Positions 1 to 64,000 of a stretch of 64,000 nucleotides of DNA are shown here, one piece after another. The notes under the pieces are model-generated. The model was not told where the DNA came from. It ran no database searches and was given only the letters and a program-made list of their open reading frames with translations. The position numbers and the translations under genes were made by a program. Origin of the DNA: Desulfobacterales bacterium (GTDB lineage Bacteria; Desulfobacterota; Desulfobacteria; Desulfobacterales; SpSt-501); assembly GCA_046496215.1 (NCBI GenBank), contig JAWOHH010000040.1, positions 27,493 to 91,492 of the forward strand. Direction: 5' to 3'. Each line of letters opens with the position of its first letter. Within the stretch, counting starts at the first letter, position 1.

Positions 1-1005
1 CTCGGAGAGCGCCTGCACGCGAAGGTCCCTTCCTTCGGACTCGAGCAGGTCGTAGGCCATGAAGACGGCCGGCGCCTCCGCGAGCACCTTGCCGGTCAGG
101 TTCTTGCGGCCGATGCGCTGCTGCAGGCGCGCGAAGTCGAGCGGCCGGCCGTCGCGCCAGGCAAGGATCTCCCCGTCGAGGACGCAGCCGTCGGGCACTT
201 CTTCGGCCGCCGCGCCGATCTCGGGAAACTTCTCCGTCACGAGCTCCTCACCGCGCGACCAGATGAATACGCTGCCGCCGCGCCGGACGAGCTGGGCGCG
301 GATCCCGTCCCACTTCCACTCGGCGAGCCATTCGGCCGCCGGCCCCAGCGCCTCGGGGCCCTCCTCGAGGGGATGGGCGAGATAGAAGGGGTAGGGGCGG
401 CTTTGGTCGGCGTCGTCCGTGCACGCGGCGCCGAGCCGAGCCCAGAAGGCCTCGTCCGGCGTCCAGTCGCCCATCAGCCGCTGGGCAACCGCGGCGGCCT
501 CGACCCCCAGCTGCTCGGCCAGCGCGCGCACGACCAGCCGCTGGGAGACCCCCACGCGAAAGCCGCCGGTGATGAGCTTGTTCCAGGCGAGCCGCTCGGC
601 GCGGTCCATGGATCGCCAGGCGGCGAGGAGCGCCTCGCGCTGCCGCTCCTCGGGCAGGCCGCGCAGGGGAATGAGCCTCTCCTCGATCCAGGCGTGCAAC
701 GGCCGGACGGGGCCGGCCTCCTCCCGGTCGGGCGGAAGCAGGAGCGTGATCGTCTCGGCGAGGTCGCCGACCGTTTCGTAGCAGGCCGCGAAGAGCCACT
801 CCGGGATTCCCGCCGCCTCTGCCGCCCAGCGCTTGAGACGGGTGGTGGGGACGGGCCGGCGCGGCCGGCGGCCGATGAGGAAGCTGAGCGCCCAGGCGGC
901 ATCCGCGGCCGGGGTGGCGGCAAAGTAATCGGAGAGAGCGCGCACCTTCTCGGCGGTTCCGGTCGTGCGGTCGAGTTCCGCGTAGAGCGCTGCGAAGCGT
1001 TTCAC
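1..1005 (-). CDS. ATP-dependent DNA ligase (ligase-associated DNA damage response type); C-terminal part cut by window edge
   Basis: Not in the ORF track because it runs off the edge. Hand translation from GTG at 1005 gives MKRFAALYAELDRTT. Adenylation motif I EWKWDGI is read at ~301-324 in the same frame. The frame stays open to nt 1 (..FMAYDLLESEGRDLRVQALSE). The GTGA start/stop overlaps the upstream exonuclease gene. Confidence 0.85.
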   Translation of the reverse strand, partial: MKRFAALYAELDRTTGTAEKVRALSDYFAATPAADAAWALSFLIGRRPRRPVPTTRLKRWAAEAAGIPEWLFAACYETVGDLAETITLLLPPDREEAGPVRPLHAWIEERLIPLRGLPEERQREALLAAWRSMDRAERLAWNKLITGGFRVGVSQRLVVRALAEQLGVEAAAVAQRLMGDWTPDEAFWARLGAACTDDADQSRPYPFYLAHPLEEGPEALGPAAEWLAEWKWDGIRAQLVRRGGSVFIWSRGEELVTEKFPEIGAAAEEVPDGCVLDGEILAWRDGRPLDFARLQQRIGRKNLTGKVLAEAPAVFMAYDLLESEGRDLRVQALSE

Positions 1006-2018
1006 GCGTCGGCCTCCCTCGCCGCTCGGTTCCCGCGCAGGGCCTCGGCGGCAAGCCCTTTCTCCCTCAAGAAGCGGGTGACCTCATCGGCATAGCCGTG
1101 GGTGGTCCAAATCCGCTCGGCGCGGCTTTCCGCGACGGTCTGGAGCAGTGCGGGCCAGTCGGCGTGGTCGGAGAGCACGAAACCGCGGTCGAGCGCCCGG
1201 CGCCGGCGGTTGCCGCGGATCTGCATCCAGCCCGATGCAAACGCCAGGCTCCTGCGCGCAAAGCGCCCCATCCAGCCGGAGCCCTCGGCCCCGGGCGGCG
1301 CGATCACCAGCGCGCCGGCCAGATCCTCTCTCCCGGCGGTCGTTTCAACGGCCCGGGTCGGCGGCAGCTGCACGCCTGCCTCCCGGTAGATCCGGGCCAT
1401 CTGCTCCACGGCGGGGTGAGTGAAAACCGGCCCGTTCGCTGTGCCCACGCCGGCAATCACGAGCTGGGCCTTGCCGAGGGCGTAGGCGAAGAGGATGCTT
1501 GTTTTGCCCTGCCCCGCGTTGCGGCGCCACCAGTCGCGAACTTCCGCCATGACGGTTTCCGCCTCCGGCCAGCGAAAAACCGGAAGGCCGAAGGTGGACT
1601 CCGTGACGAGGGTGTGGCAGCGCAGCGGCTCGAAGGGCGCGCAGGTGGGGTCCGGGTGGCGCTTGAAATCGCCGGTGATCACCCAGATTTCGCCGCCGCG
1701 CTCCAGGCGCACTTGGGCCGAGCCGAGGATGTGGCCTGAGGGGTGCAGGGAGAGCCGCAACCCGTTTAGAGATAGGGACGCCCCGTAGGGCAGCTCCTGC
1801 ACCCGGATGTCGGACCCCAGCCGCGCCCTGAGCAGGTGCGCGCACTCCGGGGTCGCGAGGTAGCCCCCGCACCCCGGGCGGGCGTGGTCCGCGTGGGCGT
1901 GGGTGATGACGGCCCGTTCCATGGGCCGCCCAGGGTCGATGTGGAAGCCGCCGATTCGGCACCGCAGGCCGGCATCGGAGTTTTCCAGCAGCGGTTCGTC
2001 TGAGTGGATGATGGGCAT
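1002..2018 (-). CDS. Ligase-associated DNA damage response exonuclease (metallo-beta-lactamase / beta-CASP fold)
   Basis: 338-aa ORF with the HxHxDH motif (ITHAHADHARPG). The stop overlaps the ligase start. The exonuclease-then-ligase order matches the known Lhr/ligase/exonuclease/PdeM module. Confidence 0.8.
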   Translation of the reverse strand: MPIIHSDEPLLENSDAGLRCRIGGFHIDPGRPMERAVITHAHADHARPGCGGYLATPECAHLLRARLGSDIRVQELPYGASLSLNGLRLSLHPSGHILGSAQVRLERGGEIWVITGDFKRHPDPTCAPFEPLRCHTLVTESTFGLPVFRWPEAETVMAEVRDWWRRNAGQGKTSILFAYALGKAQLVIAGVGTANGPVFTHPAVEQMARIYREAGVQLPPTRAVETTAGREDLAGALVIAPPGAEGSGWMGRFARRSLAFASGWMQIRGNRRRRALDRGFVLSDHADWPALLQTVAESRAERIWTTHGYADEVTRFLREKGLAAEALRGNRAAREADA

Positions 2019-2050
2019 GCGGCGGTCTGTTTCCAGGATGTCGGCCGACC

Positions 2051-3433
2051 TCAGGCGCGACCGAGCAGGTCGCGGCAGGACTCCTGCACGGCGGCGAAAA
2101 CCCCGGACCAGGAGAGCGGCCTTAGGCGTTCATCCGGATCTGAGGCGCGGTGGCACTCCAGGCTACGGGCTAGTTGTCGGTTGAGAGCCTCGGCCAGCCG
2201 TTCGACGAAGTCCGGCAGGTCGGCCGCCGCGGGGGTGTCCGGGCCGGTCAGGCGCGGCAGCGGCACGCGTTCGATGCGCCCCTCCGCGCACAGGCCCTCC
2301 GGCAGCCAGGAATCGGTCCCCGGCAGGTCCGTCATCACCACGCGGCAGCCGCAGGCGAGCGATTCGACGACGACCAGCGGCAGCCCCTCGAAAAAGGAGG
2401 GCAGGACGAAGACGTCGGCGTCCCGCAGCACGGCCGCGAGCTCTTCCTGCGGCAGGGCGCCTAAAAAAATCACGTTGTCCCGGCCGGCGGCCCGGCGGCG
2501 GATCGCCTCGGAGGACGGGTCGCCGGATGAGCCCGCCAGCAGCAGCTTCACCCGCCTGCCCGCCGGAGGGGTCAGCCGCTCAAAGGCCTCGATCAGCCAC
2601 GGCACCCCCTTGGGGGCGCTGATTTTGCCGGCATAGACCACGGTGAGCTCCCTCCGCTCGGAGGCGGGGCGGCATTGGGGGTCCGGCCGGAAGAGCTCCT
2701 CCCGAAACCCGGCCCCGACGATGCGGATGCGGCTTTCCGGAATGCCGTAGGCCTCCACGATCCGGTCCCGGTTCTCGGCATGCAGGGCGAAGACCCGGTC
2801 GACCTCGGCGCAGGCGGGCAGGACGAACGGGGCGAGCCGGGCGGCTTGCTGCATCTGGCGCAGCTCGGTGCCGTGGCTGTAGACGCAAAGGGGGGTCTGC
2901 GGGAAGAGGACCCGCGCCAGCGCCGTCAGCAGCCAGAGGTGGTTGGACTGGATGAGGTCCGGACGGAAGCCTGCGGCGGCCGCCTCCAGGGCGTCGGCGA
3001 AAGCCTCAAGGTAGGCTTCGAGCCGCTCGGGGGTGAAACTGGAAAAGCGGGTCGAAGGGTAGGGCATGATGTCGCTCATGCCGGCCACCGGAAAACTCAC
3101 CGGAGGACGGTCGAAACGCACGGGGACGATCTCGGCGCGATCCAGCGGCGGAATTTCGGGCAGCGGTTCCTCTCCCGGCAGACCGATGACGGCGCGCTGG
3201 CGCCAGCCCGCCGCTGCGCCCAGCCGGACCATGGCGAGCAGGGCGACCCCGCTGCCGGTCTTTCCCGGCTGCTGGGAGAGAAGGTGCAGAACGTTCAGGG
3301 GGCTGCTGCCGGCCGAGCGCCGCCGCTGCGAACCCAACGGTCGAAAATTGCGCAGCCGCCGGGCCAGGCCGGCTCGCCCGCCGGGGCCGCCGCTGCGTGT
3401 ATGATCCGGAACTGAGAGTCGATGGGTTGCCAT
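2051..3433 (-). CDS. Glycosyltransferase family 4 (GT-B fold)
   Basis: C-terminal GT1/GT4 signature (DVFVLPSFFEGLPLVVVESLACG) and an N-terminal LLSQQPGKTGSG loop. Start set to ATG 3431-3433 (MATHRLS). The longest ORF extends to 3553. Confidence 0.8.
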   Translation of the reverse strand: MATHRLSVPDHTRSGGPGGRAGLARRLRNFRPLGSQRRRSAGSSPLNVLHLLSQQPGKTGSGVALLAMVRLGAAAGWRQRAVIGLPGEEPLPEIPPLDRAEIVPVRFDRPPVSFPVAGMSDIMPYPSTRFSSFTPERLEAYLEAFADALEAAAAGFRPDLIQSNHLWLLTALARVLFPQTPLCVYSHGTELRQMQQAARLAPFVLPACAEVDRVFALHAENRDRIVEAYGIPESRIRIVGAGFREELFRPDPQCRPASERRELTVVYAGKISAPKGVPWLIEAFERLTPPAGRRVKLLLAGSSGDPSSEAIRRRAAGRDNVIFLGALPQEELAAVLRDADVFVLPSFFEGLPLVVVESLACGCRVVMTDLPGTDSWLPEGLCAEGRIERVPLPRLTGPDTPAAADLPDFVERLAEALNRQLARSLECHRASDPDERLRPLSWSGVFAAVQESCRDLLGRA

Positions 3434-3624
3434 GCGTGCCGACCGATGATTCGGATTGAACCTTTCAAGTGAGTTCGGCTTTTTCCTGGGGTAGTCCCGC
3501 TGTGGCGAAACCGCGATGATCGCGGCTGGAAGCCGCTCCCACCCGGGTGACACATCCTTGCCGATAGGAGGGCGCCGCGCACCCTTGCCGGCGTTATAGC
3601 TGGTGCGGGCTCAAGCCGCTTGGC

Positions 3625-3978
3625 CTAAACGAAGTTGAGGACCATGCTGTCGTGGGGCGCATAGGCCGTAAACGGCAGCTTGGCGGCGCGGGCCGCGTAG
3701 CCCGGGACCGCGAGCCCGGATGCGAGCTGGGCATAATCGACAAACGTGCGCCCGTCGATTCTGACCGTCATCCCCTCCGCCGGGCGTTTCAGCGGCAAGA
3801 TGGCGAAAACGCCCTCATAGGCCTGCTTCAGGTCATCGAAGCCCAGGCGGCCCGCCTCCCGGCCGATGCTGATCTCGCGATAGAACCGGGAATCCGGCTG
3901 GAGTCGGTCTTTGTGATCCTCGGCGATCCGCGTGAGGAGCTCGGCAAGGCGGTGGTTCATCTCTTCGACCTCCGTCAT
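3625..3978 (-). CDS. Hypothetical protein (117 aa), translationally coupled to the Lon-like protease
   Basis: Its ATG overlaps the stop of the upstream gene (ATGA at 3975-3978). The composition is protein-like. I recognise no domain. Confidence 0.5.
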   Translation of the reverse strand: MTEVEEMNHRLAELLTRIAEDHKDRLQPDSRFYREISIGREAGRLGFDDLKQAYEGVFAILPLKRPAEGMTVRIDGRTFVDYAQLASGLAVPGYAARAAKLPFTAYAPHDSMVLNFV

Positions 3979-6386
3979 GCGTCGATCCTCACGTCGAATT
4001 CTTTTTTCAGGCGGTGGGCGCGCTCCAAATAGGACTTCAATTTGCGCTGGATCCGGCCGTAAACGGTATCAGCCGGATAGACCCCTTCGCGGTCCGGCAG
4101 CCCCGCCGGCATCCCGGTCAGGATCTCGATGCCCTGCTCGACGTTTGTGACCCGGTAGATGTGAAAGCGCCGGCGCCGGACGGCGTCGATCACTTCCTTG
4201 CGCAGCATGAGGTTCTGGACGTTGGCCTCGGGGATGATGACCCCCTGCACGCCGGTCAGCCCCTTTTCCAGGCAGACCTCGAAAAAGCCCTCGATTTTCT
4301 GGTTGACGCCGCCGATTGCATGAATCTTCCCCTTCTGGCTGACCGAGCCGGAGACCGCGATGCCCTGGCGGATCGGGGTTTCCGCCAGGCTGGAAAGGAT
4401 GGCGTAGAGCTCGGCCGAGGAGGCGCTGTCGCCGTCGATGTCGCTGTAGCTCTGCTCGAAAGTGATGCTGATCGCCAGGCTGAGAGGGTGGGCCTGGGCG
4501 AAGACCCGACCCAGGTAGCCGGAGAGGATAAGCACGCCTTTGTCGTGGGTGCGGCCGCTCAAGCGGGCTTCGCGCTCGATGTTGATCACCCCCGGCTTGC
4601 CCATGAACGTTTCGGCCGTGATGCGCACCGGCCGGCCGAAGGAGAAATCCCCGATCTGGTAGACGGCCAGGCCGTTGATCTGGCCGACCACGGCCTCCGC
4701 GACGTCGATCAGGATGGTACCGTCCCGGTAGGATTCGTGGATCTTCTGCTCGTAGAGGTTGTAGCGGAAGCGGTGCTCCTGGAAGGCCCGGACCACGTGC
4801 CTTTCCGAAACCTTCCGGGCGCGCTGCTGCCGCGCCCAGTAGTCGGACTCCTTCAGCACCCCCAGCAGGGGGCCGAAGCGGATGGAGAGCTTGTTCTGGT
4901 CGGCGACGTACTTCTTGCCGAACTCGACGATTGCGGCCACCCCCTTGGGCGTGAACGGCAGCAGCTTCTCCTCGCGGCAGACCCGTGCGATGAAGTGCGC
5001 GTAGAGCTGGACCGTCTCCGGCGTGTGGGCCACCTCCTGGTCGAAATCCGCGCGCACCTTGAAAATTTTATTGAAGCGGGCATCGTAGTTCTGGAGGAGT
5101 TCGAAGACGTCATAGTCCCCCAGCAGGATCACTTTAACCTCCAGCGGGATGGGCTGAGGCTTCAGCGATGTCGTGCCGGCCCCGGATTCATCCGGGAGGT
5201 CTTCGATCTGCAGGCGCTTGGTCTGCAGGGCCCGCTTGAGGGCCTCCCAGACGTACGGGTGCATCAGCAGGGCTTCGATCTCCATGATCAGATAGCCGCC
5301 GTTGGCGCTGAGCAGAGACCCCGCGGTCACCAGGGTGAAATCGGTGTTGACCGTGCCCATGACCGCGCGCTTCTCGATGCGGCCGAAAACGTTTTGGTAG
5401 GTGGGGTTGGTTTCGAAAATGACGGGCGCCCCCTTCATGAGCTCACGCTGCACGAGAACGTTGACCTGGTATTGCTGCAGGGGCGTTTTCGGGCTCTGCG
5501 GCCACTCCGCCGAGGCTGCGGCCTCGCTCTTTTCCGGGGGCATGAAGAGGTTGAAGTTCTCGACGATGTCCGCCTGCAGCGCGTCGAGATACGCAAGGAC
5601 GCTTGCGCGCTGTTTGAAGTCCTGGCGGATGGGCGCGAAGCGTTTTCCGACCAGGGCCCTCACCACCTCGTCCATGAGGCGTTCGATCTCGGCGTGGAGC
5701 TGCTGGTTCAGCTTTTCGATCCGGCGGCCGCTGCGTTCCATTTCCGACTGGATGAGGCGAATGTTTTCGTCGATCCCGGCGCGGATCTCCCCGGGAAGCC
5801 CCTGGTAGTCCTCGGCGGAAAGGATCTTGCCGTCCAGGATCGGGACCACGGGGTAATCCTTCTGGGCGGAGTCGATGTGAAGATGGTGCTCCGCGGCAAA
5901 CCGCTCTATTTTTTTGAAAATTTTCGCCTGCCGGCCGCTGAAGCGCTCTTTGATCCCGGCGAGGCTTTTGAGATAGCCATCCTGCTCGAAGGCCCGGGGG
6001 ATATCGCGCTTCAAATCGCGGACCAGCCGGTTGACGCGCTTGGCAAACGAAACGCCGCGGCCGGGGGGCAGGGCGATCGCCTGCGGGCGGAACTCGTCCT
6101 GAAAGTTGTTGACCAGGCACCAGTCGTCGGGGACGGCCTCGCTGCGGGCGTGCTTTGAAGCAATGTCGCGCACGATGGTGGATTTGCCGGTCCCTTCCGT
6201 GCCGGTGACGAAGATGTTGTAGCCGGGGCTGCGCATGTTGAGACCGAACTCAATGGCCTGGACGGCGCGTTCCTGGCCGATGACCGTGTCGAGCAGCGGC
6301 AGCTCGGAGGTGTCCTTGAACGCGAAGACGGAGGGGTCGCAGACGCTGCGAAGGGCGGAGGCGTCGAGTTCCAATGCGTTGGCCAT
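3975..6386 (-). CDS. Lon-related AAA+ ATP-dependent protease (LonB/lon_rel type)
   Basis: Walker A FVTGTEGTGKST and a C-terminal Lon proteolytic domain (DGDSASSAELYAILSSL ... GKIHAIGGVNQKIEG). Start set to ATG 6386 (MANALELD), which has a GGAG SD 7 nt upstream. The longest ORF reaches 6455. Confidence 0.85.
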   Translation of the reverse strand: MANALELDASALRSVCDPSVFAFKDTSELPLLDTVIGQERAVQAIEFGLNMRSPGYNIFVTGTEGTGKSTIVRDIASKHARSEAVPDDWCLVNNFQDEFRPQAIALPPGRGVSFAKRVNRLVRDLKRDIPRAFEQDGYLKSLAGIKERFSGRQAKIFKKIERFAAEHHLHIDSAQKDYPVVPILDGKILSAEDYQGLPGEIRAGIDENIRLIQSEMERSGRRIEKLNQQLHAEIERLMDEVVRALVGKRFAPIRQDFKQRASVLAYLDALQADIVENFNLFMPPEKSEAAASAEWPQSPKTPLQQYQVNVLVQRELMKGAPVIFETNPTYQNVFGRIEKRAVMGTVNTDFTLVTAGSLLSANGGYLIMEIEALLMHPYVWEALKRALQTKRLQIEDLPDESGAGTTSLKPQPIPLEVKVILLGDYDVFELLQNYDARFNKIFKVRADFDQEVAHTPETVQLYAHFIARVCREEKLLPFTPKGVAAIVEFGKKYVADQNKLSIRFGPLLGVLKESDYWARQQRARKVSERHVVRAFQEHRFRYNLYEQKIHESYRDGTILIDVAEAVVGQINGLAVYQIGDFSFGRPVRITAETFMGKPGVINIEREARLSGRTHDKGVLILSGYLGRVFAQAHPLSLAISITFEQSYSDIDGDSASSAELYAILSSLAETPIRQGIAVSGSVSQKGKIHAIGGVNQKIEGFFEVCLEKGLTGVQGVIIPEANVQNLMLRKEVIDAVRRRRFHIYRVTNVEQGIEILTGMPAGLPDREGVYPADTVYGRIQRKLKSYLERAHRLKKEFDVRIDA

Positions 6387-6485
6387 GCAGGGCTCCTCTG
6401 GCATCGGTTGGCGATGACCGGATTCAGGATTAGCCCAATCTCGTGAAGATGACAACCCGCAGGGCGGCTATGGCTCCACGGTTTC

Positions 6486-6526
6486 AAAAAACGCAGAGCA
6501 CCGGTTGGGGCCAACCGGTGCTCTGC
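6486..6526 (-). terminator. Rho-independent terminator downstream of the cold-shock gene
   Basis: Near-perfect inverted repeat gcagagcaccggttgg/ccaaccggtgctctgc (6493-6526). On the minus strand it is followed by G-TTTTTT. Confidence 0.7.
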
Positions 6527-6582
6527 AAACCTCGTTTTTAAGCTTTTAAGGATCTTTAGCCGGGCATCGATCTGGGCTCTCT

Positions 6583-6795
6583 CTATTTGTAGGCTTTGAC
6601 CGCCCGGACGTTGACGGCCTGCTTGCCGCGCTGGGTTTCGCGCACCTCGAAGGTCACCTTGTCGTCCTCCTGGAACCCAAAAAACCCAAATTCCTTGATA
6701 CCGGAATTGTGCACGAATATTTCACCGACCTCATCCGAGGTGATGAAGCCGTAGCCTTTTTTCGGGTTGTACCATTTAATGCGGCCTTCAACCAT
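6583..6795 (-). CDS. Cold-shock protein (CspA family, 70 aa)
   Basis: MVEGRIKWYNPKKGYGFITSDEVGEIFVHNSGI contains the RNP1/RNP2 motifs (KGYGFI, VFVH-like). An AAGGAAG SD lies upstream of ATG 6795. The track ORF is N-terminally over-extended. Confidence 0.9.
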   Translation of the reverse strand: MVEGRIKWYNPKKGYGFITSDEVGEIFVHNSGIKEFGFFGFQEDDKVTFEVRETQRGKQAVNVRAVKAYK

Positions 6796-6898
6796 GAGAT
6801 CTTCCTTTCGCGGGGACTTGAGCCATATCCGAGACACCCTAAGGGTTCCGGCTCGATTTGTCAAAATCTAATTGAAGCCCCGCGGGTTTTTCAACCTT

Positions 6899-8134
6899 TC
6901 AGCGGGTCGGGGGCGCCCTGTGGTAGCGGACCGGGGTCCGGCTGCCGGCCGGCTTCCGATAGGCGCCGAAAGAACGGGGTGCCGCACCCGACGGGCGGGG
7001 TGCCGCTGCCGGCGGCGCGGCACCCGGTGTCCGGTTCGCTTCGAACTTGAGTTTGCCGCCGATCAGGTTGCCGATCTCCCGGGCGAGCCCACGGTCTTCG
7101 CTGCTGACAAACGTGATGGCCTCGCCGGTTGCGCAGGCACGGCCGGTGCGCCCGATGCGGTGGGTATAGGCATCGGCGGTGGCTGGGATGTCGTAGTTGA
7201 TCACGTGCGAGACCCCGCACACGTCGATACCGCGGGCGGCGATGTCCGTTGCCACCAGGATCTTGTAGCGGCCGGCCCGAAATCCCTGGATGGCTTTCTG
7301 GCGGTTGTTCTGGGACAGGTTGCCGTGCAAAGCCGCGGCCTCGTACCCGGAGGCTTCGAGTTGCTGGGCCACCCGTTTCGAACGCTGTTTGGTGCGCGTG
7401 AAGACCAGGACGAGGCCGGTCGACTCCGTTTTCAGTATGTGGTGCAGAAGCGAGTTCTTGGCGCTGGTCTCTACCGGGCAGAAGGTGTGGGAGACGGTCT
7501 CCGCCGGCGCCGTGCGGCCGATTTGCACCCGGACCGGGTTTCGCAAAATATCGCTGGCCAGGGCGTTGATCTCCGGGGGCATCGTGGCCGAGAACAGCAG
7601 CGTCTGGCGCCCGGCGGGCAGGTGCTTCAGAATGGCCCGGATGTCCGGCAGAAATCCCATGTCGAACATCTGGTCGGCCTCGTCCAGAACCAGGACTTCG
7701 ACCCGGGAGAGGTCTATGGTTTTGCGCCGGAGATGGTCCAGCAGCCGGCCTGGGCAGGCCGAAACGATATCCGCTCCGCGGCGCAGGGAGGCGACCTGGG
7801 CCTGCATGCTGGCCCCGCCGTAGATGCTGAGGCAGGCGAGGCCTGTTTTACGGCCCAACTGGCGGGTGGACTGAAGGGTCTGCTCGGTTAGCTCGCGTGT
7901 GGGGGCGATGACGAGGGCGCGCACGCCGCCGCGGCGCCCCGGCATCAGACGCTGCAGGATCGGCAAAACGAAGGCGGCGGTCTTGCCCGTTCCGGTCTGG
8001 GCAAGGCCCATGACGTCCTTGCCCTCCATGATCGGCGGGATCGCCTCCAGCTGGATCGGGGTCGGTGTCGTGTAGCCCAGCGCCTGAACGCCGGCCATGA
8101 TGTTGGGGTTTAAACAAAAGCGATTGAAATTCAA
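6899..8134 (-). CDS. DEAD-box ATP-dependent RNA helicase (RhlE-like) with an Arg/Gly/Pro-rich C-terminal tail
   Basis: Q motif GYTTPTPIQ, Walker A AQTGTGKT, DEAD, SAT and HRIGRTGR. Start set to TTG 8134, preceded by AAGGAGAAG. This gives MNFNRFCLNPNIMAGV. Confidence 0.85.
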   Translation of the reverse strand: MNFNRFCLNPNIMAGVQALGYTTPTPIQLEAIPPIMEGKDVMGLAQTGTGKTAAFVLPILQRLMPGRRGGVRALVIAPTRELTEQTLQSTRQLGRKTGLACLSIYGGASMQAQVASLRRGADIVSACPGRLLDHLRRKTIDLSRVEVLVLDEADQMFDMGFLPDIRAILKHLPAGRQTLLFSATMPPEINALASDILRNPVRVQIGRTAPAETVSHTFCPVETSAKNSLLHHILKTESTGLVLVFTRTKQRSKRVAQQLEASGYEAAALHGNLSQNNRQKAIQGFRAGRYKILVATDIAARGIDVCGVSHVINYDIPATADAYTHRIGRTGRACATGEAITFVSSEDRGLAREIGNLIGGKLKFEANRTPGAAPPAAAPRPSGAAPRSFGAYRKPAGSRTPVRYHRAPPTR

Positions 8135-8187
8135 TATCTTCTCCTTCGACGTGGTTTGCCCTGTCGGGCGGGTCGGTGTTATGGGTG

Positions 8188-8231
8188 AATAAAAACGCCC
8201 GTGGGATTTCAAGAAAAATCCCACGGGCGTT
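8188..8231 (-). terminator. Terminator-like hairpin inside the probable 5' leader of the DEAD-box helicase gene (possible attenuator)
   Basis: 16-bp perfect stem (8194-8209 / 8216-8231) with loop caagaa. On the minus strand it is followed by TTTATT. It lies 54 nt upstream of the TTG start. Confidence 0.4.
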
Positions 8232-8292
8232 GATTTCAGAACGTATAGGATTTTCGGTTTATGAATCGAGCCCAAGCTCGATTCATGTCGTT

Positions 8293-8319
8293 TCTATAGG
8301 ACAGTCGCCTTTTTGTCAA
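8293..8319 (-). promoter_or_regulatory. Sigma-70-like promoter candidate for the helicase gene
   Basis: The minus strand reads TTGACA-N15-TATAGA. The spacer is shorter than optimal. Confidence 0.3.
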
Positions 8320-8407
8320 CAGGCATGTAAACCGGCCGGGGGAATCGAACGTCTAACAGGGCCGAATCGGATCAAAATCCTTCATTGCCATGAGGGAGGT
8401 CGAGGGT

Positions 8408-8791
8408 ATGAAACGGACAGCGATATCTGTCGCACTGATCTGCGCGGTGCTGATGGCGGTGCCCTCGCACGGGGAGGCAGGCCACCGACACACGCGGTAT
8501 TTCTTCGGTTTCAACATCGGCGTCCCGGGGCCGGCCTGGTACGGGCCGTCGGTCTGGGCGCCGCGGCCCTACTGGGCGCACCCGGTGGTGATCCCGGCTC
8601 CGCCCGTCTATTACGCGCCGGCCCCGGTTTACACTCAGCCGCCCCCGGCCTATTCCCGTCAGCCGGCCCTTGAGGAGTCGGATTACTGGTACTACTGCGA
8701 GAGCCCGCGTGGGTATTACCCGTATGTCAGGAGCTGCCCGGGCGGGTGGATGCGGGTGGTCCCGGAAACGGTGCCGCCCGACCATCGATAG
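8408..8791 (+). CDS. Secreted Pro/Tyr-rich protein with a C-terminal YWYYC..GYYPYV..CPGGW motif
   Basis: Signal peptide MKRTAISVALICAVLMAVPSHG. GGGAGG SD 8 nt upstream of ATG 8408. The conserved-looking Cys motif sits at the C-terminus. Confidence 0.6.
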   Translation: MKRTAISVALICAVLMAVPSHGEAGHRHTRYFFGFNIGVPGPAWYGPSVWAPRPYWAHPVVIPAPPVYYAPAPVYTQPPPAYSRQPALEESDYWYYCESPRGYYPYVRSCPGGWMRVVPETVPPDHR

Positions 8792-8807
8792 CCCGAAGGG
8801 GAGGAAG

Positions 8808-9362
8808 ATGATGCGGACCCACAATCTGGTTGCGATTTTTGTCCTGTCGGTGGTCCTGGTCGGCTGTGCCACGATTCCTCCCGGCCCGAGCGTGGCGGTG
8901 ATGCCGCCCCCGGGGAAATCCTTCGAGGCGTTCCAGTCCGACGACGCGGTGTGCCGGGGGTGGGCGCAGCAGCAGTCCGGCTGGCAGGCGAACGACACCG
9001 TCAACCGTAACACGGCCGACGGGGCGGCCCTCGGCGCCCTGATGGGGGCGGGGTTGGGCCTTGCCATCGGGGCCGCCTCGGGCAACCCGGCCGCGGGTGC
9101 CGCCATCGGGGCTGCGGGGGGTGCCCTGGGCGGTGCCGCCATAGGTTCGGAGCGGGGCGCCGTTGCCGGTTGGGAGGTCCAGCGGCGCTATGACGTGGCC
9201 TACCAGCAGTGCATGTATGCCAAGGGCAACCAGGCCCCTGAATTTTCCCCTCCGCCCCGCCGCGCCCGCACCCTGCTGCCGCCCCCGCCGCCCCCGGTCT
9301 ACTCTCCGGGAGGCTATGCGCCGCTGCGCGCGGGGCCGCCGCCGCCACCTCCGTGGCGCTGA
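8808..9362 (+). CDS. Glycine-zipper outer-membrane lipoprotein
   Basis: Lipobox LVGC after the signal peptide. Gly-zipper GAALGALMGAGLGLAIGAASGNPAAGAAIGAAGGALGGAAIG. Pro-rich tail. GGGGAGGAAG SD. Confidence 0.7.
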   Translation: MMRTHNLVAIFVLSVVLVGCATIPPGPSVAVMPPPGKSFEAFQSDDAVCRGWAQQQSGWQANDTVNRNTADGAALGALMGAGLGLAIGAASGNPAAGAAIGAAGGALGGAAIGSERGAVAGWEVQRRYDVAYQQCMYAKGNQAPEFSPPPRRARTLLPPPPPPVYSPGGYAPLRAGPPPPPPWR

Positions 9363-9597
9363 CCCGGTATCCCTCCACAAACGGCGTCTTTCGGCTCAGG
9401 CCGGCGTTCTCGCTCTTCGCAATCCTCGGCGTAGATGGACTACGCCTCCGGTTGCGAAATCGCTGCGGTCTTGGCCTGAACCGCAATCCACCATTTCTGG
9501 ATGAATACCATTAGACCGGCAGCAAAATATGCTCAAATCGGAACTCTCCCATACAGGCCGCTCCTGTGGGGCTATCCCACCGGCAGGGTGTGTGAGC

Positions 9598-14955
<5,358 letters not shown>

Positions 14956-15126
14956 CGGTGTGGCGATTGATCCTGGTAAATGGTTTCAAATCAGGCGCCA
15001 AAGGTAAGCTCTTGTCACCGGTTGGCAAACTCCGCGGTCCACTTGTTTTTGAGTTGAGAGGTGGTTAAGATGGTTTTGTTTTGAATCAAAACCTGAACTG
15101 CAGGAGACAGCACCTGTGATAGGACG

Positions 15127-16320
15127 ATGAGAACCCTGGCCTTCCTTATATTTTGCCTTCTGGTGCCGGCGTTGCCGGGCTCCGGCCTGTTGCATGCATC
15201 CGAAGAGCTGAAGTTGCCCGCCGAAACGGCCGAGGGCATCGAACATCTTTTGGGCCTGGTGGGACCCGGCAGCCAAAAGAGTTTCCAACCGGAGCGGATC
15301 GACGCGCTGCTCAAATTCATCGACGGACCCAAGCAACCGGGCTCGATCTACACGGCGGAGCCCATCGACGGGTCGGCTTCCGCCTACACCGAGGTGGATG
15401 TCCGCATGCGCCTGGCGGACTTCCTGCAGTACACCTTCAACCCGGCCGTGCCCTGGTTTGCCACGACCCCCTCTTCTTTGCGCTGGGCGTTTTGGAAAAA
15501 AACCGACCCCCCCTGGCAGCGATTGCCGAAAATCTGGGAACTGCTGGGCGCAGCCGAGCAGCCCGTTGTCATCCGCGGCATGGAATCCGTTGAAAACACC
15601 CCGGACCTCTTCTCGGGGGCCTACTACCGCTACGATCTGCATCGCACGCTGATCCTCCTGAACCGATCCGGTCGCAACATTTTGATTTCCCTCTCCAAGC
15701 AGAAGAACCGCTCCGAGGTTGGCCGGAAAGGCTACATCCTCGGCCCGGACGACGATTGGTCCTATTTCTATTCCGGCGAGCCGGGGTTGACCGTCGGCGG
15801 CCTGGGGTGGATGAGTTCCTACATGTACGATTCGGTCGGCATTTCGATCTACGCTGAAACGGCGCCGTCCGGCCCGGCGGTGCGGACCGCCAACATCAAA
15901 TGGGTGCGCGGCGGGTGGTCGAACATCAATGTCATTCAGAACGAGCACATCCACAAGGGGATGCAACGGTTTGCCCAAACCCTCAAGAGCGTTCTGGAAT
16001 CCCCCCGGCTGCCTACCGTCAAGGTTTTGGAGGAATCCGCGGCGCAGATCGCCCGTCTGACCGACGCGGTGCTTCGAGACAAGATCGGGGTTTACCGCGG
16101 GATCCTGCAGGCTCGTGCCGAGCGGCTTCCCGGCGGGGCGCGCAAAAACCTGCCGGATGCCTTTTGGGTCGAGAGCATCTGGGAGGGGATGAGCCGTGAG
16201 GAGATGGAGTCCGCCCTTGTCCTGGAGAGCCTGAAGGCCCACTTGGGGAAAATTCCGCCGGATGAGGTCCGCAAGCTAGTCTACTTTGAAACCCCTCAGC
16301 GCCCACAGCAGGGCGGCTAA
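15127..16320 (+). CDS. Hypothetical secreted protein (397 aa)
   Basis: Signal peptide MRTLAFLIFCLLVPALPGSG. Coding-like composition. No recognised domain. Confidence 0.6.
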   Translation: MRTLAFLIFCLLVPALPGSGLLHASEELKLPAETAEGIEHLLGLVGPGSQKSFQPERIDALLKFIDGPKQPGSIYTAEPIDGSASAYTEVDVRMRLADFLQYTFNPAVPWFATTPSSLRWAFWKKTDPPWQRLPKIWELLGAAEQPVVIRGMESVENTPDLFSGAYYRYDLHRTLILLNRSGRNILISLSKQKNRSEVGRKGYILGPDDDWSYFYSGEPGLTVGGLGWMSSYMYDSVGISIYAETAPSGPAVRTANIKWVRGGWSNINVIQNEHIHKGMQRFAQTLKSVLESPRLPTVKVLEESAAQIARLTDAVLRDKIGVYRGILQARAERLPGGARKNLPDAFWVESIWEGMSREEMESALVLESLKAHLGKIPPDEVRKLVYFETPQRPQQGG

Positions 16321-17484
16321 AGCCAGGGCGGTGAGGGCCGCCGAAGCCAGTCCCGTGCCGGTAATTCCCCACGCGAGCCAGACGGGCCCGCCCATCAGCG
16401 CACCCACCACCCGGCCGGTGCCGGCCGCGGCGTAATAGCCGGCGACCATCGTCGCCCGTGCGTGCGGCAGCAGCTCGGTGGTGACCGACAGCAGCGTGAC
16501 CACGGTCATCTCGAAAATGCAGAATACAAGAAAGAGCGCCGCCAGCGCCGTTGAAACCGTATGCGCCACGGCGGGCAACAGCAGGTAGGTGAGCACGCAC
16601 AGGGCCACGCCGCCGATGGCCATCCGTTTCAGCCCTAGGCGGTCTCCCAGCCCCGCCGTGATGAATTCCCCAAGCAGCTCCGCCGCACCGATCACACTGG
16701 TCCCCACGCCCAACGCCAGTACGCTCAGGTGGAACGCGTCCTCGAACCAGGCCCCGTAAATAACGAACAGGTTGTCCATGGCGGCGTTAAAAAAAAATGC
16801 GCAGAGCGCGACGCCGAGAGCCGGGCGGCTATAGAGCATCGCCGCCAGGAGCCGCCTGAAACTCATTGGGGCGGGGGGCCTGGGATCGGGATGCCTGCCG
16901 GCGGGGATCAGCCGAATCATCAACGCCGTCCCCAGCAGCCCAGAAGCGCTCAGGGAGAAAAACGCCGCCCGCCACCCGGCTTGATCGATCAACAGGGCCA
17001 GGAGCGGGACTCCCAGCAGGGTGCTGCCCGCCCATGCGGTCTCCAGCAGTCCCACCACCCGGCCGCGGCGCCCATAGGGCACCCGTTCACTGATGTAGGC
17101 TTGGACGGCCGGGTCGTAGATGCTTTTGCCGAGCCCGCTTAGAAAATGGGCGATCGCCAGCACCGCAAAAACGGGGAGAAACCCGGCGGCCGCCGTTCCG
17201 GCCGTCAGGGCGGCCATGCCCAGGATCATCATGGCCCGGTACCCGCAGCGGTCCGCCACCGGGCCGAAAATGAGCCCGAGCAGGTTGGTGGCGGAGTTGA
17301 GTGCGATCAAGCCGGTGATGGACGTGAGGGGCACACCCAGCTCGCGGCTAAGGTCCGGTGCAAAGGGATAGATGAATCGGCGGCCGGTGTTGAGAACGGT
17401 GCGGCAGGCGATGGTGGCCGCGATCCGAGGCCCGAGGCGGCCCTCTGTCTCGGGGGGGCTCGGCTGCAAATCGGCGTAAGGCAT
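16276..17484 (-). CDS. MFS transporter
   Basis: About 12 hydrophobic segments and an MFS-type loop (GPVADRCGYR). Start set to ATG 17484 with a GGAGA SD. The 3' end overlaps the convergent gene by 45 nt. Confidence 0.8.
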   Translation of the reverse strand: MPYADLQPSPPETEGRLGPRIAATIACRTVLNTGRRFIYPFAPDLSRELGVPLTSITGLIALNSATNLLGLIFGPVADRCGYRAMMILGMAALTAGTAAAGFLPVFAVLAIAHFLSGLGKSIYDPAVQAYISERVPYGRRGRVVGLLETAWAGSTLLGVPLLALLIDQAGWRAAFFSLSASGLLGTALMIRLIPAGRHPDPRPPAPMSFRRLLAAMLYSRPALGVALCAFFFNAAMDNLFVIYGAWFEDAFHLSVLALGVGTSVIGAAELLGEFITAGLGDRLGLKRMAIGGVALCVLTYLLLPAVAHTVSTALAALFLVFCIFEMTVVTLLSVTTELLPHARATMVAGYYAAAGTGRVVGALMGGPVWLAWGITGTGLASAALTALALAALLWALRGFKVD

Positions 17485-17699
17485 GAGTTTCTCCGGCCCA
17501 ACGCATGGGGCCGCAGCGGATCTAACACAAACGATGGGGCGATACAATCATGGCCGGCATCAGGAGTTGAACCCATGGGCGGGACGCCCGGTACCCCCCC
17601 CACGCTCTGCCCGCCGGGAGAGAGTCTGAAATTGTTGACGCTTTCGCAGCGATGGTTAGCATGAGGCACTTCTAACAAATCAGCCGAAAGGAATTCGAG

Positions 17700-17993
17700 A
17701 TGAAAAAACGGATTTATTTGGCTTTGGCGGCGGCCGTTCTCATTACGGCACTGGGCTGTGCGTCCAAGGGCCGTCACCACGATGCAGACATGCCGGACCC
17801 AAAGCAGTTCAATGCCCATTTCGGGGACATGGACCTAAACGGCAGCGACCTTGTCAGCTGGGAGGAGTTCAAGGCCTATTTTCCCAAAGCGGAGCCCAAA
17901 GTCTTCAAGGCCATCGACCTGAACACGGACGGAGAGATCGACCATGACGAATGGCACAAGTTCAAAGAGGCGCACGGCCTCAAACACCATTAA
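17700..17993 (+). CDS. EF-hand calcium-binding lipoprotein (97 aa)
   Basis: Lipobox ALGC. Two EF loops: DMDLNGSDLVSWEE and DLNTDGEIDHDE. Confidence 0.75.
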   Translation: MKKRIYLALAAAVLITALGCASKGRHHDADMPDPKQFNAHFGDMDLNGSDLVSWEEFKAYFPKAEPKVFKAIDLNTDGEIDHDEWHKFKEAHGLKHH

Positions 17994-18029
17994 AGCGAAG
18001 CCCTGTTGATTTATCAGCCCATTATCACC

Positions 18030-18144
18030 CCGGCGACAAAATACCCCCAAACGCCCTGTCGGTGGGAAAGACCGATGGGGGCCTCGCTCCTGCCGGGCGC
18101 CGCCGGGACGGGCGGGTCCCCATTTGAACATGATTTGCTGCCGG
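18030..18144 (-). repeat. MITE-like palindromic intergenic repeat, copy C (core inverted)
   Basis: 115 nt. Aligns without gaps to copy A (28221-28335) in reverse orientation. Terminal inverted repeats are CCGGCRACAAAA/TTTGYTGCCGG. Confidence 0.8.
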
Positions 18145-18266
18145 TTTAATCGACTCCCACAAGAGGCGGATCCGGCGCCGCCGGTTTTTCAGTCACAGAC
18201 ACTGAAAAGACGGCGCTCGGGCGCTCGATTTTGCCATGATCCCGTCTTTGGGGTATAAAGGGCAAC

Positions 18267-19556
18267 ATGCGCTACCCTCCGATCGACCCAGCCCTTTTCA
18301 TCGAAAACCGCCGAAAAGTGTCCAGACTCTTAAAGCCCGGACACATCGCCGTGCTGAACTCCAGCGACGTGATGCCCAAGAGCGCCGACGGTTCACACCC
18401 TTTTGTCCAGCAGACCGACTTGTTCTATCTGTCGGGTATCGACCAGGAGGAGAGTGCGTTGGTTCTCTTCCCGGACGCTTGGGATGCGAAACACCGCGAG
18501 GTTCTTTTCCTGCGCGAAAGCAGCGAGGAGACCACCCTCTGGGAGGGTGAAACGTATTCCAAAAAAGAGGCCGCGGCGGTTTCCGGAGTGGGGACGGTTT
18601 GCTGGAACGACGAATTCGAGGGCCTGTTTCAGGCCCTGGTGCTCCAGGCCGAGGGGATCTACCTCAACTCCAACGAGCACCCGCGGGCCCGCTCGTTGGT
18701 CGCGACGCGCGACGCGCGCTTCGGCCGTTGGTGCCGCGAAACCTTCCCGCTGCACCGCTACGAGCGTCTGGCGCCGATTCTGCACCGTCTGCGGGCGGTC
18801 AAGTCCCCCCTGGAGGTCGACCTCATCCGGCAGGCGGCCGCCATCACCGGCCGGGCCTTCCGGCGGCTGCTCGGGTTCATCCGGCCGGGGGTGTGGGAAT
18901 TCGAGATCGAAGCCGAGATCTGGCACGAATTTTTGCGCAGCCGCTCACGCGGCCCGGCCTTTCAGACCATCGTGGCCTCGGGCGCCGGCGCCTGCGTGCT
19001 GCACTACGTGAAGAACGACAGACAGGTGCGGGACGGCGAGCTGGTGCTGATCGACTTCGGCGCGGAGTTTGCCAACTATGCCGGCGACCTCACCCGCACC
19101 GTGCCCGCGAGCGGCCGCTTCGGCCCGCGCCAAAAAGATGTCTACAACGCGGTGCTCCGGGTCCAGAAGGCGGCCATCGACTTGCTGCGACCCGGCGGCA
19201 CGCTGGACCGCTGCAACGAGGAGCTCGGCCGGGTGGTGGAACGCGAGCTGATCGGCCTGGGGCTGCTCAACGCCGACGCCGTTCGGGACCAACCCAAGGA
19301 CAAGCCGCTCTACAAGAGGTTTTTCCCACACGGGGTGTCCCATCATCTCGGGCTGGACGTGCACGACGTCGGGGACCGCTACCGCGCCTTCGAGCCCGGC
19401 ATGGTCTTCACCTGCGAGCCGGGGATCTACATCCGCGAGGAGGGCATCGGGGTGCGCATCGAAAACGACATCCTGATCGCTCCCGACGGCCCGGTGGACC
19501 TGACGGCGGATGTCCCGCGGGAGGCGGACGAGATCGAAGCGCTCATGGCGCCCTGA
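18267..19556 (+). CDS. pepP: Xaa-Pro aminopeptidase (M24B, aminopeptidase P family)
   Basis: M24 metal-ligand blocks DFGAEFANYAGDLTR, HGVSHHLGLDVHD, EPGIY and RIENDIL. Confidence 0.9.
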   Translation: MRYPPIDPALFIENRRKVSRLLKPGHIAVLNSSDVMPKSADGSHPFVQQTDLFYLSGIDQEESALVLFPDAWDAKHREVLFLRESSEETTLWEGETYSKKEAAAVSGVGTVCWNDEFEGLFQALVLQAEGIYLNSNEHPRARSLVATRDARFGRWCRETFPLHRYERLAPILHRLRAVKSPLEVDLIRQAAAITGRAFRRLLGFIRPGVWEFEIEAEIWHEFLRSRSRGPAFQTIVASGAGACVLHYVKNDRQVRDGELVLIDFGAEFANYAGDLTRTVPASGRFGPRQKDVYNAVLRVQKAAIDLLRPGGTLDRCNEELGRVVERELIGLGLLNADAVRDQPKDKPLYKRFFPHGVSHHLGLDVHDVGDRYRAFEPGMVFTCEPGIYIREEGIGVRIENDILIAPDGPVDLTADVPREADEIEALMAP

Positions 19557-19736
19557 CGCCGTGTAGGGCACGGGGGGTGCGACGCCCGTCTGCGCGGCGT
19601 GCCGGTCGAAGGGCTCACTCCGCAGGACCGACGGGTATGGCCATCGGCCCCGGCAGGGCGCCATCGGTCGCCGGCCGCGGTCGCGTGGCAACAATTGCAG
19701 AAATCGGCGATTTGCCGGCGAGGAAGCCAGGGACCC

Positions 19737-20843
19737 ATGCACAAGCATCTCGTTCTGGTCGGCGCCGGACATGCGCACATGACGGTGCTCAAAAAGCTGC
19801 GCGCCTTTCTGGATGCCGGGCACCGGGTGACGGTCGTCGGCCCTTCGGAGCTTCACTACTACTCCGGAATGGGGCCCGGCATGCTGTCGGGGATCTACCG
19901 GCCCGATGAAATCCGTTTCCCGGTCAAGGCGATGACCCTCGCCCAGGGGGGGGAGTTTGTCGAGGATCGGGTCGTGCGCGTCGACGGGGCCGCCCGGGTG
20001 CTGGAGCTCGGCCGGGGAGGGCGGCTCTCCTACGACGTGGTCTCCTTCAACACCGGCAGCTCTGTCCCGGTGGACCCGCGCGTTGCAGGGCATTCGGCCG
20101 TTTTCGCCGTCAAACCCATCGAAAACCTGCTGGCAGCTAGGGCCCACACCCTCTCCGCCCTTAGCCGCAAACCCCTCGAGATGGTTGTCGCCGGCGGCGG
20201 ACCGGCAGGAGTTGAAATCGCGGCGAACCTGCGCCGGCTGGTGCAGGATGCCGGCGGCACCGCCTCGATCTTACTCGTGGCGGGCCGGGGGCTTTTGGCG
20301 GAGTTCGAAACGAGGGTGCGCCGGATGGTCCGGAAACGGCTGTCGCGCCTCGACGTCGCGGTGCTCGAGAGCGAATGGCTGGAGAGCGCCCAGGGGGAGC
20401 GCGTGCGGTTGGCCTCGGGCCGGGAGTCGGCCTGCGATCTACTGGTCCTCGCGGTGGGGGTCACGCCGTCGGCCCTCTTCAGGGACTCCGGGCTGCCTGT
20501 CGGCGAAGACGGCGGCCTGCGCGTGAACCGGTTCCTGCAGTCCGTAGGATTTTCGGAGATCTTCGGCGGCGGGGACTGCATCAGCTTTGCGCCCAAGCCG
20601 CTCGCGCGGGTGGGCGTCTACGCGGTGCGGCAGAACCCGGTGCTGTTCGAAAACCTGCACCGTGCTCTGAAAGGTTCGGCCTTGATGGCGTTTAGGCCGC
20701 AGCCCTCCTATCTTCTGGCCTTCAACATGGGGGACGGTACGGCGGTGGTCAGCTGGAAATCGTTTGTCTTCGACGGCCGGCCGGGATTTGCCCTCAAGGA
20801 CTACCTGGACCGCAGCTTCATGCGCCGCTTCCAACCCGGGTGA
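19737..20843 (+). CDS. FAD-dependent pyridine nucleotide-disulfide oxidoreductase family protein
   Basis: N-terminal Rossmann motif HLVLVGAGHAH and a second dinucleotide fold VVAGGGPAGVE. Start at ATG 19737 after AGGAAG. The longest ORF starts at 19599. Confidence 0.75.
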   Translation: MHKHLVLVGAGHAHMTVLKKLRAFLDAGHRVTVVGPSELHYYSGMGPGMLSGIYRPDEIRFPVKAMTLAQGGEFVEDRVVRVDGAARVLELGRGGRLSYDVVSFNTGSSVPVDPRVAGHSAVFAVKPIENLLAARAHTLSALSRKPLEMVVAGGGPAGVEIAANLRRLVQDAGGTASILLVAGRGLLAEFETRVRRMVRKRLSRLDVAVLESEWLESAQGERVRLASGRESACDLLVLAVGVTPSALFRDSGLPVGEDGGLRVNRFLQSVGFSEIFGGGDCISFAPKPLARVGVYAVRQNPVLFENLHRALKGSALMAFRPQPSYLLAFNMGDGTAVVSWKSFVFDGRPGFALKDYLDRSFMRRFQPG

Positions 20844-20919
20844 GGGGCGCCGGCCGCGGGGCTCGCTGTCGTTCCCGAACCCTTTCCCCCTGACCCCTCG
20901 GTTTCAGCCGGCGTGCGGA

Positions 20920-21540
20920 TTACCGCCGTACCGCCTCCACGCCCTTGCCGAACGCCCTGAGATTCACATCCACCCGATCCGGGGGGATGCTGCGAGCGAT
21001 CACGTCGCGGAACCCCTCCCGGTCGAGCGGGAGGTCGCCGATGCCCGCGAGCGCGCCCACCAGCATGACGTTCCCCAGGATGGGGTTGCCGAGCTTCAGC
21101 GCTTCCTCCGTGGCGTCGATGAACCAGCAGGTGCGGGCGAGCCTGTCCATCCACGTGCGCAGCTCGTCCCCGGAGGGGTACTTCTGCTCGCCTCCGATCA
21201 CGCCCACCGAATAGACGGGGCGGGTGTTGACGATCACCTTGACCTCGGGGTTCCCGTATGCCTGGAGGACGCGCAGCGCCTCGGTCGGCTCCAGGGCCAC
21301 CACGACGTGCGCCTTGCCGCTGGGGATCTGCGGGGAGTGGATGGACGCGGTGCTGACCCGCAGGTGGCTCATGACCGAACCACCCCGTTGGGAGGCGCCG
21401 AAGGTTTCGCCGATCGTGACATAATATCCCCGGTCGGTGAGCATGTTGCCGATGAGCCTGGATGCCAGCACGTTTCCCTGGCCGCCCACTCCGGTGATGA
21501 TCAGATTGTAGGGGTCCGCCGCGAGCGCCCGGTTCGGCAT
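20920..21540 (-). CDS. iorB: Indolepyruvate:ferredoxin oxidoreductase subunit beta
   Basis: ITGVGGQGNVLASRLIG is the pyruvate/ketoisovalerate oxidoreductase gamma-type domain. It lies immediately downstream of iorA. Confidence 0.85.
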   Translation of the reverse strand: MPNRALAADPYNLIITGVGGQGNVLASRLIGNMLTDRGYYVTIGETFGASQRGGSVMSHLRVSTASIHSPQIPSGKAHVVVALEPTEALRVLQAYGNPEVKVIVNTRPVYSVGVIGGEQKYPSGDELRTWMDRLARTCWFIDATEEALKLGNPILGNVMLVGALAGIGDLPLDREGFRDVIARSIPPDRVDVNLRAFGKGVEAVRR

Positions 21541-21541
21541 G

Positions 21542-23476
21542 TCATTGCGCCTCCTGTTTCCGGATGGCCCCGGACGGGCAGATGGAGGCGCACACGCCGC
21601 ATCCCGAACAGATCACCTCGTCGATGCGGGCGGTTTTGTTCGCCGCGTCCCACCGGAGCCCCGGGCACTTGAACACCCGGGTGCAAAGCTTGTTGCAGCC
21701 GCAGTTCTCGCCGATGCACACGGATTCGTCCAGGGTCATCGCGAATAATTTTTTCCCTTTTTTCTCCGGGCCGAGCGCGCAGCCCTGCCTGAGGATCAGG
21801 ACGTTGACGCCCTCCTGGCGGAGCAGGGCCAGCACTTTTTGTTGTGTCGCCTCGATGTCGAAGGGGTCGGACTCCGCCACGCGGGCCCCAAGGGCCCTAA
21901 CGATCCGGGCGATATCGAGCGCCGGGGCCGGGTTGCCCGCGGCGTCCGATGTCGAGCCGGGGTGCGGCTGGAAGCCGGTCATGGCGGTCCCCGAATTGTC
22001 CAGGACCACCAGGGTCATGTGCGCCCGGTTGTGGACGGCATTGACCAGGGCGGGGATCACGGCATGGAAAAAGGTCGAATCCCCGCAAACAGAGAGCGGC
22101 GGCTGGTCCATGCCGAACCGTCCGAGCTGGCCGAACCCGCAGGCGATTCCGGCCCCCGAGCCCATGGCGTGCAGGGTTTTCAGGGTTGAAAACCCCGTGG
22201 GCAGAAAACCGAGGGAGTAGCAGCCGATGTCGCCGCAGACGAAACCGTCCCGCCCGTCCATTTCGAGCGCGTTGTGGATGGACCACAGACTCGCCCGGTG
22301 GGGGCAGCCGGCGCAAAAGGCCAGTTCCCGCAGGGGGGCGGCCCGAGCGACGGCCTCGGCCGCGAGCGCGGCATAGGCGGGGGCCACCGGCCGGTAGTCG
22401 ACCGACAGGATCCTGGCCAGGCCGGCGGCCACGAGGTCGGGATTGAGCTCGTTGACCGGCGGGAGCGTGCCGTCGCCGCGGCCGTGGAACTGCTTGGCCC
22501 CGATTCGCCCGGCCATCTCGGCGGCGAGGGTTTTCACGTTGTCCTCGAGAAACGGCAGCACCTCCTCCACCGTGAAAACCACCCGCGCCCTGGAGAGGTG
22601 CGCCTCCATCGTCTTGGGCGGCAGCGGCCAGGTCGTCCCCAGCTTGAGCAGGCCCGCACGTCGCTCCGCGCCGAGCAGTCGGATGGCCTCCTTGGAATAG
22701 AGGTAACAGGCGCTGCTGGTCACGATCAGCACGTCGGGGTGCTCCGGGCCCTCGTAGCGGTTGAAGGGGCACTCCTCGAAAAGCGCGACCGCCTGCCCGA
22801 GCTTCCGCTGCATCTGCAGGTGCCGTTGGGGAACGGGAAGCGGGATCAGGGCCCCCGTGTCCGGATCCGGCAACGGGCTTCTGTGCTCGAAGCGCGCCCG
22901 GGGCGCGTTTCCGGGAAGCGGCCCCAGGGTGACGTTCCCGCTGGCATGGGAGAGCCGGGTGACCGAGCGGATCATGACGAGGTTTTTTATCTTCTCGGAC
23001 AGCTCGAAGGCCCAGAGCGTCATCTCCTTGGCCTCCTGGAAGTCCGCAGGCTCGATCAGCGGAAGTTCGAAGAGCTTGGCAAAGGGGCGGCTCTCGCCCT
23101 CGTTGGCCGAGGAGAGGGCGCCCGGGTCCTCGCAGGAGATCAGGACCATGCCGCCCCGGGTCCCGGTTTCGGAGAGGTGCAGCATGAAATCGGCGGCCAC
23201 GTTGACGCCGGCCTGTTTCATGACGGCCGCCGAGCGCAGTCCGGCAAAGGAGGCCGCCGCGGCCACCTCCATGGCCACTTTCTCGTTGACCGACCATTCG
23301 ACGTAAATGTCCCGCTCCAATGCCGCCCGGGCGAGGTTCTCGATGATTTCCGAAGACGGCGTCCCTGGGTAACCGGCGGCCACCGATGCCCCGGCCTCGA
23401 GGATGCCGCGGGCAAAGGCCTCGTTGCCCTGCATGAGCCGGGTGTCGCCGGGCCGGCCGTCACATATCGTTTGCAT
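21542..23476 (-). CDS. iorA: Indolepyruvate:ferredoxin oxidoreductase subunit alpha
   Basis: TPP-binding GDSTFFH and a C-terminal 4Fe-4S motif CSGCGVCASICP. Start set to ATG 23476 after a GAGGAGG SD. Confidence 0.9.
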   Translation of the reverse strand: MQTICDGRPGDTRLMQGNEAFARGILEAGASVAAGYPGTPSSEIIENLARAALERDIYVEWSVNEKVAMEVAAAASFAGLRSAAVMKQAGVNVAADFMLHLSETGTRGGMVLISCEDPGALSSANEGESRPFAKLFELPLIEPADFQEAKEMTLWAFELSEKIKNLVMIRSVTRLSHASGNVTLGPLPGNAPRARFEHRSPLPDPDTGALIPLPVPQRHLQMQRKLGQAVALFEECPFNRYEGPEHPDVLIVTSSACYLYSKEAIRLLGAERRAGLLKLGTTWPLPPKTMEAHLSRARVVFTVEEVLPFLEDNVKTLAAEMAGRIGAKQFHGRGDGTLPPVNELNPDLVAAGLARILSVDYRPVAPAYAALAAEAVARAAPLRELAFCAGCPHRASLWSIHNALEMDGRDGFVCGDIGCYSLGFLPTGFSTLKTLHAMGSGAGIACGFGQLGRFGMDQPPLSVCGDSTFFHAVIPALVNAVHNRAHMTLVVLDNSGTAMTGFQPHPGSTSDAAGNPAPALDIARIVRALGARVAESDPFDIEATQQKVLALLRQEGVNVLILRQGCALGPEKKGKKLFAMTLDESVCIGENCGCNKLCTRVFKCPGLRWDAANKTARIDEVICSGCGVCASICPSGAIRKQEAQ

Positions 23477-23543
23477 GCACCCTCCTCGCATTCGGGCTCG
23501 GCAGGGGAGGAACCCCGCCGGCCATGAGCCCCGTCGGCCGCTC

Positions 23544-24665
23544 TCAGATCTCCCGGTCGAGCAGCCGCGCCAGCACCTCGTGCGGCACCCTCAATGCCGG
23601 GCGGCACCCCACGTCGTCCTGGCGCAGGAAGCCCTGCCGGTCGGCGTTTCGAAACGATCGTTCTTGCTTGGCGAGGGCAGCCCCGGCAAGCCGCTTTTCG
23701 CGATCCTCCGGGAATGCCTCGACAACCAGCCACCCCTCCGCGACAGCCCCGTCCACCAGATCGTGTCCGGCACGGGAGCGAACCAGCAGGGTGTTCCATC
23801 CGGCTCGCCCTTCGTACATCCCGACCGAGACGTCGGACCACTCCGCGGTCATGTCCGGGCAGATGAAACAGGTGTGCGGAATCAGGCGCCGGATTTCGTT
23901 CAGGGGGAAACGGTGCTCGCCCGCCTCGGTTTTTACCACCAGCGCCTCGGCCGGCGGGGGCGGGATGTCCATGCCCGTGATCGCGGCGATATCCAGCCGG
24001 CCCGAAAGATAGGCGGCCAACTGCCGGTGGTCGAGCGCCCAGTTGCAGAAAAGCCCGATGGCGATAGCCACCGGGTCTTCGAAATCGCAGCGGCCGAGAG
24101 GGTTCATCCGCATCTGGGCGAGGGCCGTCATCTGGCAGGGGGTGCCCACCACGGCGAGCCGGCGCGCCCCGTCCCGCACCGCCTGGTTCATGGCGGCCAG
24201 GGTCGGGGCGGCGATGAACCTGGACCCGGCGCAGGCGGCCACCTCTCCCGGTTCCATCACGACCCGCACCGCGGGCTCGATCCCGTCGGCCCCTGTCAGC
24301 ACGGCCCCGCCGGCAATGTTGCGGGCGAGCGCATAAGCGGCCAGGGCCGACACGGTGCCTCCGCCCTGAAAACCGCCCCTGACGGGTTCCCCGGCCCGGG
24401 TGGCCAGGATGCGCGTGAACCGCCCCAGGGGCGCACCGTCATAGGGCGCGTTGCGGAAAAACCGGGAGAGCGCGTCTAGGTCCACCTCCGTTTTCGGGCA
24501 GTGGGCGTTGCAGCGGCCCTGCGGCAGCGTGCAGGGGAAGAGCATGGTGGTCCGGCCCCGGTAGTTCTTGAAGTAGGGGCAGATGTTCACGCACATGCCG
24601 CACCCGATGCACAAGTCGCGTCTGGCCACATCGGCAACAAGTTCGTTCGGCCCGAAGACTCGCAT
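23544..24665 (-). CDS. FrhB/FdhB-family (coenzyme F420 hydrogenase beta-like) iron-sulfur flavoprotein
   Basis: N-terminal ferredoxin motif CIGCGMCVNICP followed by an FrhB-like body (GGTVSALAAYAL). Confidence 0.75.
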   Translation of the reverse strand: MRVFGPNELVADVARRDLCIGCGMCVNICPYFKNYRGRTTMLFPCTLPQGRCNAHCPKTEVDLDALSRFFRNAPYDGAPLGRFTRILATRAGEPVRGGFQGGGTVSALAAYALARNIAGGAVLTGADGIEPAVRVVMEPGEVAACAGSRFIAAPTLAAMNQAVRDGARRLAVVGTPCQMTALAQMRMNPLGRCDFEDPVAIAIGLFCNWALDHRQLAAYLSGRLDIAAITGMDIPPPPAEALVVKTEAGEHRFPLNEIRRLIPHTCFICPDMTAEWSDVSVGMYEGRAGWNTLLVRSRAGHDLVDGAVAEGWLVVEAFPEDREKRLAGAALAKQERSFRNADRQGFLRQDDVGCRPALRVPHEVLARLLDREI

Positions 24666-24668
24666 CGC

Positions 24669-26741
24669 TCACCCCTTCCCCCCCTCTTCCTTGCCGGCCA
24701 CGGAGCGGATGTGGATGTCCCGCTGCGGGAAGGGGATCTCGATGCCCGCCTTCTTGAACTCCTCGAAAATCGCAAAGTAGAGGGCGCTGTGGACCAGCCG
24801 CTCGGCCGTTCGCCTGGCATCGATCCACACTAGCAGCCTGAAATTGAGCGAGCTGTCCGCAAACTCGGTGAAAAGCACCCGCGGCGGGAACTGGGAGGAG
24901 ACCATCGGCTCCCGGCCGGCCACCTCCAGCAGGATCCGCTCCACCTCGCGGGGATCCGATCCGTAGGAGACGCCGACGTTCAGCCCGGTCCAGATCATCG
25001 GGGAGGAGAGCGAGTAGTTGATGATGGTGTTGGAGACGAGGTTGGAGTTGGGGACCAGGTACTCCACGTTCTGGCGGGTGCGGATGCGGGTGGAGAGCAC
25101 GCTGATGTCCACCACCTCGCCCAGGTTGCCATCGACTTCGATCCAGTCCCCCTTGCGGACCTTGCCGCCGAAGATGATGGTGAACCCGGAGATCATGCTG
25201 GCGGCCATGTTCTGCAGGCCCAGGCCGATGCCGATGCCGATGGCGCCGGCAAACACCAGGATCAGCCGCAAATCCACCCCCACCGTGTCCAGTGCGATCA
25301 GCGTGCCGATGCCGAAGAAGCTGTAGCGGATGATGGTGTTGACGGCAAACCCGGTTCCCGGATGGACGCCCATGGCCGGGTAGGCCTTGTAGTCCAAAAA
25401 CCCCTGAATCAGGCGTGCGCCGAGGATGAAGAAAAAGATGATCAGCAGCGCTTTGATCAAAATCCAGAAGGAGAGCAGCACCCCGCCGACATTGACGAGC
25501 GGAAAGGAGAGGATCCGCTCCACCGGCTCCAGCAGGCCGAGCAGGTTCAGCACGATGATCCCGGTGGTCACCCCCGCGGCGTAAACCAGGAAGGACCGGA
25601 CCGAGGCGACGACCGCCTGGGCGCGCTCGTCGGTCGCGGGGATTTTGTCGGACCAGCGCTGCAGGCCGTTGCGCAGGCCGTGGTAGACCAGCGTGAGCGC
25701 CACCAGGGCGGCTACGGTGAACCAGATTTTGGTCAGGAGCGCCCGGCCTGCCGCCTGGAACCCGAAACACCACAGCAGAGCCAGCAAGAAAGAGAGGCCG
25801 ACCAGCGGGTAGAAAAGACGGTTGAGGGCCCGGACGTAGCCTCGGTAGCTCTGGTAGGGCAAGTCCGGGAGAAGCGACATCAGGGCTTTTTTCTGAAGCA
25901 TCAGGGCCAGGAAAATGAAGACCGATAGGACCGAGAGCGCAAAGCGCAGGAAGGCCAGCACATCGTCGCGGAAATGGAAGGCCTCGGCGCCCCAGAAGAG
26001 GGCGATCCCGATGAAGAGGTAGAGCAGGATGATGCGGGCCGTCCAGAACAGGCGCCGGCCGTGGGCGGCCGTTTTCGGAAAGAGGCTCCCGGTCAAAAAT
26101 TCCCGCAGCAGGCCGAGCGCCAATGCGGCGGCGGCCCACAAGCCGAGCAGCCGCCCGGTCAAGGTGAACCAGGCCGCCTGGTAGATGATCATCGCGGTGA
26201 TCAGGGAGTAGAGGCCGAGCAGCAGCAGCGGGATGGCCGCCGCCACCACCACCCGCAGGGCCGCGAGAAAGTAGGGGTAGAGCGTTTCGGGGATCCGGGC
26301 GCGCTTAGGGTCCAACGCGGACTCGATGCGCTGCATGACCCGGGCGCGGCCGAAAAGGCTGTAGAGCACGGCCGCGATGAAGACCAGCATCACGAGCGAC
26401 CCGGCGATGCCGAGCGCGCGGCTCTCGGCCCGCGCCTGCGCAAGCAGCTCGGGCATCCGCAGCGGCAGGGTCAGGGCCCATTTGTATAGGTAGTTGATGG
26501 TGTCGAGGTCCCACCCCAGAGGCGTCCACTGCGAGAGGATGCGGACCTGTTTTTTCAGTTCCGCGGTGACGTGGGCGGCCTCTTTGAAAAAGACGTCGTC
26601 CATGTCCCTGGAGAGGGAGATGGCTGGCGCCTCCTCCGGCTTGTCCGCCGCGGGGGCGTCGGAGGCCGCCCCGGAAGAGGGCAGGGAGAGGAGGGTCGCC
26701 ACTGCGGCAACAAACAAAACGCTGCGAAAAGTCGTCTGCAT
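24669..26741 (-). CDS. Mechanosensitive ion channel (MscS/MscK family)
   Basis: Signal peptide, multiple TM helices and an MscS beta-domain (GDWIEVDGNLGEVVDISVLSTRIRTRQNVEYLVPNSNL). Start set to ATG 26741 (MQTTFRSVLF). Confidence 0.85.
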   Translation of the reverse strand: MQTTFRSVLFVAAVATLLSLPSSGAASDAPAADKPEEAPAISLSRDMDDVFFKEAAHVTAELKKQVRILSQWTPLGWDLDTINYLYKWALTLPLRMPELLAQARAESRALGIAGSLVMLVFIAAVLYSLFGRARVMQRIESALDPKRARIPETLYPYFLAALRVVVAAAIPLLLLGLYSLITAMIIYQAAWFTLTGRLLGLWAAAALALGLLREFLTGSLFPKTAAHGRRLFWTARIILLYLFIGIALFWGAEAFHFRDDVLAFLRFALSVLSVFIFLALMLQKKALMSLLPDLPYQSYRGYVRALNRLFYPLVGLSFLLALLWCFGFQAAGRALLTKIWFTVAALVALTLVYHGLRNGLQRWSDKIPATDERAQAVVASVRSFLVYAAGVTTGIIVLNLLGLLEPVERILSFPLVNVGGVLLSFWILIKALLIIFFFILGARLIQGFLDYKAYPAMGVHPGTGFAVNTIIRYSFFGIGTLIALDTVGVDLRLILVFAGAIGIGIGLGLQNMAASMISGFTIIFGGKVRKGDWIEVDGNLGEVVDISVLSTRIRTRQNVEYLVPNSNLVSNTIINYSLSSPMIWTGLNVGVSYGSDPREVERILLEVAGREPMVSSQFPPRVLFTEFADSSLNFRLLVWIDARRTAERLVHSALYFAIFEEFKKAGIEIPFPQRDIHIRSVAGKEEGGKG

Positions 26742-26930
26742 CCGGAATCGATTTGTGCAAAAATACGTTCTGCGCATGCCCTGTGACATAATATAGAAAC
26801 AAACAAACCTCAAACCGGCGCCGAAGGGTTTCACCCAGACCCTCGATCTCGGGTTCATGGCGGTTCCGGCGAGGAGGCTCACATTGTTCTTGACCCCATG
26901 AAGGACGACGCGATCTCCAAGCGGTAGACG

Positions 26931-27383
26931 CTACCTCCTCGCCTTGCCCGAAATGGACTCTATCGCGACTTTATAAACCCGCGCCTGATCCTTGAGCCTC
27001 TCGATGTATTTCAGGCCCTCGGGGAAATAGGCTGCGGAGTACTTGTGGAGCAGCCCTTCGAGGGCGCTCTGCTTTTCCGCCCCAAACGCTTCGGATGCCG
27101 ACCCTTCGACGATGCAGCACTCATATCGGGTGCCGAACTGGTCCGGGAGGATCTGAGTCGGCCCGACGACGCAAAAGGAGACCTTGGGGTTGGCTGCGAT
27201 GTGGTCCAGCTTCCGTCCCTCGAGGGCGCAGTGGAAGTAGAGGAAGTTGCCGATCACGCAATAGTTCAACGGCACTCCGTAGGGTTCGCCATTCGGCGAC
27301 ACCGTGCTCAAGACGCCGTATTCGCCGTTTTCGAGGATGGAGGCGGCTTCCGCAGCCGTGGTCTTCCTATCTTTTCTGCGCAT
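26931..27383 (-). CDS. Pyridoxamine 5'-phosphate oxidase family (FMN-binding split-barrel, NimA-like) protein
   Basis: GVLSTVSPNGEPYGVPLNY...LYFHCA is typical of the family. Confidence 0.8.
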   Translation of the reverse strand: MRRKDRKTTAAEAASILENGEYGVLSTVSPNGEPYGVPLNYCVIGNFLYFHCALEGRKLDHIAANPKVSFCVVGPTQILPDQFGTRYECCIVEGSASEAFGAEKQSALEGLLHKYSAAYFPEGLKYIERLKDQARVYKVAIESISGKARR

Positions 27384-27560
27384 GGTCCTTTCCTATTCAG
27401 CCACCCGGCAGACCGTGAGGGCGCCCGCAGCGCGCAGGGCCGTGATGCTGAACCGCTCGGTGCGACGGCCGATCGGCAGGGTCAGACCTAAAGCCCCTAA
27501 TCCCTGGCCGACGGCGCTCGGCGCCACTGCCCCAGCCTAACGCCGTCTATCGACCGGCGC

Positions 27561-28187
27561 CTATTTGGGCACAAAGAGATCCCAGTCGACCCCCTGGCTT
27601 TTTGGAGAACCGGAAGCGGCCCCTTGGCCGCTCTCGACGGTTGCCTCCGTTTTCAGATCAAAACAGCGGGACTCCGCCTGCATCAGGTTCCACATGGTCA
27701 GCTTGACCGAGTTCCCCTTCTTCTCCTCTTCGTCTTTGAGATTGTGCTGCAGGACGAGGCTGATGTCGTTTCCGTTCTCGTCGACAAACGACCACTTCCA
27801 GACGATCACGATCCCGAAGGGGTCCCCGCGCCATTTGTCGGGTTTCCCGAAACGCTGTTGGAAGCGCACCAGTAGTTTGTCATAGAACTCCTTCGAGGAA
27901 TCCGCATATTTGAATTTCAGCCGGATGATCCGCGGCGGCTGGAGACAGGTCCCGTAAGCCACGAGGCCGGTCTTGTAGCCGAACTGCGGAACCGTCTCGA
28001 CTTCCTTCAGGGAATCCAAAAACCGTATCGGTATGGTCGTCTCCTCCCGGAGCATGTGGCGGTGGTTTTCCACCAGATCGCCGACAACGAACCCCGCCAA
28101 CCCCCGCGGAACGGTTCTGCCGTGGCTTTCCGACCCCGGCACCATTGCTGCCAGCAGTACAACACCGCAGATCACTATCCGAAGCAT
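27561..28187 (-). CDS. Hypothetical secreted protein (208 aa)
   Basis: Signal peptide MLRIVICGVVLLAAMVPGSES after a GGAGG SD. The over-extended ORF N-terminus runs into repeat copy A. GC is lower than the surroundings by eye. Confidence 0.55.
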   Translation of the reverse strand: MLRIVICGVVLLAAMVPGSESHGRTVPRGLAGFVVGDLVENHRHMLREETTIPIRFLDSLKEVETVPQFGYKTGLVAYGTCLQPPRIIRLKFKYADSSKEFYDKLLVRFQQRFGKPDKWRGDPFGIVIVWKWSFVDENGNDISLVLQHNLKDEEEKKGNSVKLTMWNLMQAESRCFDLKTEATVESGQGAASGSPKSQGVDWDLFVPK

Positions 28188-28220
28188 GGCCGCCTCCATT
28201 TGCAGAATTCCTTTATCAAA

Positions 28221-28335
28221 CCGGCAACAAAACATGTTCAAATGGGGACCCGTCCGTCCCGGCCACGCCCGATGGGGGTCTCACTCCCACCGGGCTATCC
28301 CGCCGATAGGGTGTTTGACGGAATTTTGTTGCCGG
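28221..28335 (+). repeat. MITE-like palindromic intergenic repeat, copy A
   Basis: CCGGCAACAAAA...TTTTGTTGCCGG terminal inverted repeats. Shares catgttcaaatgggga and ccgatagggYgtttga blocks with copies at 18030-18144 and 54077-54173. Confidence 0.8.
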
Positions 28336-28596
28336 AATAATATGCATCCCGCCGGATGCGTTGAATTATAGACGGCACGCAAGGCGCCGCCGCCCGTCTC
28401 GGGTCAGGTACAACATAGATCCGGAAGGCGTGATTACAAGACGATGGGCGTCGAAACGGTTTCACCCCTTCGCGGCTGAAGGGTTCTGTTTTCGTTCAAT
28501 GGCACAGGCCTGATTGATTCGCAAGCGAGCGCTTTAACCGCGGAGGGGTATTTTCCGGCCGGTTCCCGCAGGTGGACATAATCTCGCGTGTTATCC

Positions 28597-29499
28597 TCAC
28601 CGATAATAAAACAGTGCCATCCCGCCGGCGATGAGCCCCATGCCCTCGAGGTGAAACATGCGGACCGACTCCCCGAGCAGCCAGACCGAAAGCAGGGAGG
28701 CGTAGACCGGGATCAAATTGATGAAGAGCCCTGCGCGGTTGGGGCCCACCAGGTCCACCCCCTTGTTCCAGCAGAAATAGGCGACGATGGAGGGGAAGAG
28801 CGCGACATACAGGATGCTCAGCACGATGTCCCGGCTGAGGGCAAAAGGGCCAGTGGCAGCCAGCTCGACCAGGTAGGCCGGCAACAGGCCGGCTGCCCCC
28901 AGCAGGAAGGTGGCCGACAGAAAGCTCAGGGGATGGATGGCGGGGCGTCGGCGCAGCATCGTGGAGTAAAGCCCGTAGGCCGCAACCGCGACGAGCATGA
29001 GCAAGTCGCCCTGCACGAAGGACATGGCGATCAGTGTTTTCAACGCCCCCCGCAGCACGATCAGGGCGGCACCCAGGATGCAAAGCACCACTCCGGCCAT
29101 CTGGCGGGGAGAAACTTTTTCCCGGCAGAGGGTCAGGCTCAAGAGCACAATCACCGCGGGCATGATGGACTGGATCAGGGCGCCGTTGATGGCGGTGGTG
29201 GTGTGAACCGCGGTGTAGAGCAGGGTGTTGAAGCTCGAAATCCCCAGAATTGACAGGAGGAGCAGCATCTTCCAGCTGCGGGCGATCTCGCGCCGGTCCG
29301 CGGCGAGTTGGCGCAGCGTGAAGGGCAGGAGCAGCACAAAGGCGAGGACCCAGCGCCAGAAAGCGAACGCCACCGGCGGGATGATGTCGGCGACCCCGCG
29401 CGCCAGCACGATGTTGCCAGCCCAGCACAAAGGGGCCACGCTCAGGACGAGATAGGGCCAGAGGAGGGCGGCCGGTCTCGGGGGCGGCTCCGGTATCAT
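28597..29499 (-). CDS. DMT superfamily (EamA-like) transporter
   Basis: 10 predicted TM helices arranged as two EamA-like repeats. Confidence 0.85.
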   Translation of the reverse strand: MIPEPPPRPAALLWPYLVLSVAPLCWAGNIVLARGVADIIPPVAFAFWRWVLAFVLLLPFTLRQLAADRREIARSWKMLLLLSILGISSFNTLLYTAVHTTTAINGALIQSIMPAVIVLLSLTLCREKVSPRQMAGVVLCILGAALIVLRGALKTLIAMSFVQGDLLMLVAVAAYGLYSTMLRRRPAIHPLSFLSATFLLGAAGLLPAYLVELAATGPFALSRDIVLSILYVALFPSIVAYFCWNKGVDLVGPNRAGLFINLIPVYASLLSVWLLGESVRMFHLEGMGLIAGGMALFYYR

Positions 29500-29501
29500 G
29501 C

Positions 29502-30185
29502 TCAGGCCCGGGGCGGCAGCAGGATGCGCGCGTCGGCCGCCACGCAGCGTTCCGAGGAGCAGAAGACGGGGTTCAGGTCGATCGACTCGGCCCGGTCCCC
29601 GAGGTCCATGACGAGATCGGAAAAGCTCAGGACCATCGCGGTCAACCGGGCCATGTCGATCCCGGGGCCGCCGCGGTGCCCGGTGAGCAGCCGGCTGCCC
29701 TGCAGGCAGGCGAGCATCGATCGCACGTCGGGGGCCCTGAGTGGGGCCATGCGCGTGACGGTGTCCTTGTAAATTTCAACCGCCGTGCCGCCGATCCCGA
29801 GCAGGATCACCGGACCGAACTGGAAGTCGATCTTCGCGCCGACGATGAGCTCCTGCCCTGAGAGCATTTCGGCGAGCAGAACCCCGGCGAAGCCCGGCAG
29901 CCGGCTGAGGTCATCGTAGGCTTCCGCCAGCGCCCCGGCGTCGGCGAGGCCGGGCCGGACCCCCCGCACCTCGGATTTATGCATGATCTGCGGCGACACC
30001 ACCTTGGCCACCACGGGAAAGCCGATGCGCGCGGCGGCCGCCTGCGCGTCTGCGGCGGACCGGGCATAGGCAAACCGCGGCACCGGCACGCCGGCCGCGG
30101 CCAGCACTCGCAGGGCCTGAGGCTCCAGCACCCAGCCGTCCGCCCGGGCGGCTTCGATGATCTCTACAGTTTCGGCAGCGAGCAT
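29502..30185 (-). CDS. ADP-forming acyl/acetyl-CoA synthetase, beta (ATP-grasp) subunit
   Basis: MLAAETVEIIEAARADGWVLEPQALRVLAAAGVPVP...GFPVVAKV is ATP-grasp-like. Start set to ATG 30185. It overlaps the alpha subunit 3' end by 22 nt. Confidence 0.8.
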   Translation of the reverse strand: MLAAETVEIIEAARADGWVLEPQALRVLAAAGVPVPRFAYARSAADAQAAAARIGFPVVAKVVSPQIMHKSEVRGVRPGLADAGALAEAYDDLSRLPGFAGVLLAEMLSGQELIVGAKIDFQFGPVILLGIGGTAVEIYKDTVTRMAPLRAPDVRSMLACLQGSRLLTGHRGGPGIDMARLTAMVLSFSDLVMDLGDRAESIDLNPVFCSSERCVAADARILLPPRA

Positions 30186-31552
30186 GGTCTGCACCTCCGC
30201 ATGGCCTCCACCATGAAGGCCGCCCCGTCGATCGAGGAGGCGACCGGCACGTTGTTCAGCTCGAAGCCTTCGATCAGGATCCGATATTTCTCGACGTGGG
30301 GCACATAGGCCACCAGCGGCTTGCCGGTCTGCTGGTGCACATCGCTCAACCGGGCGCCCAGATCGGAGCTGATCCCCGGGGAGTAGGGCAGCAGCAGCAG
30401 CAAGAGGCAATCCACCTCCGGTGCCCGCCCCAGGACGCTGACGGCGGCTTCGAAGTCCTCGTCAGAGGAGCTCCCGGTGAGGTCGACCGGGTTCCCCAGG
30501 GAGGCGATCTCCCGGATGCTGGCTGAAAGGCCGGCCCGGAGTTCCGCCTGGACCGCCTCTGAGAGCCGCGGCAGGCGCAAGCCCAGGTCGCTGCAGATGT
30601 CCGATGCCAGGGCGCCGTGGCCGCCGCTGACCGTGATGACGCCCACATTGCCGTCGATGCCGCGAGGGTAGTGACTGAGGGATTCGCAGAAGCAGGTCAG
30701 TTCGAACTCGTTGCGCGCCTCGGCGATGCCGTACTGGGCCAGAACGTTGGAAAACACCTTGTAGTCGCCGGCCAGCGAGGCGGTGTGGCTGTTGACCGCG
30801 CGGATGCCCTCGGCGGTTTTGCCGGCCTTGAGCACGACCACCGGCTTGGGGATGGCGGCGGCCTGCTCCACGAAGGCCCGGCCCTCGTTGCGGCCGAAGC
30901 CCTCCACATAAAAGGCGATCACGCGTGTTTCCGCGTCGCGCGCAAGGTACTGCAACAGCTCGATCTCGCGGATCAAGGCCTTGTTGCCGATGCTGACGGC
31001 AAGCGACAGCCCCAGCCCCTGTTCGGTGAATTTCACCATTTGATCCACCAGCACCCCGCCGCTTTGGCTGACGAAACCCACGGCGCCGGCGCTGGGGCGC
31101 ACCAGGCGCTCACCGGGCAGGAAGAAGGTGTCGAATTTCCCCGGCGAGTAGATGCCCAGGCAGTTGGGGCCGATGAACGGGAAATGCGCCTCACGGGCCA
31201 TGGCAGTGATCCGCTCCTGGAGGTCCGGGCGGCCGCTTTCGGCAAACCCGCCGGAGATGACCACGGCGCCGCCGACACCGCTCGCGATGCAGTCGGCGAG
31301 GGTTTCCGGCACGAGATCGGCCCGAACGGCGATCACCGCCAGGTCGACCCCGCCGGGGATCTCCCCAATGCGGCGGAAGACCGGCTCGCGCTTGAAGATC
31401 CCGCCGCGGGGGTTTACCGGGTAGGCCTTGACCGGATAGCGCAGGTGGACCTTGTTGTAGATAACGTTGGCCGGGTGCCGGTCGTTGGAGAGCGACACGC
31501 CGACCACGGCCACGGATTCGGGCTTAAACAGGGCGTCGAAGTCCAAGGGCAT
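30164..31552 (-). CDS. ADP-forming acyl/acetyl-CoA synthetase, alpha (CoA-binding/ligase-CoA) subunit
   Basis: CoA-binding N-terminus PESVAVVGVS and a succinyl-CoA-synthetase-like domain (GPNCLGI, FVSQSGG). Confidence 0.85.
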   Translation of the reverse strand: MPLDFDALFKPESVAVVGVSLSNDRHPANVIYNKVHLRYPVKAYPVNPRGGIFKREPVFRRIGEIPGGVDLAVIAVRADLVPETLADCIASGVGGAVVISGGFAESGRPDLQERITAMAREAHFPFIGPNCLGIYSPGKFDTFFLPGERLVRPSAGAVGFVSQSGGVLVDQMVKFTEQGLGLSLAVSIGNKALIREIELLQYLARDAETRVIAFYVEGFGRNEGRAFVEQAAAIPKPVVVLKAGKTAEGIRAVNSHTASLAGDYKVFSNVLAQYGIAEARNEFELTCFCESLSHYPRGIDGNVGVITVSGGHGALASDICSDLGLRLPRLSEAVQAELRAGLSASIREIASLGNPVDLTGSSSDEDFEAAVSVLGRAPEVDCLLLLLLPYSPGISSDLGARLSDVHQQTGKPLVAYVPHVEKYRILIEGFELNNVPVASSIDGAAFMVEAMRRCRPCSLPKL

Positions 31553-31749
31553 ACCTCATGGGCACGGCACAAGCCGAAGCAACCGACCTATTCGTAGCAC
31601 GGATGCGGCGGCGGCGGCAACCTTCGGCAGGGTTTGGTGCCGGATCGCCGATATGCTATGGTGGGCCCGGTTTGGATTTCAACCGGCGGGTGTCAGGTTT
31701 TCCTGTCGCTCGCGGTCGAGGCAAGCGGCGGCATGAACGGGGGCGCAGG

Positions 31750-33657
31750 GTGCAAACGCAGTTTCACGACAGCTTGAGAATCGTTCGGGAGGACCTGCCG
31801 CGGCTGGCCGATGTTCTCAAACTCGATGTTGCCGGGGAGATGGGCCCCTGGGCCAAGGCCATCGACACCCGTCTGCTGGCCCGCTTCGATCCGGGGTTCC
31901 CGCTGGTGGCGGCCGTGTGCGGGGGCGGCTCCTCGGGGAAATCCACTTTGTTCAACGCCCTGATCGGCGCCCCCCTCTCGCCCACCGGCGGCCGGGCGGG
32001 CATGAACCGCCGGGTGCTCTTTTCCCTGCCCGCGGCCCTCTCCGGCCGTGAGGAGCTCGTGGCCGGGCTGCTGGACCCCTTCGGCGCGCCCGCGGCCCCG
32101 CTCGAGCAAATCGAGGATCTTCTCGTGCTCGGGGGGCCGTTGTTCGTGCCCACCACCGGTTCCGTCGTTTTGCTGGATACACCTGATTTCGACACGGGTG
32201 CCGGGGGCCGCTACGCCAACCGGGACAGCGCCCGCAGCGCCCTGGAAGCGGCGGACATCCTGATCTACGTTTTCACCAACTCCAACTACAACAACCGCGA
32301 CAACACCGATTTCATCGCCGAAATGCTGACCGGCATCGGCCGGCGCAAGTGCTTTCTCGTCTACCGCGCCTACCCCGGCTTCAGCGAAGGGGAGGTGGTC
32401 GAGCACGCCATGACGGTGGGCCGCCACATTTACGGCGAAGAGGCCGGCCGCTGCGTCCTGGGGATCTACCGCGCCGACGAGGACAACCGCGTTGCGGCCG
32501 GGGCGATCCCGATGGTTTTGCGGCCGGCCCGATCCGGCGATCCGGGGTTTGACGCGGCGCTGCAGGCGATCGACCTGCCGCGGCTGAGGCACGAGCTGCA
32601 CGCCAGCATCGTGGCCGATGCGCTCGGGAAGGCCCAGGGGCTGGCCGCTCGTGCCACGGCCTCCCTGGAGGACCTGAAGCGGTATGGCGCGGCCCTGCGG
32701 GCGGCTCAAGGGTTGTGCCTCCAGGAGGCGCTGAGTTTCTTCCCGATGGATCGGGTGGTGCGGCGCTTCGCCAAAATCTGGTCGGACACCGACCCGCCGG
32801 CAGTCAAGCTGATGCGGCGCACCGGGAGCTTGATCGAGCTGCCCGTGCGGGCCCTGCTGGGGGCGGCCGGGTGGGCTCGGGAAAAGCTCTCCGGCGAACC
32901 GGCCCCGGCCGCACCGGAGGATCAGTTTTCCCGCAAGCTCGAGGAAAACCTCGTGGCGGCGGCGACGTCGCTGAATCATTACCTTCTGAGCCCGCACCTG
33001 TCCCTGCCCATACCCTCCTCCGCTCCCATGGAGATCGAGCGTGCCCAGGCCCCGGGGCAGACTTTCACCGACCCGGTCGCGCCGGTGTCGGTGGCGGCGC
33101 ACCCGGCGGTGTTCCCGGCCCAGGAGCGGCTCCGGCTGCAGGACTTCAGCTCGGCGCTGCAGCGCATTTTAAGCCGAAAGGACGAAATCGGCCGGATCGG
33201 CCATGATATGGACGATGACCTGCGGCAGCTGGCGGACCATTTCCGCAGCCGGATGGGGACCTGGGCCAAAATCAGCCAAACCTTCTGGGCGGCGCTGAAC
33301 GTCCTGCCCGCCACGGTGGCGGTGACCTACGTTTTGTCCACCGGGGACCCGGTGGGTGGGGCCACGATCAAAGTCAAACTGGCCGGGCTCTTCGGCGTGA
33401 AGGACCTCTACGCCCTGGTGGCCATCCCGGTGACCCGCGGCATGAAAAAAGCCGACCGCAGGCAGCTCAAGGCGATGCTGGGGCCGCTGGCCCGGACCTG
33501 GTTGCAAGGCAAGTCCGCCCTGGTGCAGGCACTGTTCGAGGAGGCGCTCTCCGGGGAGATCCTGCGCTCGGTCGAGGACACCGCCGCCGCTGCCGGCCGC
33601 CTGGCAGATTCCCTGGCGGTGGCCCTCGGGCGCGCCGCCACCGGGGGGGACCTATGA
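31750..33657 (+). CDS. Dynamin-like/P-loop GTPase, divergent (paralog 1)
   Basis: G1 is GGGSSGKST and G3-like is LLDTPDFDTG. A later hydrophobic segment is FWAALNVLPATVAVTYVL. Start set to GTG 31750, because the ATG at 31558 would abut the divergent gene. Confidence 0.65.
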   Translation: MQTQFHDSLRIVREDLPRLADVLKLDVAGEMGPWAKAIDTRLLARFDPGFPLVAAVCGGGSSGKSTLFNALIGAPLSPTGGRAGMNRRVLFSLPAALSGREELVAGLLDPFGAPAAPLEQIEDLLVLGGPLFVPTTGSVVLLDTPDFDTGAGGRYANRDSARSALEAADILIYVFTNSNYNNRDNTDFIAEMLTGIGRRKCFLVYRAYPGFSEGEVVEHAMTVGRHIYGEEAGRCVLGIYRADEDNRVAAGAIPMVLRPARSGDPGFDAALQAIDLPRLRHELHASIVADALGKAQGLAARATASLEDLKRYGAALRAAQGLCLQEALSFFPMDRVVRRFAKIWSDTDPPAVKLMRRTGSLIELPVRALLGAAGWAREKLSGEPAPAAPEDQFSRKLEENLVAAATSLNHYLLSPHLSLPIPSSAPMEIERAQAPGQTFTDPVAPVSVAAHPAVFPAQERLRLQDFSSALQRILSRKDEIGRIGHDMDDDLRQLADHFRSRMGTWAKISQTFWAALNVLPATVAVTYVLSTGDPVGGATIKVKLAGLFGVKDLYALVAIPVTRGMKKADRRQLKAMLGPLARTWLQGKSALVQALFEEALSGEILRSVEDTAAAAGRLADSLAVALGRAATGGDL

Positions 33658-35435
33658 AAGCGCTGGAGCGCCAGGGCGCCACCCTCAAAGCCCTGGGACG
33701 GATCGAGGGCTTCACCTTCGAACTGAAACGTTTGAAGGGCGATCTGGGCGCGCTCACCCTCTGGCGACCCGCGGCGGGTCTTTGCCGGCAGTGCGATGAG
33801 GCCCTGCGCATGATCGAAGGAATCGCCGGGCGGCTGGACCGCAGCCTGGTCGTGACGGTCATCGGGCCCTCCGGGTCAGGCAAATCGACCCTGGTGAACG
33901 CCCTGGCGGGGGGCGATGCGATCTCCCCGACCGGGCATCGCCGGCCCACGACCGAGCGGGTCGTGATCTTCGACCGCAACGGAGAGGATGCCGCCGAGCT
34001 TGCCCGGGATCTCGGCGCCGATGCGGCCGCTGTCCGGGCTGCAGAGGGCGGGCGCCTGCCGGAAGGGATTTGCCTGATCGACACGCCGGACACCGACAGC
34101 ATGGCAAACCGGCGCCACCTGCCGATGCTGGAGCGGGCCGTGGCCCATTCGGATGTGCTGATCTGCGTGTTCGACGCCGAGAACCCCAAGCGCCGCGACC
34201 ACGTGGACACCCTGGCCCCGATCGTCAGGCGCTTCGACGGCGAGTCGTTGGTGGTCGTGCTCAACAAGTGCGACCGGCTGGATGAAGTCGAGCTGCAGGA
34301 GAGGATCCTACCGGATTTCTTGGAGTATCTTCGCAGCGCCTGGGGCGGGGCCGCCGCCGGCGTGCTTTGCATCAGCGCCCGCAGCCACCTGCGCGAACCG
34401 GCCTGGGACCCGGCGGCGGGGCCGCGGCACGGGTTCGACCAGTACGCCGGATTGACCCGGATCGTTTTCGGCGAGATGGGCCGCAGCGGGTTTGCGATCG
34501 ACCGGCGGACCGAAAACGCCCGGCGCCTCCATGATGTCGTGCGCGCGGAGCTCTGGCGCGCGCTGGCCGACGACCGCGCGGCCCTGGAAGAGGCGGGGCG
34601 CCGTCTGAGCGACCTGCACGCCGAAGCCGCGGCGGCGGCCTTGCAGGCGCTGCGCAGCGGCGACGTCCGGCTCCCGCCGGGGATGGGGGCTGCGGTCTAC
34701 CGGCAGCTCGCGCAGCGCTGGGTGGGGCCGGTCGGGTGGGTGCTGGCCCTTTGGGCGCGTCTGCTGAGCTTCGGCAGCGGGGTCGGTTCCGTCCTGCGGC
34801 TCCGCCGCCCGCTGTCTCGCAACCGTCAGGTTTCCTTGGAGCGGCGTTCACAGGCAGGGGAAAACGAAGACGGCCGCCTGAAGGCGGCGATCGACGGCTT
34901 CCGCCTGGCGCTGCTGAAGCGTTGGCCGGATGCTGCGGAGATGCTGGTGCGGGGCCGCTTCGACCCGGCGGTGCGGGCGGCCGAAACGGCCGACGCCTGC
35001 GTGGAGGCATTTTCCGGGCCGCTCACCGCGCTCTGGGCGGAGGCCGTCGAAGCGGAAAGCGCCAGGATCCCCTCGACACTCGGCGGGTTCTGGCTCCAAG
35101 CCCTGTTGAATGCCCCGGTGGCCGGCCTGATCGGCTACGTGGGGTGGGTGGCGGTGGTGAGTTTCTTCCGGGGCGACTACCTCGGAGGGGGCTTTTTCGT
35201 GCACGCGTTCTGGTTGATCGGCATCGCCCTTGCGCTCGGCTTTTTCCTGCTGCAGGTGCTCATCCGGCTGTTCCTGAACCCCGCCCGCATCGCCGGGCGC
35301 GCCGCCCGGCGGTGCGGGCGGGGGTTGACGCCCGGGATGCGCGGGCCGGCCACCGAGCTGAGCGCGCAGCTGCTGACCCTGCGGGGGCTGATGGCGGCGC
35401 TCCTCGACCCCACGGAAGGCGTCTATCGGGTCTGA
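33654..35435 (+). CDS. Membrane-anchored dynamin-like GTPase (paralog 2)
   Basis: G1 is GPSGSGKST, G3-like is LIDTPDTD and G4 is LNKCD. Two C-terminal hydrophobic helices. ATGA overlap with the upstream gene. Confidence 0.75.
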   Translation: MKALERQGATLKALGRIEGFTFELKRLKGDLGALTLWRPAAGLCRQCDEALRMIEGIAGRLDRSLVVTVIGPSGSGKSTLVNALAGGDAISPTGHRRPTTERVVIFDRNGEDAAELARDLGADAAAVRAAEGGRLPEGICLIDTPDTDSMANRRHLPMLERAVAHSDVLICVFDAENPKRRDHVDTLAPIVRRFDGESLVVVLNKCDRLDEVELQERILPDFLEYLRSAWGGAAAGVLCISARSHLREPAWDPAAGPRHGFDQYAGLTRIVFGEMGRSGFAIDRRTENARRLHDVVRAELWRALADDRAALEEAGRRLSDLHAEAAAAALQALRSGDVRLPPGMGAAVYRQLAQRWVGPVGWVLALWARLLSFGSGVGSVLRLRRPLSRNRQVSLERRSQAGENEDGRLKAAIDGFRLALLKRWPDAAEMLVRGRFDPAVRAAETADACVEAFSGPLTALWAEAVEAESARIPSTLGGFWLQALLNAPVAGLIGYVGWVAVVSFFRGDYLGGGFFVHAFWLIGIALALGFFLLQVLIRLFLNPARIAGRAARRCGRGLTPGMRGPATELSAQLLTLRGLMAALLDPTEGVYRV

Positions 35436-35537
35436 GCGCTGCCGTCCGCTCCAGTCAGAATAGTGCTGGGAGCCGGCCCCTGGATGTGATAGGATTCGGT
35501 TCATACCCCCTGATCCTGAAAGGATCGAAGGATTATC

Positions 35538-37406
35538 GTGGCCGGCCGGCCGAAATCGGACGCCGCTGACCATAACGACGACTCCGAAGCGAGGCCGGAC
35601 ATGCTGAATCAACCGCACAGCTTTCACATCCCCGTCATGGGCACGGGGTTCACCATCGACACACCCCTGAAGGTCGCCCGCTACGGGATCTCCTCCGTCA
35701 TATCCCTCGTGGATGACGTGCTCATCGAGCAGGTGCGGAAGTATCACTGCGACCGGCTCGGCGAATCCTTCGAGCCCATTGCGGACGGCGAGGAAGACTG
35801 CCGAGCCCGCCGCATCACCGCCTATTTGGACCTGGTGGATCGGTTGGTGAGACGGCAGGTGAGGCAACTCCAGGCCTCGCCCTTCGAAGAGGGCAGCGAG
35901 ATCACCCGCTACTTCCGCATGCTGCCGAACGGGATCTTGAAAACCGCTTATGAGGCCATGCTGGCTGCGGCCGAAGGGCCGGAAAAGGAGCGCTTGCAGG
36001 CCGGCCTCCGCCCCCTGGCCGTTCCCGGCAACATCGACGTCAACATCATGACCAAGCTCGACGGCGACGCCTACCATGGCGGCCGGAAGCTGGCACCGGA
36101 GTTCTCCCACGCGATGTCCGCCCTGCGAGGTTTTGCCCGCAGCTCCCTGAACTCCGCCATCATATTTTCGGCGGGCATCAATCAGCGCCTCTACCGCTAT
36201 GCCGCCACCTTCGACGACTTCTTTCCCGTTGCGGGCGGGCATTTCAAAAAAACCATCATCCTGAAGGTCAGCGATTTCCACTCCGCCGAGGTCCAGGGCA
36301 AATTTTTGGCCAAGCGCGGGCTTTGGGTCTCCGAGTTTCGGATCGAATCGGGGCTCAACTGCGGCGGGCACGCCTTCGCCACCGATGGCCACCTGCTCGG
36401 GCCGGTCCTCGAAGAGTTCAAGCAGCGGCGATCCGAGCTTGGGGAAACCCTGCGCAACGGCTACCTCAAGGCGCTCGAGGCCCAGGGGCGGCCGATGCGC
36501 TGGGAGCCGGGCAGCGTTCGGGTGACGGTGCAGGGGGGCATCGGAACGGCGGAAGAGAACGATTTCCTGTTGCGGTACTACCTGCTGGAAGGCACGGGCT
36601 GGGGAACGCCCTTCCTGCTCGTGCCCGAGGCGACCAACGTGGACCGGGTGCAGCTCGACAAGCTTCTCAACGTCCGGCCCGGTGACGTGTATCTCAGCGA
36701 CAGCTCACCCCTGGGCGTTCCCTTCTGGAACCTGCGGACCTCGGCCAGCGAAGAGGCGCGGCGGCGGCGTAACGCTGCGGGCCGCCCCGGGAGCCCGTGC
36801 CCAAAAGGCTACGCCGCCTTCAACACGGATTTCAGCGAGGTTCCGATCTGCATCGCCGCCCGGGCCTATATCCGGCGCAAGCTCGGCAAGCTGTCGCAGG
36901 AAGGGCTTTCGGCCGAGCAACTGGATGCCGTCCGGCAGGGGGTGCTCGACAAGTCCTGCCTGTGCAACGACCTGGCCGGCGGCGCCGCGCTGAACTACCA
37001 CCTCGACGACCAGGCCGCTCCGGCAGTCTGCTGCGGGCCCAACATCGTGAACTTCTCGAAACTGGCCTCCCTGGAGGAGATGGTCGGCCACATCTACGGC
37101 CGGCTTTGCCTGCTGGCCAACAGCGAGCGGCCGCACATGTTCGTCGAGGAGATCAGGCTTTACGTGGAGCATCTGCGCAAGGAGGTCTCCTGCTTTTCGA
37201 TCGGCCTGTCCCGCCGCCCCCAAACCTACTTCAGCACTTTCAAGGAAAACCTGCTCAGGGGGGTGGACTACTACCACGACCTCGCACGTCAATTCATCGA
37301 GGAAAAGCGGGGGCGCTTTGTGGAGGAGCTGGAATGCATGCGCCGGGAGATCGAGGCGGTGCTTCTCCCAGCCCCGGTCGAGGCCAGGAACAAGATGGCG
37401 TCCTGA
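35538..37406 (+). CDS. Uncharacterized protein: NMO/FabK-like FMN TIM-barrel motifs plus a Cys-rich C-terminal extension
   Basis: HIPVMGTGFT, ESGLNCGGHAF and VQGGIGTAEEN..GTGWGTPFLLVPEA resemble the nitronate monooxygenase signature. GTG 35538 has an AAGGA SD. Alternative ATG at 35601. Confidence 0.6.
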   Translation: MAGRPKSDAADHNDDSEARPDMLNQPHSFHIPVMGTGFTIDTPLKVARYGISSVISLVDDVLIEQVRKYHCDRLGESFEPIADGEEDCRARRITAYLDLVDRLVRRQVRQLQASPFEEGSEITRYFRMLPNGILKTAYEAMLAAAEGPEKERLQAGLRPLAVPGNIDVNIMTKLDGDAYHGGRKLAPEFSHAMSALRGFARSSLNSAIIFSAGINQRLYRYAATFDDFFPVAGGHFKKTIILKVSDFHSAEVQGKFLAKRGLWVSEFRIESGLNCGGHAFATDGHLLGPVLEEFKQRRSELGETLRNGYLKALEAQGRPMRWEPGSVRVTVQGGIGTAEENDFLLRYYLLEGTGWGTPFLLVPEATNVDRVQLDKLLNVRPGDVYLSDSSPLGVPFWNLRTSASEEARRRRNAAGRPGSPCPKGYAAFNTDFSEVPICIAARAYIRRKLGKLSQEGLSAEQLDAVRQGVLDKSCLCNDLAGGAALNYHLDDQAAPAVCCGPNIVNFSKLASLEEMVGHIYGRLCLLANSERPHMFVEEIRLYVEHLRKEVSCFSIGLSRRPQTYFSTFKENLLRGVDYYHDLARQFIEEKRGRFVEELECMRREIEAVLLPAPVEARNKMAS

Positions 37407-37477
37407 GCATCCCGCCGCTGCCCGCCTGCCGCGAGGCTCAAAACCCATCCGCCGGGCCTTGGACCCCCCCGCTGCGT

Positions 37478-37990
37478 TCAAGCGCGCCCGTCGGGGTTGA
37501 AAATCCCCTCGAACCATTGGATGGAGGCCTCGTCCGCAATTTTCAGGCGCTTGGCGACGGCCGGGGAGAAGACCTTGAAGGTGGCTCTCGCGCGGGCGCA
37601 CACCTCGCCGGAGGCGTCTATCAGGAGCCCCTCGGTCACGGCGTCGTACCTGCCGTTCGTCTGCTTCACCCGCCCCTCGGCCCTCAGTTCATGCCCCACC
37701 CTCGCCGGTTTGACGAATTCGACGTTAATGCTGTGGGTGAGCGCGATTCGTTTCAAGAGGTAGATGGCCGACCAGCTCATGATCTCGTCCAAAATAGTCG
37801 TCAACACCCCGCCGTGGACGATATTGCTCCAGCCGCAAAGATGCTCCGGAACCGTCACGCGGGAATAGACAACCTGCTCGTCGGAGAAAAACCGCATGCG
37901 CAGGCCGGAGGGATTGACCGGGCTGCACCCGAAGCAGTTATGGTTTCCGCTGCGGGGCAGTTCCTTTAGGGGTGAAGGGGGTGTCATCAT
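37478..37990 (-). CDS. PaaI-family hotdog-fold thioesterase with an N-terminal Cys motif
   Basis: NCFGCSPVNP followed by the hotdog core HGGVLTTILDEIMSW. Confidence 0.8.
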   Translation of the reverse strand: MMTPPSPLKELPRSGNHNCFGCSPVNPSGLRMRFFSDEQVVYSRVTVPEHLCGWSNIVHGGVLTTILDEIMSWSAIYLLKRIALTHSINVEFVKPARVGHELRAEGRVKQTNGRYDAVTEGLLIDASGEVCARARATFKVFSPAVAKRLKIADEASIQWFEGIFNPDGRA

Positions 37991-39452
37991 TCGGGTAGAT
38001 GCGGTTGAAAAGGTTCACAGCCATGGCTTCGTCCAGCCTCTGCAGAATTTTGTACTGCTCGAGAGCCCCGGGCGTGTCGCCACGCTTCAGCAGCGCCGCG
38101 CCCATCGCGTGATGCGCAGGGGCGAAATCCGGGTCGACGCGGATGGCCTCGCGGTAGGCCGCCATCTCTTCTCGCGGCCGGCCCAGGTGGCCCATGGCGG
38201 CGCCCATGGCGTGATAGGCCGGTGCGTAGCCCGGGTTGATGCGGATGACGATTTTCTGAGCCTCGATCGCCTCCTGGAAGCGGCCCAACTGGCTGTGGGC
38301 GAGTCCGGCGTTGTAGTGGGCGGGGCCCGCTTCCGGGTTGATCCGGGTGACGGCCTCGAAGGCGTCCTTGCCCTCGGCGTACCGGCCGATCCCCACGTAG
38401 ATCAGCCCCAGGTTGAAATAGGCCGCCTCGAACTGCGGGTTGATGGCGAGCGCCTCCCGGTAGCCGGCAATGGCGTCCTCGTGCCGTCCGATGCGGCTGT
38501 AGAAGTTCGCCAGGCGAAAATGGGCCACCTCGTCCCGGGGGTTGGCCTGCACGGCCTGCCTGAAGGCGGCCGCGGCGTCCTCGGGATGGTCCAGGCCGGC
38601 GTAGCATGAGCCCAAACCGCCCCAGGCCTCGGAGTCGGTCGGATCGGCTTGCGTGGCCTTGAGAAAGTACTCCAACGCCAGCCGGTCCTCGCCCTCGATC
38701 GAGAACTTAAACCCCCGTTGGCACAACTCCTCGGCCACCCGCGGCTTGCTGCCGAGGTGGGTGAAAGCCCACTCGGAAACCGTCATGAGGTTGTCGAAAG
38801 CCCTGAGCGCCGACATCTGCTGCGTCGTCACCGCAAAGTTCAGGTTCTGGCCCTGGACGAACTGGAAGGTGGCGATGCCGAGCACCTGGCCCCTCGCGTT
38901 GACCACCGGGCTGCCGCTGGAGCCCGGCGAGATCGGGGCCGACATTTGAAACACCGGGCCGATGACGGGGACTTCGCGCAGGGAGGAGACGATGCCCTCG
39001 CTCACGGTTTGTTCGAGCCCCATGGGGCTGCCGACCACGACGATGCGCTCGGCGATCTTCGGCAGCCGGTCGCCGACGGGAATCCACGACACTTCCTCCG
39101 GCGGGATGTCCACCTGCAGCTTTAAAAGGTCGGCGGCCTTGTTCTCCGCCAGCACCGCCTTGACGGGATAGGAGTTTCCTTTGGATGTGCGTATATCGGC
39201 CGCGAAGTTGCCGGCGAGCACATGGAAGTTGGTGATCAGATGCCCCCGTGGGCTGACGAAGAACCCGGTTCCGATCCCCGCAATATGGCGCTGCATGTCA
39301 TATGCGATCACCGTGACGACGGCCGGTTGGATTTTTTTGACCAGTCGGGTCAGGTTGGAATCGGCCGCTGCGGGCGCGACCGCCAAGAGCATCATCACCA
39401 TCGCAGCGATCAGTCTGGGGCGTTGGGTCATAAGGGTGCCTGGTTTCATCAT
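37938..39452 (-). CDS. Secreted trypsin-like serine protease (S1C) fused to TPR repeats
   Basis: Signal peptide, TNFHVL (His) and GSSGSPVV (Ser), followed by about 6 TPR repeats (AxxNLGLIY-type). Confidence 0.85.
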   Translation of the reverse strand: MMKPGTLMTQRPRLIAAMVMMLLAVAPAAADSNLTRLVKKIQPAVVTVIAYDMQRHIAGIGTGFFVSPRGHLITNFHVLAGNFAADIRTSKGNSYPVKAVLAENKAADLLKLQVDIPPEEVSWIPVGDRLPKIAERIVVVGSPMGLEQTVSEGIVSSLREVPVIGPVFQMSAPISPGSSGSPVVNARGQVLGIATFQFVQGQNLNFAVTTQQMSALRAFDNLMTVSEWAFTHLGSKPRVAEELCQRGFKFSIEGEDRLALEYFLKATQADPTDSEAWGGLGSCYAGLDHPEDAAAAFRQAVQANPRDEVAHFRLANFYSRIGRHEDAIAGYREALAINPQFEAAYFNLGLIYVGIGRYAEGKDAFEAVTRINPEAGPAHYNAGLAHSQLGRFQEAIEAQKIVIRINPGYAPAYHAMGAAMGHLGRPREEMAAYREAIRVDPDFAPAHHAMGAALLKRGDTPGALEQYKILQRLDEAMAVNLFNRIYPNDDTPFTPKGTAPQRKP

Positions 39453-39574
39453 TGCGTGTCAATATGGAAGAGAATAGTGCCGGAACCGGCATTTTTCAAC
39501 CGGAAGCGCGAAGAGGCGAAAGCCCGGGGCGGCGGGAGCCCCCCCGGGCTTTCCAACGGCCGAGTCGAGGCCGG

Positions 39575-40114
39575 CTATTTCTTCTTGCTGGGTGCGGCTT
39601 TCGCAGGCGGGGGAGTGGGTTTGGGATACTTCTTCAGGTTGGCGACTTTGGTAAAACCGGGCACATGGGCGTAGGACACGGCATGGTAGCTCTCCCCTTT
39701 GTAGAGGATCACCCGGGTGCTGCCGAGCAGCCATGAGGCCCCCTTGGTACCCTCCGATCGGGGCCGCCCGTGGCCCTTGGCAAGAGACGATTTCAGAGCC
39801 TCGAACGTTATCCGGTCGGGATCGAAGAAAACCGTCCCCATGTAGAACTTCTTTTCGTGGAATGCAAACGAAGCGTCCCTGACCGGGATGCCATTCAGGT
39901 TTTTCAGCTTTCCGGAATAGACCGTCTCCTGGGGGATCACATCCGGCACCGCAAGCGTCTGCTCGCTGCAAAGCATGAGCTTTTTGCAATCCCCCTCCGG
40001 CTTTGCCCATTGCAGGCCCGCCAACCCGCCGGGATCGGCTGCTGCGCGCGCATTCCCTGCTGCCAACATCAAAAGAAACCCGATACATGCCAACCAACGT
40101 GCGCTGTGAATCAT
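39575..40114 (-). CDS. Hypothetical secreted protein with a Lys/Pro-rich tail (179 aa)
   Basis: Signal peptide MIHSARWLACIGFLLMLAAGNARA. No recognised domain. It sits between the Hint and protease genes. Confidence 0.6.
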   Translation of the reverse strand: MIHSARWLACIGFLLMLAAGNARAAADPGGLAGLQWAKPEGDCKKLMLCSEQTLAVPDVIPQETVYSGKLKNLNGIPVRDASFAFHEKKFYMGTVFFDPDRITFEALKSSLAKGHGRPRSEGTKGASWLLGSTRVILYKGESYHAVSYAHVPGFTKVANLKKYPKPTPPPAKAAPSKKK

Positions 40115-40172
40115 GTCTCCATCCTTCTGTCCTGTCCGGGTTTGATCGAACCGGTTTCGAGGTTTTCAGTGA

Positions 40173-41081
40173 TCACTTGCCACCGCCGCCACCGCCCGTG
40201 TTGTGGACAAGGTAGCTCTCTTTTGCACCCATGACGAAAAAGTCCTGATGCTCATCGACTTGCAGATTGAACACCTCGACCTCGGCGGCGATGAGCTTTT
40301 TGCTGACGAGGGGGGTCCAGCCTCCGGCGGTTTTCAGCTTCATCCCCGGCTCCAGGTCCTTGGCGCGGACCCAACCGGCGTCGGTCAAGAAGCGGTGCAT
40401 GGCGGTTACGCGGACATCCTCGTTCAGCAGAAAATAGTGGTCTTCCCGTGCACGGAAGGTGTTGAGGATCCGGCGTTGGGCAATCTCCATGTTGTTTTCG
40501 TCGTAGGCGAGCAGCGGTTCACCGGGCGTGAGCGCGGCGATGCTTTTGGTTCCTTGGGGAAGAATGACCCGGGTGTCGGGCGTAAAGCAGCCGCCATCGC
40601 CGGCGAATGTGGATTTCGAGCTTTGCGCCATCGCCTGCTCGATCTCCGCCCGCTCGGCTTTCAATGCGGCTGCGTTCTGATGAAGGTTCTGGATTTGGGC
40701 ATCGATGCTCCTCATCTCGTTTATGGCGATCGTCAGGTTGGCGTTGTGCATGCTGACCATCATCCCGGGGTCGATGGACAGCGTTTCACCGAATTCAGGG
40801 GTAACCGGTGCCCTCGGCCCCCCCGTCAACTTGCCCAGTTCTAAAAGAGATTCGGTTCGCTGGGTTTCCATCATCGCCCGGTCGCTCTGCAGCTTTCCGA
40901 TTTGCTGTTCAATCGATGAGAGTTGGGAGTTGATTGCACTCAGCCGGCCGGAACCCGGATTCTCGGCCGGTGGCGTGGGGGCCAGGTTGCCGAGGGAGCT
41001 CACAAAGCATGCTTCGGTGCTCAGGACCACCGCCGAAACCGCAAACAACGACAACACGAACAATGCCAAAAATCGCCGCAT
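40173..41081 (-). CDS. Secreted coiled-coil protein with a C-terminal Hint (Hedgehog/intein-like, BIL-type) autoprocessing domain
   Basis: Signal peptide MRRFLALFVLSLFAVSAVVLS. Hint blocks GGCFTPDTRVILPQG, VTAMHRF and VFNLQVDEHQDFFV..LVHN, then TGGGGGGK. Start at ATG 41081, 5 nt after AGGAGG. Confidence 0.8.
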   Translation of the reverse strand: MRRFLALFVLSLFAVSAVVLSTEACFVSSLGNLAPTPPAENPGSGRLSAINSQLSSIEQQIGKLQSDRAMMETQRTESLLELGKLTGGPRAPVTPEFGETLSIDPGMMVSMHNANLTIAINEMRSIDAQIQNLHQNAAALKAERAEIEQAMAQSSKSTFAGDGGCFTPDTRVILPQGTKSIAALTPGEPLLAYDENNMEIAQRRILNTFRAREDHYFLLNEDVRVTAMHRFLTDAGWVRAKDLEPGMKLKTAGGWTPLVSKKLIAAEVEVFNLQVDEHQDFFVMGAKESYLVHNTGGGGGGK

Positions 41082-41125
41082 ACGTTCCTCCTGTTGAGTT
41101 TGGTGCATCGACCGGGGTGAGTCTC

Positions 41126-41142
41126 TTCAATTTATATGCCAG
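41126..41142 (-). promoter_or_regulatory. Promoter-like 17-mer CTGGCATATAAATTGAA upstream of the Hint operon
   Basis: Minus-strand TGGCAT-N5-TTGAA (sigma-54-like with a GA at -12). It could instead be read as a TATAAA -10 box. A near-identical 17-mer lies at 42637-42653 (+). Confidence 0.35.
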
Positions 41143-41320
41143 GGTCTGTTTTCGTCTATCTCGCCGAATTCGTTTTGAAACTCAATTGGGTAAAGGTGCA
41201 CGGAGGAAAAAGGGGGGCTCTGAAAATTCAAAATTTTGACAGTCCGGCGATTGCTGCAGCGAAGAAACACATAAATCACCGCATCGGCAGGGCTTATTCA
41301 CGGAGTTCCCGACCTATCTC

Positions 41321-42475
41321 TCAATCCGCTCCTATCAATATTTCCTCTATCTCACGTGCCGCCAAATCGACCGGGTTGCCCCGCATGCTGCTGGCCTGCC
41401 GGGCGCGTTCGATCAGCACGTCCACCTCTTCCGTTGAGAACCCGTAACTGGACAGCAGCGGAATGCCGAGACGGGTTCTCAGCGTCCGCAGCCATTGCAC
41501 CCCCTCTTCTGGTTCGGCCAGGGTGTTTCCGGTCAGGATCTCCGCCGCCTCTTGATATCGAGCAAGGGCCGGCGATTCAGGGGCCCGTTCGCGGAGAGCG
41601 TTGATGTTGACGGCTGCCGCAGCCGGCAGCAGCCGGCCGCAGACGGCGCCGTGGGGCGCGGGGAACATGCCGCCGAAAGGTCCGGCGATGCCGTGCACCG
41701 CGCCCAGCCGGGCGTTGGCGAGGGCCAGTCCGCCAAACAGGCTGGCGATGCACATGTCCTCGCGCGCCTGCCGGTCGTTGCCGTCGGCGAAGGCGGCCGC
41801 CAGCGAGCGGCCCGCCCGGCGCAGGCCCTCGCGGCAGATCCCATCCGTCAGCGGGTTGGCGTGGCGGCCGACAAAGGTCTCTATCAGCTGGGTCAGGGCA
41901 TCGAAGCCCGTGGCGGCCGTGAGCGCCGGCGGCATGCTGTACGTCAGCTCCGGGTCCACCAGGGCCAGCCGCGGCAGCATGAACGGGCTGCGCAGGCTGA
42001 TCTTGATCCGGTGCTCCGGCGACCCCAGAACGGCGTTGCGGGTCACCTCCGAACCAGTGCCGGCGGTCGTGGGGACAGCGATGAACGGGGCGGAGGGCAG
42101 GGTGAGCGGCCGGGCCTTGCCGATCACCTCGAGGTGCTCCATCAGGTCGCCCCCGTTGGCGAGCATGGCGGCGATCGCTTTGCCCGCGTCGATGACGCTG
42201 CCGCCCCCGATGGCCACCACGACGTTGCAGCCGAACTCCCGGGCATGTTCGATGCCGGCCTCCACCAAAGTCGTGGTCGGCTCGCCGCTCACCGGTAACA
42301 AGGCCTGCATGACGTGGTGGTGTTCCAGCTGTGCGCGCATTTCCGCGCAGCGTTCAGGCCGCGCGCCGGTCAGGACCAGGGCGCGGCGGCCCAGCGCGGC
42401 AACTTCGCTGCCGATCCTGCGGGCCGCGCCGGCGCCGAATACGATTCGCCCGGCCGTGGCAAACTCGAACTCCAT
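41321..42475 (-). CDS. Iron-containing (group III) alcohol dehydrogenase
   Basis: GGGSVIDAGKAIA and a His-rich metal site (AVHGIAGPFGG..PHGAVC). Confidence 0.9.
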   Translation of the reverse strand: MEFEFATAGRIVFGAGAARRIGSEVAALGRRALVLTGARPERCAEMRAQLEHHHVMQALLPVSGEPTTTLVEAGIEHAREFGCNVVVAIGGGSVIDAGKAIAAMLANGGDLMEHLEVIGKARPLTLPSAPFIAVPTTAGTGSEVTRNAVLGSPEHRIKISLRSPFMLPRLALVDPELTYSMPPALTAATGFDALTQLIETFVGRHANPLTDGICREGLRRAGRSLAAAFADGNDRQAREDMCIASLFGGLALANARLGAVHGIAGPFGGMFPAPHGAVCGRLLPAAAAVNINALRERAPESPALARYQEAAEILTGNTLAEPEEGVQWLRTLRTRLGIPLLSSYGFSTEEVDVLIERARQASSMRGNPVDLAAREIEEILIGAD

Positions 42476-42636
42476 GCCGGCAGTTTAGCACCCCGGCGGT
42501 TCGCGTTCAATCGCGTTCGCATTCGGTGACATTTTTTAGACGCGCACGTGACGATTTTTGTCACCGCGCTCCCTGTCGGTGAAGTGCGCAGGCGCCAACA
42601 CGCCGGTATCAAGACAGATATCATTTTTCAAGGTTT

Positions 42637-42653
42637 CTGGCATAAAAATTGAA
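42637..42653 (+). promoter_or_regulatory. Promoter-like 17-mer CTGGCATAAAAATTGAA, about 200 nt upstream of the LOG-family gene
   Basis: 16/17 identical to the motif at 41126-41142 on the other strand. Confidence 0.3.
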
Positions 42654-42860
42654 TAAGTCTGTCATCAAACTTCTCGGATGCGCGTGCATCTCCCCGACGG
42701 GCTCTCTCAACATCGATGATTGGAGGATTGCGCTGTCAGGAAAAACGGCATCACGGGAAGTTTTCTTTTCCGGCCCCTATGCATGGTTGCATCATTCCGG
42801 TGCCATCTGGTAAGCTGGCCTCGACCGTCGGTATAACTCCCCGGAAAGAGAGGCCTTCAT

Positions 42861-43748
42861 ATGTCCAAGCAGCGGCCCCGCAAAACCATCTTCCCATCGG
42901 CGCTGGAGGATGCCCGCCATGCAGGCTTGAAAGCCGAAGCGGACTACCTGAGGTCGACCAGCTACCGGCTCGCTTTTCAAGACCCGGATTTTCTTCTGAA
43001 GGACGAACTTCGGCCCGTGCGGCTGCAACTGGAGCTTCTCAAGCCGGAGCTGGCCCTTCAGGAAAAAGGCATTGAATCCGCGGTGGTAGTGTTCGGCAGT
43101 GCGCGCTTCCTCGACCCGGAATCGGCCGCGGCCCGGCTGGAGTCCGCCCGCATCGAGTTGAGCCGGGATGAGGGCAACCCCGGACTGCAGGCAAGCCTCA
43201 AACAAGCAGAGCGTGCCGTGGCCGGCAGTCGCTACTACAGCGAGGCGCGCAAGCTGGGGAACTTAATCGGACGCCACTCGGACAACCATCGTCGGGTGGT
43301 GATGACCGGCGGCGGCCCTGGAATAATGGAAGCGGCCAACCGCGGTGCCCACGAGGCCGGGGGCTTGACCATCGGCATGAACATCGTTTTGCCTCACGAA
43401 CAGTACCCCAACCCGTTCATCACCCCGGAGCTCAACTTTCAGTTCCACTATTTCGCGATTCGCAAGATGCACCTACTCATGCGTGCCAAATGCCTGGTGG
43501 CCTTTCCGGGGGGCTTCGGGACCCTCGATGAGCTTTTTGAAACCCTGACCCTGATCCAGACCGGCAAGATCCGTCGGATACCGGTGCTGCTTTTCGGCCG
43601 GGGTTTCTGGCAGCGGGTGGTCGACTTCCAGGCCTTGGTGGACGAAGGCACCATATCCCCGGCGGATTTAAGCCTGTTCCAATTTGTCGAGACGGCCGAG
43701 GAGGCCTGGGAGATCATTCGCGCCACCGGCGATGGCCTTGACCAATAA
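42861..43748 (+). CDS. LOG-family / TIGR00730 Rossmann-fold nucleotide hydrolase
   Basis: VVVFGSARF, GGGPGIMEAANRGA and PGGFGTLDELFE motifs. Confidence 0.85.
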   Translation: MSKQRPRKTIFPSALEDARHAGLKAEADYLRSTSYRLAFQDPDFLLKDELRPVRLQLELLKPELALQEKGIESAVVVFGSARFLDPESAAARLESARIELSRDEGNPGLQASLKQAERAVAGSRYYSEARKLGNLIGRHSDNHRRVVMTGGGPGIMEAANRGAHEAGGLTIGMNIVLPHEQYPNPFITPELNFQFHYFAIRKMHLLMRAKCLVAFPGGFGTLDELFETLTLIQTGKIRRIPVLLFGRGFWQRVVDFQALVDEGTISPADLSLFQFVETAEEAWEIIRATGDGLDQ

Positions 43749-43890
43749 GCGCAGGCCCGCGGTCCGTCCGGTTGCCGGCACGGACCTTGTAATCCTGAAA
43801 GGCGTTCCCGGCGTCCAATCAACAGACGCTGTAAAACCGCAAGCGGGTCATACGATTTAGGACTTCAATCGCACGATAGGATGAACGGAA

Positions 43891-44562
43891 ATGAATAGCC
43901 GCCTTTGGATCGCAGGGTTGGTGGCGCTTGTCGGGCTTGCCACGCCCTCGTTTGCGGATATCTACCGGTGGCGGGATGCCGATGGGGTCATCCGGTTTTC
44001 GAACCAGCCGCCGCCGGCCGGGGTCAAGATCCTCGATCGGATTGAAGAAATGCCCTACGACGCGGAGTCGGACCGCCAACGCATGGAAGAAGACCGACGG
44101 ATGCGGTTGGAGTTCGAGAAATTGGACCTGGAGCAGCGCCAGGCAGCGGTTGCCGCCCGCGAGCGCGAGGCGCAGTTGAAGCTGGAGGAGGCCGAGCGAC
44201 GGCTGGAGCAGTCCCGGCAGAAGCTCGAGCGCGCCGAGGAGTGCGATGAGGGTTATTACCTGCGCTATGGGGAGTGCGTCCCCGGTGCGGTCTATTACCG
44301 CCGCTCCGGTCCGGCGCTTCCCCGCGACCCATACCGCGGGATCCACCGCGAAAAGAGCCATCCCTACTTTAAAGCCCCGTCCCGCCGGCCCGGGATCGAG
44401 GCGCCCAAGCCCCCCGGGGGGAAGCTCTCACCCGCCGCTCCGCCCCGCACCAAGCCGGCCGAGGCGAAACTCGCCCCCAAGAGCGGGAAAGCCGCCGCCG
44501 CTGCCGGCGAGCTGGAGCAGCCGGCCCAGACTGCTCCCGAGCCTCCCGCCGCCAAAAAATGA
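43891..44562 (+). CDS. DUF4124-domain secreted protein with a coiled-coil and a Pro/Ala-rich tail
   Basis: Signal peptide followed by DIYRWRDADGVIRFSNQPP. Confidence 0.75.
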   Translation: MNSRLWIAGLVALVGLATPSFADIYRWRDADGVIRFSNQPPPAGVKILDRIEEMPYDAESDRQRMEEDRRMRLEFEKLDLEQRQAAVAAREREAQLKLEEAERRLEQSRQKLERAEECDEGYYLRYGECVPGAVYYRRSGPALPRDPYRGIHREKSHPYFKAPSRRPGIEAPKPPGGKLSPAAPPRTKPAEAKLAPKSGKAAAAAGELEQPAQTAPEPPAAKK

Positions 44563-44592
44563 TCCACCGCCCGGGTCTTTTTTGAGGTTCCT

Positions 44593-45735
44593 TTAAAACA
44601 GCGCGGATTGGTCCTTCTGGACCTCCTTGATGTTGGCGTTGAACAACTCCACCCGGCGTTTTACGGCTTCGATGGCGTCCATGTGCGCCAGCTTCCAGCG
44701 ATAGAGCTCTCGGTGAAGACGCCGGCTATCTTCTGCCAGTGCGTCGATCAGTTGCTCCCTTGCCGGCTCCCACAGCAGGTAGATCTCCTCGGGCAGCATC
44801 CCGATCTTCCGGAAATGCCAGCGGCAATAGGCCTGCCACCAGGGGGAAGGGGCCTCGGCGTTGGCGGCGGAGCCTTCGAAATAAAAATGGGCCCATTCCA
44901 ACTGGGGCAGAGGGATGTGCAGGTCGCGGGCGGTGTCTCTCAGCGCGCGCTTTCCTTCGGCGGTGTGCCGGTCGAACACAACCCAGAAGGGAAACGCCTC
45001 CTCGGGGGCCGGGGCCGGCTCGATGGCGGGGGGGCTTTGGGTCAGGGCGAGGTAGGCCGCCGCCATGGCCACGGCCCGGTCGTGAGGCCTGCCCCCGTCC
45101 CGAAAGCGGAACGCGTTATCGATCAGGTCTTTTCGGTCCTTGCGGGCGGTGTGCTCGGAGACCCAATCCCAAAACCCTGAAGGGTTGCGGATCGCCCGGG
45201 CCAGCCATCGCAGCGGCTTATCGCCGGGGGTCTCCGCAAGCGCGCTGGTATCGTCTTTCCCCAGAGCATACGCCAGGAACCCGAGGCCGGTGGCGTCCCG
45301 GTTTTTTTGATGCGACGCCAGGCGGACGAGGGCTGCGACCTTGCTGTGGACGCCCTTGGTGAACAGCAGTTCGGAGCCCAGCGGCCAGCACTCGGCCAAG
45401 ACGATCACGGCGCTGCGCGTCTCGAACCACGCTGCCGTGCGCGCGCCCAGGCCATCGATCAGGGCGCTGGTCGTCAGGATCCACTCGGAGTAGCCCCGCC
45501 GCGCGGCCTTGTGCAAAAGCGACCGATATCGGTCATCAACCTGCAACTTTTCTTTCATGACGGTGCACCCGGAGTACGCGCCGGGTCCGGAAGGGCGTTC
45601 TGCCCGCCATGGGGCTAAACGACTTGAAGCCAAGGCAGGTCCGTTGGTTGGAAGCCCGGTCATTGTAACGTTCCGACCGGAGCTGTCTCCATACCATTGC
45701 CGCTCGAGTCGGTGAGCGGTTAAAACCCTGGGCAA
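44593..45735 (-). CDS. Hypothetical protein (380 aa; no recognised domain)
   Basis: Start proposed at TTG 45735, 8 nt after a perfect AAGGAGG. Alternative ATG at 45558 (MKEKLQ) has no SD. The longest ORF reaches 45855. Confidence 0.55.
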   Translation of the reverse strand: MPRVLTAHRLERQWYGDSSGRNVTMTGLPTNGPALASSRLAPWRAERPSGPGAYSGCTVMKEKLQVDDRYRSLLHKAARRGYSEWILTTSALIDGLGARTAAWFETRSAVIVLAECWPLGSELLFTKGVHSKVAALVRLASHQKNRDATGLGFLAYALGKDDTSALAETPGDKPLRWLARAIRNPSGFWDWVSEHTARKDRKDLIDNAFRFRDGGRPHDRAVAMAAAYLALTQSPPAIEPAPAPEEAFPFWVVFDRHTAEGKRALRDTARDLHIPLPQLEWAHFYFEGSAANAEAPSPWWQAYCRWHFRKIGMLPEEIYLLWEPAREQLIDALAEDSRRLHRELYRWKLAHMDAIEAVKRRVELFNANIKEVQKDQSALF

Positions 45736-45765
45736 TCTTTTATCCTCCTTTTGAGGTTGCCCAGG
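45727..45765 (-). promoter_or_regulatory. Hairpin presenting the SD in its loop and pairing the TTG start codon in its stem
   Basis: 9-bp stem cctgggcaa/ttgcccagg with a 21-nt loop cctcaaaaggaggataaaaga. Confidence 0.4.
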
Positions 45766-45855
45766 CGATTTTTGCCACTCTAAGGTGGCGTTTTTCCTTC
45801 TCCTCTCCTCGCAGAGGCGGGTTCCGCCTGGGACTCGCCTCTGGTCTTTCCACAA

Positions 45856-46296
45856 TCAGCCGACCCGTTCGCACCCCTCCACTTGAGATTTCACCCCGCG
45901 CTTGAGCAGATCCGCAAAGGTGATCTGCTCGAGGCGGGAGAACATCGCCTGGGAGGCTTCCATCCAAACAAAGCGCGTGACGCACTCATCGATGCGCTCG
46001 CAGTTTACGGAGTTGCGGGAGCACCACGTGAGGAAGGCACCGCCCTCCAACAAGGCAACGATCTCGCCCACCGTGATCTCCTCGGCCGGGCGCGCCAAAA
46101 TGTGGCCTCCCTTCGACCCTCTGAAGCTTTGAATGTAGCCGGCCCGCTTGAGGGGGCGGATGATCTGCTCGAGATATTTCAGGGAGATTGCCTGGCGCTT
46201 TGCGATTTCTCCGAGTTGGATGGGACCCTTGCCGTAGTTCTCGGCCATGTCGAGGATCAGGCGGGTGCCGTAGCGACTTCGGGTGGAAAGCTTCAT
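45856..46296 (-). CDS. Rrf2-family transcriptional regulator (probable Fe-S cluster-binding)
   Basis: MKLSTRSRYGTRLILDMA wHTH and three C-terminal Cys (CSRNSVNCERIDEC). Start set to ATG 46296. Confidence 0.9.
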   Translation of the reverse strand: MKLSTRSRYGTRLILDMAENYGKGPIQLGEIAKRQAISLKYLEQIIRPLKRAGYIQSFRGSKGGHILARPAEEITVGEIVALLEGGAFLTWCSRNSVNCERIDECVTRFVWMEASQAMFSRLEQITFADLLKRGVKSQVEGCERVG

Positions 46297-46624
46297 GAGA
46301 AGAGGCTCCGTCGAGGGGTGTCTGCCGCAACATGCTCGAATTGGGCGATCACCGTATCGATTTTCGTTCAGTCCGTCAAGAAGCAAAGCCGTCATGAAAA
46401 GCGGCCTGTCACCTTGGCCCGCAGCTTGGCGGCGGCGTCCGACAGCCGCCCGAACAGCGGTTTTTGAAATCGGACTTCCAGCAAAAGATCCCCGTTGCGC
46501 CCCCCGTGGCGTCCGGGTTCGCCACTCCCAAGATGGAGTAATAGTCGCCGGTGGACATGCGGATAAACCCCTGATGTGCGGCGGATGCGGCCGGCGTTTT
46601 GACTGCTGCGATCTGCCGGCGGCC

Positions 46625-47233
46625 TCAGCGGACGGCTGAAGCGGAGGGGGCCTCTCCCACCAGGCGTCCGGTGGCGGCGAAACGCTCGATCACCAGCCAT
46701 GCCCTGGCGTCGAATTTGAGCGTCGGGTCGGTGCAGAGGCGGCCGGCCTCCGCGCTCGACACGAACATCACCTCGATCTGCTCGGACCCCTCCTGCGATT
46801 CGGCCGAGGGCTCGCCATCGCAATCCACGTAGACCATGCTCACCGATTCGTCGGTCATGCCGGCGGATGAATACAGCGGCGGGCTGGTCTTCAGGAAGCT
46901 GACCACCGACAGACCGGTTTCTTCCATCAACTCCCGGCGGGCGGCTTCCTCTATGCTCTCGCCGGAGTCGACAAGCCCCGCCGGGAACCCATATTCAAAA
47001 CCGGCGAGCGCAACGCGGCATTCGCGGATGACCACGAGCTTCCGGCGTGCGCGGTGGAACGCGGCGACGATCACCCCATCCGGCATTTCGAACTGGCCGC
47101 TGGCACAGCGCGGAATTCTGCGGCGGGTGGCAAGCGTCCATGAACGCGGGTTTCGGCCCTCGAGACGATAGGTGACCTGAAACAAGTTCAACCATGAAGC
47201 ATCGCACAGCTTGTTGACACCGAAAATTTTCAT
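46625..47233 (-). CDS. NUDIX hydrolase
   Basis: Nudix box GFPAGLVDSGESIEEAARRELMEETGL. Confidence 0.85.
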   Translation of the reverse strand: MKIFGVNKLCDASWLNLFQVTYRLEGRNPRSWTLATRRRIPRCASGQFEMPDGVIVAAFHRARRKLVVIRECRVALAGFEYGFPAGLVDSGESIEEAARRELMEETGLSVVSFLKTSPPLYSSAGMTDESVSMVYVDCDGEPSAESQEGSEQIEVMFVSSAEAGRLCTDPTLKFDARAWLVIERFAATGRLVGEAPSASAVR

Positions 47234-47356
47234 GGTCGGCCTCCGCGTCCTGTCGTATCGGAGGGCCCCGTCGTTGTCAACTCCGCGGGACCTGAGGAGG
47301 GCTTCGATAAAACCTCAAGATTTTGCCGCGACGGCCGATAAAAATGCTTTAGCCGC

Positions 47357-47932
47357 ATGGATCGATTGATGGTGTTCGAACCCGGGAACCCCCGACGGAT
47401 GACCTCTTCTCCCAACAGCCCGGCCGACCGGGACCCTGAGACTCAAACAGGCGAGGGTGCCGTCGGCGAAAAGCGTGCCGGTGCGGACAGACGGCGCAGG
47501 ACCTTCCCCCCCCTGAGCTTCCTGTTGTCCGGCGGTCGGCGGCGGAAGGTTCGCAGAACCGACGACCGGCGCCGGATTGCCATCGTGGACCACTATTCTC
47601 CCTGGCTTCTGGTGGTCATTTTAGGGATCCTTTTCCTGAGCATGACCGATGCCTTCCTGACTCTCAACCTGATCGAACACGGCGCCAGCGAGATCAACCC
47701 CGTCATGGCCTATTTCCTCCAAAAAGGCCCCCTCGTTTTCACCGTCGCCAAGTATGCCCTCACCAGTATGGCGGTGATCATTTTCGTCCTCGTCAAGAAC
47801 AGCGTCATCCGCGGGAGCCGGATGCGCACCCGCACTCTTTTTACCTTTGCGATCGTGTGCTTTGCCATCGCCGTGGCGTGGCAGATCATCTTGATTTTGA
47901 GCACCTCCTGCCGCACTTTGATGCCATGCTGA
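47357..47932 (+). CDS. DUF5658-like membrane protein with an Arg-rich N-terminal region
   Basis: RRRTFPP..GGRRRKVRRTDDRRR followed by 4 TM helices (LTLNLIEHGASEINPVM). Confidence 0.6.
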   Translation: MDRLMVFEPGNPRRMTSSPNSPADRDPETQTGEGAVGEKRAGADRRRRTFPPLSFLLSGGRRRKVRRTDDRRRIAIVDHYSPWLLVVILGILFLSMTDAFLTLNLIEHGASEINPVMAYFLQKGPLVFTVAKYALTSMAVIIFVLVKNSVIRGSRMRTRTLFTFAIVCFAIAVAWQIILILSTSCRTLMPC

Positions 47933-47987
47933 CGGCATCTGCCGTCCTTCGGTAAACAGACCTCGACGCAAGGGCATTCGCGCGCTC

Positions 47988-49895
47988 ATGACGCATGTAC
48001 TGCTGTTACAGCTGCCGATTCCACGCCAGAATTACGGGCGCAGGACCGGCAACATCCCCCTGGGCGCGGCGTGCCTCAAGCAGGCGGCGCAGGGGCTGCG
48101 CGGTGTCGACGTCGAGATCCTGCCCGAAAGCCTGGTCTCCTATCTTGGGGACGCGGCCCTGCTGGCGCTGATCCGGGAATCCAACCCCGATGTGATCGGT
48201 TTCAGCGTTTTCAGCTGGAACATCGAGCGCAGCCTCTATTTCGCCGAAAACCTGAAGGCGGGCAGCCCGGCAAGGATTGTCATTGGAGGGCCCGAGGTCA
48301 CCCCGGACAACCCCCTGGTGCGCTCCCCCCACGTTGATTTCCTCGTCTACGGCGAAGGGGAAAGAGTGTTTCGCCGACTGTTGACCGAACCCGATTTATG
48401 GGCGCAGGGGCGGGCGGCCGAGGGCGCCGCGGACGTCTTCCGAAGCGCCCCGAGCCCTTACCTGGGAGGCCTGCTCGAACCGGGTCTCGAGCGCCTGATG
48501 CTGCTCGAGACCCAGCGCGGATGCCCCTACCGCTGCGGGTTTTGCTTCTACAACAAGTCCCGCAAAGGAATGGCTTTCGCGGAGCCGGCAAACTTGCTGC
48601 GGGCGGTCACCTGGGCGGTGGAGCGCAGCCTCGAAGAGGTCTACCTGCTGGACCCTTGCCTGAATTCGCGTCCGGGCCTTGCCGATTTGCTGGCCGGGAT
48701 CGCCCGTTTCAACCCGCAGAAATCCGTTCGCTTTTTCAGCGAAATCCGGGCCGAGGCCATCGATGAGCGCTTGGCCGACCTGCTGGCTGCCGCCGGTTTC
48801 AGCTGGTTCGAGATCGGCCTGCAGAGCACCAATCCCCGGGCGCTCGGGATCATGAACCGCCCGACGCGGTTGGATCGGTTCCTCCAGGGGGCGGCGCGTC
48901 TCAAGCAACGGCGCATCACCCCCAGCATCGATCTCATCATCGGGCTGCCGGGCGACGACCTCGGAGGGTTCATGCGCAGCGTGGATTTTGTGGCCGACCA
49001 CGGGCTGCAGGACGATGTCCAGTTATTCCCCCTCGCTGTTCTTCCCGGCACCTCTTTTCGCCGCCGCCGCCGCGAATTGGGCCTGCGTTTTGAGCCGCAC
49101 CCGCCCTACACCGTCAGCGCCACCCCGGAGTTTGCGCCGGAGGATTTCCTCCTAGCCTACGATTATGCCGAAACCCGCTTTGACACCGTGTTTTTCCCGC
49201 TGCCCGACCTGGAGGTGTCCTGGCGTCGTGGGGCGAGGCGTGATTTTCAAAGGGCAACCGACCTCTGGGTGCGACTGGGAGGGACCCCCTTCGTGGCCAA
49301 GCTGGCCCTGAATAGCGAAAGGCCGTTGGCCCAGATTCGCCGCCTGGCGGGCCGGCTCACGCAGCCCTACCAAGTCCTGGTGGGTCCGCGGGTCCGGGGG
49401 TCGGGCTATATCCAAAAGGTGCTCGGCATGACCACGGCCGAAAACCCGTTCACCCCCTTCGAAGTGGTGTTTTTCGAGCCGCCTGAAACCCCGCAGACCC
49501 CGAAACTGCTCGATGCGTTGCACCTGCGCCGCCCGCATTTTTTGGACGGAGACCTGCGGTTTCTCTTCCCGCAGCCGGGGAACCGGGCGGTCCTGTTCAC
49601 CTTGGTGTCCGAAGACCGCCGCCCCCGTTTCCGTCAGGACATGCAGCGGCAGGTCTTCTGGTGGCGGGCGCCGAGGCTGCCGGCATTGAAGGATCTTTCC
49701 GATCTGGCAGACTTGGACGGGGTCTTGATCGACAGCCCGGTGCCGGCCCGGGCGGTTCGTTCCTGGCAGGACGAACACAGGGCGGCGGCCGCCGAGTTTA
49801 ACATCGGCTTTGCCGAGGCGGGCCTTCAGACCCGCTGGCTGCTGCTTGCGAGCCCGGATGATTACGTCGAGAGCGTCATGTTAAGGGCCTCGTAA
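47988..49895 (+). CDS. B12-binding-domain radical SAM protein
   Basis: The N-terminal B12-like domain leads into ETQRGCPYRCGFCFY (CxxxCxxC). Confidence 0.85.
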   Translation: MTHVLLLQLPIPRQNYGRRTGNIPLGAACLKQAAQGLRGVDVEILPESLVSYLGDAALLALIRESNPDVIGFSVFSWNIERSLYFAENLKAGSPARIVIGGPEVTPDNPLVRSPHVDFLVYGEGERVFRRLLTEPDLWAQGRAAEGAADVFRSAPSPYLGGLLEPGLERLMLLETQRGCPYRCGFCFYNKSRKGMAFAEPANLLRAVTWAVERSLEEVYLLDPCLNSRPGLADLLAGIARFNPQKSVRFFSEIRAEAIDERLADLLAAAGFSWFEIGLQSTNPRALGIMNRPTRLDRFLQGAARLKQRRITPSIDLIIGLPGDDLGGFMRSVDFVADHGLQDDVQLFPLAVLPGTSFRRRRRELGLRFEPHPPYTVSATPEFAPEDFLLAYDYAETRFDTVFFPLPDLEVSWRRGARRDFQRATDLWVRLGGTPFVAKLALNSERPLAQIRRLAGRLTQPYQVLVGPRVRGSGYIQKVLGMTTAENPFTPFEVVFFEPPETPQTPKLLDALHLRRPHFLDGDLRFLFPQPGNRAVLFTLVSEDRRPRFRQDMQRQVFWWRAPRLPALKDLSDLADLDGVLIDSPVPARAVRSWQDEHRAAAAEFNIGFAEAGLQTRWLLLASPDDYVESVMLRAS

Positions 49896-50003
49896 TTGTC
49901 AGGAGATCCCGTGAAAATCCCTCCTGACCTCCCTTTGCCAAAGGGAGGGACCACCCCTCTTTGGCAAAGAGGGGCAAAGGGAGATTTTACGAATCCTGTC
50001 AAT
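49893..50003. repeat. Nested GC-rich palindromic intergenic element
   Basis: Outer imperfect inverted repeat attgtcaggagatcccgtgaaaatc / gattttacgaatcctgtcaat. It encloses hairpins cctcccttt-gcc-aaagggagg and cccctcttt-ggc-aaagagggg. Single copy in the window. Confidence 0.5.
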
Positions 50004-50087
50004 TCAATTTCGAGACGATCGATAAATGGGTGGAGGGCCGACTTGACTTGGCGGCGGCAGATTCTATTTTCCTCTAAAATAATCAGG

Positions 50088-50145
50088 ATGATTTCGTGGA
50101 ACACCTATTAAAAATCTTCCGAAAATGGGTGTTCCACGAAATCAT
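50088..50145 (+). promoter_or_regulatory. 17-bp perfect hairpin/palindrome abutting the SD of the FmdB-family gene
   Basis: atgatttcgtggaacac (50088-50104) pairs with gtgttccacgaaatcat (50129-50145). The loop is 24 nt and AT-rich. AAGGGAG SD follows immediately. Confidence 0.5.
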
Positions 50146-50157
50146 AAGGGAGCTTGT

Positions 50158-50361
50158 ATGCCGATCTACGAATACCAGTGCAAGGCCTGCTGTCACTGCT
50201 TTGAAGAGCTCGTCTTTTCCTCCGACGCACCGCCGCCCGTTTGCCCCGAGTGTCGCTGCCCCGATGTGCAGAAGCTCATGTCCGCCGGTTGCGTGAGGGC
50301 GCAAGGCATCCCCACCGGTTCGGGCGGGTTCAAGGCCCCGTCCTGCAAACCCTCGGGGTGA
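50158..50361 (+). CDS. FmdB-family zinc-ribbon protein (67 aa)
   Basis: MPIYEYQCKAC....CPEC signature. Start at ATG 50158 after AAGGGAG. Confidence 0.8.
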   Translation: MPIYEYQCKACCHCFEELVFSSDAPPPVCPECRCPDVQKLMSAGCVRAQGIPTGSGGFKAPSCKPSG

Positions 50362-50391
50362 GGGATCTAAGCCCCCTCGGTCCGAGGGGCT

Positions 50392-50428
50392 CTTAAAAAG
50401 ATGCGGGGCCTGTTCAAACAGGCCCCGC
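50392..50428 (-). terminator. Rho-independent terminator of the MBL-hydrolase/yhhQ operon (palindromic, between convergent genes)
   Basis: gcggggcctgtt/aacaggccccgc stem (50403-50428). On the minus strand it is followed by ATCTTTTTAA. Confidence 0.6.
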
Positions 50429-50433
50429 ACGTT

Positions 50434-51117
50434 TCAAACTTCGATGGTCTCCCCGGGTTTCATGACCGCAACCTGGGTGCGGGTCTCTTTCTCCACCCGT
50501 GCGGCCCAGGCGTGCGGGTCCTGCTTGATCACCTCGAAGGTGTTGTAGTGGATGGGGACCACGCGCTTGGGTTCGATCAGCCTGACCGCCCGCAGCGCAT
50601 CCTCCGGGCCCATCGTGAAGTTGTCCCCGATCGGAAGGATGGCCAGGTCGATGCCCTCCTCGCCGATCAGTCTCATGTCGCCGAACAGCCCCGTGTCGCA
50701 GGCGTGGTAGATCTTGCTGCCGTCGATGTAAAACAGGAACCCGCAGGGGTTGCCGCCGTAGGAGCCGTCCGGCAGGGCGGAGCCGTGCAGGGCGAGGGTC
50801 AGCTTGACCCGTCCCCAGGGATAGTCGAACCCGCCGCCGATATGCTGCGGGTGGACGTTCTTGACCCCCTGGGCGACCATCCAGTTCTGGATTTCGAAGT
50901 TGGATATCACGGTGGCCCCGGTGCGCTTGGCGATGGCCACGGTGTCCCCCACGTGGTCGCCGTGGCCGTGGGAGACGAGAATATAGTCCGCCCGGACCGT
51001 TTCGGCCTTGATCGGCGCGAGCGGATTTCCGCTGAGGAAGGGGTCGACCAGAAGCCTGGCTTTTTGACTTTCGAAAAGAAAACAGGCGTGGCTGTACCAG
51101 GTGGCGCTGACGGTCAT
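50434..51117 (-). CDS. Metal-dependent hydrolase, UPF0173 / MBL fold
   Basis: MTVSATWYSHACFLF..ILVSHGHGDHVGD. Start at ATG 51117 after AAAGGAGG. The track ORF is over-extended. Confidence 0.85.
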   Translation of the reverse strand: MTVSATWYSHACFLFESQKARLLVDPFLSGNPLAPIKAETVRADYILVSHGHGDHVGDTVAIAKRTGATVISNFEIQNWMVAQGVKNVHPQHIGGGFDYPWGRVKLTLALHGSALPDGSYGGNPCGFLFYIDGSKIYHACDTGLFGDMRLIGEEGIDLAILPIGDNFTMGPEDALRAVRLIEPKRVVPIHYNTFEVIKQDPHAWAARVEKETRTQVAVMKPGETIEV

Positions 51118-51791
51118 GGCTGCCTCCTTTGGGTTGGGGGTTCTTTGACGAGGTAAATGGCCGGCAGGCTGGCCAGGGTCACCAGCCCTTTGATAATGAC
51201 GTTGGCGGCGAAGATCGACCAGACCACATCGGCCGGCAGGCTCCATCCGAAGGCCCCCCAGCAGAAGATCAGGCTGTCGACCGGTATGCTGATTGCGTTG
51301 CTGGTGAGCACCCGCAGCCATTGGAACCGGCTCGTCACCCGGCCGACCCAAATGCGGTAGACCTCGGTGTCGATCATTTCGCTCGCCACCTCGGCTGCGA
51401 TGCTTGCCACGACGATGCGCCACACCGGCCCGAGGACGGCCTCGAACTCCCGGCCCAGGCCCCAGGAGGGGTCCGCGGGCAGCCTCGCCGCCAGCTGCAG
51501 AAACAGCGCCATGAAGAGATTCACCCCCGCCGCGACCACGACCACGGTGCGGGCCGCGGAAATGCCCAGGCGTTTGTGGACCAGGTCGCGCAGGGTGAAG
51601 GTGAGCGGGTAGATGAAGGTGCCCGCGTCGATGCTGAACCCGGCAAGCAGGGCGATTTTAAGGCTGCCGACGTCCGAGAGCATCTGGGCGGCGATGTAGA
51701 GCGACACCAGCAGGATGGCGACGCCGGGAACCGCAGCCGGCGCGGCGGGTTCCGGTCTCTCCACGGTGAGCGGCTCGGTCCGGGGTGTCAT
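51114..51791 (-). CDS. yhhQ: Queuosine-precursor transporter (YhhQ/VUT family, DUF165)
   Basis: GTFIYPLTFTLRDLVHKRLG motif and 6 TM helices. ATGA overlap with the downstream hydrolase gene. Confidence 0.8.
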   Translation of the reverse strand: MTPRTEPLTVERPEPAAPAAVPGVAILLVSLYIAAQMLSDVGSLKIALLAGFSIDAGTFIYPLTFTLRDLVHKRLGISAARTVVVVAAGVNLFMALFLQLAARLPADPSWGLGREFEAVLGPVWRIVVASIAAEVASEMIDTEVYRIWVGRVTSRFQWLRVLTSNAISIPVDSLIFCWGAFGWSLPADVVWSIFAANVIIKGLVTLASLPAIYLVKEPPTQRRQP

Positions 51792-52053
51792 GGACCCGCG
51801 TATAGTCCGAAACCGAAGCCACTGTCAAAGGCGGCGGGGATAAAAAATGGGAAAATACAAAATTGTTATAATATTAATCTTTTTATTACAAATATGATCT
51901 ATTCTGACAACGGTGCCGGCGGGTGGCAAATCCTATAACATTTTGAAATCAATTTGTTTATCGATACTTATGGCATGTGATGTAAACTGGCACGCAGTTT
52001 GAAACGTTTGGCAGGCAGATTTGCCACCACCACCCTGCGGAGGCGGAGCCACC

Positions 52054-52254
52054 ATGAAAACCGATTGGTGCGAAAAACCGGAATCAGGCGCATCGAAGGC
52101 GACCTCGAAACCCCTCACCTGTTCCCACTGCAACCAGTCATTCAAGTCCGAGCTGGACCTCGTGCGCAGCGGCAACGGTGTCCTTTGCATCGCCTGCTAC
52201 GAGGGGCTGATCGAGCCGTTTCCCCGGCTCTGCTGCGACGGCGCCGCTTTTTAA
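52054..52254 (+). CDS. Small Cys-rich (zinc-ribbon-like) hypothetical protein (66 aa)
   Basis: CSHC...CIAC pairs. GGAG SD 5 nt upstream of ATG 52054. Confidence 0.4.
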   Translation: MKTDWCEKPESGASKATSKPLTCSHCNQSFKSELDLVRSGNGVLCIACYEGLIEPFPRLCCDGAAF

Positions 52255-52368
52255 ACGAATCTTTTTGCGGTCGGTTTCAACCCATGCCGCCGAGGGTCGG
52301 CGGCATGCGAATATCATCGGCTTCTGCTCCTTCCAGGTTGTAGCGGTCTATACCCTCCCCGCAGGATC

Positions 52369-54012
52369 CTATCGTCTTTTCGCACCGGACTCGGGCGCTC
52401 TTTCACGCAGGACCCGGCGCAGCGGCTTGCCCACCGGGGACCTGGGGATGATCTCCACGAAGGCGATCTCCCGGGGAACCTTGAAGGCTGCGAGGTGCTC
52501 CCGGCAATAGCTCAGCAGCGCCGGTTTGTCCGCCGGCGCACCCTCCTGCGGCACGACAAACGCCAAAACGGACTCGCCCCTCATCCTGTCGGGTGTCCCG
52601 ATGACCGCCGCTTCCTTGACGTGCGGGTGCCGCTCCAGCACCTCTTCGATATCGCTGGGGTAGATGTTGTAGCCCCCGGAGATGACCATATCGTCCCTGC
52701 GGTCGACGATGTAGAAAAAGCCGTCCGCATCCATGCGCGCGAGGTCTCCGGTGTAAAGCCGGCCGTTGCGGATGGCCTTGACCGTCGACTCCGGGTCTTT
52801 CCAATAGCCGGACATGACCTGGGGGCCGCTTACGACGAGTTCGCCGATCTCCCCCGCCGGGCACTCCCGCTCGCCGGTTTCGATATCCATGATGCGCGCG
52901 TCCGTGTCCGGGATGGGGACCCCGATGCTCCCGGGCCTTCCGGCGAGGTGAAAGGGGCTGATGTGGGTGGTGGAGGATGCTTCCGTCAGCCCGTAGGCGG
53001 CGCTCAGCGCACGGCCGGTCAGGTCCCTGAATTTCTCCTGGACCCAGGGGGCGAGTGGTGCCCCGCCGCTGATGGCAACCTCGATTGCGGCAAGCGGGTA
53101 TTCCCCCGCCCGCGGGTGGGAGACCAGGACGGCCCAGAGCGCGGGAACGGCCGGAAAGGAGATCGGACGGTATGTGCGGATCAGCTCCAGGGTGTCCAGG
53201 ATGTTGGACCAGTCGAACATGGGGATGAGGATCATCCGGTAGCCCTTGGAAACCGGAAGGTTCAGGCAGGTCATCATCCCGAAGACGTGAAAGAAGGGCA
53301 GGATGCAGATCACGGCGCGGTTATGCGGCTCGGGCGTCGGGTGCCAGCTGCCGATCTGGATCGTGTTGGCGACGATGTTGCGGTGGGTGAGGACCGCCGC
53401 CTTCGGCGTTCCGGTCGTCCCGCCGGTGAACTGCAGCACGGCGGGGTCCGCACCGGCTGCGGCCGGTGCGGGCTCTTCCATGGACTGGGCTGCGACGAAC
53501 GGGTTGAACATCAGCGGCGCCATGGCGCTCTCTTCCGGCGGCAGCTCCTTTTCCTTGCCGAACACCGAGTGGATCAGAACGTGCCGGACCGGGGTGCCCT
53601 TCAAGACTTTCCAGAGATTGCCCGCAAAGAGGTCCAGGGTTACGGCGACCTTGGCCCCGGTGTGATTGAGAAATCGGGCCAGCTCCTCGCCGGGGGTCAT
53701 CACGTTGATGTTCACGACCACCGCCCCGAGCTTCAGGATCCCATAGTAGGCGATGACATAGGTCGGGGAATTGGGCAGCAGCAGCGCCACACGGTCGCCC
53801 TTGCCCACTCCGAGCGTTTTCAACCCGTGCGCGAACCCGTTCGCCTTGGCGTTGATCTCGCCATAGGTGATGTCCGTCCCGTAAAGTGTTGTCGCAATGG
53901 CTTCCGGACAGCGGGCGGCGGTGTCGATCAGGAGGCGGGGGACGGGGTGTTCGGGGTATGTCGTGGTGTGGGGGACTCTTTCGCTGTAATGCTGCAGCCA
54001 GGGCTTTGGCAT
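52369..54012 (-). CDS. Long-chain-fatty-acid--CoA ligase (AMP-binding family)
   Basis: FTGGTTGTPKAAVLTH, AYGLTEAS and TGDLARMDADGFFYIVDRRDD. Confidence 0.9.
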   Translation of the reverse strand: MPKPWLQHYSERVPHTTTYPEHPVPRLLIDTAARCPEAIATTLYGTDITYGEINAKANGFAHGLKTLGVGKGDRVALLLPNSPTYVIAYYGILKLGAVVVNINVMTPGEELARFLNHTGAKVAVTLDLFAGNLWKVLKGTPVRHVLIHSVFGKEKELPPEESAMAPLMFNPFVAAQSMEEPAPAAAGADPAVLQFTGGTTGTPKAAVLTHRNIVANTIQIGSWHPTPEPHNRAVICILPFFHVFGMMTCLNLPVSKGYRMILIPMFDWSNILDTLELIRTYRPISFPAVPALWAVLVSHPRAGEYPLAAIEVAISGGAPLAPWVQEKFRDLTGRALSAAYGLTEASSTTHISPFHLAGRPGSIGVPIPDTDARIMDIETGERECPAGEIGELVVSGPQVMSGYWKDPESTVKAIRNGRLYTGDLARMDADGFFYIVDRRDDMVISGGYNIYPSDIEEVLERHPHVKEAAVIGTPDRMRGESVLAFVVPQEGAPADKPALLSYCREHLAAFKVPREIAFVEIIPRSPVGKPLRRVLRERAPESGAKRR

Positions 54013-54076
54013 GACACTCCTCCCGCTATGAGATGGGATCGATGACGCGTGAAAATTCGAGAACGTTGATATGAAA

Positions 54077-54173
54077 CCGGCAACAAAACATGTTCAAATG
54101 GGGATCCGTCCGTCCCGGCCACGCCCACCGGGCTATCCCACCGATAGGGCGTTTGAAGGCATTTTGTTGCCGG
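54077..54173 (+). repeat. MITE-like palindromic intergenic repeat, copy B (short form)
   Basis: 97 nt. Same termini as copy A, but it lacks an 18-nt core segment (about 28271-28288 in copy A; exact boundaries ambiguous because of flanking C runs). Confidence 0.8.
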
Positions 54174-54186
54174 AGTAATAGCGTCT

Positions 54187-55356
54187 TCAGCGGGCAGATG
54201 CAAACAGAGACTTGAGCCGCATCAGGAGCATCAGGTCGCCCTCGACCTTGTATTTGCCGGCCATGAACGCCTGCTGCCCATCGATCTCCCCGCGGGAGAT
54301 CGCCACCCAGACCTCGGCCGGTGTCTTGATGACGACGGACGGCCGGGAGGCCGGCCCTTCGTGGTAGGTGCAGGAGCCTCCGCCAATCATGAGGTGCGCC
54401 GAAAATTCCTCGCCCCCGCTGACGTCGAACTGGAAGACGGCCTCGAGGTCCCGGGCGGCCTCGGGGTTGAAGCCCCGGGGCATGGCCTGCAGCAGCCCGC
54501 GGCAGGAGTGCGCAGCGGTGGTCGCGGGCTCAGAGGGTTTCGCAGCGGCCGCTGGCTTCCCGGTTCTGCGCTTGGCCTTGTGCTGCGCCATCACCTCCTG
54601 CACCCATGCCTTGCGCATGGCAGGGTCCCACGGGGGCTTCTCCCGCTTTTGTTGAATGTAGGCTTCGAAACCCTTGTCCAGGCCGAGCTTCTCCCAGTGC
54701 GCGTAGTCGTCCCGCATGATCGACTCGCGGTAGTCGCGGACCAGGGCCCCCATGAATTGGTAGAAGCGCAGGTCCAAATCGGTGGCCGGGTAGCGGCGTT
54801 TTTCGCGGATGGCGCGGGCCAGGTCATGGGCGAGATCGGCGGCCCGCGCTTCGATCGCCTCCTTGCCGATGAAATCGCCCGGGGCCGTGGCCAGTGCCGT
54901 GAGCCGCCCGACGGCGAAGGCGCCGTAGACCCGCAGGATGAAGGCCAGGTATTCGGAGACCTGGGTCTCCCCGGAGCCGGCCGAGACGCAGATCGCCAGC
55001 CCCGGCTTCCAGGTCGGCCGCGGCTTGTGGCCGAAGGATAGGCTGCGGTCAAGGAAGGTCTTCATCTGCGCGGTCACGTGGAAGAAGTAAACCGGCGAGG
55101 CGAGGATGATCCCGTCCGCATCCAACAGCCACTGGACGACCCCGGCGTGTTCGTCGGGGATCCAGCACTTCCCCTGGTCGATGCAGAAGGCGCAGCCGGT
55201 GCAGTATTCGATGGCGCAGTCGCTCAGGTTGAGCACATCGAGGGCCACGCCCTCGGAGGCGAGTGTGGGGCGCAGCATTTCGATGAGCAGGCCGGTGTTG
55301 CCGACCCCCGCATGCGGGGAGCCGTTGACGGCGACCACAGTGGTCCGATGGTTCAT
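54187..55356 (-). CDS. Flavodoxin-like iron-sulfur flavoprotein (NADPH-dependent FMN reductase fold) fused to an SCP2 sterol-carrier domain
   Basis: The N-terminus VAVNGSPH...CTGCAFCIDQGKCW...ILASPVYFFHVTAQMK is Isf-like. The C-terminus FQFDVSGGEEF...FMAGKYKVEGDLMLLMRL is SCP2-like. Confidence 0.75.
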   Translation of the reverse strand: MNHRTTVVAVNGSPHAGVGNTGLLIEMLRPTLASEGVALDVLNLSDCAIEYCTGCAFCIDQGKCWIPDEHAGVVQWLLDADGIILASPVYFFHVTAQMKTFLDRSLSFGHKPRPTWKPGLAICVSAGSGETQVSEYLAFILRVYGAFAVGRLTALATAPGDFIGKEAIEARAADLAHDLARAIREKRRYPATDLDLRFYQFMGALVRDYRESIMRDDYAHWEKLGLDKGFEAYIQQKREKPPWDPAMRKAWVQEVMAQHKAKRRTGKPAAAAKPSEPATTAAHSCRGLLQAMPRGFNPEAARDLEAVFQFDVSGGEEFSAHLMIGGGSCTYHEGPASRPSVVIKTPAEVWVAISRGEIDGQQAFMAGKYKVEGDLMLLMRLKSLFASAR

Positions 55357-55390
55357 GGCGTGTTTCTCCTTTCATTGCGATCGCGGGGGG

Positions 55391-56176
55391 TCAATCGAGC
55401 CACGGTTCCCGCTCCTCGATCGAGGGCCGGGGCGTATCTTTGAGATTTTTCATGGCGGCCACCCTGTGCTGGAAGAGCCGATCGACGATGTAGGCGCGGC
55501 ACATGCGGGCGCTTTTGACCATTTGCGTCGTTGCGGCCGCATCCTGGGGATCGGGGAGGGCGCCGGTCATCCGGTTGCGCAGCGCCATCTCCCGATCGAC
55601 GATTTTATCCCCCAGATCGGCGTAATAGGCGAGATCTTGGGCCTGGATCCCCAGCCCGAAGGCATCGCGGAGCATCCGCCCCATCTCGACATCCTCGGGG
55701 TCGTACCGGCCGGCTTCAAGGGGCAGGAGCACCCGTGCCTGAAGCAGCTCTTCCAGCCGGCCTGCGCTAAAGCCGGTTTCGCGGCAGAAGGCCTCGGCGT
55801 CGAGCAGCCGTCGAGGGCTCTCGGGCCCGAAGATCTCCTGGTTCAGTCGGAGATAGACCTTGAGACCGGGCCCTTTTTCCCGGTCTTCCAAAAACCGCTT
55901 GATTTCAGTCAGGGTGAGGCGATGGCGTTCCTGCATCTGCTGGATGAGCCGGATGCGCTCGATGCAGACCGGGTCGTAGTAGGCCATGTTGGGGGACGTT
56001 TTCCTGGGCGCTGGAAAAAGCCCCTGGCCCGCGTAGAAAAGGATGGTCGACTTCGGCAGGCCGGTGGCTTCCATGATTTGATTCATTCGAAGCCCCGCTG
56101 CCGGCCGTTTGGGCGTGTTCGCCACGACAGGCTTATTTCGCGAAACATGACCCGGTCGCGCCTTTTTGTTCTTCAC
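55391..56176 (-). CDS. MerR-family transcriptional regulator
   Basis: HTH IMEATGLPKSTILFYAGQGLFPAP...YYDPVCIERIRLIQ. An alternative start at MNQIMEA is possible. Confidence 0.8.
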   Translation of the reverse strand: MKNKKARPGHVSRNKPVVANTPKRPAAGLRMNQIMEATGLPKSTILFYAGQGLFPAPRKTSPNMAYYDPVCIERIRLIQQMQERHRLTLTEIKRFLEDREKGPGLKVYLRLNQEIFGPESPRRLLDAEAFCRETGFSAGRLEELLQARVLLPLEAGRYDPEDVEMGRMLRDAFGLGIQAQDLAYYADLGDKIVDREMALRNRMTGALPDPQDAAATTQMVKSARMCRAYIVDRLFQHRVAAMKNLKDTPRPSIEEREPWLD

Positions 56177-56524
56177 AAATCGCCTCGAGTCGGCAAGGTT
56201 AAAAAAGCAATGTCGCGTTCAAGCACTAACAAATAAGTTGTATAGTGTCAAGTGTCACTTTTTACTTAATATAAAAGGGGTAGGTTCCGATTTGAGCATC
56301 TCTTGTTGCCGGTCCGATACCTGCAGGCGGTGATAAAAACACCCGCCATCCGGCAAAACGATGGAACTGAGATTTTTCCCATGGGGGAGGGCCACGGATT
56401 TGCGGCGGTTGGTTCTGTATACAAGACGCAGATCGCCCCGCAGGGCGTGGATGAAGAAACCGGCTGCCTTCGAGAAGCAGATTCTTCCTTCAAAAGCCCC
56501 GGTGAGCCACGGTGCGTGATTTGT

Positions 56525-57466
56525 TTACATTCCGCTCGGCTTCTGTGCGGGAAAAGCCGGGGCCAACGCCTCGATGGGCCGGATGATGTCCCGCAGTTTG
56601 GCCGTTGCCGGCGAGTCGGCGATGTGCTGGATGAACGGGCGGCCCTCGTCGCAGCAGACGGCGATCTGGGGGTCGATCGGGATGGAACCCAGAAACGGGA
56701 CGTTCATGTCCAGGGCGATGCGCTGCCCCCCGCCTGCACGGAGAATCGGGGTGAGGGTACCGCAGTGCGGGCAGGCGAAACCGCTCATGTTCTCGACGAC
56801 GCCGATGACCGGCACCTTCAGCTCCCGGCAAAATGTGATGGATTTGCGGACGTCCACCGCCGCCACTTTTTGGGGGGTGGTGACGATCACCGCCCCATCC
56901 ACCTGGCCGATCAACTGGCAGACGGAAAGAGGCTCGTCCCCGGTGCCCGGCGGCGAGTCGACGATCAGGAAGTCGAGATCCCCCCAGGCAACGTCTTTTA
57001 AAAACTGTTTAATGGCCCCCATCTTCAACGGCCCCCGCCAGATGACGGCTTCGTCGGGGTTGCGCAGGAAAAAGCCCAGCGACATGACCTTGAGGCCGTC
57101 GACATCGATGGGGAGCAGCTGTCCCTTATCCCCCTCCGGGCTGCGATTCTCCAACCCCAGCATGGTCGGGATGCTGGGGCCGTGGATGTCCACATCGAGC
57201 AGGCCTGCCCGCTTGCCAGCAAGCCTCAAAGCCACGGCGAGATTGACCGCCACGGTGCTTTTCCCGACCCCGCCCTTGCCGGACATCACCAGGATTTTAC
57301 AACGAATCCGGCACAGCCGCTCCTGGAGCTTGCGCCGGTCCTGGAAATCCTGGTCGCTTTCGCCCGACTGGCGATTGCGGGCGGAGCAGAGGGCGTCTTT
57401 GCACGAGTCGCAGGTGGATTCTTTCGAAGAGAGGCGGTCGGGCGTTTTCCGATTTGGAGTGTTCAC
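56525..57466 (-). CDS. Mrp/NBP35-family Fe-S cluster carrier ATPase
   Basis: Deviant Walker A SGKGGVGKST, a CPHC motif, and an N-terminal CDSCKDALC. Confidence 0.9.
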   Translation of the reverse strand: MNTPNRKTPDRLSSKESTCDSCKDALCSARNRQSGESDQDFQDRRKLQERLCRIRCKILVMSGKGGVGKSTVAVNLAVALRLAGKRAGLLDVDIHGPSIPTMLGLENRSPEGDKGQLLPIDVDGLKVMSLGFFLRNPDEAVIWRGPLKMGAIKQFLKDVAWGDLDFLIVDSPPGTGDEPLSVCQLIGQVDGAVIVTTPQKVAAVDVRKSITFCRELKVPVIGVVENMSGFACPHCGTLTPILRAGGGQRIALDMNVPFLGSIPIDPQIAVCCDEGRPFIQHIADSPATAKLRDIIRPIEALAPAFPAQKPSGM

Positions 57467-57511
57467 GGGTAAAATGTCTCCTGATGATTGGGTGGGTGCG
57501 GATGCGGTATC

Positions 57512-58480
57512 TCAGCCGGAGGCACGTTGGCCGGGGGAGCTTCGCACGGTCTCGTAAAAAACGGATTTTTCGCGCCGCACGGTCACGGCCGCCCCCCGGT
57601 CGCAAAGGTCGGCCAGGCGTTTGGCGCTCTCGTGGATGTGCAGGCCGAGGCCGGCGGCGACGCCCTCAGCCGTGCAGGGCCGGATGCGAATCAACGCGAG
57701 AATGTCCGCATCCGTCACAGAACCCGCGGCCGCCGAAGGCCCGCCGACGAACGCCTCGCTGATCACCTCGGCCGCAGGGTCGAACAACGCGGCCAGGGCC
57801 GCCAGCCGTTCGGGCGGCACCGGACGAGCGCCCTCCTCGCATGGGGGCCGGGAAACCGTGTTCAGCTGGACTTTCGCAGGTCTTATTTTCCGGGTCCAGG
57901 CGGCCAGGCGCTCGACCGCTTCGGGGGTCCCGGTGATGCCCTCCAGCAGGAAAATCTCCAGCCAGACGGGTTTGCGAAACCGCCGCGTGAATTCGGCGAT
58001 TCCGTTCACCATGGCTTCAAATTCGATCTTCGGGTGCGGGCGGTTCACCTGTTGAAATCGCCCGGCATCGCCGGCATCTAGAGACGGCAGCAGCAGGTCC
58101 GCCTCCATCAACGACGCTTGGACGTCTCGCGACCACAACATCGACCCGTTGGTGATCACGGCCACCGGCACGGATGTCATGCGCTTGATGCCTCGGACCA
58201 CCTCCCCGATCCCTGCGTGCAGCGTCGGTTCACCCGATCCGGCCAGGCTCACAAAATCCGGGAGCCGGGGGCTGGCGAGTTTTACCGCCACCTCGGCCAG
58301 CAGATCCTCCACCGGCACGTACGCATCGAGCCGGATGGTCTGGTTCGTGGTGTGGCCCAGCTGGCAGTAAACGCAGTCATAGGTGCAGGTCTTGAACGGC
58401 ACGAGATCCACTCCGAGCGATCGGCCGAGCCGGCGGGAGGCCACCGGGCCGTAAACATATTTGAAACGGGTTGTCGTCAT
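57512..58480 (-). CDS. Radical SAM protein (COG0731-like) with a C-terminal winged-helix-like region
   Basis: YGPVASRRLGRSLGVDLVPFKTCTYDCVYCQ (CxxxCxxC). The start overlaps the upstream stop (ATGA). Confidence 0.85.
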   Translation of the reverse strand: MTTTRFKYVYGPVASRRLGRSLGVDLVPFKTCTYDCVYCQLGHTTNQTIRLDAYVPVEDLLAEVAVKLASPRLPDFVSLAGSGEPTLHAGIGEVVRGIKRMTSVPVAVITNGSMLWSRDVQASLMEADLLLPSLDAGDAGRFQQVNRPHPKIEFEAMVNGIAEFTRRFRKPVWLEIFLLEGITGTPEAVERLAAWTRKIRPAKVQLNTVSRPPCEEGARPVPPERLAALAALFDPAAEVISEAFVGGPSAAAGSVTDADILALIRIRPCTAEGVAAGLGLHIHESAKRLADLCDRGAAVTVRREKSVFYETVRSSPGQRASG

Positions 58481-59040
58481 GGACGCCCGCCGCCCCGCCC
58501 CGTGCCGCGCCCCAGTCCTCTTCCGCGGCCGCTGCCGCCGCCCATGCCACGACCTCCGCCGCCGCCCATGCCGCGGCCGCCGCCGGCCACACCACGGCCG
58601 GTGCCGCGGCCGGTGCCGGCAGCCCCGTCGGCCCGGTTCGGATCTCTCGCAGCGCCTTCTGGCGAAAATGGCCGCGGACCGGATGAGGCGGCGGCCGGGG
58701 GTCGATCGGAACGGGTCGATTCGCCGGTTTTGAAGCGTTCGATCGCCTCACGTGCCGTCCCCGAGCATCCCGACACGATGGCGATTCCGGCCGCCTGCAG
58801 GGCCGTTTGCGCATTGGGGCCGCAGCTGCCGGTCAACAGGTGACTGATGGCCCGGCCGGCCAGCAGTTCGGCCGCCTGGATGCCTGCGCCACCCGGCGCG
58901 GCGCGACCGGCGTTTTCTATCGCTTCCACGCCGAGCGTTTCCGTGTCGACCACCAGGATAAACGGGCACCGTCCAAACCGCGGGTCGATCCGCGAATCCA
59001 GGGAGGGTCCTTCAGCGCTGATGGCCACTTTCATTTTCAT
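58477..59040 (-). CDS. NifB/NifX-family (Nitro_FeMo-Co domain) protein with an Arg/Gly-rich C-terminal tail
   Basis: MKMKVAISAEGPSLDSRIDPRFGRCPFILVVD..GAGIQAAELL, then GTGRGTGRGVAGGGRGMGGGGGRGMGGGSGRGRGLGRGTGRGGGRP. Start at ATG 59040 directly after AAGGAGA. Confidence 0.8.
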   Translation of the reverse strand: MKMKVAISAEGPSLDSRIDPRFGRCPFILVVDTETLGVEAIENAGRAAPGGAGIQAAELLAGRAISHLLTGSCGPNAQTALQAAGIAIVSGCSGTAREAIERFKTGESTRSDRPPAAASSGPRPFSPEGAARDPNRADGAAGTGRGTGRGVAGGGRGMGGGGGRGMGGGSGRGRGLGRGTGRGGGRP

Positions 59041-59479
59041 TCTCCTTTGTCGTGTGCTGCTTACGCTTGGATTGCGAGCGCGAGCGGGCGGGTTCTTTTT
59101 TGCGGATTTCGGGACCAGGTGCAGCAGGGGGTTGCGCACGCTGTGCCCCCGGCATTTGAAAGCAGGCGTCCGAAAGCGTCCCGGCCAAAAATGCCTCCAC
59201 CAGAGCCTCGAGATCTCCGCAGACGAACCCCTTCACTCGGACCCCGGCTCCGATCAGCGCGTTTTCCAGCGTCCGGGAAACCGCCCCACAAAGCACCACC
59301 TCGGCGCCCAGCCTTGCCACTTCCTGCGCCCGCCGGACCGGGTCCAAGCTCGCCAGCCTGAAGTTGTCCCGCCGCCGCTCCCGCCCGCGTTCGATGTCGA
59401 TGACCACGATGGCGTCGGAAGCGTCAAACACCGGTGATACGCGGCCTTGCCAGTGGGGAATCGCGATCTTCATCGCCAT
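59012..59479 (-). CDS. NifB/NifX-family (Nitro_FeMo-Co domain) protein
   Basis: MAMKIAIPHWQGRVSPVFDASDAIVVIDIE...VVLCGAVSR..L..AGVRV, followed by a basic C-terminal tail. Confidence 0.75.
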   Translation of the reverse strand: MAMKIAIPHWQGRVSPVFDASDAIVVIDIERGRERRRDNFRLASLDPVRRAQEVARLGAEVVLCGAVSRTLENALIGAGVRVKGFVCGDLEALVEAFLAGTLSDACFQMPGAQRAQPPAAPGPEIRKKEPARSRSQSKRKQHTTKENENESGHQR

Positions 59480-59488
59480 AGATTTCGA

Positions 59489-59503
59489 GCAAGCATCATG
59501 CCA
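59489..59503 (-). promoter_or_regulatory. Sigma-54 promoter candidate (TGGCAT-N5-TTGC) for the NifX-like/radical SAM/Mrp operon
   Basis: The minus strand reads TGGCATGATGCTTGCT. The -12 C is at 59489, which places the predicted +1 at about 59477-59479, on the first ATG. Confidence 0.5.
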
Positions 59504-59578
59504 AACCTCTTTTTGATTGAAACCCTTATTTCCTTGGCACTTAGACAGCGGGTCGGGTAAAATCCGGTTGACAGTTTA

Positions 59579-59593
59579 ATTGCATGATGCAAT
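59579..59593. promoter_or_regulatory. Palindrome ATTGC-N5-GCAAT (candidate enhancer-binding-protein site)
   Basis: ATTGCATGATGCAAT lies about 85 nt upstream of the minus-strand sigma-54 promoter. The same half-sites recur at 61019-61033. Confidence 0.4.
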
Positions 59594-59655
59594 GCTGGGC
59601 ACAGCAATTTTTGGCATTTCGCACGAATAAAGCTTTTTTTCTGCTTGGGGGCAAG

Positions 59656-64000: not shown

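Follow-up and report, generated by a model that had tools for sequence, protein, structure and literature searches.

A two-gene operon of Desulfobacterales predicted to encode a heteromeric, membrane-anchored pair of dynamin-like proteins with altered switch motifs

Bacterial dynamin-like proteins (DLPs) are mostly encoded side by side as operon pairs that work as hetero-oligomers, and mitofusins work as heterotypic isoform pairs (PMC6104087). Among the closest described systems, Nostoc punctiforme BDLP1 (PDB 2J68/2J69) has N- and C-terminal helices on either side of its G domain that form neck and trunk bundles, together with a paddle for transient membrane binding (PMC6104087), while Cj-DLP1 and Cj-DLP2 of Campylobacter jejuni (PDB 5OWV/5OXF) assemble as a 2:2 tetramer. 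Eleos is itself a two-gene dynamin-like system (bioRxiv 10.1101/2022.12.12.520048), of which LeoA-LeoBC (ETEC LeoABC) is a two-component example with one membrane-anchored component (PMC4159319). The paired mycobacterial IniA/IniC and the fused DynA of Bacillus subtilis are BDLPs linked to fission and repair of membranes and to stress tolerance, and one source describes the chromosomally encoded DynA as contributing to phage defence (PMC12998192). The classical dynamin-family consensus for switch II is DxxG (PMC4159319), and guanine specificity is given by the Asp of the G4 motif (PMC5084822).

Here we describe a two-gene operon, found in a window of 64,000 nucleotides of Desulfobacterales DNA (the whole stretch analyzed), that probably encodes a heteromeric, cytoplasmic-membrane-anchored BDLP pair of the BDLP/mitofusin class belonging to an uncharacterized, multi-phylum subfamily. 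All features given below lie on the plus strand, and both genes were called as ORFs. Gene A (31750..33657) starts with GTG at 31750 and encodes a 635-aa dynamin-like protein; gene B (33654..35435) encodes a dynamin-like GTPase of 593 aa that has all motifs from G1 to G5 and, toward its C-terminus, a transmembrane hairpin. Protein A is a 100% match to an NCBI MAG Desulfobacterales protein (P0121 in our set) and protein B to another (P0001), named 'MAG: GTPase [Desulfobacterales bacterium]'. The start of B and the stop of A overlap in the sequence ATGA (33654..33657), an arrangement indicative of translational coupling. The preliminary description of the region had reported this overlap between two neighboring large P-loop genes and proposed their coupling; both readings hold, and the two genes are adjacent in every informative locus.

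By Pfam and by predicted fold, A and B are members of the dynamin superfamily, as had been proposed from the sequence. Both exceed the gathering cut-off of 27 bits for Dynamin_N (PF00350), A with 37.7 bits and B with 42.0 bits, the best stretches of both covering the P-loop region only; distant family members behave similarly, the majority of those tested also exceeding this cut-off. The AF2 models (pLDDT 75.9 for A and 80.4 for B) display a large G domain with helical neck and trunk bundles, the architecture of dynamins and BDLPs. When the models were compared with the PDB by Foldseek, all 50 matches listed for B and approximately the first 46 listed for A were dynamin-superfamily structures with a probability of 1.00, at E-values down to 6e-9 and 1.6e-7, respectively. 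The top matches of B are BDLP (2j69, E 6e-9), Cj-DLP1 (5owv_A, 1e-8), MFN1/2, IniA and LeoA, and those of A are OPA1, Fzo1, SynDLP, Cj-DLP1 and Drp1. TM-scores are low (0.2-0.3 over the full length, with maxima of 0.38 query-normalized and 0.55 target-normalized against mini-MFN1), so that we base the fold assignment on the local 3Di score and on how consistent the hits are, and not on global superposition. A and B are distant paralogues of each other, aligned by hhalign with a probability of 97.8% (E 8e-13); the alignment is confined to the first half of the G domain.

A different family has to be weighed at this point, namely a pair of regulatory or assembly GTPases tethered to the membrane (of the Era/EngA type, or SRP-like and heterodimeric) or an ABC-type ATPase, acting in protein targeting, transport or signalling. 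Both proteins exceed the cut-off of Pfam MMR_HSR1 and B also that of GTP_EFTU, the region of B from the end of strand beta-4 to G4 aligns with EF-Tu, ABC P-loop matches dominate sequence-only searches of the PDB, and many homologues bear the JGI name EcfA2. However, the ABC matches span only about 30 residues at the P-loop and do not reach the Pfam cut-off, and over its full length, long helical bundles included, the fold agrees with dynamin-superfamily structures. We therefore consider an assignment outside the dynamins very improbable.

Two named annotations were also tried individually and rejected. An ABC-type ATPase, as the name EcfA2 implies, scores 21.9 bits with ABC_tran against a cut-off of 25, over residues 57-87 only, and the ABC signature LSGGQ, sought as LSGG in the translations of A and B, is absent from them. 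As for the Era/EngA '50S ribosome-binding' GTPases, the NCBIfam models reach 34.3 bits against 237 for Era and 28 against 306.7 for EngA; of the G-domain models considered beside these two in the same test, only the generic MMR_HSR1 passes.

Protein B carries each of the expected nucleotide-binding motifs. Its G1/P-loop GPSGSGKST (33864..33890) is invariant in its homologues and conserved as GxxGxGKS[TA] among 187 B-like proteins. It is followed by the G2/switch-I motif RPTT (33942..33953), which includes the switch-I Thr and is found in 50/50 sequences and in 183/187 of the wider family. The G4 motif NKCD (34263..34274) reads NK[CG]DR in 49/50 and N[KR]xD in the wider family, where its Asp is present in 184/187. 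The G5-like CISAR (34368..34382) corresponds to a predominant xxSAR among the 187 proteins, with SGR, SAK and SAL as minor variants. Further downstream, WVGPVGW (34719..34739) marks the start of a helix of the helical domain that is amphipathic or hydrophobic; W356, G358, P359, G361 and W362 are invariant, and WxGPxGW is conserved in the wider family. Residues ~479-505 and 512-540 (35088..35273) form a predicted transmembrane hairpin, with a hydropathy maximum of 2.49 and helices in the AF2 model. The hairpin is followed by C-terminal helices, about 50 more residues before the C-terminus, and C-terminal hydrophobic helices are kept in the majority of the distant family members.

The exception to the textbook set is switch II. 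DxxG is absent from both proteins and DxPD stands in its place, with the Mg-binding Asp kept. In B the G3-like motif is DTPDTDS (34080..34100, verified by translation); D143 and P145 occur in 187/187 B-like proteins and D146 in 186/187, the remaining one having Gly. In A it is DTPDFD (32176..32193), invariant in our alignment of A homologues (alignment A2) and carried by 73/73 unique copies from metagenomes, for which the motif was itself one of the search patterns; both sets read DTPDFDTG throughout. The unusual G3 noted in the preliminary description (LLDTPDFD in A, LIDTPDTD in B) is thus a genuine conserved deviation from DxxG, and the P-loops of both proteins, the NKxD of B and its two hydrophobic C-terminal helices proved equally accurate on translation; the helices (residues ~479-540) lie about 50 residues short of the end of the protein. 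With Asp in place of the switch II Gly, canonical GTP-dependent switching could be changed or lost, and B might for this reason differ in behavior from a textbook dynamin.

Protein A departs further from the consensus. Its G1/P-loop GGGSSGKST (31921..31947, verified by translation) retains G58, G63, K64 and S65 as invariant residues of the alignment. Its switch-I region PTGGRAGMNRRV (31981..32016) is without an invariant Thr: PTGG, PVGG and PAGG all occur among the copies, while the following N86, R87 and R88 are constant. Thus the switch-I Thr and the guanine-specifying Asp of G4 are both missing from a protein that retains its P-loop and Mg-binding Asp. The preliminary description was right that A has no NKxD and wrong in placing the G4 position at TNSNYNNRD, which aligns with DAENPKRRD of B. 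This supposed G4 is part of a post-beta-4 motif, FTNSNYNNRDNTDF (32272..32313), which occurs in 65/73 unique copies and is homologous to VFDAENPKRRDH of B by the hhalign register; in the profile-profile alignment, ILIYVFTNSNYNNRDN of A lies opposite VLICVFDAENPKRRDH of B, after strand beta-4. The G4 equivalent is instead YRAY, within FLVYRAYPGF (32353..32382), conserved as [FL]L[VI]YRxYPxF. It follows a predicted strand at residues 200-207, mirroring the strand at 199-204 that precedes NKCD in the model of B. The internal hydrophobic segment that had been noticed in A is real and conserved: residues 505-562 (33262..33435) form a near-invariant, Gly-rich and moderately hydrophobic stretch (hydropathy maxima ~1.5, low pLDDT in the AF2 model), putatively a membrane-inserting paddle or hairpin. 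A membrane-binding element is accordingly predicted in both proteins. Since the motifs of both families are invariant across many full-length homologues, they are beyond chance.

Pairing of the two genes is conserved. Eighty-three loci were examined, of which 75 are informative, the other 8 ending at most 185 nt past the stop of A. B directly follows A in 75/75 informative loci, 74 times as a separate gene and once as a fusion, and the gap is at most 8 nt in 70/74 unfused loci. Three junction types account for 65/75: a 4-nt overlap ATGA or GTGA (30), TAATG (16) and a +3 gap (19). The fused form, a single A+B ORF in one metagenomic relative (L095), resembles the fused DynA; it occurs after a poly-G run and is a possible assembly frameshift. 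The same order, A-like then B-like, is found in 6/6 distinct remote loci (L105, L106/107, L108, L109, L110 and L111), three of which bear the source names Binatia, Planctomycetota and Dormibacteraeota, these being the names of the queried proteins. The remote A-like proteins have GPNNAGKS, DTPDFDS and, at the G4-equivalent position, LVYNE, and the B-like proteins have RPTT, DAPDxNS and NRxD; the remote pairs therefore share the motif asymmetry of the window pair. The module is not specific to Desulfobacterota and is present in other phyla.

These data bear on whether A has any role at all. Its lack of a switch-I Thr and of a G4 motif would fit a degenerate duplicate, leaving B alone as a functional, homo-oligomeric membrane GTPase. 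Against this, A is better conserved than B, lying closer to the window copy in 58/58 loci (mean identity 54.5% vs 48.1%), and its P-loop, its DTPD and many further residues are invariant. Moreover, every informative locus has A upstream of B, and remote phyla share the loss of G4, from which it follows that A has long been under strong selection in its degenerate state. A purely vestigial A is thus extremely unlikely.

The paralogs had been likened to Eleos/LeoABC and tentatively to a defence module, and a role of the pair in sensing or countering phage at the membrane has some points in its favor. In addition to the two-gene organization of Eleos and the phage-defence contribution described for DynA, LeoA and LeoBC are the best PADLOC matches for A and B, and LeoA is among the Foldseek matches of both. 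The scores are, however, weak and partial: B reaches 35.2 bits with LeoA over positions 55-297 of 559 (243/559, 43%) and 26.7 bits with LeoBC over positions 78-190 of 601, and A reaches 21 and 12.7 bits. The neighboring genes encode an ADP-forming acetyl-CoA synthetase, an EamA transporter, a 4HBT thioesterase, a trypsin-TPR protease and an Fe-ADH, in line with the metabolic neighborhood first described, and PADLOC defence models found nothing in 10 flanking genes beyond a match to a protease domain. Flanking housekeeping genes are syntenic across dozens of loci per lineage and differ between the lineages examined, a pattern that fits vertical descent and does not fit an island. Neither the 72,556 plasmid records nor the viral contigs yielded a relative. 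An Eleos-like anti-phage system is, on this evidence, very improbable, and of the earlier proposal of an uncharacterized membrane-remodelling or defence module, the uncharacterized status stands and membrane remodelling is the most likely activity, while the defence part is disfavored by the weak Leo scores and the context. The housekeeping context and the absence from plasmids and viruses are also compatible with a defence or stress role, as the chromosomal DynA illustrates.

Comparison with the described systems places the pair at a distance from all of them, as had been anticipated. Cj-DLP1/2 are among the top structural matches for A and B, and hetero-oligomerization is the expected mode of action (PMC6104087). 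Yet sequence identity is only ~10-13%, B has a predicted integral transmembrane hairpin in place of a peripheral tip, both proteins have DxPD for DxxG, and A lacks G2 and G4. BDLP1, the best Foldseek match of B (14% identity), shares the arrangement of G domain, neck and trunk bundles and membrane-binding element; its G3 motif differs from that of A and B, and B has two long hydrophobic helices where BDLP1 has its paddle. Mitofusin and Fzo1 (for example PDB 5GOM, 5YEW, 9KFD) have the same order of N-terminal helix, GTPase, helical region, transmembrane hairpin and C-terminal helix, the hairpin of B lying between the helical domain and the C-terminal helices as it does in them, and mini-MFN1 gives the highest TM-scores of all matches. 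Mitofusins are eukaryotic proteins of the outer mitochondrial membrane. Sequence-only homology of A and B to mitofusins was not detectable, and these have the canonical DxxG (PMC4159319), unlike A and B. With respect to Eleos, A and B lack a defence-island or mobile context and differ in the G3 motif; LeoBC is split or fused differently, and the LeoC anchor sits within the G domain. IniA appears in the Foldseek match lists of both proteins, which have no close sequence relation to IniA, IniC or DynA. IniA and DynA bind membranes peripherally.

The reading that we favor, a heteromeric membrane-anchored BDLP pair, suggests the following mechanism. A and B would be produced at ~1:1 and, by analogy with the Cj-DLP1/2 tetramer, assemble as a hetero-oligomer. 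B would hydrolyze GTP and anchor the pair permanently in the membrane, and A would be a nucleotide-binding partner that is catalytically impaired or of different specificity, reaching the membrane through its hydrophobic, Gly-rich segment, which is modelled at low confidence. Across the G-G interface A may regulate or complete the active site of B, and nucleotide-driven movement of the helical bundles would then lead to tethering, fusion or repair of the cytoplasmic membrane.

A and B belong to a distinct, uncharacterized subfamily found in several phyla. By analogy with described pairs, this two-protein machine most likely remodels membranes as a heteromer, and we infer from its stable chromosomal context that its role is more likely in housekeeping or envelope stress than in mobile anti-phage defence.

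Gene A (31750-33657, + strand), which starts with GTG and encodes 635 amino acids, is followed on the same strand by gene B (33654-35435, 593 amino acids). The two P-loop genes overlap by ATGA at 33654-33657, as is seen in the sequence and as the preliminary description had it, and the motifs quoted there (GGGSSGKST and LLDTPDFD in A, LNKCD in B) were recovered in the translations. Both products are 100 % identical to proteins of a 94-kb Desulfobacterales MAG contig, A to the 'hypothetical protein' P0121 and B to the 'GTPase' P0001. This identity, together with the homologue alignment, places the start of A at the GTG at 31750, the same start as chosen previously. B has two strongly hydrophobic helices (residues ~479-540) and A carries an internal, moderately hydrophobic segment (residues 505-562), both as initially proposed; the segment of A is highly conserved.

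Membership in the dynamin family is borne out for both proteins by Pfam Dynamin_N, with scores of 37.7 bits for A and 42.0 bits for B against a gathering score of 27. The generic GTPase model MMR_HSR1 is also above cut-off for both, and no NCBIfam model is passed by either. Searching the PDB by sequence alone was uninformative for the assignment: the matches were mainly to the P-loops of ABC, EF-Tu or Ras proteins, and those to dynamins, 5owv (Cj-DLP, E 1e-4) and SynDLP (E 3e-3), were marginal. The assignment was made from the fold of AlphaFold2 models, which were built from 28-30 homologues and are of reasonable confidence, with pLDDT 80.4 and pTM 0.67 for B, and 75.9 and 0.69 for A. In Foldseek searches of the PDB, the best matches of B are Nostoc BDLP (2j69, E 6e-9), Cj-DLP1 (5owv_A, 1e-8), mitofusin 1/2, IniA, Drp1, LeoA and EHD, and those of A are OPA1, Fzo1, SynDLP, Cj-DLP1, Drp1, dynamin, IniA and LeoA. 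All 50 matches listed for B and approximately the first 46 for A belong to the dynamin superfamily, each at probability 1.00; the comparison with BDLP and LeoA that had been suggested puts BDLP at the top for B and LeoA among the matches of both. Global TM-scores are low (0.2-0.38), which is not surprising where mobile hinges connect several domains, so the fold call depends on similarity in the local structural alphabet. From its N-terminus, B is predicted to have helices, the G domain, a long helical region, a transmembrane hairpin and C-terminal helices, the same order as in mitofusin/Fzo1. Profile-profile alignment of A against B (hhalign) gave a probability of 97.8 % and E 8e-13, limited to the first half of the G domain; judged from these profiles, A and B are distant paralogues.

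Database labels for the family are 'GTPase', 'hypothetical' or, wrongly, 'EcfA2', and no curated family was found in NCBIfam. In JGI/IMG, many B homologues are named 'energy-coupling factor transporter ATP-binding protein EcfA2' or 'GTPase SAR1 family protein'. We reject the ABC label, which rests only on an ABC-like P-loop in proteins that have no ABC signature motif.

The two proteins differ in their GTP-binding motifs. In homologue alignments the set of B, namely G1, switch-I RPTT, DTPDTDS, NKCD after strand 199-204 and CISAR, is invariant or nearly so. The P-loop and DTPDFDTG of A are likewise invariant; its switch-I region has no invariant Thr and instead shows PTGG, PVGG or PAGG followed by NRR. 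Guanine specificity in the dynamin superfamily is conferred by the Asp of G4 (PMC5084822). The G4 equivalent of A is FLVYRAYPGF, after strand 200-207, with neither N/TKxD nor any Asp. The earlier view that A has no recognisable G4 consequently stands, but its placement of that position at TNSNYNNRD does not agree with the hhalign register, in which ILIYVFTNSNYNNRDN of A is aligned with VLICVFDAENPKRRDH of B, the segment after beta-4. This segment of B also aligns with EF-Tu GPMPQTREH, which weakens a reading of the post-beta-4 xNxxRD(N/H) as a dynamin 'trans-stabilising loop'. Both A and B carry DxPD at G3, where the classical switch-II consensus of the dynamin family is DxxG (PMC4159319), so that Asp replaces the switch-II Gly in both proteins.

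A profile search run exhaustively over 1.84 billion representatives returned 124 clusters (50 % identity) at E ≤ 1e-30, and the relatives form a graded series of full-length proteins of ~560-620 amino acids with scores down to ~105 bits. Among 187 full-length B-like proteins, the G3 Asp and Pro are present in all, RPTT in 183 and the G4 Asp, mostly as NRxD, in 184. The fourth G3 position is Asp in 186 and Gly in one, which confirms across the family the departure from the usual dynamin motif first noted in the window. The C-terminal hydrophobic helices are kept in most of the distant members checked. Source names in the most distant clade are Planctomycetota, Candidatus Binatia and Dormibacteraeota MAGs. 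In each of six distinct remote loci inspected, an A-like gene lies directly upstream of the B-like gene, and the remote A-like proteins carry GPNNAGKS, PTGGATRR, DTPDFDS and, at the G4 position, LVYNE, next to a B-like partner with NRxD. Pairs with matching order and motifs in remote phyla argue that the module is old, as are its gene order and its asymmetry, and that none of these is confined to Desulfobacterota.

A further motif of B, WxGPxGW (34719-34739, residues 356-362), precedes a Gly-rich, partly disordered stretch. It is conserved among the 187 B-like proteins, including those of remote phyla, and reads WDGPGGW in 103 of them. This region may be a second membrane-interacting element.

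The pairing was assessed in 83 loci: 80 retrieved from the 426 stretches encoding A relatives in a metagenome scan, the window and two long ENA contigs. B lies directly 3′ of A on the same strand in 74 loci, and in one more (L095) A and B share a single ORF; the other eight stop within 185 nt of the stop codon of A and are uninformative. Conserved pairing, which had been put forward as a check, was thus found in all 75 informative loci, none of which has A without B after it. The two genes overlap by 4 nt (ATGA or GTGA) in 30 loci, meet as TAATG in 16 and are 3 nt apart in 19, a pattern that argues for translational coupling. Identity to the window copy is higher for A than for B in 58/58 loci (54.5 % vs 48.1 %), indicating that A, without G2 and G4, is more constrained than B and is not decaying. 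The single ORF of L095 (7884-11750; junction ~9940-9975) was considered as a natural DynA-like fusion and set aside, a run of eight G preceding the junction; it is probably an assembly frameshift across the ATGA overlap.

The surroundings of the pair in the window are metabolic, as originally stated: a divergent ADP-forming acetyl-CoA synthetase pair, an EamA transporter, a PNPOx-like protein and an MscS-type channel flank it, along with a convergent 4HBT thioesterase and trypsin-TPR protease. Where enough downstream sequence is available, the thioesterase follows the pair in 23/37 loci and the protease in 25/37. A marine-sediment clade has a divergent RNase_T + GIY-YIG gene, present in 36 of 49 loci with enough upstream sequence. 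Remote clades have other neighbours, again stable within each lineage, and no third gene is common to all lineages examined. Such lineage-stable neighbours are typical of a chromosomal operon with vertical inheritance, in agreement with the lack of a common third gene and with the negative PADLOC, plasmid and viral-contig searches given below.

This context bears on the proposal that the pair is an Eleos anti-phage system, the two-gene LeoA and LeoBC module. The LeoA and LeoBC profile scores of A and B are weak and partial, and the context is not defence-like: PADLOC on ten neighbouring genes gave nothing but one protease-domain match, tblastn against 72,556 plasmid records found no relative, and neither did a viral-contig scan. 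The Eleos/LeoABC-like defence reading is therefore not supported; it keeps a small probability, since chromosomal BDLPs such as DynA reportedly contribute to phage tolerance.

Several neighbouring genes deserve mention. An ORF directly after B (35538-37406, +; likely start ATG 35598, 602-622 amino acids) matches nothing in Pfam, NCBIfam or PADLOC, nor any PDB sequence. It stands between the pair and the thioesterase, which in relatives directly follows the pair; absent from all 82 other loci, it was rejected as a third operon gene and looks like a lineage-specific insertion. A downstream neighbour cluster found in 13 loci was likewise dismissed, as it looks like antisense shadow ORFs. The RNase_T exonuclease + GIY-YIG nuclease gene (~590 amino acids; for example 5901-7871, -, in the metagenomic locus L045) lies ~240 nt upstream of A and is followed by a metallophosphoesterase. 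Trypsin-like serine proteases occur beside the pair in distant lineages: the trypsin-TPR gene of the window (37938-39452, -) is convergent and downstream, and in the remote locus L105 a trypsin-PDZ (HtrA-like) gene (8791-9885, +) begins 3 nt after B, followed by LMW phosphatase and NfeD genes. This recurrence may be fortuitous, or it may point to a connection with envelope quality control. Two further ORFs of the window (27561-28241, -, 226 amino acids; 39575-40114, -, 179 amino acids) have hydrophobic, signal-peptide-like N-termini and match nothing in Pfam or NCBIfam.

Bacterial DLPs mostly come as operon pairs, the two genes lying side by side and their products working as heterotypic oligomers (PMC6104087), and the A/B pair agrees with this established picture. 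The analysis establishes the fold, the paralogy, the pairing, the motif states and the context of the two genes; we infer that A and B form a complex, divide the labour and act on membranes. Together they are likely to be a heteromeric dynamin-like machine anchored in the cytoplasmic membrane, in which B would be the catalytic GTPase and permanent anchor and A a nucleotide-binding partner that is catalytically degenerate or of different specificity. Such a machine would tether, fuse or repair membranes, in a housekeeping or a stress role.

A symmetric G-G dimer mechanism is established for dynamins, mitofusins and BDLP. It is conceivable, though we think it rather unlikely, that the module differs from these and represents an ancient class of dynamins, spread over several phyla, which are obligate heteromers with a non-canonical catalytic cycle. 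A would then be a pseudo-GTPase that constitutively lacks G2 and G4, or would bind ATP or another NTP, and A and B would sense or hydrolyse the nucleotide through a composite active site, the switch-II Asp or the invariant N-R-R of A possibly acting in trans.

Literature searches found no paper on a DxPD dynamin subfamily or on dynamins in Desulfobacterales. We would class A and B as a BDLP pair whose topology resembles that of mitofusin, with a conserved exchange of the switch-II Gly for Asp and an ancient asymmetry between an active and a degenerate partner; it adds a new branch to a known machine and is no new category of biology. To our knowledge, bacterial dynamins are poorly understood, with structures or phenotypes for a handful only (BDLP1, DynA, LeoA, IniA, Cj-DLP1/2, SynDLP). 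The present family is large, with 426 metagenomic copies of A in addition to its 124 clusters, and its analysis corrects a widespread mis-annotation, including the JGI 'EcfA2'. A and B are well suited to biochemical and structural work: the built-in asymmetry between active and degenerate partners and the conserved Gly-to-Asp change at the classical consensus position together offer a natural experiment on the division of labour in heterotypic dynamin pairs and on the need for the switch-II glycine. Finally, a bacterial protein with a transmembrane hairpin placed as in mitofusin is relevant to how the mitochondrial fusion dynamins arose.

Follow-up and report, generated by a model that had tools for sequence, protein, structure and literature searches.

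A Predicted BIL-Type Hint Domain with an Intein-Type Catalytic Set at the C-Terminus of a Probable Small Envelope Lipoprotein of Desulfobacterales

Introduction

A long-standing question is whether the host ever benefits from intein-type splicing domains or whether they persist only as selfish elements. Among the described systems, the A-type bacterial intein-like (BIL) domains, such as BIL4 of C. thermocellum (structure 2LWY; Pfam family PF07591), are compared here with the Hint domain of a small secreted protein. Both have Cys1, the block B motif TxxH, the block F Asn (VFN/VYN) and the terminal His-Asn pair, both belong to secreted non-essential proteins and neither has a homing endonuclease. 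The described A-type BILs are found in large variable secreted proteins or in front of toxin domains, whereas the domain studied here sits in a probable lipoprotein of 300 aa and its arrangement is fixed family-wide, with 5–11 residues following the domain. The characterised BIL domains yield mostly products of N- and C-cleavage because the nucleophile at the +1 position is missing (PMC7664689, PMC7765530). Normally they do not have this residue, and one mutation makes them efficient splicers (PMC7664689). In the 42 distinct family sequences described below, only Thr, Ser and Cys occur at this position.

The class 1 mini-inteins (Ssp/Npu DnaB, gp41-1) share with this domain the catalytic set, a length of about 130 aa and the lack of an endonuclease. 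However, they are inserted sporadically into conserved sites of essential cytoplasmic proteins, while our domain is neither sporadic nor located in such a site and is found in an exported protein with a Gly-rich mini C-extein. The BIL2 domain of the Tetrahymena BUBL protein (PDB 6Y75/6TMM) is an example of a BIL domain kept for a host function; it forms an isopeptide bond with the epsilon-amine of Lys, by which the N-extein is conjugated to other proteins without ATP (PMC8616854). It is eukaryotic, cytoplasmic and flanked by ubiquitin-like domains, and its identity with the domain studied here is 19–20%. Our C-extein has a single Lys, at its very end, and begins with a hydroxyl or thiol nucleophile at +1. 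The Hedgehog HhC/Hog domain resembles our domain in being a terminal Hint, in following a secreted N-domain with a lipid, probable in our case, at its own N-terminus and in the G-C-F motif at the cleavage site. Nevertheless, Hedgehog has neither the His-Asn pair nor the +1 nucleophile, which are both conserved here, and our protein, with its tail of 8 aa, has no sterol-recognition region.

In this study, we analysed a locus in a 64,000-nucleotide stretch of Desulfobacterales DNA (hereafter, the window) and the protein family to which its product belongs. Our literature searches found no description of this lipoprotein–Hint family. What appears to be new, judging from the family sequences, is a BIL-type Hint with an intein-type catalytic set that is fixed C-terminally on a probable small envelope lipoprotein.

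Results

The Hint Gene and the Parts of Its Product

The translation of the ORFs of the window showed that the longest ORF over the locus spans positions 40173..41108 and encodes 311 aa. All the features described below lie, like this ORF, on the minus strand, and the residues are numbered from its first codon. The true start codon is Met10 at position 41081, because the Shine–Dalgarno sequence AGGAGG (41087..41092), read directly from the sequence, is located 5 nt upstream of it and every homologue begins there. This position is also the gene end given in an earlier note on this DNA. An AGGAG-like site was present at the equal distance from the start in most homologous loci.

The translated product begins with the signal peptide MRRFLALFVLSLFAVSAVVLSTEA (aa 10–33, 41010..41081), and a hydrophobic N-terminal stretch was seen in all aligned homologues. 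The signal peptide is followed by Cys34 (41007..41009), the probable lipidated Cys of a lipobox, which is invariant in 28/28 aligned sequences. A PROSITE-like lipobox rule at Cys34 was satisfied by 30 of the 35 tested family sequences of at least 250 aa. It should be noted that an atypical Glu at the −2 position breaks the strict version of the rule in the window copy (STEAC) and in its 94% relative. Thus, the export signal proposed in the earlier note was present and could be refined to a probable lipoprotein signal, and the product of the Hint gene is, from its sequence, probably an envelope lipoprotein.

The next 139 residues make up the N-extein (aa 35–173, 40590..41006), which was delimited using the AF2 model and sequence conservation. 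Its parts are, in order, a disordered linker, helix 1 (aa 51–95, 40824..40958), a conserved Gly/Pro-rich loop (aa 96–113, 40770..40823), helix 2 with the invariant motif M-H-N-x-N (aa 114–163, 40620..40769) and a linker with a Gly-Gly end. The pLDDT values of these blocks were mostly 78–98. The two long helices are modelled as an antiparallel hairpin with both termini at one end, so that the coiled coil of about 140 aa suggested earlier stands as a helical domain of that size and is redrawn as two helices. [quoted passage not shown] The N-domain had no Pfam match; the search against PDB sequences gave weak coiled-coil matches only (best E 0.005) and no sequence relative. Its non-Hint fold matches in the PDB, found by Foldseek, were low-probability helical hairpins, e.g., MacA, YbjP and colicin.

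The Hint domain extends from Cys174 to Asn303 (130 aa, 40200..40589), as indicated by the PF07591 match, the fold and the invariant catalytic residues. The translation placed Cys1 (Cys174) in the context GG-CFTPDT at 40587..40589, the block B motif TAMH (TxxH; Thr235/His238) at 40395..40406, the C-terminal motif VFNLQVDEHQDFFV at its translated coordinates and the terminal His-Asn pair (His302/Asn303, within LVHN) at 40200..40205. All the motifs quoted in the earlier note were therefore found where the translation puts them. The translation also confirmed the C-extein of eight residues that had been read from this DNA, TGGGGGGK (40176..40199), which comprises the +1 residue Thr304, a spacer of six Gly and the C-terminal Lys311 and is followed by the stop codon (40173..40175).

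The GC content of the Hint gene was 59% (GC3 0.74) and that of the window was 64.5%. The value of 50–55% ascribed to the gene previously was overstated; only the intergenic stretch upstream of the gene falls to 49–52%. A foreign origin of the gene, considered because of its lower GC content, was not supported in view of these values and of the synteny of the locus with Desulfobacterales and Desulfatibacillum MAGs. The upstream region contains a sigma-54-type sequence, TGGCAT-N5-TTGAA, which matches weakly in the window and well in locus L003. As this motif is absent from the remaining loci, a conserved upstream sigma-54 promoter was rejected. The consensus scans for promoters and terminators did not exceed the shuffled expectation.

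The Identity and Fold of the Hint Domain

The search of Pfam supported the presence of a Hint domain claimed in the earlier note: aa 185–303 matched PF07591 (PT-HINT) with 41.8 bits at a cutoff of 27.7 bits. The Intein_splicing, Hint (Hedgehog) and Hint_2 profiles all scored below their own cutoffs. The Hedgehog Hint profile, PF01079, covered aa 163–209 only and reached 21.2 bits against a cutoff of 29.7 bits, so the likeness to Hedgehog that had been emphasised in that note was not borne out, and the Hint proved closer to the A-type BIL/PT-HINT domains.

The AF2 model, built on an alignment of 28 sequences, had a mean pLDDT of 82. The Hint blocks (pLDDT 86–95) formed a compact beta-rich module, and the tail after the Hint was disordered. 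The modelled Hint superposed on BIL and intein structures, as expected for the module described before. In the Foldseek search against the PDB, the best match was 2LWY (TM 0.86, rmsd 1.8 A, 28% identity), followed by the Tetrahymena BUBL BIL2 and then by the DnaB, gp41-1 and RecA mini-inteins; the TM scores of the class 1 mini-inteins were 0.75–0.83. All 38 hits with E<=1e-3 were inteins or BILs. A profile search of PDB sequences likewise gave 2LWY as the best match (E 2e-11). Since 2LWY leads both the fold and the sequence searches, we assign the Hint, on profile and model comparison, to the A-type BIL/PT-HINT-like domains by descent and not to the Hedgehog type.

The alignment of 28 sequences showed that Cys34, Cys174, Thr235/His238 and His302/Asn303 are invariant. 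Cys1, TxxH and His-Asn were also invariant in 42 distinct sequences of the family. Together with the +1 Cys, Ser or Thr, the full class 1 intein set is present (Cys1, TxxH of block B and His-Asn of block G), and a homing endonuclease is absent from the Hint.

The Distribution and Inheritance of the Family

The search of 5.8 billion clusters yielded 30 relatives, of which 27 share one architecture and a length of about 295–320 aa, the remaining three being shorter fragments. When the N-domain profile was run against 1.84 billion representative proteins, the 18 hits were the family, its fragments and two spurious repeat proteins. The search of 185,579 species genomes revealed 11 loci (10 MAGs) labelled as Desulfobacterales, Desulfatibacillum or 'delta proteobacterium'. 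The family was thus seen solely in Desulfobacterales MAGs and in metagenomes, and its carriers are Desulfatibacillum-like sulfate reducers.

The Hint was present in all 21 distinct loci and in about 45 clusters. The mean pairwise identity was 64% for the Hint and 52% for the N-domain, the former being higher in 98% of pairs, and the distance matrices of the two parts correlated with r = 0.84. The higher conservation of the Hint and its divergence in step with the N-domain point to a joint, vertical inheritance of the two under constraint. A selfish mobile intein was rejected as an explanation: the Hint is found in every member of the family and not sporadically, it has no endonuclease, and its site is a Gly-rich linker.

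Two of these lineages are syntenic with the window, namely the Desulfobacterales MAG locus L001 and the metagenome contig L005. The shared genes include radical-SAM/B12, DUF4124, LOG and Fe-ADH genes and a pair encoding dynamin-like GTPases.

The +1 Residue and the Gly–Lys Tail

The +1 residue was examined in the 42 distinct family sequences and was Thr in 30, Ser in eight and Cys in four. Fitch parsimony on an NJ tree indicated at least eight independent changes at this position and none of them to a non-nucleophile. A single base change would turn a Thr codon into one for Ala, Pro, Asn or Ile, yet none of these residues was reached. As a control, a set of 12 plasmid-borne PT-HINT toxins was used. 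Their +1 residues were Ala in four, Cys in three and Ser, Gly, Gln, Lys and Asp in one each, i.e., a nucleophile in 4/12. In all 12 controls, the proteins exceed 1,000 aa (CDS of about 3–22 kb) and 90–270 aa lie beyond the His-Asn.

The tail of every locus has the same order: Thr, Ser or Cys, a Gly-rich run (3–8 Gly, in some cases with a single Ala or Ser), Lys and the stop codon. Deviant tail ends were seen in the long-read MAG loci L007, L013 and L017. Because a one-base shift within the GGN run restores GK-stop in each of them, these deviations of the sequence are most simply explained as indel errors. The Gly codons of the tail (GGC, GGT, GGG and GGA) differ freely between loci; therefore, it is the peptide that is under selection and conserved, rather than a DNA repeat.

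A Homologue without the Hint

The N-domain profile search of the 1.84 billion proteins revealed a sole homologue without a Hint, the remote protein P0045. It is encoded by a complete ORF of 173 aa with its own stop codon on the metagenomic contig k119_1267098 of ENA ERZ27283508, which has a length of 1,086 bp; the DNA past the stop is AT-rich and non-coding, and no Hint was found in any frame of the contig. P0045 matched the N-domain with E 1.2e-6 in hmmsearch and with 97% probability and E 1e-10 over 139 columns in hhalign (24% identity). It has a LAGC lipobox, two helices and the motif M-H-x-x-N. Its C-terminus is PDGGDGGGGGGGGGSC, the last residue being Cys and not Lys.

The MAFFT alignment of P0045 with the family contained one gap exactly over the Hint, and the poly-Gly end faced the family C-extein. 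As P0045 is collinear with the exteins without the Hint, it resembles the predicted ligated product. This single protein from one short contig provides the strongest comparative argument for a mature form composed of the N-domain and the Gly tail. The metagenome scan seeded with P0045 gave no further Hint-less relatives. The metagenome scan with the N-domain gave four extra loci, all with the Hint, the tail and the downstream partner gene described below.

The Downstream Genes for Secreted Partners

In every locus, a gene for a small secreted protein is located 11–90 nt downstream of the Hint gene on the same strand, and the genes flanking this two-gene cassette differ between lineages. The partners are of two types, type 1 in 14 loci and type 2 in seven. 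In the window, the partner is of type 1 (179 aa, 39575..40114); its gene starts 58 nt past the stop of the Hint gene and is co-oriented with it. A terminator-like hairpin with a T-run was found by the consensus scan at 39478..39491, 84 nt past the partner stop. Since the scan count was six against 4.6 expected from shuffled sequences, this is a weak call and the hairpin is only possibly the end of the two-gene unit.

The type-1 partners are 170–183 aa long. They share the conserved mature N-terminus A-A/S-D-P-G-G, a CxxxxxC motif and a Pro-rich tail with Lys residues at its end. The window copy has a Sec signal peptide and an alpha/beta domain and terminates in KKK. With 17 clusters, the type-1 family matches the Hint family in its small size. 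The AF2 model of the type-1 partner (pLDDT 88, pTM 0.76) had no Foldseek match in the PDB (best E 0.011, TM <=0.45), and its sequence had no match in PDB sequences, Pfam or PADLOC. The type-2 partners (about 162 aa; loci L007, L013–L017 and L026) accompany one subclade of the lipoprotein and have no poly-Lys tail. They show a similarity to IalB/DUF1176 which is sub-threshold only. The homology of the two types was rejected (hhalign probability 2.5%).

Discussion

Based on the comparison of the family sequences, we propose that the Hint is a domesticated, non-mobile A-type BIL/PT-HINT domain which acts as a class 1 mini-intein and splices in cis at the C-terminus of the lipoprotein. We regard this proposal as moderately probable. 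The precursor would be exported via Sec and lipidated at Cys34, as the lipobox suggests, and the Hint would then fold at its presumed location, the periplasm. Cys174 would perform an N–S acyl shift on the Gly173–Cys174 bond, and the thioester would be handed over to the side chain of the +1 residue Thr304 by transesterification. The cyclisation of Asn303 would free the 130-aa Hint, and an O–N shift would leave an ordinary peptide bond. The result would be a mature lipoprotein of 148 aa consisting of the lipid-carrying Cys, the two-helix hairpin and the end GDGG-T-GGGGGG-K-COOH. The predicted tryptic junction peptide of the ligated product is STFAGDGGTGGGGGGK, with a computed monoisotopic mass of 1281.56 and [M+2H]2+ of 641.79. 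For residues 35–311, the computed masses are 30,124 Da for the precursor, 15,352 Da for the ligated product and about 14,790 Da for the Hint (17 Da less as the succinimide), whereas N-cleavage would give fragments of 14,781 Da (N-domain) and 15,361 Da (Hint with tail). The Hint might in this case serve as a one-shot maturation step, possibly a conditional one, e.g., thiol- or redox-sensitive, which is a speculation on our part.

The earlier note had listed cleavage, splicing and transfer as the possible chemistries. The comparative data favour splicing onto the tail, as the +1 residue is always a nucleophile and P0045 is collinear with the predicted product. We prefer splicing because no other scheme makes use of every conserved element (Cys1, TxxH, His-Asn, a +1 nucleophile and a tail that is retained) and because P0045 is consistent with it; we take splicing, and not cleavage, to be the probable main result. 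The lipoprotein–Hint family naturally carries and keeps the +1 'mutation' that turns BIL domains into splicers. Several points count against splicing. The product could be encoded directly without the Hint, and there is no obvious reason to keep it. For the thioester chemistry, Cys174 would have to be reduced in the periplasm, where the conserved Cys pair of the partner suggests that disulfides are formed. The invariant terminal Lys is not accounted for by splicing alone. Finally, the support provided by P0045 comes from a single contig of 1,086 bp and a protein of 24% identity with Cys at its end.

In favour of autoproteolysis only, i.e., N- and/or C-cleavage without ligation, it may be counted that Thr at +1 is a poorer nucleophile than Cys. 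The Hint would then be a removable cap or pro-domain, and the cleavage would separate the helical domain from it or remove the octapeptide. The assignment of the domain to the A-type BILs by sequence and fold speaks for this possibility as well, since such domains predominantly cleave (PMC7664689, PMC7765530). Autoproteolysis, however, leaves the strict Thr, Ser or Cys at +1 unexplained over at least eight substitutions, as well as the conservation of a Gly-rich, Lys-ending tail that would be discarded; P0045, moreover, retains the poly-Gly tail fused to its N-domain. Taken together, we find autoproteolysis alone unlikely. We also consider unlikely, and rank after it, the transfer of the N-domain from the Cys174 thioester to a nucleophile other than Thr304, in a Hedgehog- or BUBL-like manner. 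The candidate acceptors are the epsilon-amine of Lys311, which the flexible spacer of Gly residues could bring back, a Lys of the KKK in the partner, an amine of peptidoglycan or of a lipid, and a lipid hydroxyl; the N-domain would become isopeptide- or lipid-linked. This reading would account for the invariant terminal Lys that plain splicing leaves unexplained, and it fits the second rank of BUBL BIL2 among the fold matches, the small residues at the N-extein end, which are also typical of Hedgehog and ubiquitin-like proteins, and the constant presence of a co-encoded secreted partner, whose type 1 has a flexible Lys-rich tail. Yet the transfer to an external nucleophile requires neither Asn303 nor the +1 nucleophile, and both are strictly conserved. 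Furthermore, the poly-Lys tail is missing from the type-2 partners, which are not related to type 1, the Hint is not followed by a region for sterol or lipid recognition, and P0045 terminates in Cys rather than Lys.

We also considered that the protein is a decayed polymorphic toxin, namely, a PT-HINT protein that has lost its toxin domain, with the downstream gene as a leftover immunity gene. One homologue is indeed named 'polymorphic toxin-type HINT domain-containing protein' by NCBI, and the downstream gene is small and of two unrelated types, as immunity genes are. Remnants, however, would decay and vary, whereas the length of about 300 aa, the tail and the intact catalytic residues are the same in 42 distinct sequences. 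The long extensions beyond the His-Asn in all 12 control toxins, the signal peptides of the partners, which would be unusual for immunity proteins against cytoplasmic toxins, and the failure of the partners to match any PADLOC or Pfam immunity family point the same way, and we judge this origin very improbable.

The mature product predicted by the splicing proposal invites a comparison with Braun's lipoprotein Lpp, a small, helical lipoprotein that has Lys at its C-terminal end and is linked to peptidoglycan. The likeness is confined to this predicted product, which would also be a small helical lipoprotein ending in Lys. The search for the LPP family gave no Pfam hit at E<=1 and no sequence similarity, and the antiparallel hairpin predicted here, in contrast to Lpp, places both termini at one end. 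In a wider reading, which we hold to be doubtful and place below both the cleavage and the transfer alternatives, the Hint would be the engine of an ATP-independent ligation in the envelope. A thioester on the membrane-anchored hairpin would install, or react with, the Gly-spaced Lys, and the lipoprotein could be joined to peptidoglycan, the partner or a lipid. The bacteria are strict anaerobes, and the redox state of Cys174 might control such a ligation. If this envelope-ligation reading is true, it would be the first natural constructive protein splicing or ligation in the bacterial periplasm.

If the splicing proposal holds, the family would provide a natural domain of 130 aa that works with a C-extein of just 5–11 residues, probably acts outside the cytoplasm and would be useful for protein engineering. 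Should the N-domain instead be transferred to another nucleophile, the system would be a bacterial counterpart of the Hedgehog or BUBL chemistry. With regard to the question of whether splicing domains can serve their host, the lipoprotein–Hint family offers a clean test case, in which the domain is fixed and vertically inherited, retains all the splicing residues and is accompanied by a conserved mini-extein and a conserved partner.

Gene boundaries of the cassette

The partner gene of the Hint gene is located on the minus strand at window positions 39575..40114, which corresponds to a 179-aa protein. The database protein P0033 is 100% identical to the partner but comprises 133 aa, and the start of the gene in the source data seems to have been called at an internal Met. 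The comparison of homologues revealed a conserved signal peptide followed by an A-A/S-D-P-G-G N-terminus upstream of this Met. Since the homologues place both elements there, the 179-aa form, not the 133-aa P0033, is the real partner protein.

The 3' end of the Hint gene was also examined. In three long-read MAG assemblies (loci L007, L013, and L017), the reading frame continues beyond the Gly codons, and a one-base shift within the GGN run regains the ...GK-stop ending. These run-on ends are probably homopolymer indel errors; real slippage within the same run is a conceivable alternative.

The remote N-domain homologue P0045 (173 aa; L022:459-980, ENA ERZ27283508 k119_1267098) is a lipoprotein without a Hint domain, the C-terminal end of which is GGDGGGGGGGGGSC. 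Its source organism has a lower GC content, and its contig is too short for neighbor genes to show.

Genomic surroundings of the cassette

The cassette is followed after 122 nt, in the same orientation, by a gene for a secreted protein (37938..39452, minus strand) in which a trypsin-like serine protease is fused to about six TPR repeats. Among the compared loci of the Hint family, this protease gene is not kept beside the cassette elsewhere. Two adjoining genes for dynamin-like GTPases of 699 and 593 aa occupy positions 31558..35435 of the plus strand, and this same pair also occurs close to the cassette at L001 and L005. A sigma-54-like element, TGGCATATAAATTGAAG (41125..41141, minus strand), precedes the Met10 start codon by approximately 60 nt. 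The match in L003, TGGCATCCGTTTTGCTT, is better than that of the window, and most other compared loci of the family have no such element.

The window also contains a 1785-aa ORF (9598..14955, minus strand) in which UvrA interaction and DNA-binding domains are accompanied by several ABC ATPase domains; its length is about twice that of a normal UvrA.

PT-HINT domains outside the family

An ORF of ~780 aa on the Singulisphaera sp. Ch08 chromosome (L021:4123-6468), unrelated to the Hint lipoprotein family, carries PT-HINT at aa 634-759 and only ~22 residues beyond it (...LVHDN, then TIPRL...). Therefore, terminal short-tailed Hint domains also exist outside this family. In some PT-HINT polymorphic toxins of Streptomyces plasmids (control loci L027, L035, and L037), Cys-Gly-Gly or Cys-Gly-Pro directly follows His-Asn. 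Therefore, not every PT-HINT domain is devoid of a +1 nucleophile, which contradicts the general literature statement of its absence.

Follow-up and report, generated by a model that had tools for sequence, protein, structure and literature searches.

A radical SAM enzyme in a likely variant of the orange-protein metal-sulfur gene cluster, next to a CO dehydrogenase gene

Four genes for two NifX-fold proteins, a radical SAM enzyme and an Mrp/NBP35-type ATPase lie close to the gene for a Ni,Fe-CO dehydrogenase (CODH). Which system do these four genes belong to, and do they serve the neighbouring enzyme? For two decades, the orange-protein (ORP) complex has been regarded as an oddity of sulfate-reducing bacteria, and the phenotype reported for the Desulfovibrio complex concerns cell division and morphology only. 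As discussed below, the four genes, together with the adjacent regulatory gene orpR, very likely constitute a trimmed local version of the published ORP metal-sulfur cluster of strict anaerobes. The locus is a variant of a known, partly characterised system, and its extra member relative to the published cluster is an uncharacterised radical SAM enzyme. The four genes are probably activated at the same time as the CODH gene beside them; they are not a CODH-specific maturation kit.

A preliminary description of the window (the whole stretch of DNA analysed, 64 kb) had read the genes as a metallocluster-handling module, and this generic reading fits the evidence. All four open reading frames are present, co-directional on the minus strand and tightly packed; the domain calls and the tight coupling proved correct when examined with Pfam profiles and by rechecking the junctions. 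The same description considered such gene sets functionally unassigned. That applies only in part: ORP and OrpR have been studied in Desulfovibrio vulgaris (PMC6345978, PMC8359166, PMC3897727), whereas the radical SAM member is undescribed in the literature examined. The gene set is syntenic in dozens of genomes from many phyla, so the layout reflects more than chance. Related loci and genomes are numbered here with the prefixes L and G, respectively, and all relatives are metagenome-assembled genomes.

The first gene (59012..59479, minus strand) encodes X1, an Orp7-like protein of the NifX fold whose C-terminal tail is basic. Because its relatives begin with MKIAI, translation probably starts at the second ATG (59473). 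X1 scores 23.6 bits against Pfam Nitro_FeMo-Co, below the gathering score of 26.3. Its family is well defined, being present in 52 of 81 related loci, and has a single near-invariant cysteine within the motif LCGAxS (98%). The gene adjoins orpR in 24 of 36 loci, and its position is that of orp7 in canonical MrpORP loci. The second gene (58477..59040, minus strand; alternative start 59034) encodes X2, which matches PF02579 (Nitro_FeMo-Co) with 79.5 bits and is a single-domain IPR003731 protein, as expected for ORP (Orp8). Its best match in the PDB is Desulfovibrio gigas ORP (2WFB; phmmer E 2.2e-22, residues 3-108 of X2 against 5-112 of ORP). Moreover, both X1 and X2 match the C-terminal part of the MrpORP profile (NF041136). 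The 29-nt overlap of the two genes described earlier holds from the first ATG of the second gene (59040); from the second ATG (59034), which has the better spacing to a GGAG sequence, the overlap is 23 nt.

The domain of X2 (residues 1-110) is followed by a Pro-rich linker and a 46-residue Gly/Arg tail. This tail, previously noted as RGG-type, is real: it has nine Arg and no acidic residue, and hence a net charge of +9. It recurs at L010 and L046, giving three of 54 members of the X2 family. The family alignment revealed no conserved cysteine.

The fourth gene (mrp; 56525..57466, minus strand) is separated from the third by 45 nt, as originally described, and has a GTG start with the Shine-Dalgarno sequence AGGAGA. 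The product matches PF10609 with 337.6 bits and carries both the deviant Walker A motif GKGGVGKS and a CPHC motif, which place it in the Mrp/NBP35 subfamily of Fe-S carrier ATPases. Against NF041136 it scores 385.6 bits (cut-off 450) and covers only positions 2-249 of the 365 in the profile. By its sequence, this Mrp is a match to the N-domain of MrpORP (Orp9) and is without the fused Di-Nase domain; a profile search of the entire genome recovered no full-length, two-domain MrpORP. Like Mrp/ApbC/Nbp35/Cfd1 proteins, it combines GKGGVGKS with a C-terminal CxxC for a bridging [4Fe-4S] cluster, and its N-terminal CxxCx4C extension, a Cys motif found in 30 of 41 cluster-linked Mrp proteins, recalls Nbp35. 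It differs from those proteins in that its gene is devoted to the ORP genes and probably transcribed together with them. Taken together, the order orp7-like, orp8 (ORP) and mrp argues with good confidence for an "orp1-type" operon of the ORP system.

The third gene (57512..58480, minus strand) is what sets this operon apart. Its translation is coupled to that of X2 by an ATGA overlap, which the preliminary description had already recognised and which is confirmed here. The product consists of a radical SAM core (PF04055, 50 bits; C32-x3-C36-x2-C39) and a C-terminal winged helix, and belongs to an uncharacterised subfamily, with no NCBIfam family scoring near its cut-off. Across 43 sequences, only C32, C36, C39 and C269 are invariant. 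Foldseek searches with an AF2 model (pLDDT 88.6) returned only generic radical SAM cores (PFL-AE, NifB, TYW1 and viperin; TM about 0.55 and less than 20% identity). Two candidate identities were rejected. The first is TYW1, as the TIGR03972 score is 23.4 bits against a cut-off of 317.95 and TYW1 sequences in the PDB match with E values of 0.59-0.68. The second is a NifB-type enzyme, as there is no match to TIGR01290, no auxiliary-cluster cysteine and no nifH in the genome.

The association of the radical SAM gene with the ORP system is broad. Flanking sequence of 4 kb or more in each direction was available for 45 radical SAM loci, and 40 of these carry at least three ORP core families; the enzyme is 50-60% identical between phyla, and at L100 and L105 its gene immediately precedes that for a canonical, fused MrpORP. 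The core (OrpR, Orp7-like protein, ORP and Mrp) travels across many phyla with the radical SAM enzyme, which the Desulfovibrio model lacks at its locus. The conserved enzyme provides a concrete enzymatic handle on the function of the ORP system.

The activator gene divergent from the operon (59656..61017, plus strand) encodes a PAS-AAA+-HTH protein (Sigma54_activat, 230 bits, with PAS and HTH_8 domains) that is, judging from sequence, an orthologue of OrpR (DVU2106). Its PAS domain carries the motif KACCDVFHANICERDC, i.e., C-x-D-x6-C-x3-C, which matches the cluster ligands C52, D54, C61 and C65 of D. vulgaris Hildenborough (DvH) OrpR (PMC8359166), and it shares the GAFTDA loop of DVU2106 (PMC4641369). 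The PAS Cys motif is present in 33 of 36 activators of related loci, and the activators of canonical MrpORP loci share 52-71% identity with the OrpR described here.

Predicted sigma-54 promoters of the TGGCAT-N5-TTGC type are found on both sides of orpR. The promoter of the four-gene operon, TGGCATGATGCTTGC (59489..59503, minus strand), has one mismatch to TGGCAC-N5-TTGC and is retained, 14-15 nt ahead of the MKIAI start, in six relatives (L005, L007, L010, L011, L012 and L046). The second, TGGCATACGCCTTGC (61142..61156, plus strand), was found by motif search in front of the pilZ-like gene and cooS; here CATGGCAT-N5-TTGC is conserved in six of six relatives. ATTGC-N5-GCAAT palindromes occupy the positions expected for OrpR sites, and only two exact matches to this pattern exist in the 64 kb. 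The palindrome ATTGCATGATGCAAT (59579..59593), a candidate OrpR upstream activating site, is an exact match, and sites of the TTGCA-N-TGCA type are conserved at its position in relatives; a second conserved site, TCGTGCGAAATGC, lies to the left of orpR at about 59613-59628. The palindrome ATTGCGGCTTGCAAT (61019..61033), in relatives TTGCG-N4-TGCAAT, is the candidate site for the right-hand operon. These features, kept in six relatives, support the earlier suggestion that the operon shares its sigma-54 activator with cooS.

The right-hand operon consists of a pilZ-like gene, cooS, the gene for a selenocysteine-containing HdrD-like enzyme (Sec-HdrD-like) and a NifX-Zn-ribbon gene. The first (61206..61709, plus strand) has homologues at the same position in L005, L007, L010, L011 and L012; as there is no Pfam match at E<0.01, the PilZ assignment is based on motifs. 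The second, cooS (61742..63772, plus strand), encodes the catalytic subunit of Ni,Fe-CODH and scores 614.6 bits against TIGR01702 (cut-off 478). It occupies the same position in L005, L007 and L010, and it lies within 8 kb in only three of 80 loci. The close relatives L011 and L012 keep both operons, the right-hand one without cooS. When cooS was counted wherever it exceeded the TIGR01702 cut-off, 17 of the 50 genomes that carry the radical SAM/ORP cluster encoded it, and nifH was present in nine of 51. From these counts and the loci without cooS, this gene appears to be cargo inserted into a second OrpR-controlled operon; the cargo here would be cooS together with the Sec-HdrD-like enzyme. 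OrpR-type switches appear to drive lineage-specific cargo operons, and OrpR would therefore be a general "deep anoxia" regulator and not an orp-only one.

The closest described counterpart is the orp cluster of D. vulgaris Hildenborough (DVU2103-DVU2109; PMC6345978, PMC8359166, PMC3897727). Both clusters are anaerobe-specific, place between two sigma-54 operons an activator that carries GAFTDA and the Cys triad of the PAS [4Fe-4S] cluster, and share the order orp7-like, ORP (Orp8) homologue and Mrp-type ATPase. They differ in several respects: here, a radical SAM gene stands between ORP and Mrp, Mrp has the N-terminal CxxCx4C instead of a fused Di-Nase domain, the ORP homologue bears a cationic Gly/Arg tail, the second operon has the pilZ-like, cooS, Sec-HdrD-like and NifX-Zn-ribbon genes in place of orp3-orp4-orp5, and the DNA site of the activator is another one. 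A search around the locus that tolerated up to three mismatches recovered no copy of the DvH OrpR site GGGCGYRTTTTGCGCCC. Canonical loci, defined by an MrpORP above the equivalog cut-off, read OrpR-X1-X2-MrpORP-MinDFd-MinDFd-NifU. No Orp3/Orp4 ferredoxin-MinD genes (with the 2x[4Fe-4S] insert) are found at the present locus; two ferredoxin-MinD genes reside on contig C49, alongside DUF134-NifX and NifX-like genes and under another activator. The points counted against the ORP explanation include the Mrp that is not a two-domain MrpORP, the lack of Orp3/Orp4 and of GGGCGYRTTTTGCGCCC at the locus, and the metagenomic origin of all relatives.

How might such a module work? By orthology with DvH OrpR, a low redox potential would allow the PAS [4Fe-4S] cluster to let the AAA+ domain open the sigma-54 promoters flanking orpR. 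The Mrp dimer would then build a bridging [4Fe-4S] cluster on CPHC and pass it to partner apoproteins, as MrpORP does in vitro with aconitase and Orp3-Orp4-Orp8 (PMC6345978). The partners may be the radical SAM enzyme, the C49 ferredoxin-MinD ATPases and possibly Fe-S enzymes of the neighbouring operon. By comparison with D. gigas ORP and IssA, X1 and X2 would hold labile anionic metal-sulfide species non-covalently, with the +9 tail helping. The radical SAM enzyme may modify a component or the cargo of the ORP complex. The CODH, not being a dedicated client, would be co-expressed under strongly reducing conditions with the Sec-HdrD-like enzyme and the third NifX-fold protein. A wider and rather improbable form of this model, which we put forward tentatively, is that the OrpR-gated ORP module is a general machine of anaerobes: it would make or hold anionic metal-sulfide species and hand them to a low-potential metalloenzyme encoded in a second OrpR operon, here a Ni,Fe-CODH without CooC and the Sec-HdrD-like enzyme, with the radical SAM enzyme adding an undescribed step on the cargo or on a Cys-rich partner protein.

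Alternatively, the operon might serve to store inorganic, thioferrate-like Fe-S or thiometallate polyanions and to mobilise them, with X2 as an IssA/IssX-type protein and without a role in enzyme maturation. IssA of Pyrococcus furiosus, a storage protein that binds anionic thioferrate, consists of an IPR003731 domain and a Pro-rich, cationic Gly-rich tail (PMC5524996). X2 is predicted to share this architecture, including a disordered tail, which by analogy would suit the binding of anionic inorganic species. The lack of a conserved cysteine in the X2 family points the same way, as does the report, cited in PMC6345978, of an anionic Mo-Cu-S cluster held non-covalently by D. gigas ORP. On the other hand, the tail is confined to the three X2 members mentioned above and lacks the aromatic residues of IssA tails, the domain is closer in sequence to D. 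gigas ORP than to MTH1175/IssA-type proteins, and the operon context (radical SAM, Mrp and OrpR) differs. Since a storage role also leaves the radical SAM enzyme unexplained, we regard it as fairly unlikely.

In NifB, a radical SAM domain and a NifX-like domain form one fused polypeptide. Here, the corresponding parts are separate, translationally coupled genes, which raises the possibility of a split NifB that makes a carbide-type or heterometal, nitrogenase-cofactor-like cluster for another enzyme. Among the structural matches of the radical SAM enzyme, NifB (6y1x) ranks second (E 4.5e-11), and NifU-like and Mrp scaffolds are also found in larger related clusters. As in FeMo-co biosynthesis (NifB, NifX and NafY), where the NifX fold serves to hold complex clusters non-covalently, NifX-fold carriers occur here together with a radical SAM enzyme. 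The Foldseek scores of PFL-AE, TYW1 and viperin are equal, however, and the enzyme matches no NifB sequence family; with one invariant cysteine beyond the SAM-cluster triad, it has no ligands for NifB-type K clusters. As originally stated, the window has no nif genes, and nifH is missing from the whole genome as it is from 42 of the 51 cluster-bearing genomes. A split NifB is therefore unlikely.

A housekeeping enzyme for, e.g., tRNA or cofactor modification, merely sited between orp genes, is very unlikely. It would agree with the JGI name, wyosine synthetase (COG0731), and with the distribution of homologues, which occur in 239 of 401 genomes from the phylum (E<=1e-50), can be unlinked to orp genes at about 40% identity, and are often unlinked in genomes with a canonical MrpORP (e.g., G434, G336 and G120). 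Wyosine is, to our knowledge, not a bacterial modification, and the TYW1 score given above, the ATGA coupling to X2 and the near-universal ORP context of the 80 closest homologues, across phyla, all speak against such a role. The wyosine synthetase label is misleading and is corrected by this result.

Finally, it is most unlikely that the module matures or delivers the C-cluster of the adjacent CODH as a dedicated replacement for the missing CooC: cooS lies next to the module and probably responds to the same activator, and all five genomes checked with the compact four-gene layout encode it (our own, G002, G004, G005 and G027), but 33 of the 50 cluster-bearing genomes lack cooS, including the closed 3.2-Mb chromosome G013, and the DvH OrpR regulon is limited to the orp operons (PMC8359166). 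The earlier proposal that the module serves CODH is not borne out by this distribution, since occurrence independent of CODH in most genomes is what the preliminary description had named as refuting it. Modules of this kind should accordingly not be annotated as maturation genes for CODH or nitrogenase. The Mrp protein is, like CooC, a SIMIBI-class P-loop ATPase encoded near cooS; it is not a CooC homologue and has an Fe-S-type CPHC rather than the Ni-binding CxC motif, and, in contrast to the CooC/CooT/CooJ system, the module does not co-occur with cooS across genomes. The previously noted absence of cooC from the window extends to the genome, where MinD and Mrp queries detected no cooC-like gene, so some help to CODH is possible. 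A second, plain Mrp paralogue (51% identity) is encoded on contig C156 and probably does the housekeeping job.

The four minus-strand genes of the operon constitute a variant of the orange protein (ORP)/OrpR system, which is already known and in part characterised and in which the genes of the ORP complex, orp3-4-5 and orp7-8-9, flank that of the sigma-54 activator OrpR (PMC6345978; PMC8359166). The preliminary description had read them generically as a metallocluster-handling module, a reading that is supported. All four open reading frames are present as described, at the coordinates given. Gene 1 (59479-59012) encodes X1, a NifX-fold protein that scores 23.6 bits against the Pfam model Nitro_FeMo-Co, under the 26.3-bit gathering score. 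Its family is sharply defined, being present in 52 of 81 related loci and carrying a single near-invariant Cys, within LCGAxS; translation probably begins at the second ATG (59473), because relatives start at MKIAI. Gene 2 (59040 or 59034 to 58477) encodes X2, a strong Nitro_FeMo-Co match (79.5 bits). The 29-nt overlap of the first two genes holds from the first ATG of gene 2 and becomes 23 nt from the second, for which the GGAG spacing is better. Gene 3 (58480-57512), encoding a CxxxCxxC radical SAM protein, has an ATG that shares an ATGA with the TGA stop of gene 2, and gene 4 (57466-56525), encoding an Mrp/NBP35 ATPase (PF10609, 337.6 bits), begins with a GTG 45 nt past the radical SAM stop; both junctions had been reported and are seen in the sequence. 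Hairpins 3′ of mrp were no commoner than chance in a terminator scan. The end of the operon was therefore placed after gene 4 on the basis of the ~350-nt gap and the unrelated MerR-family gene that follow, and we infer a four-gene unit. Scanning 55000-64000 against Rfam (E ≤ 1) gave no match, and hence no riboswitch, the Moco type included.

The equivalog model (NCBIfam) of MrpORP, the fused two-domain Mrp of canonical ORP loci, accommodates three of the proteins. Mrp aligns to its N-terminal 249 positions (385.6 bits vs a cut-off of 450), while X1 and X2 both align to its C-terminal part. Moreover, the best solved relative of X2 is the Desulfovibrio gigas orange protein (2WFB, E 2.2e-22, full length). 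For comparison, sixteen loci were drawn from genomes of the same phylum whose MrpORP exceeds the equivalog cut-off, as it does in 71 of 401; their gene order is OrpR-X1-X2-MrpORP-MinDFd-MinDFd-NifU, MinDFd being a ferredoxin-inserted MinD ATPase. Since canonical loci read OrpR-X1-X2-MrpORP, gene 1 is, as judged by position and sequence, the equivalent of orp7, gene 2 that of orp8 and gene 4 that of the N-domain of orp9. Elsewhere in the genome, contig C49 (19978-22922) carries an orp2-like set, consisting of a DUF134-NifX fusion, two ferredoxin-inserted MinD ATPases and a NifX-like gene, which is governed by a different sigma-54 activator. The ORP parts of this genome are therefore split over at least two loci.

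Two features at the protein ends can be added. The Gly/Arg tail of X2 (58477-58620) derives in part from two adjacent, near-identical 24-nt repeats (GGRGMGGG twice), and similar tails occur in the related loci L010 and L046, both likewise without a separate DUF5320 gene. IssA has the fold of X2, with a Pro-rich and then a cationic Gly-rich tail, and binds thioferrate (PMC5524996). The N-terminus of Mrp (57300-57466) carries a C-x2-C-x4-C motif and a downstream Cys, reminiscent of the N-terminal cluster site of Nbp35. Of 41 cluster-linked Mrp proteins, 30 have this CxxCx4C motif, which is missing from the probable housekeeping Mrp paralogue (contig C156) and from the MrpORP profile.

The divergent activator gene, orpR (59656-61017), encodes PAS, AAA+ and HTH_8 domains. 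Its PAS motif, C-C-D-x6-C-x3-C, has the Cys/Asp set of OrpR from Desulfovibrio vulgaris Hildenborough (DvH), and C52, D54, C61 and C65 of the OrpR PAS domain have been shown to hold a redox-sensing [4Fe-4S] cluster (PMC8359166). The sigma-54 contact loop is GAFTDA, a variant listed for DVU2106 (PMC4641369). With at most one mismatch, TGGCAC-N5-TTGC occurs at only four sites in the 64-kb window; two of these flank orpR, as predicted promoters of the four-gene operon (59503-59489, minus strand) and of the right-hand operon on the other side of orpR (61142-61156, plus strand). Each of these promoters is preceded, ~80-110 nt upstream, by one of two exact ATTGC-N5-GCAAT palindromes (59579-59593 and 61019-61033), which have no further copy in the window. 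Promoters and TTGC/TGCA-type sites are positioned alike in six relatives (L005, L007, L010, L011, L012 and L046), so that the proposed sharing of one sigma-54 activator by the four-gene operon and cooS, the Ni,Fe-CO dehydrogenase (CODH) gene, holds at the level of predicted sites. The window contains no relevant match to the DvH OrpR operator, GGGCGYRTTTTGCGCCC. In all seven loci the -12 TTGC (here within 59473-59503) precedes the X1 start codon by 14-15 nt, and no Shine-Dalgarno lies ahead of that start; the X1 mRNA is therefore predicted to be leaderless or near-leaderless. An OrpR paralogue (58% identity, CFEVLRADVCETGC motif present) occurs in two more, almost identical copies, on contigs C162 (3524-7446) and C145 (31220-35826). 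Beside each copy is a divergent X1-like gene, after which come genes for a 92-aa protein, a 470-aa polytopic membrane protein and a TAT-signal MBL-fold protein. Taking all loci together, an X1 gene lies within 600 nt of an OrpR-type activator in 24 of 36 cases. Because of these copies and this proximity, OrpR and X1 may be a functional pair, whatever the cargo.

The Desulfovibrio model orp locus, unlike this one, has no radical SAM gene. Among the 80 closest genomic homologues of the radical SAM enzyme, which come from Syntrophales/Smithella, Acidobacteriota, Aminicenantes, NC10, Bacteroidota, Lentisphaerae, Verrucomicrobiota, Planctomycetota and others, the shared neighbourhood comprises OrpR, X1, DUF5320, X2, TrmO_N, DUF89, ferredoxin-MinD (two copies), an FmdB-type zinc ribbon, the radical SAM gene, SAM methyltransferases, NifU_N, Mrp, a further NifX-like gene, MBL and CoADR-rhodanese. 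At least three ORP core families are present in 40 of the 45 loci with at least 4 kb on each side, and in L100 and L105 a canonical fused MrpORP lies directly downstream of the radical SAM gene. Given this conserved neighbourhood, the enzyme is a genuine and frequent accessory member of ORP clusters. Its family is very large (>7,800 homologues, ~60% identity across phyla), and 239 of the phylum's 401 genomes encode more distant homologues (~40% identity), some of them unlinked to orp genes. The JGI name "wyosine synthetase" is rejected (TYW1, 23 bits vs a cut-off of 318), as are MoaA, PflA and viperin readings, all four NCBIfam models scoring far under their cut-offs. A PDB sequence search found no relative (top match E 0.017). 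In the AlphaFold model (pLDDT 88.6), a classic winged helix comes after the radical SAM core. Foldseek matched PFL-AE, NifB, TYW1 and viperin with equal scores, as generic radical SAM cores only, and no functional class can therefore be assigned. In 43 sequences the only invariant Cys residues are the SAM-cluster triad and a fourth, within a C-terminal RRPCT motif; a NifB-like reading was rejected, as there are no auxiliary ligands.

The module is not dedicated to nitrogenase or CODH. For nitrogenase, nifH exceeds the cut-off in 9 of 51 cluster-bearing genomes, and none is present in the window's own genome, estimated to be 100% complete. The suggestion that the module serves CODH specifically was not borne out by co-occurrence: cooS, scored above the TIGR01702 cut-off, is found in only 17 of 50 genomes with a radical SAM/ORP cluster (one cooS-less genome being a closed chromosome) and lies no more than 8 kb from the radical SAM gene in just 3 of 80 loci. 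No cooS was seen up to 8 kb on either side of the 16 canonical MrpORP loci; in D. vulgaris, cooS and cooC (DVU2098/2099) presumably lie a few kb from orp genes. Service to CODH keeps a small residual probability, since the compact four-gene variants checked all come from cooS-encoding genomes and no cooC-like gene was detected in this genome by tblastn with Mrp and ferredoxin-MinD queries. These searches returned as P-loop genes only two Mrp, two ferredoxin-MinD, ParA/FlhG-type and tyrosine-kinase-type genes.

The right-hand operon reads pilZ-like, cooS, HdrD-like and NifX-like with a zinc ribbon. In L011 and L012 this operon lacks cooS, and in L046 the second promoter instead precedes a DUF5320-type orp gene; cooS therefore seems to be cargo that was inserted, in a single sub-lineage, into a slot under OrpR control. 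The pilZ-like gene (61206-61709), which opens the operon in five relatives too, was assigned from RxxxR and N-x-S-x-x-G motifs; it has no Pfam match at E < 0.01 and only 15.9 bits to TIGR02266. Downstream of cooS, the HdrD-like gene (C64:91391-92710, window 63899 onward and continuing beyond the window end) consists of two same-frame ORFs (243 and 193 aa) divided by a conserved in-frame TGA, whose context, FLNTE-TGA-GHVTFSVLEGL, is unchanged in L007, L010 and L011. If the TGA is translated as Sec or Cys, the product has 439 aa, of which residues 72-399 align as one stretch to HmcF, TmcB and DsrK. This product is probably an HdrD-like enzyme with selenocysteine, its gene transcribed together with cooS.

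A mechanism for the ORP variant can be outlined. OrpR turns on orp operons only at low redox potential, via its PAS [4Fe-4S] cluster (PMC8359166), and both promoters would be under the same redox gate. MrpORP transfers Fe-S clusters in vitro to aconitase and Orp3-Orp4-Orp8 (PMC6345978); here, Mrp might pass [4Fe-4S] clusters to the radical SAM enzyme and partners. ORP binds an anionic Mo-Cu-S cluster non-covalently, according to work cited in PMC6345978, and X1 and X2 could carry labile anionic metal-sulfide species, with the +9 tail of X2 standing in for the separate DUF5320 protein of larger clusters. In this scenario, the radical SAM enzyme would act on the X1/X2 cargo or on a partner protein. 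In 37 of 81 loci the gene next upstream of the radical SAM gene encodes an FmdB-type zinc-ribbon protein, which ends in a conserved tail rich in Cys (C-x-x-E-x-x-G-x-T-C-C-G-x4-C-x4-C-G-D) and may be a substrate or metal-binding partner of the enzyme. Compact clusters lack this upstream gene, and the tail encoded by the window's own FmdB gene (50158-50361) is different.
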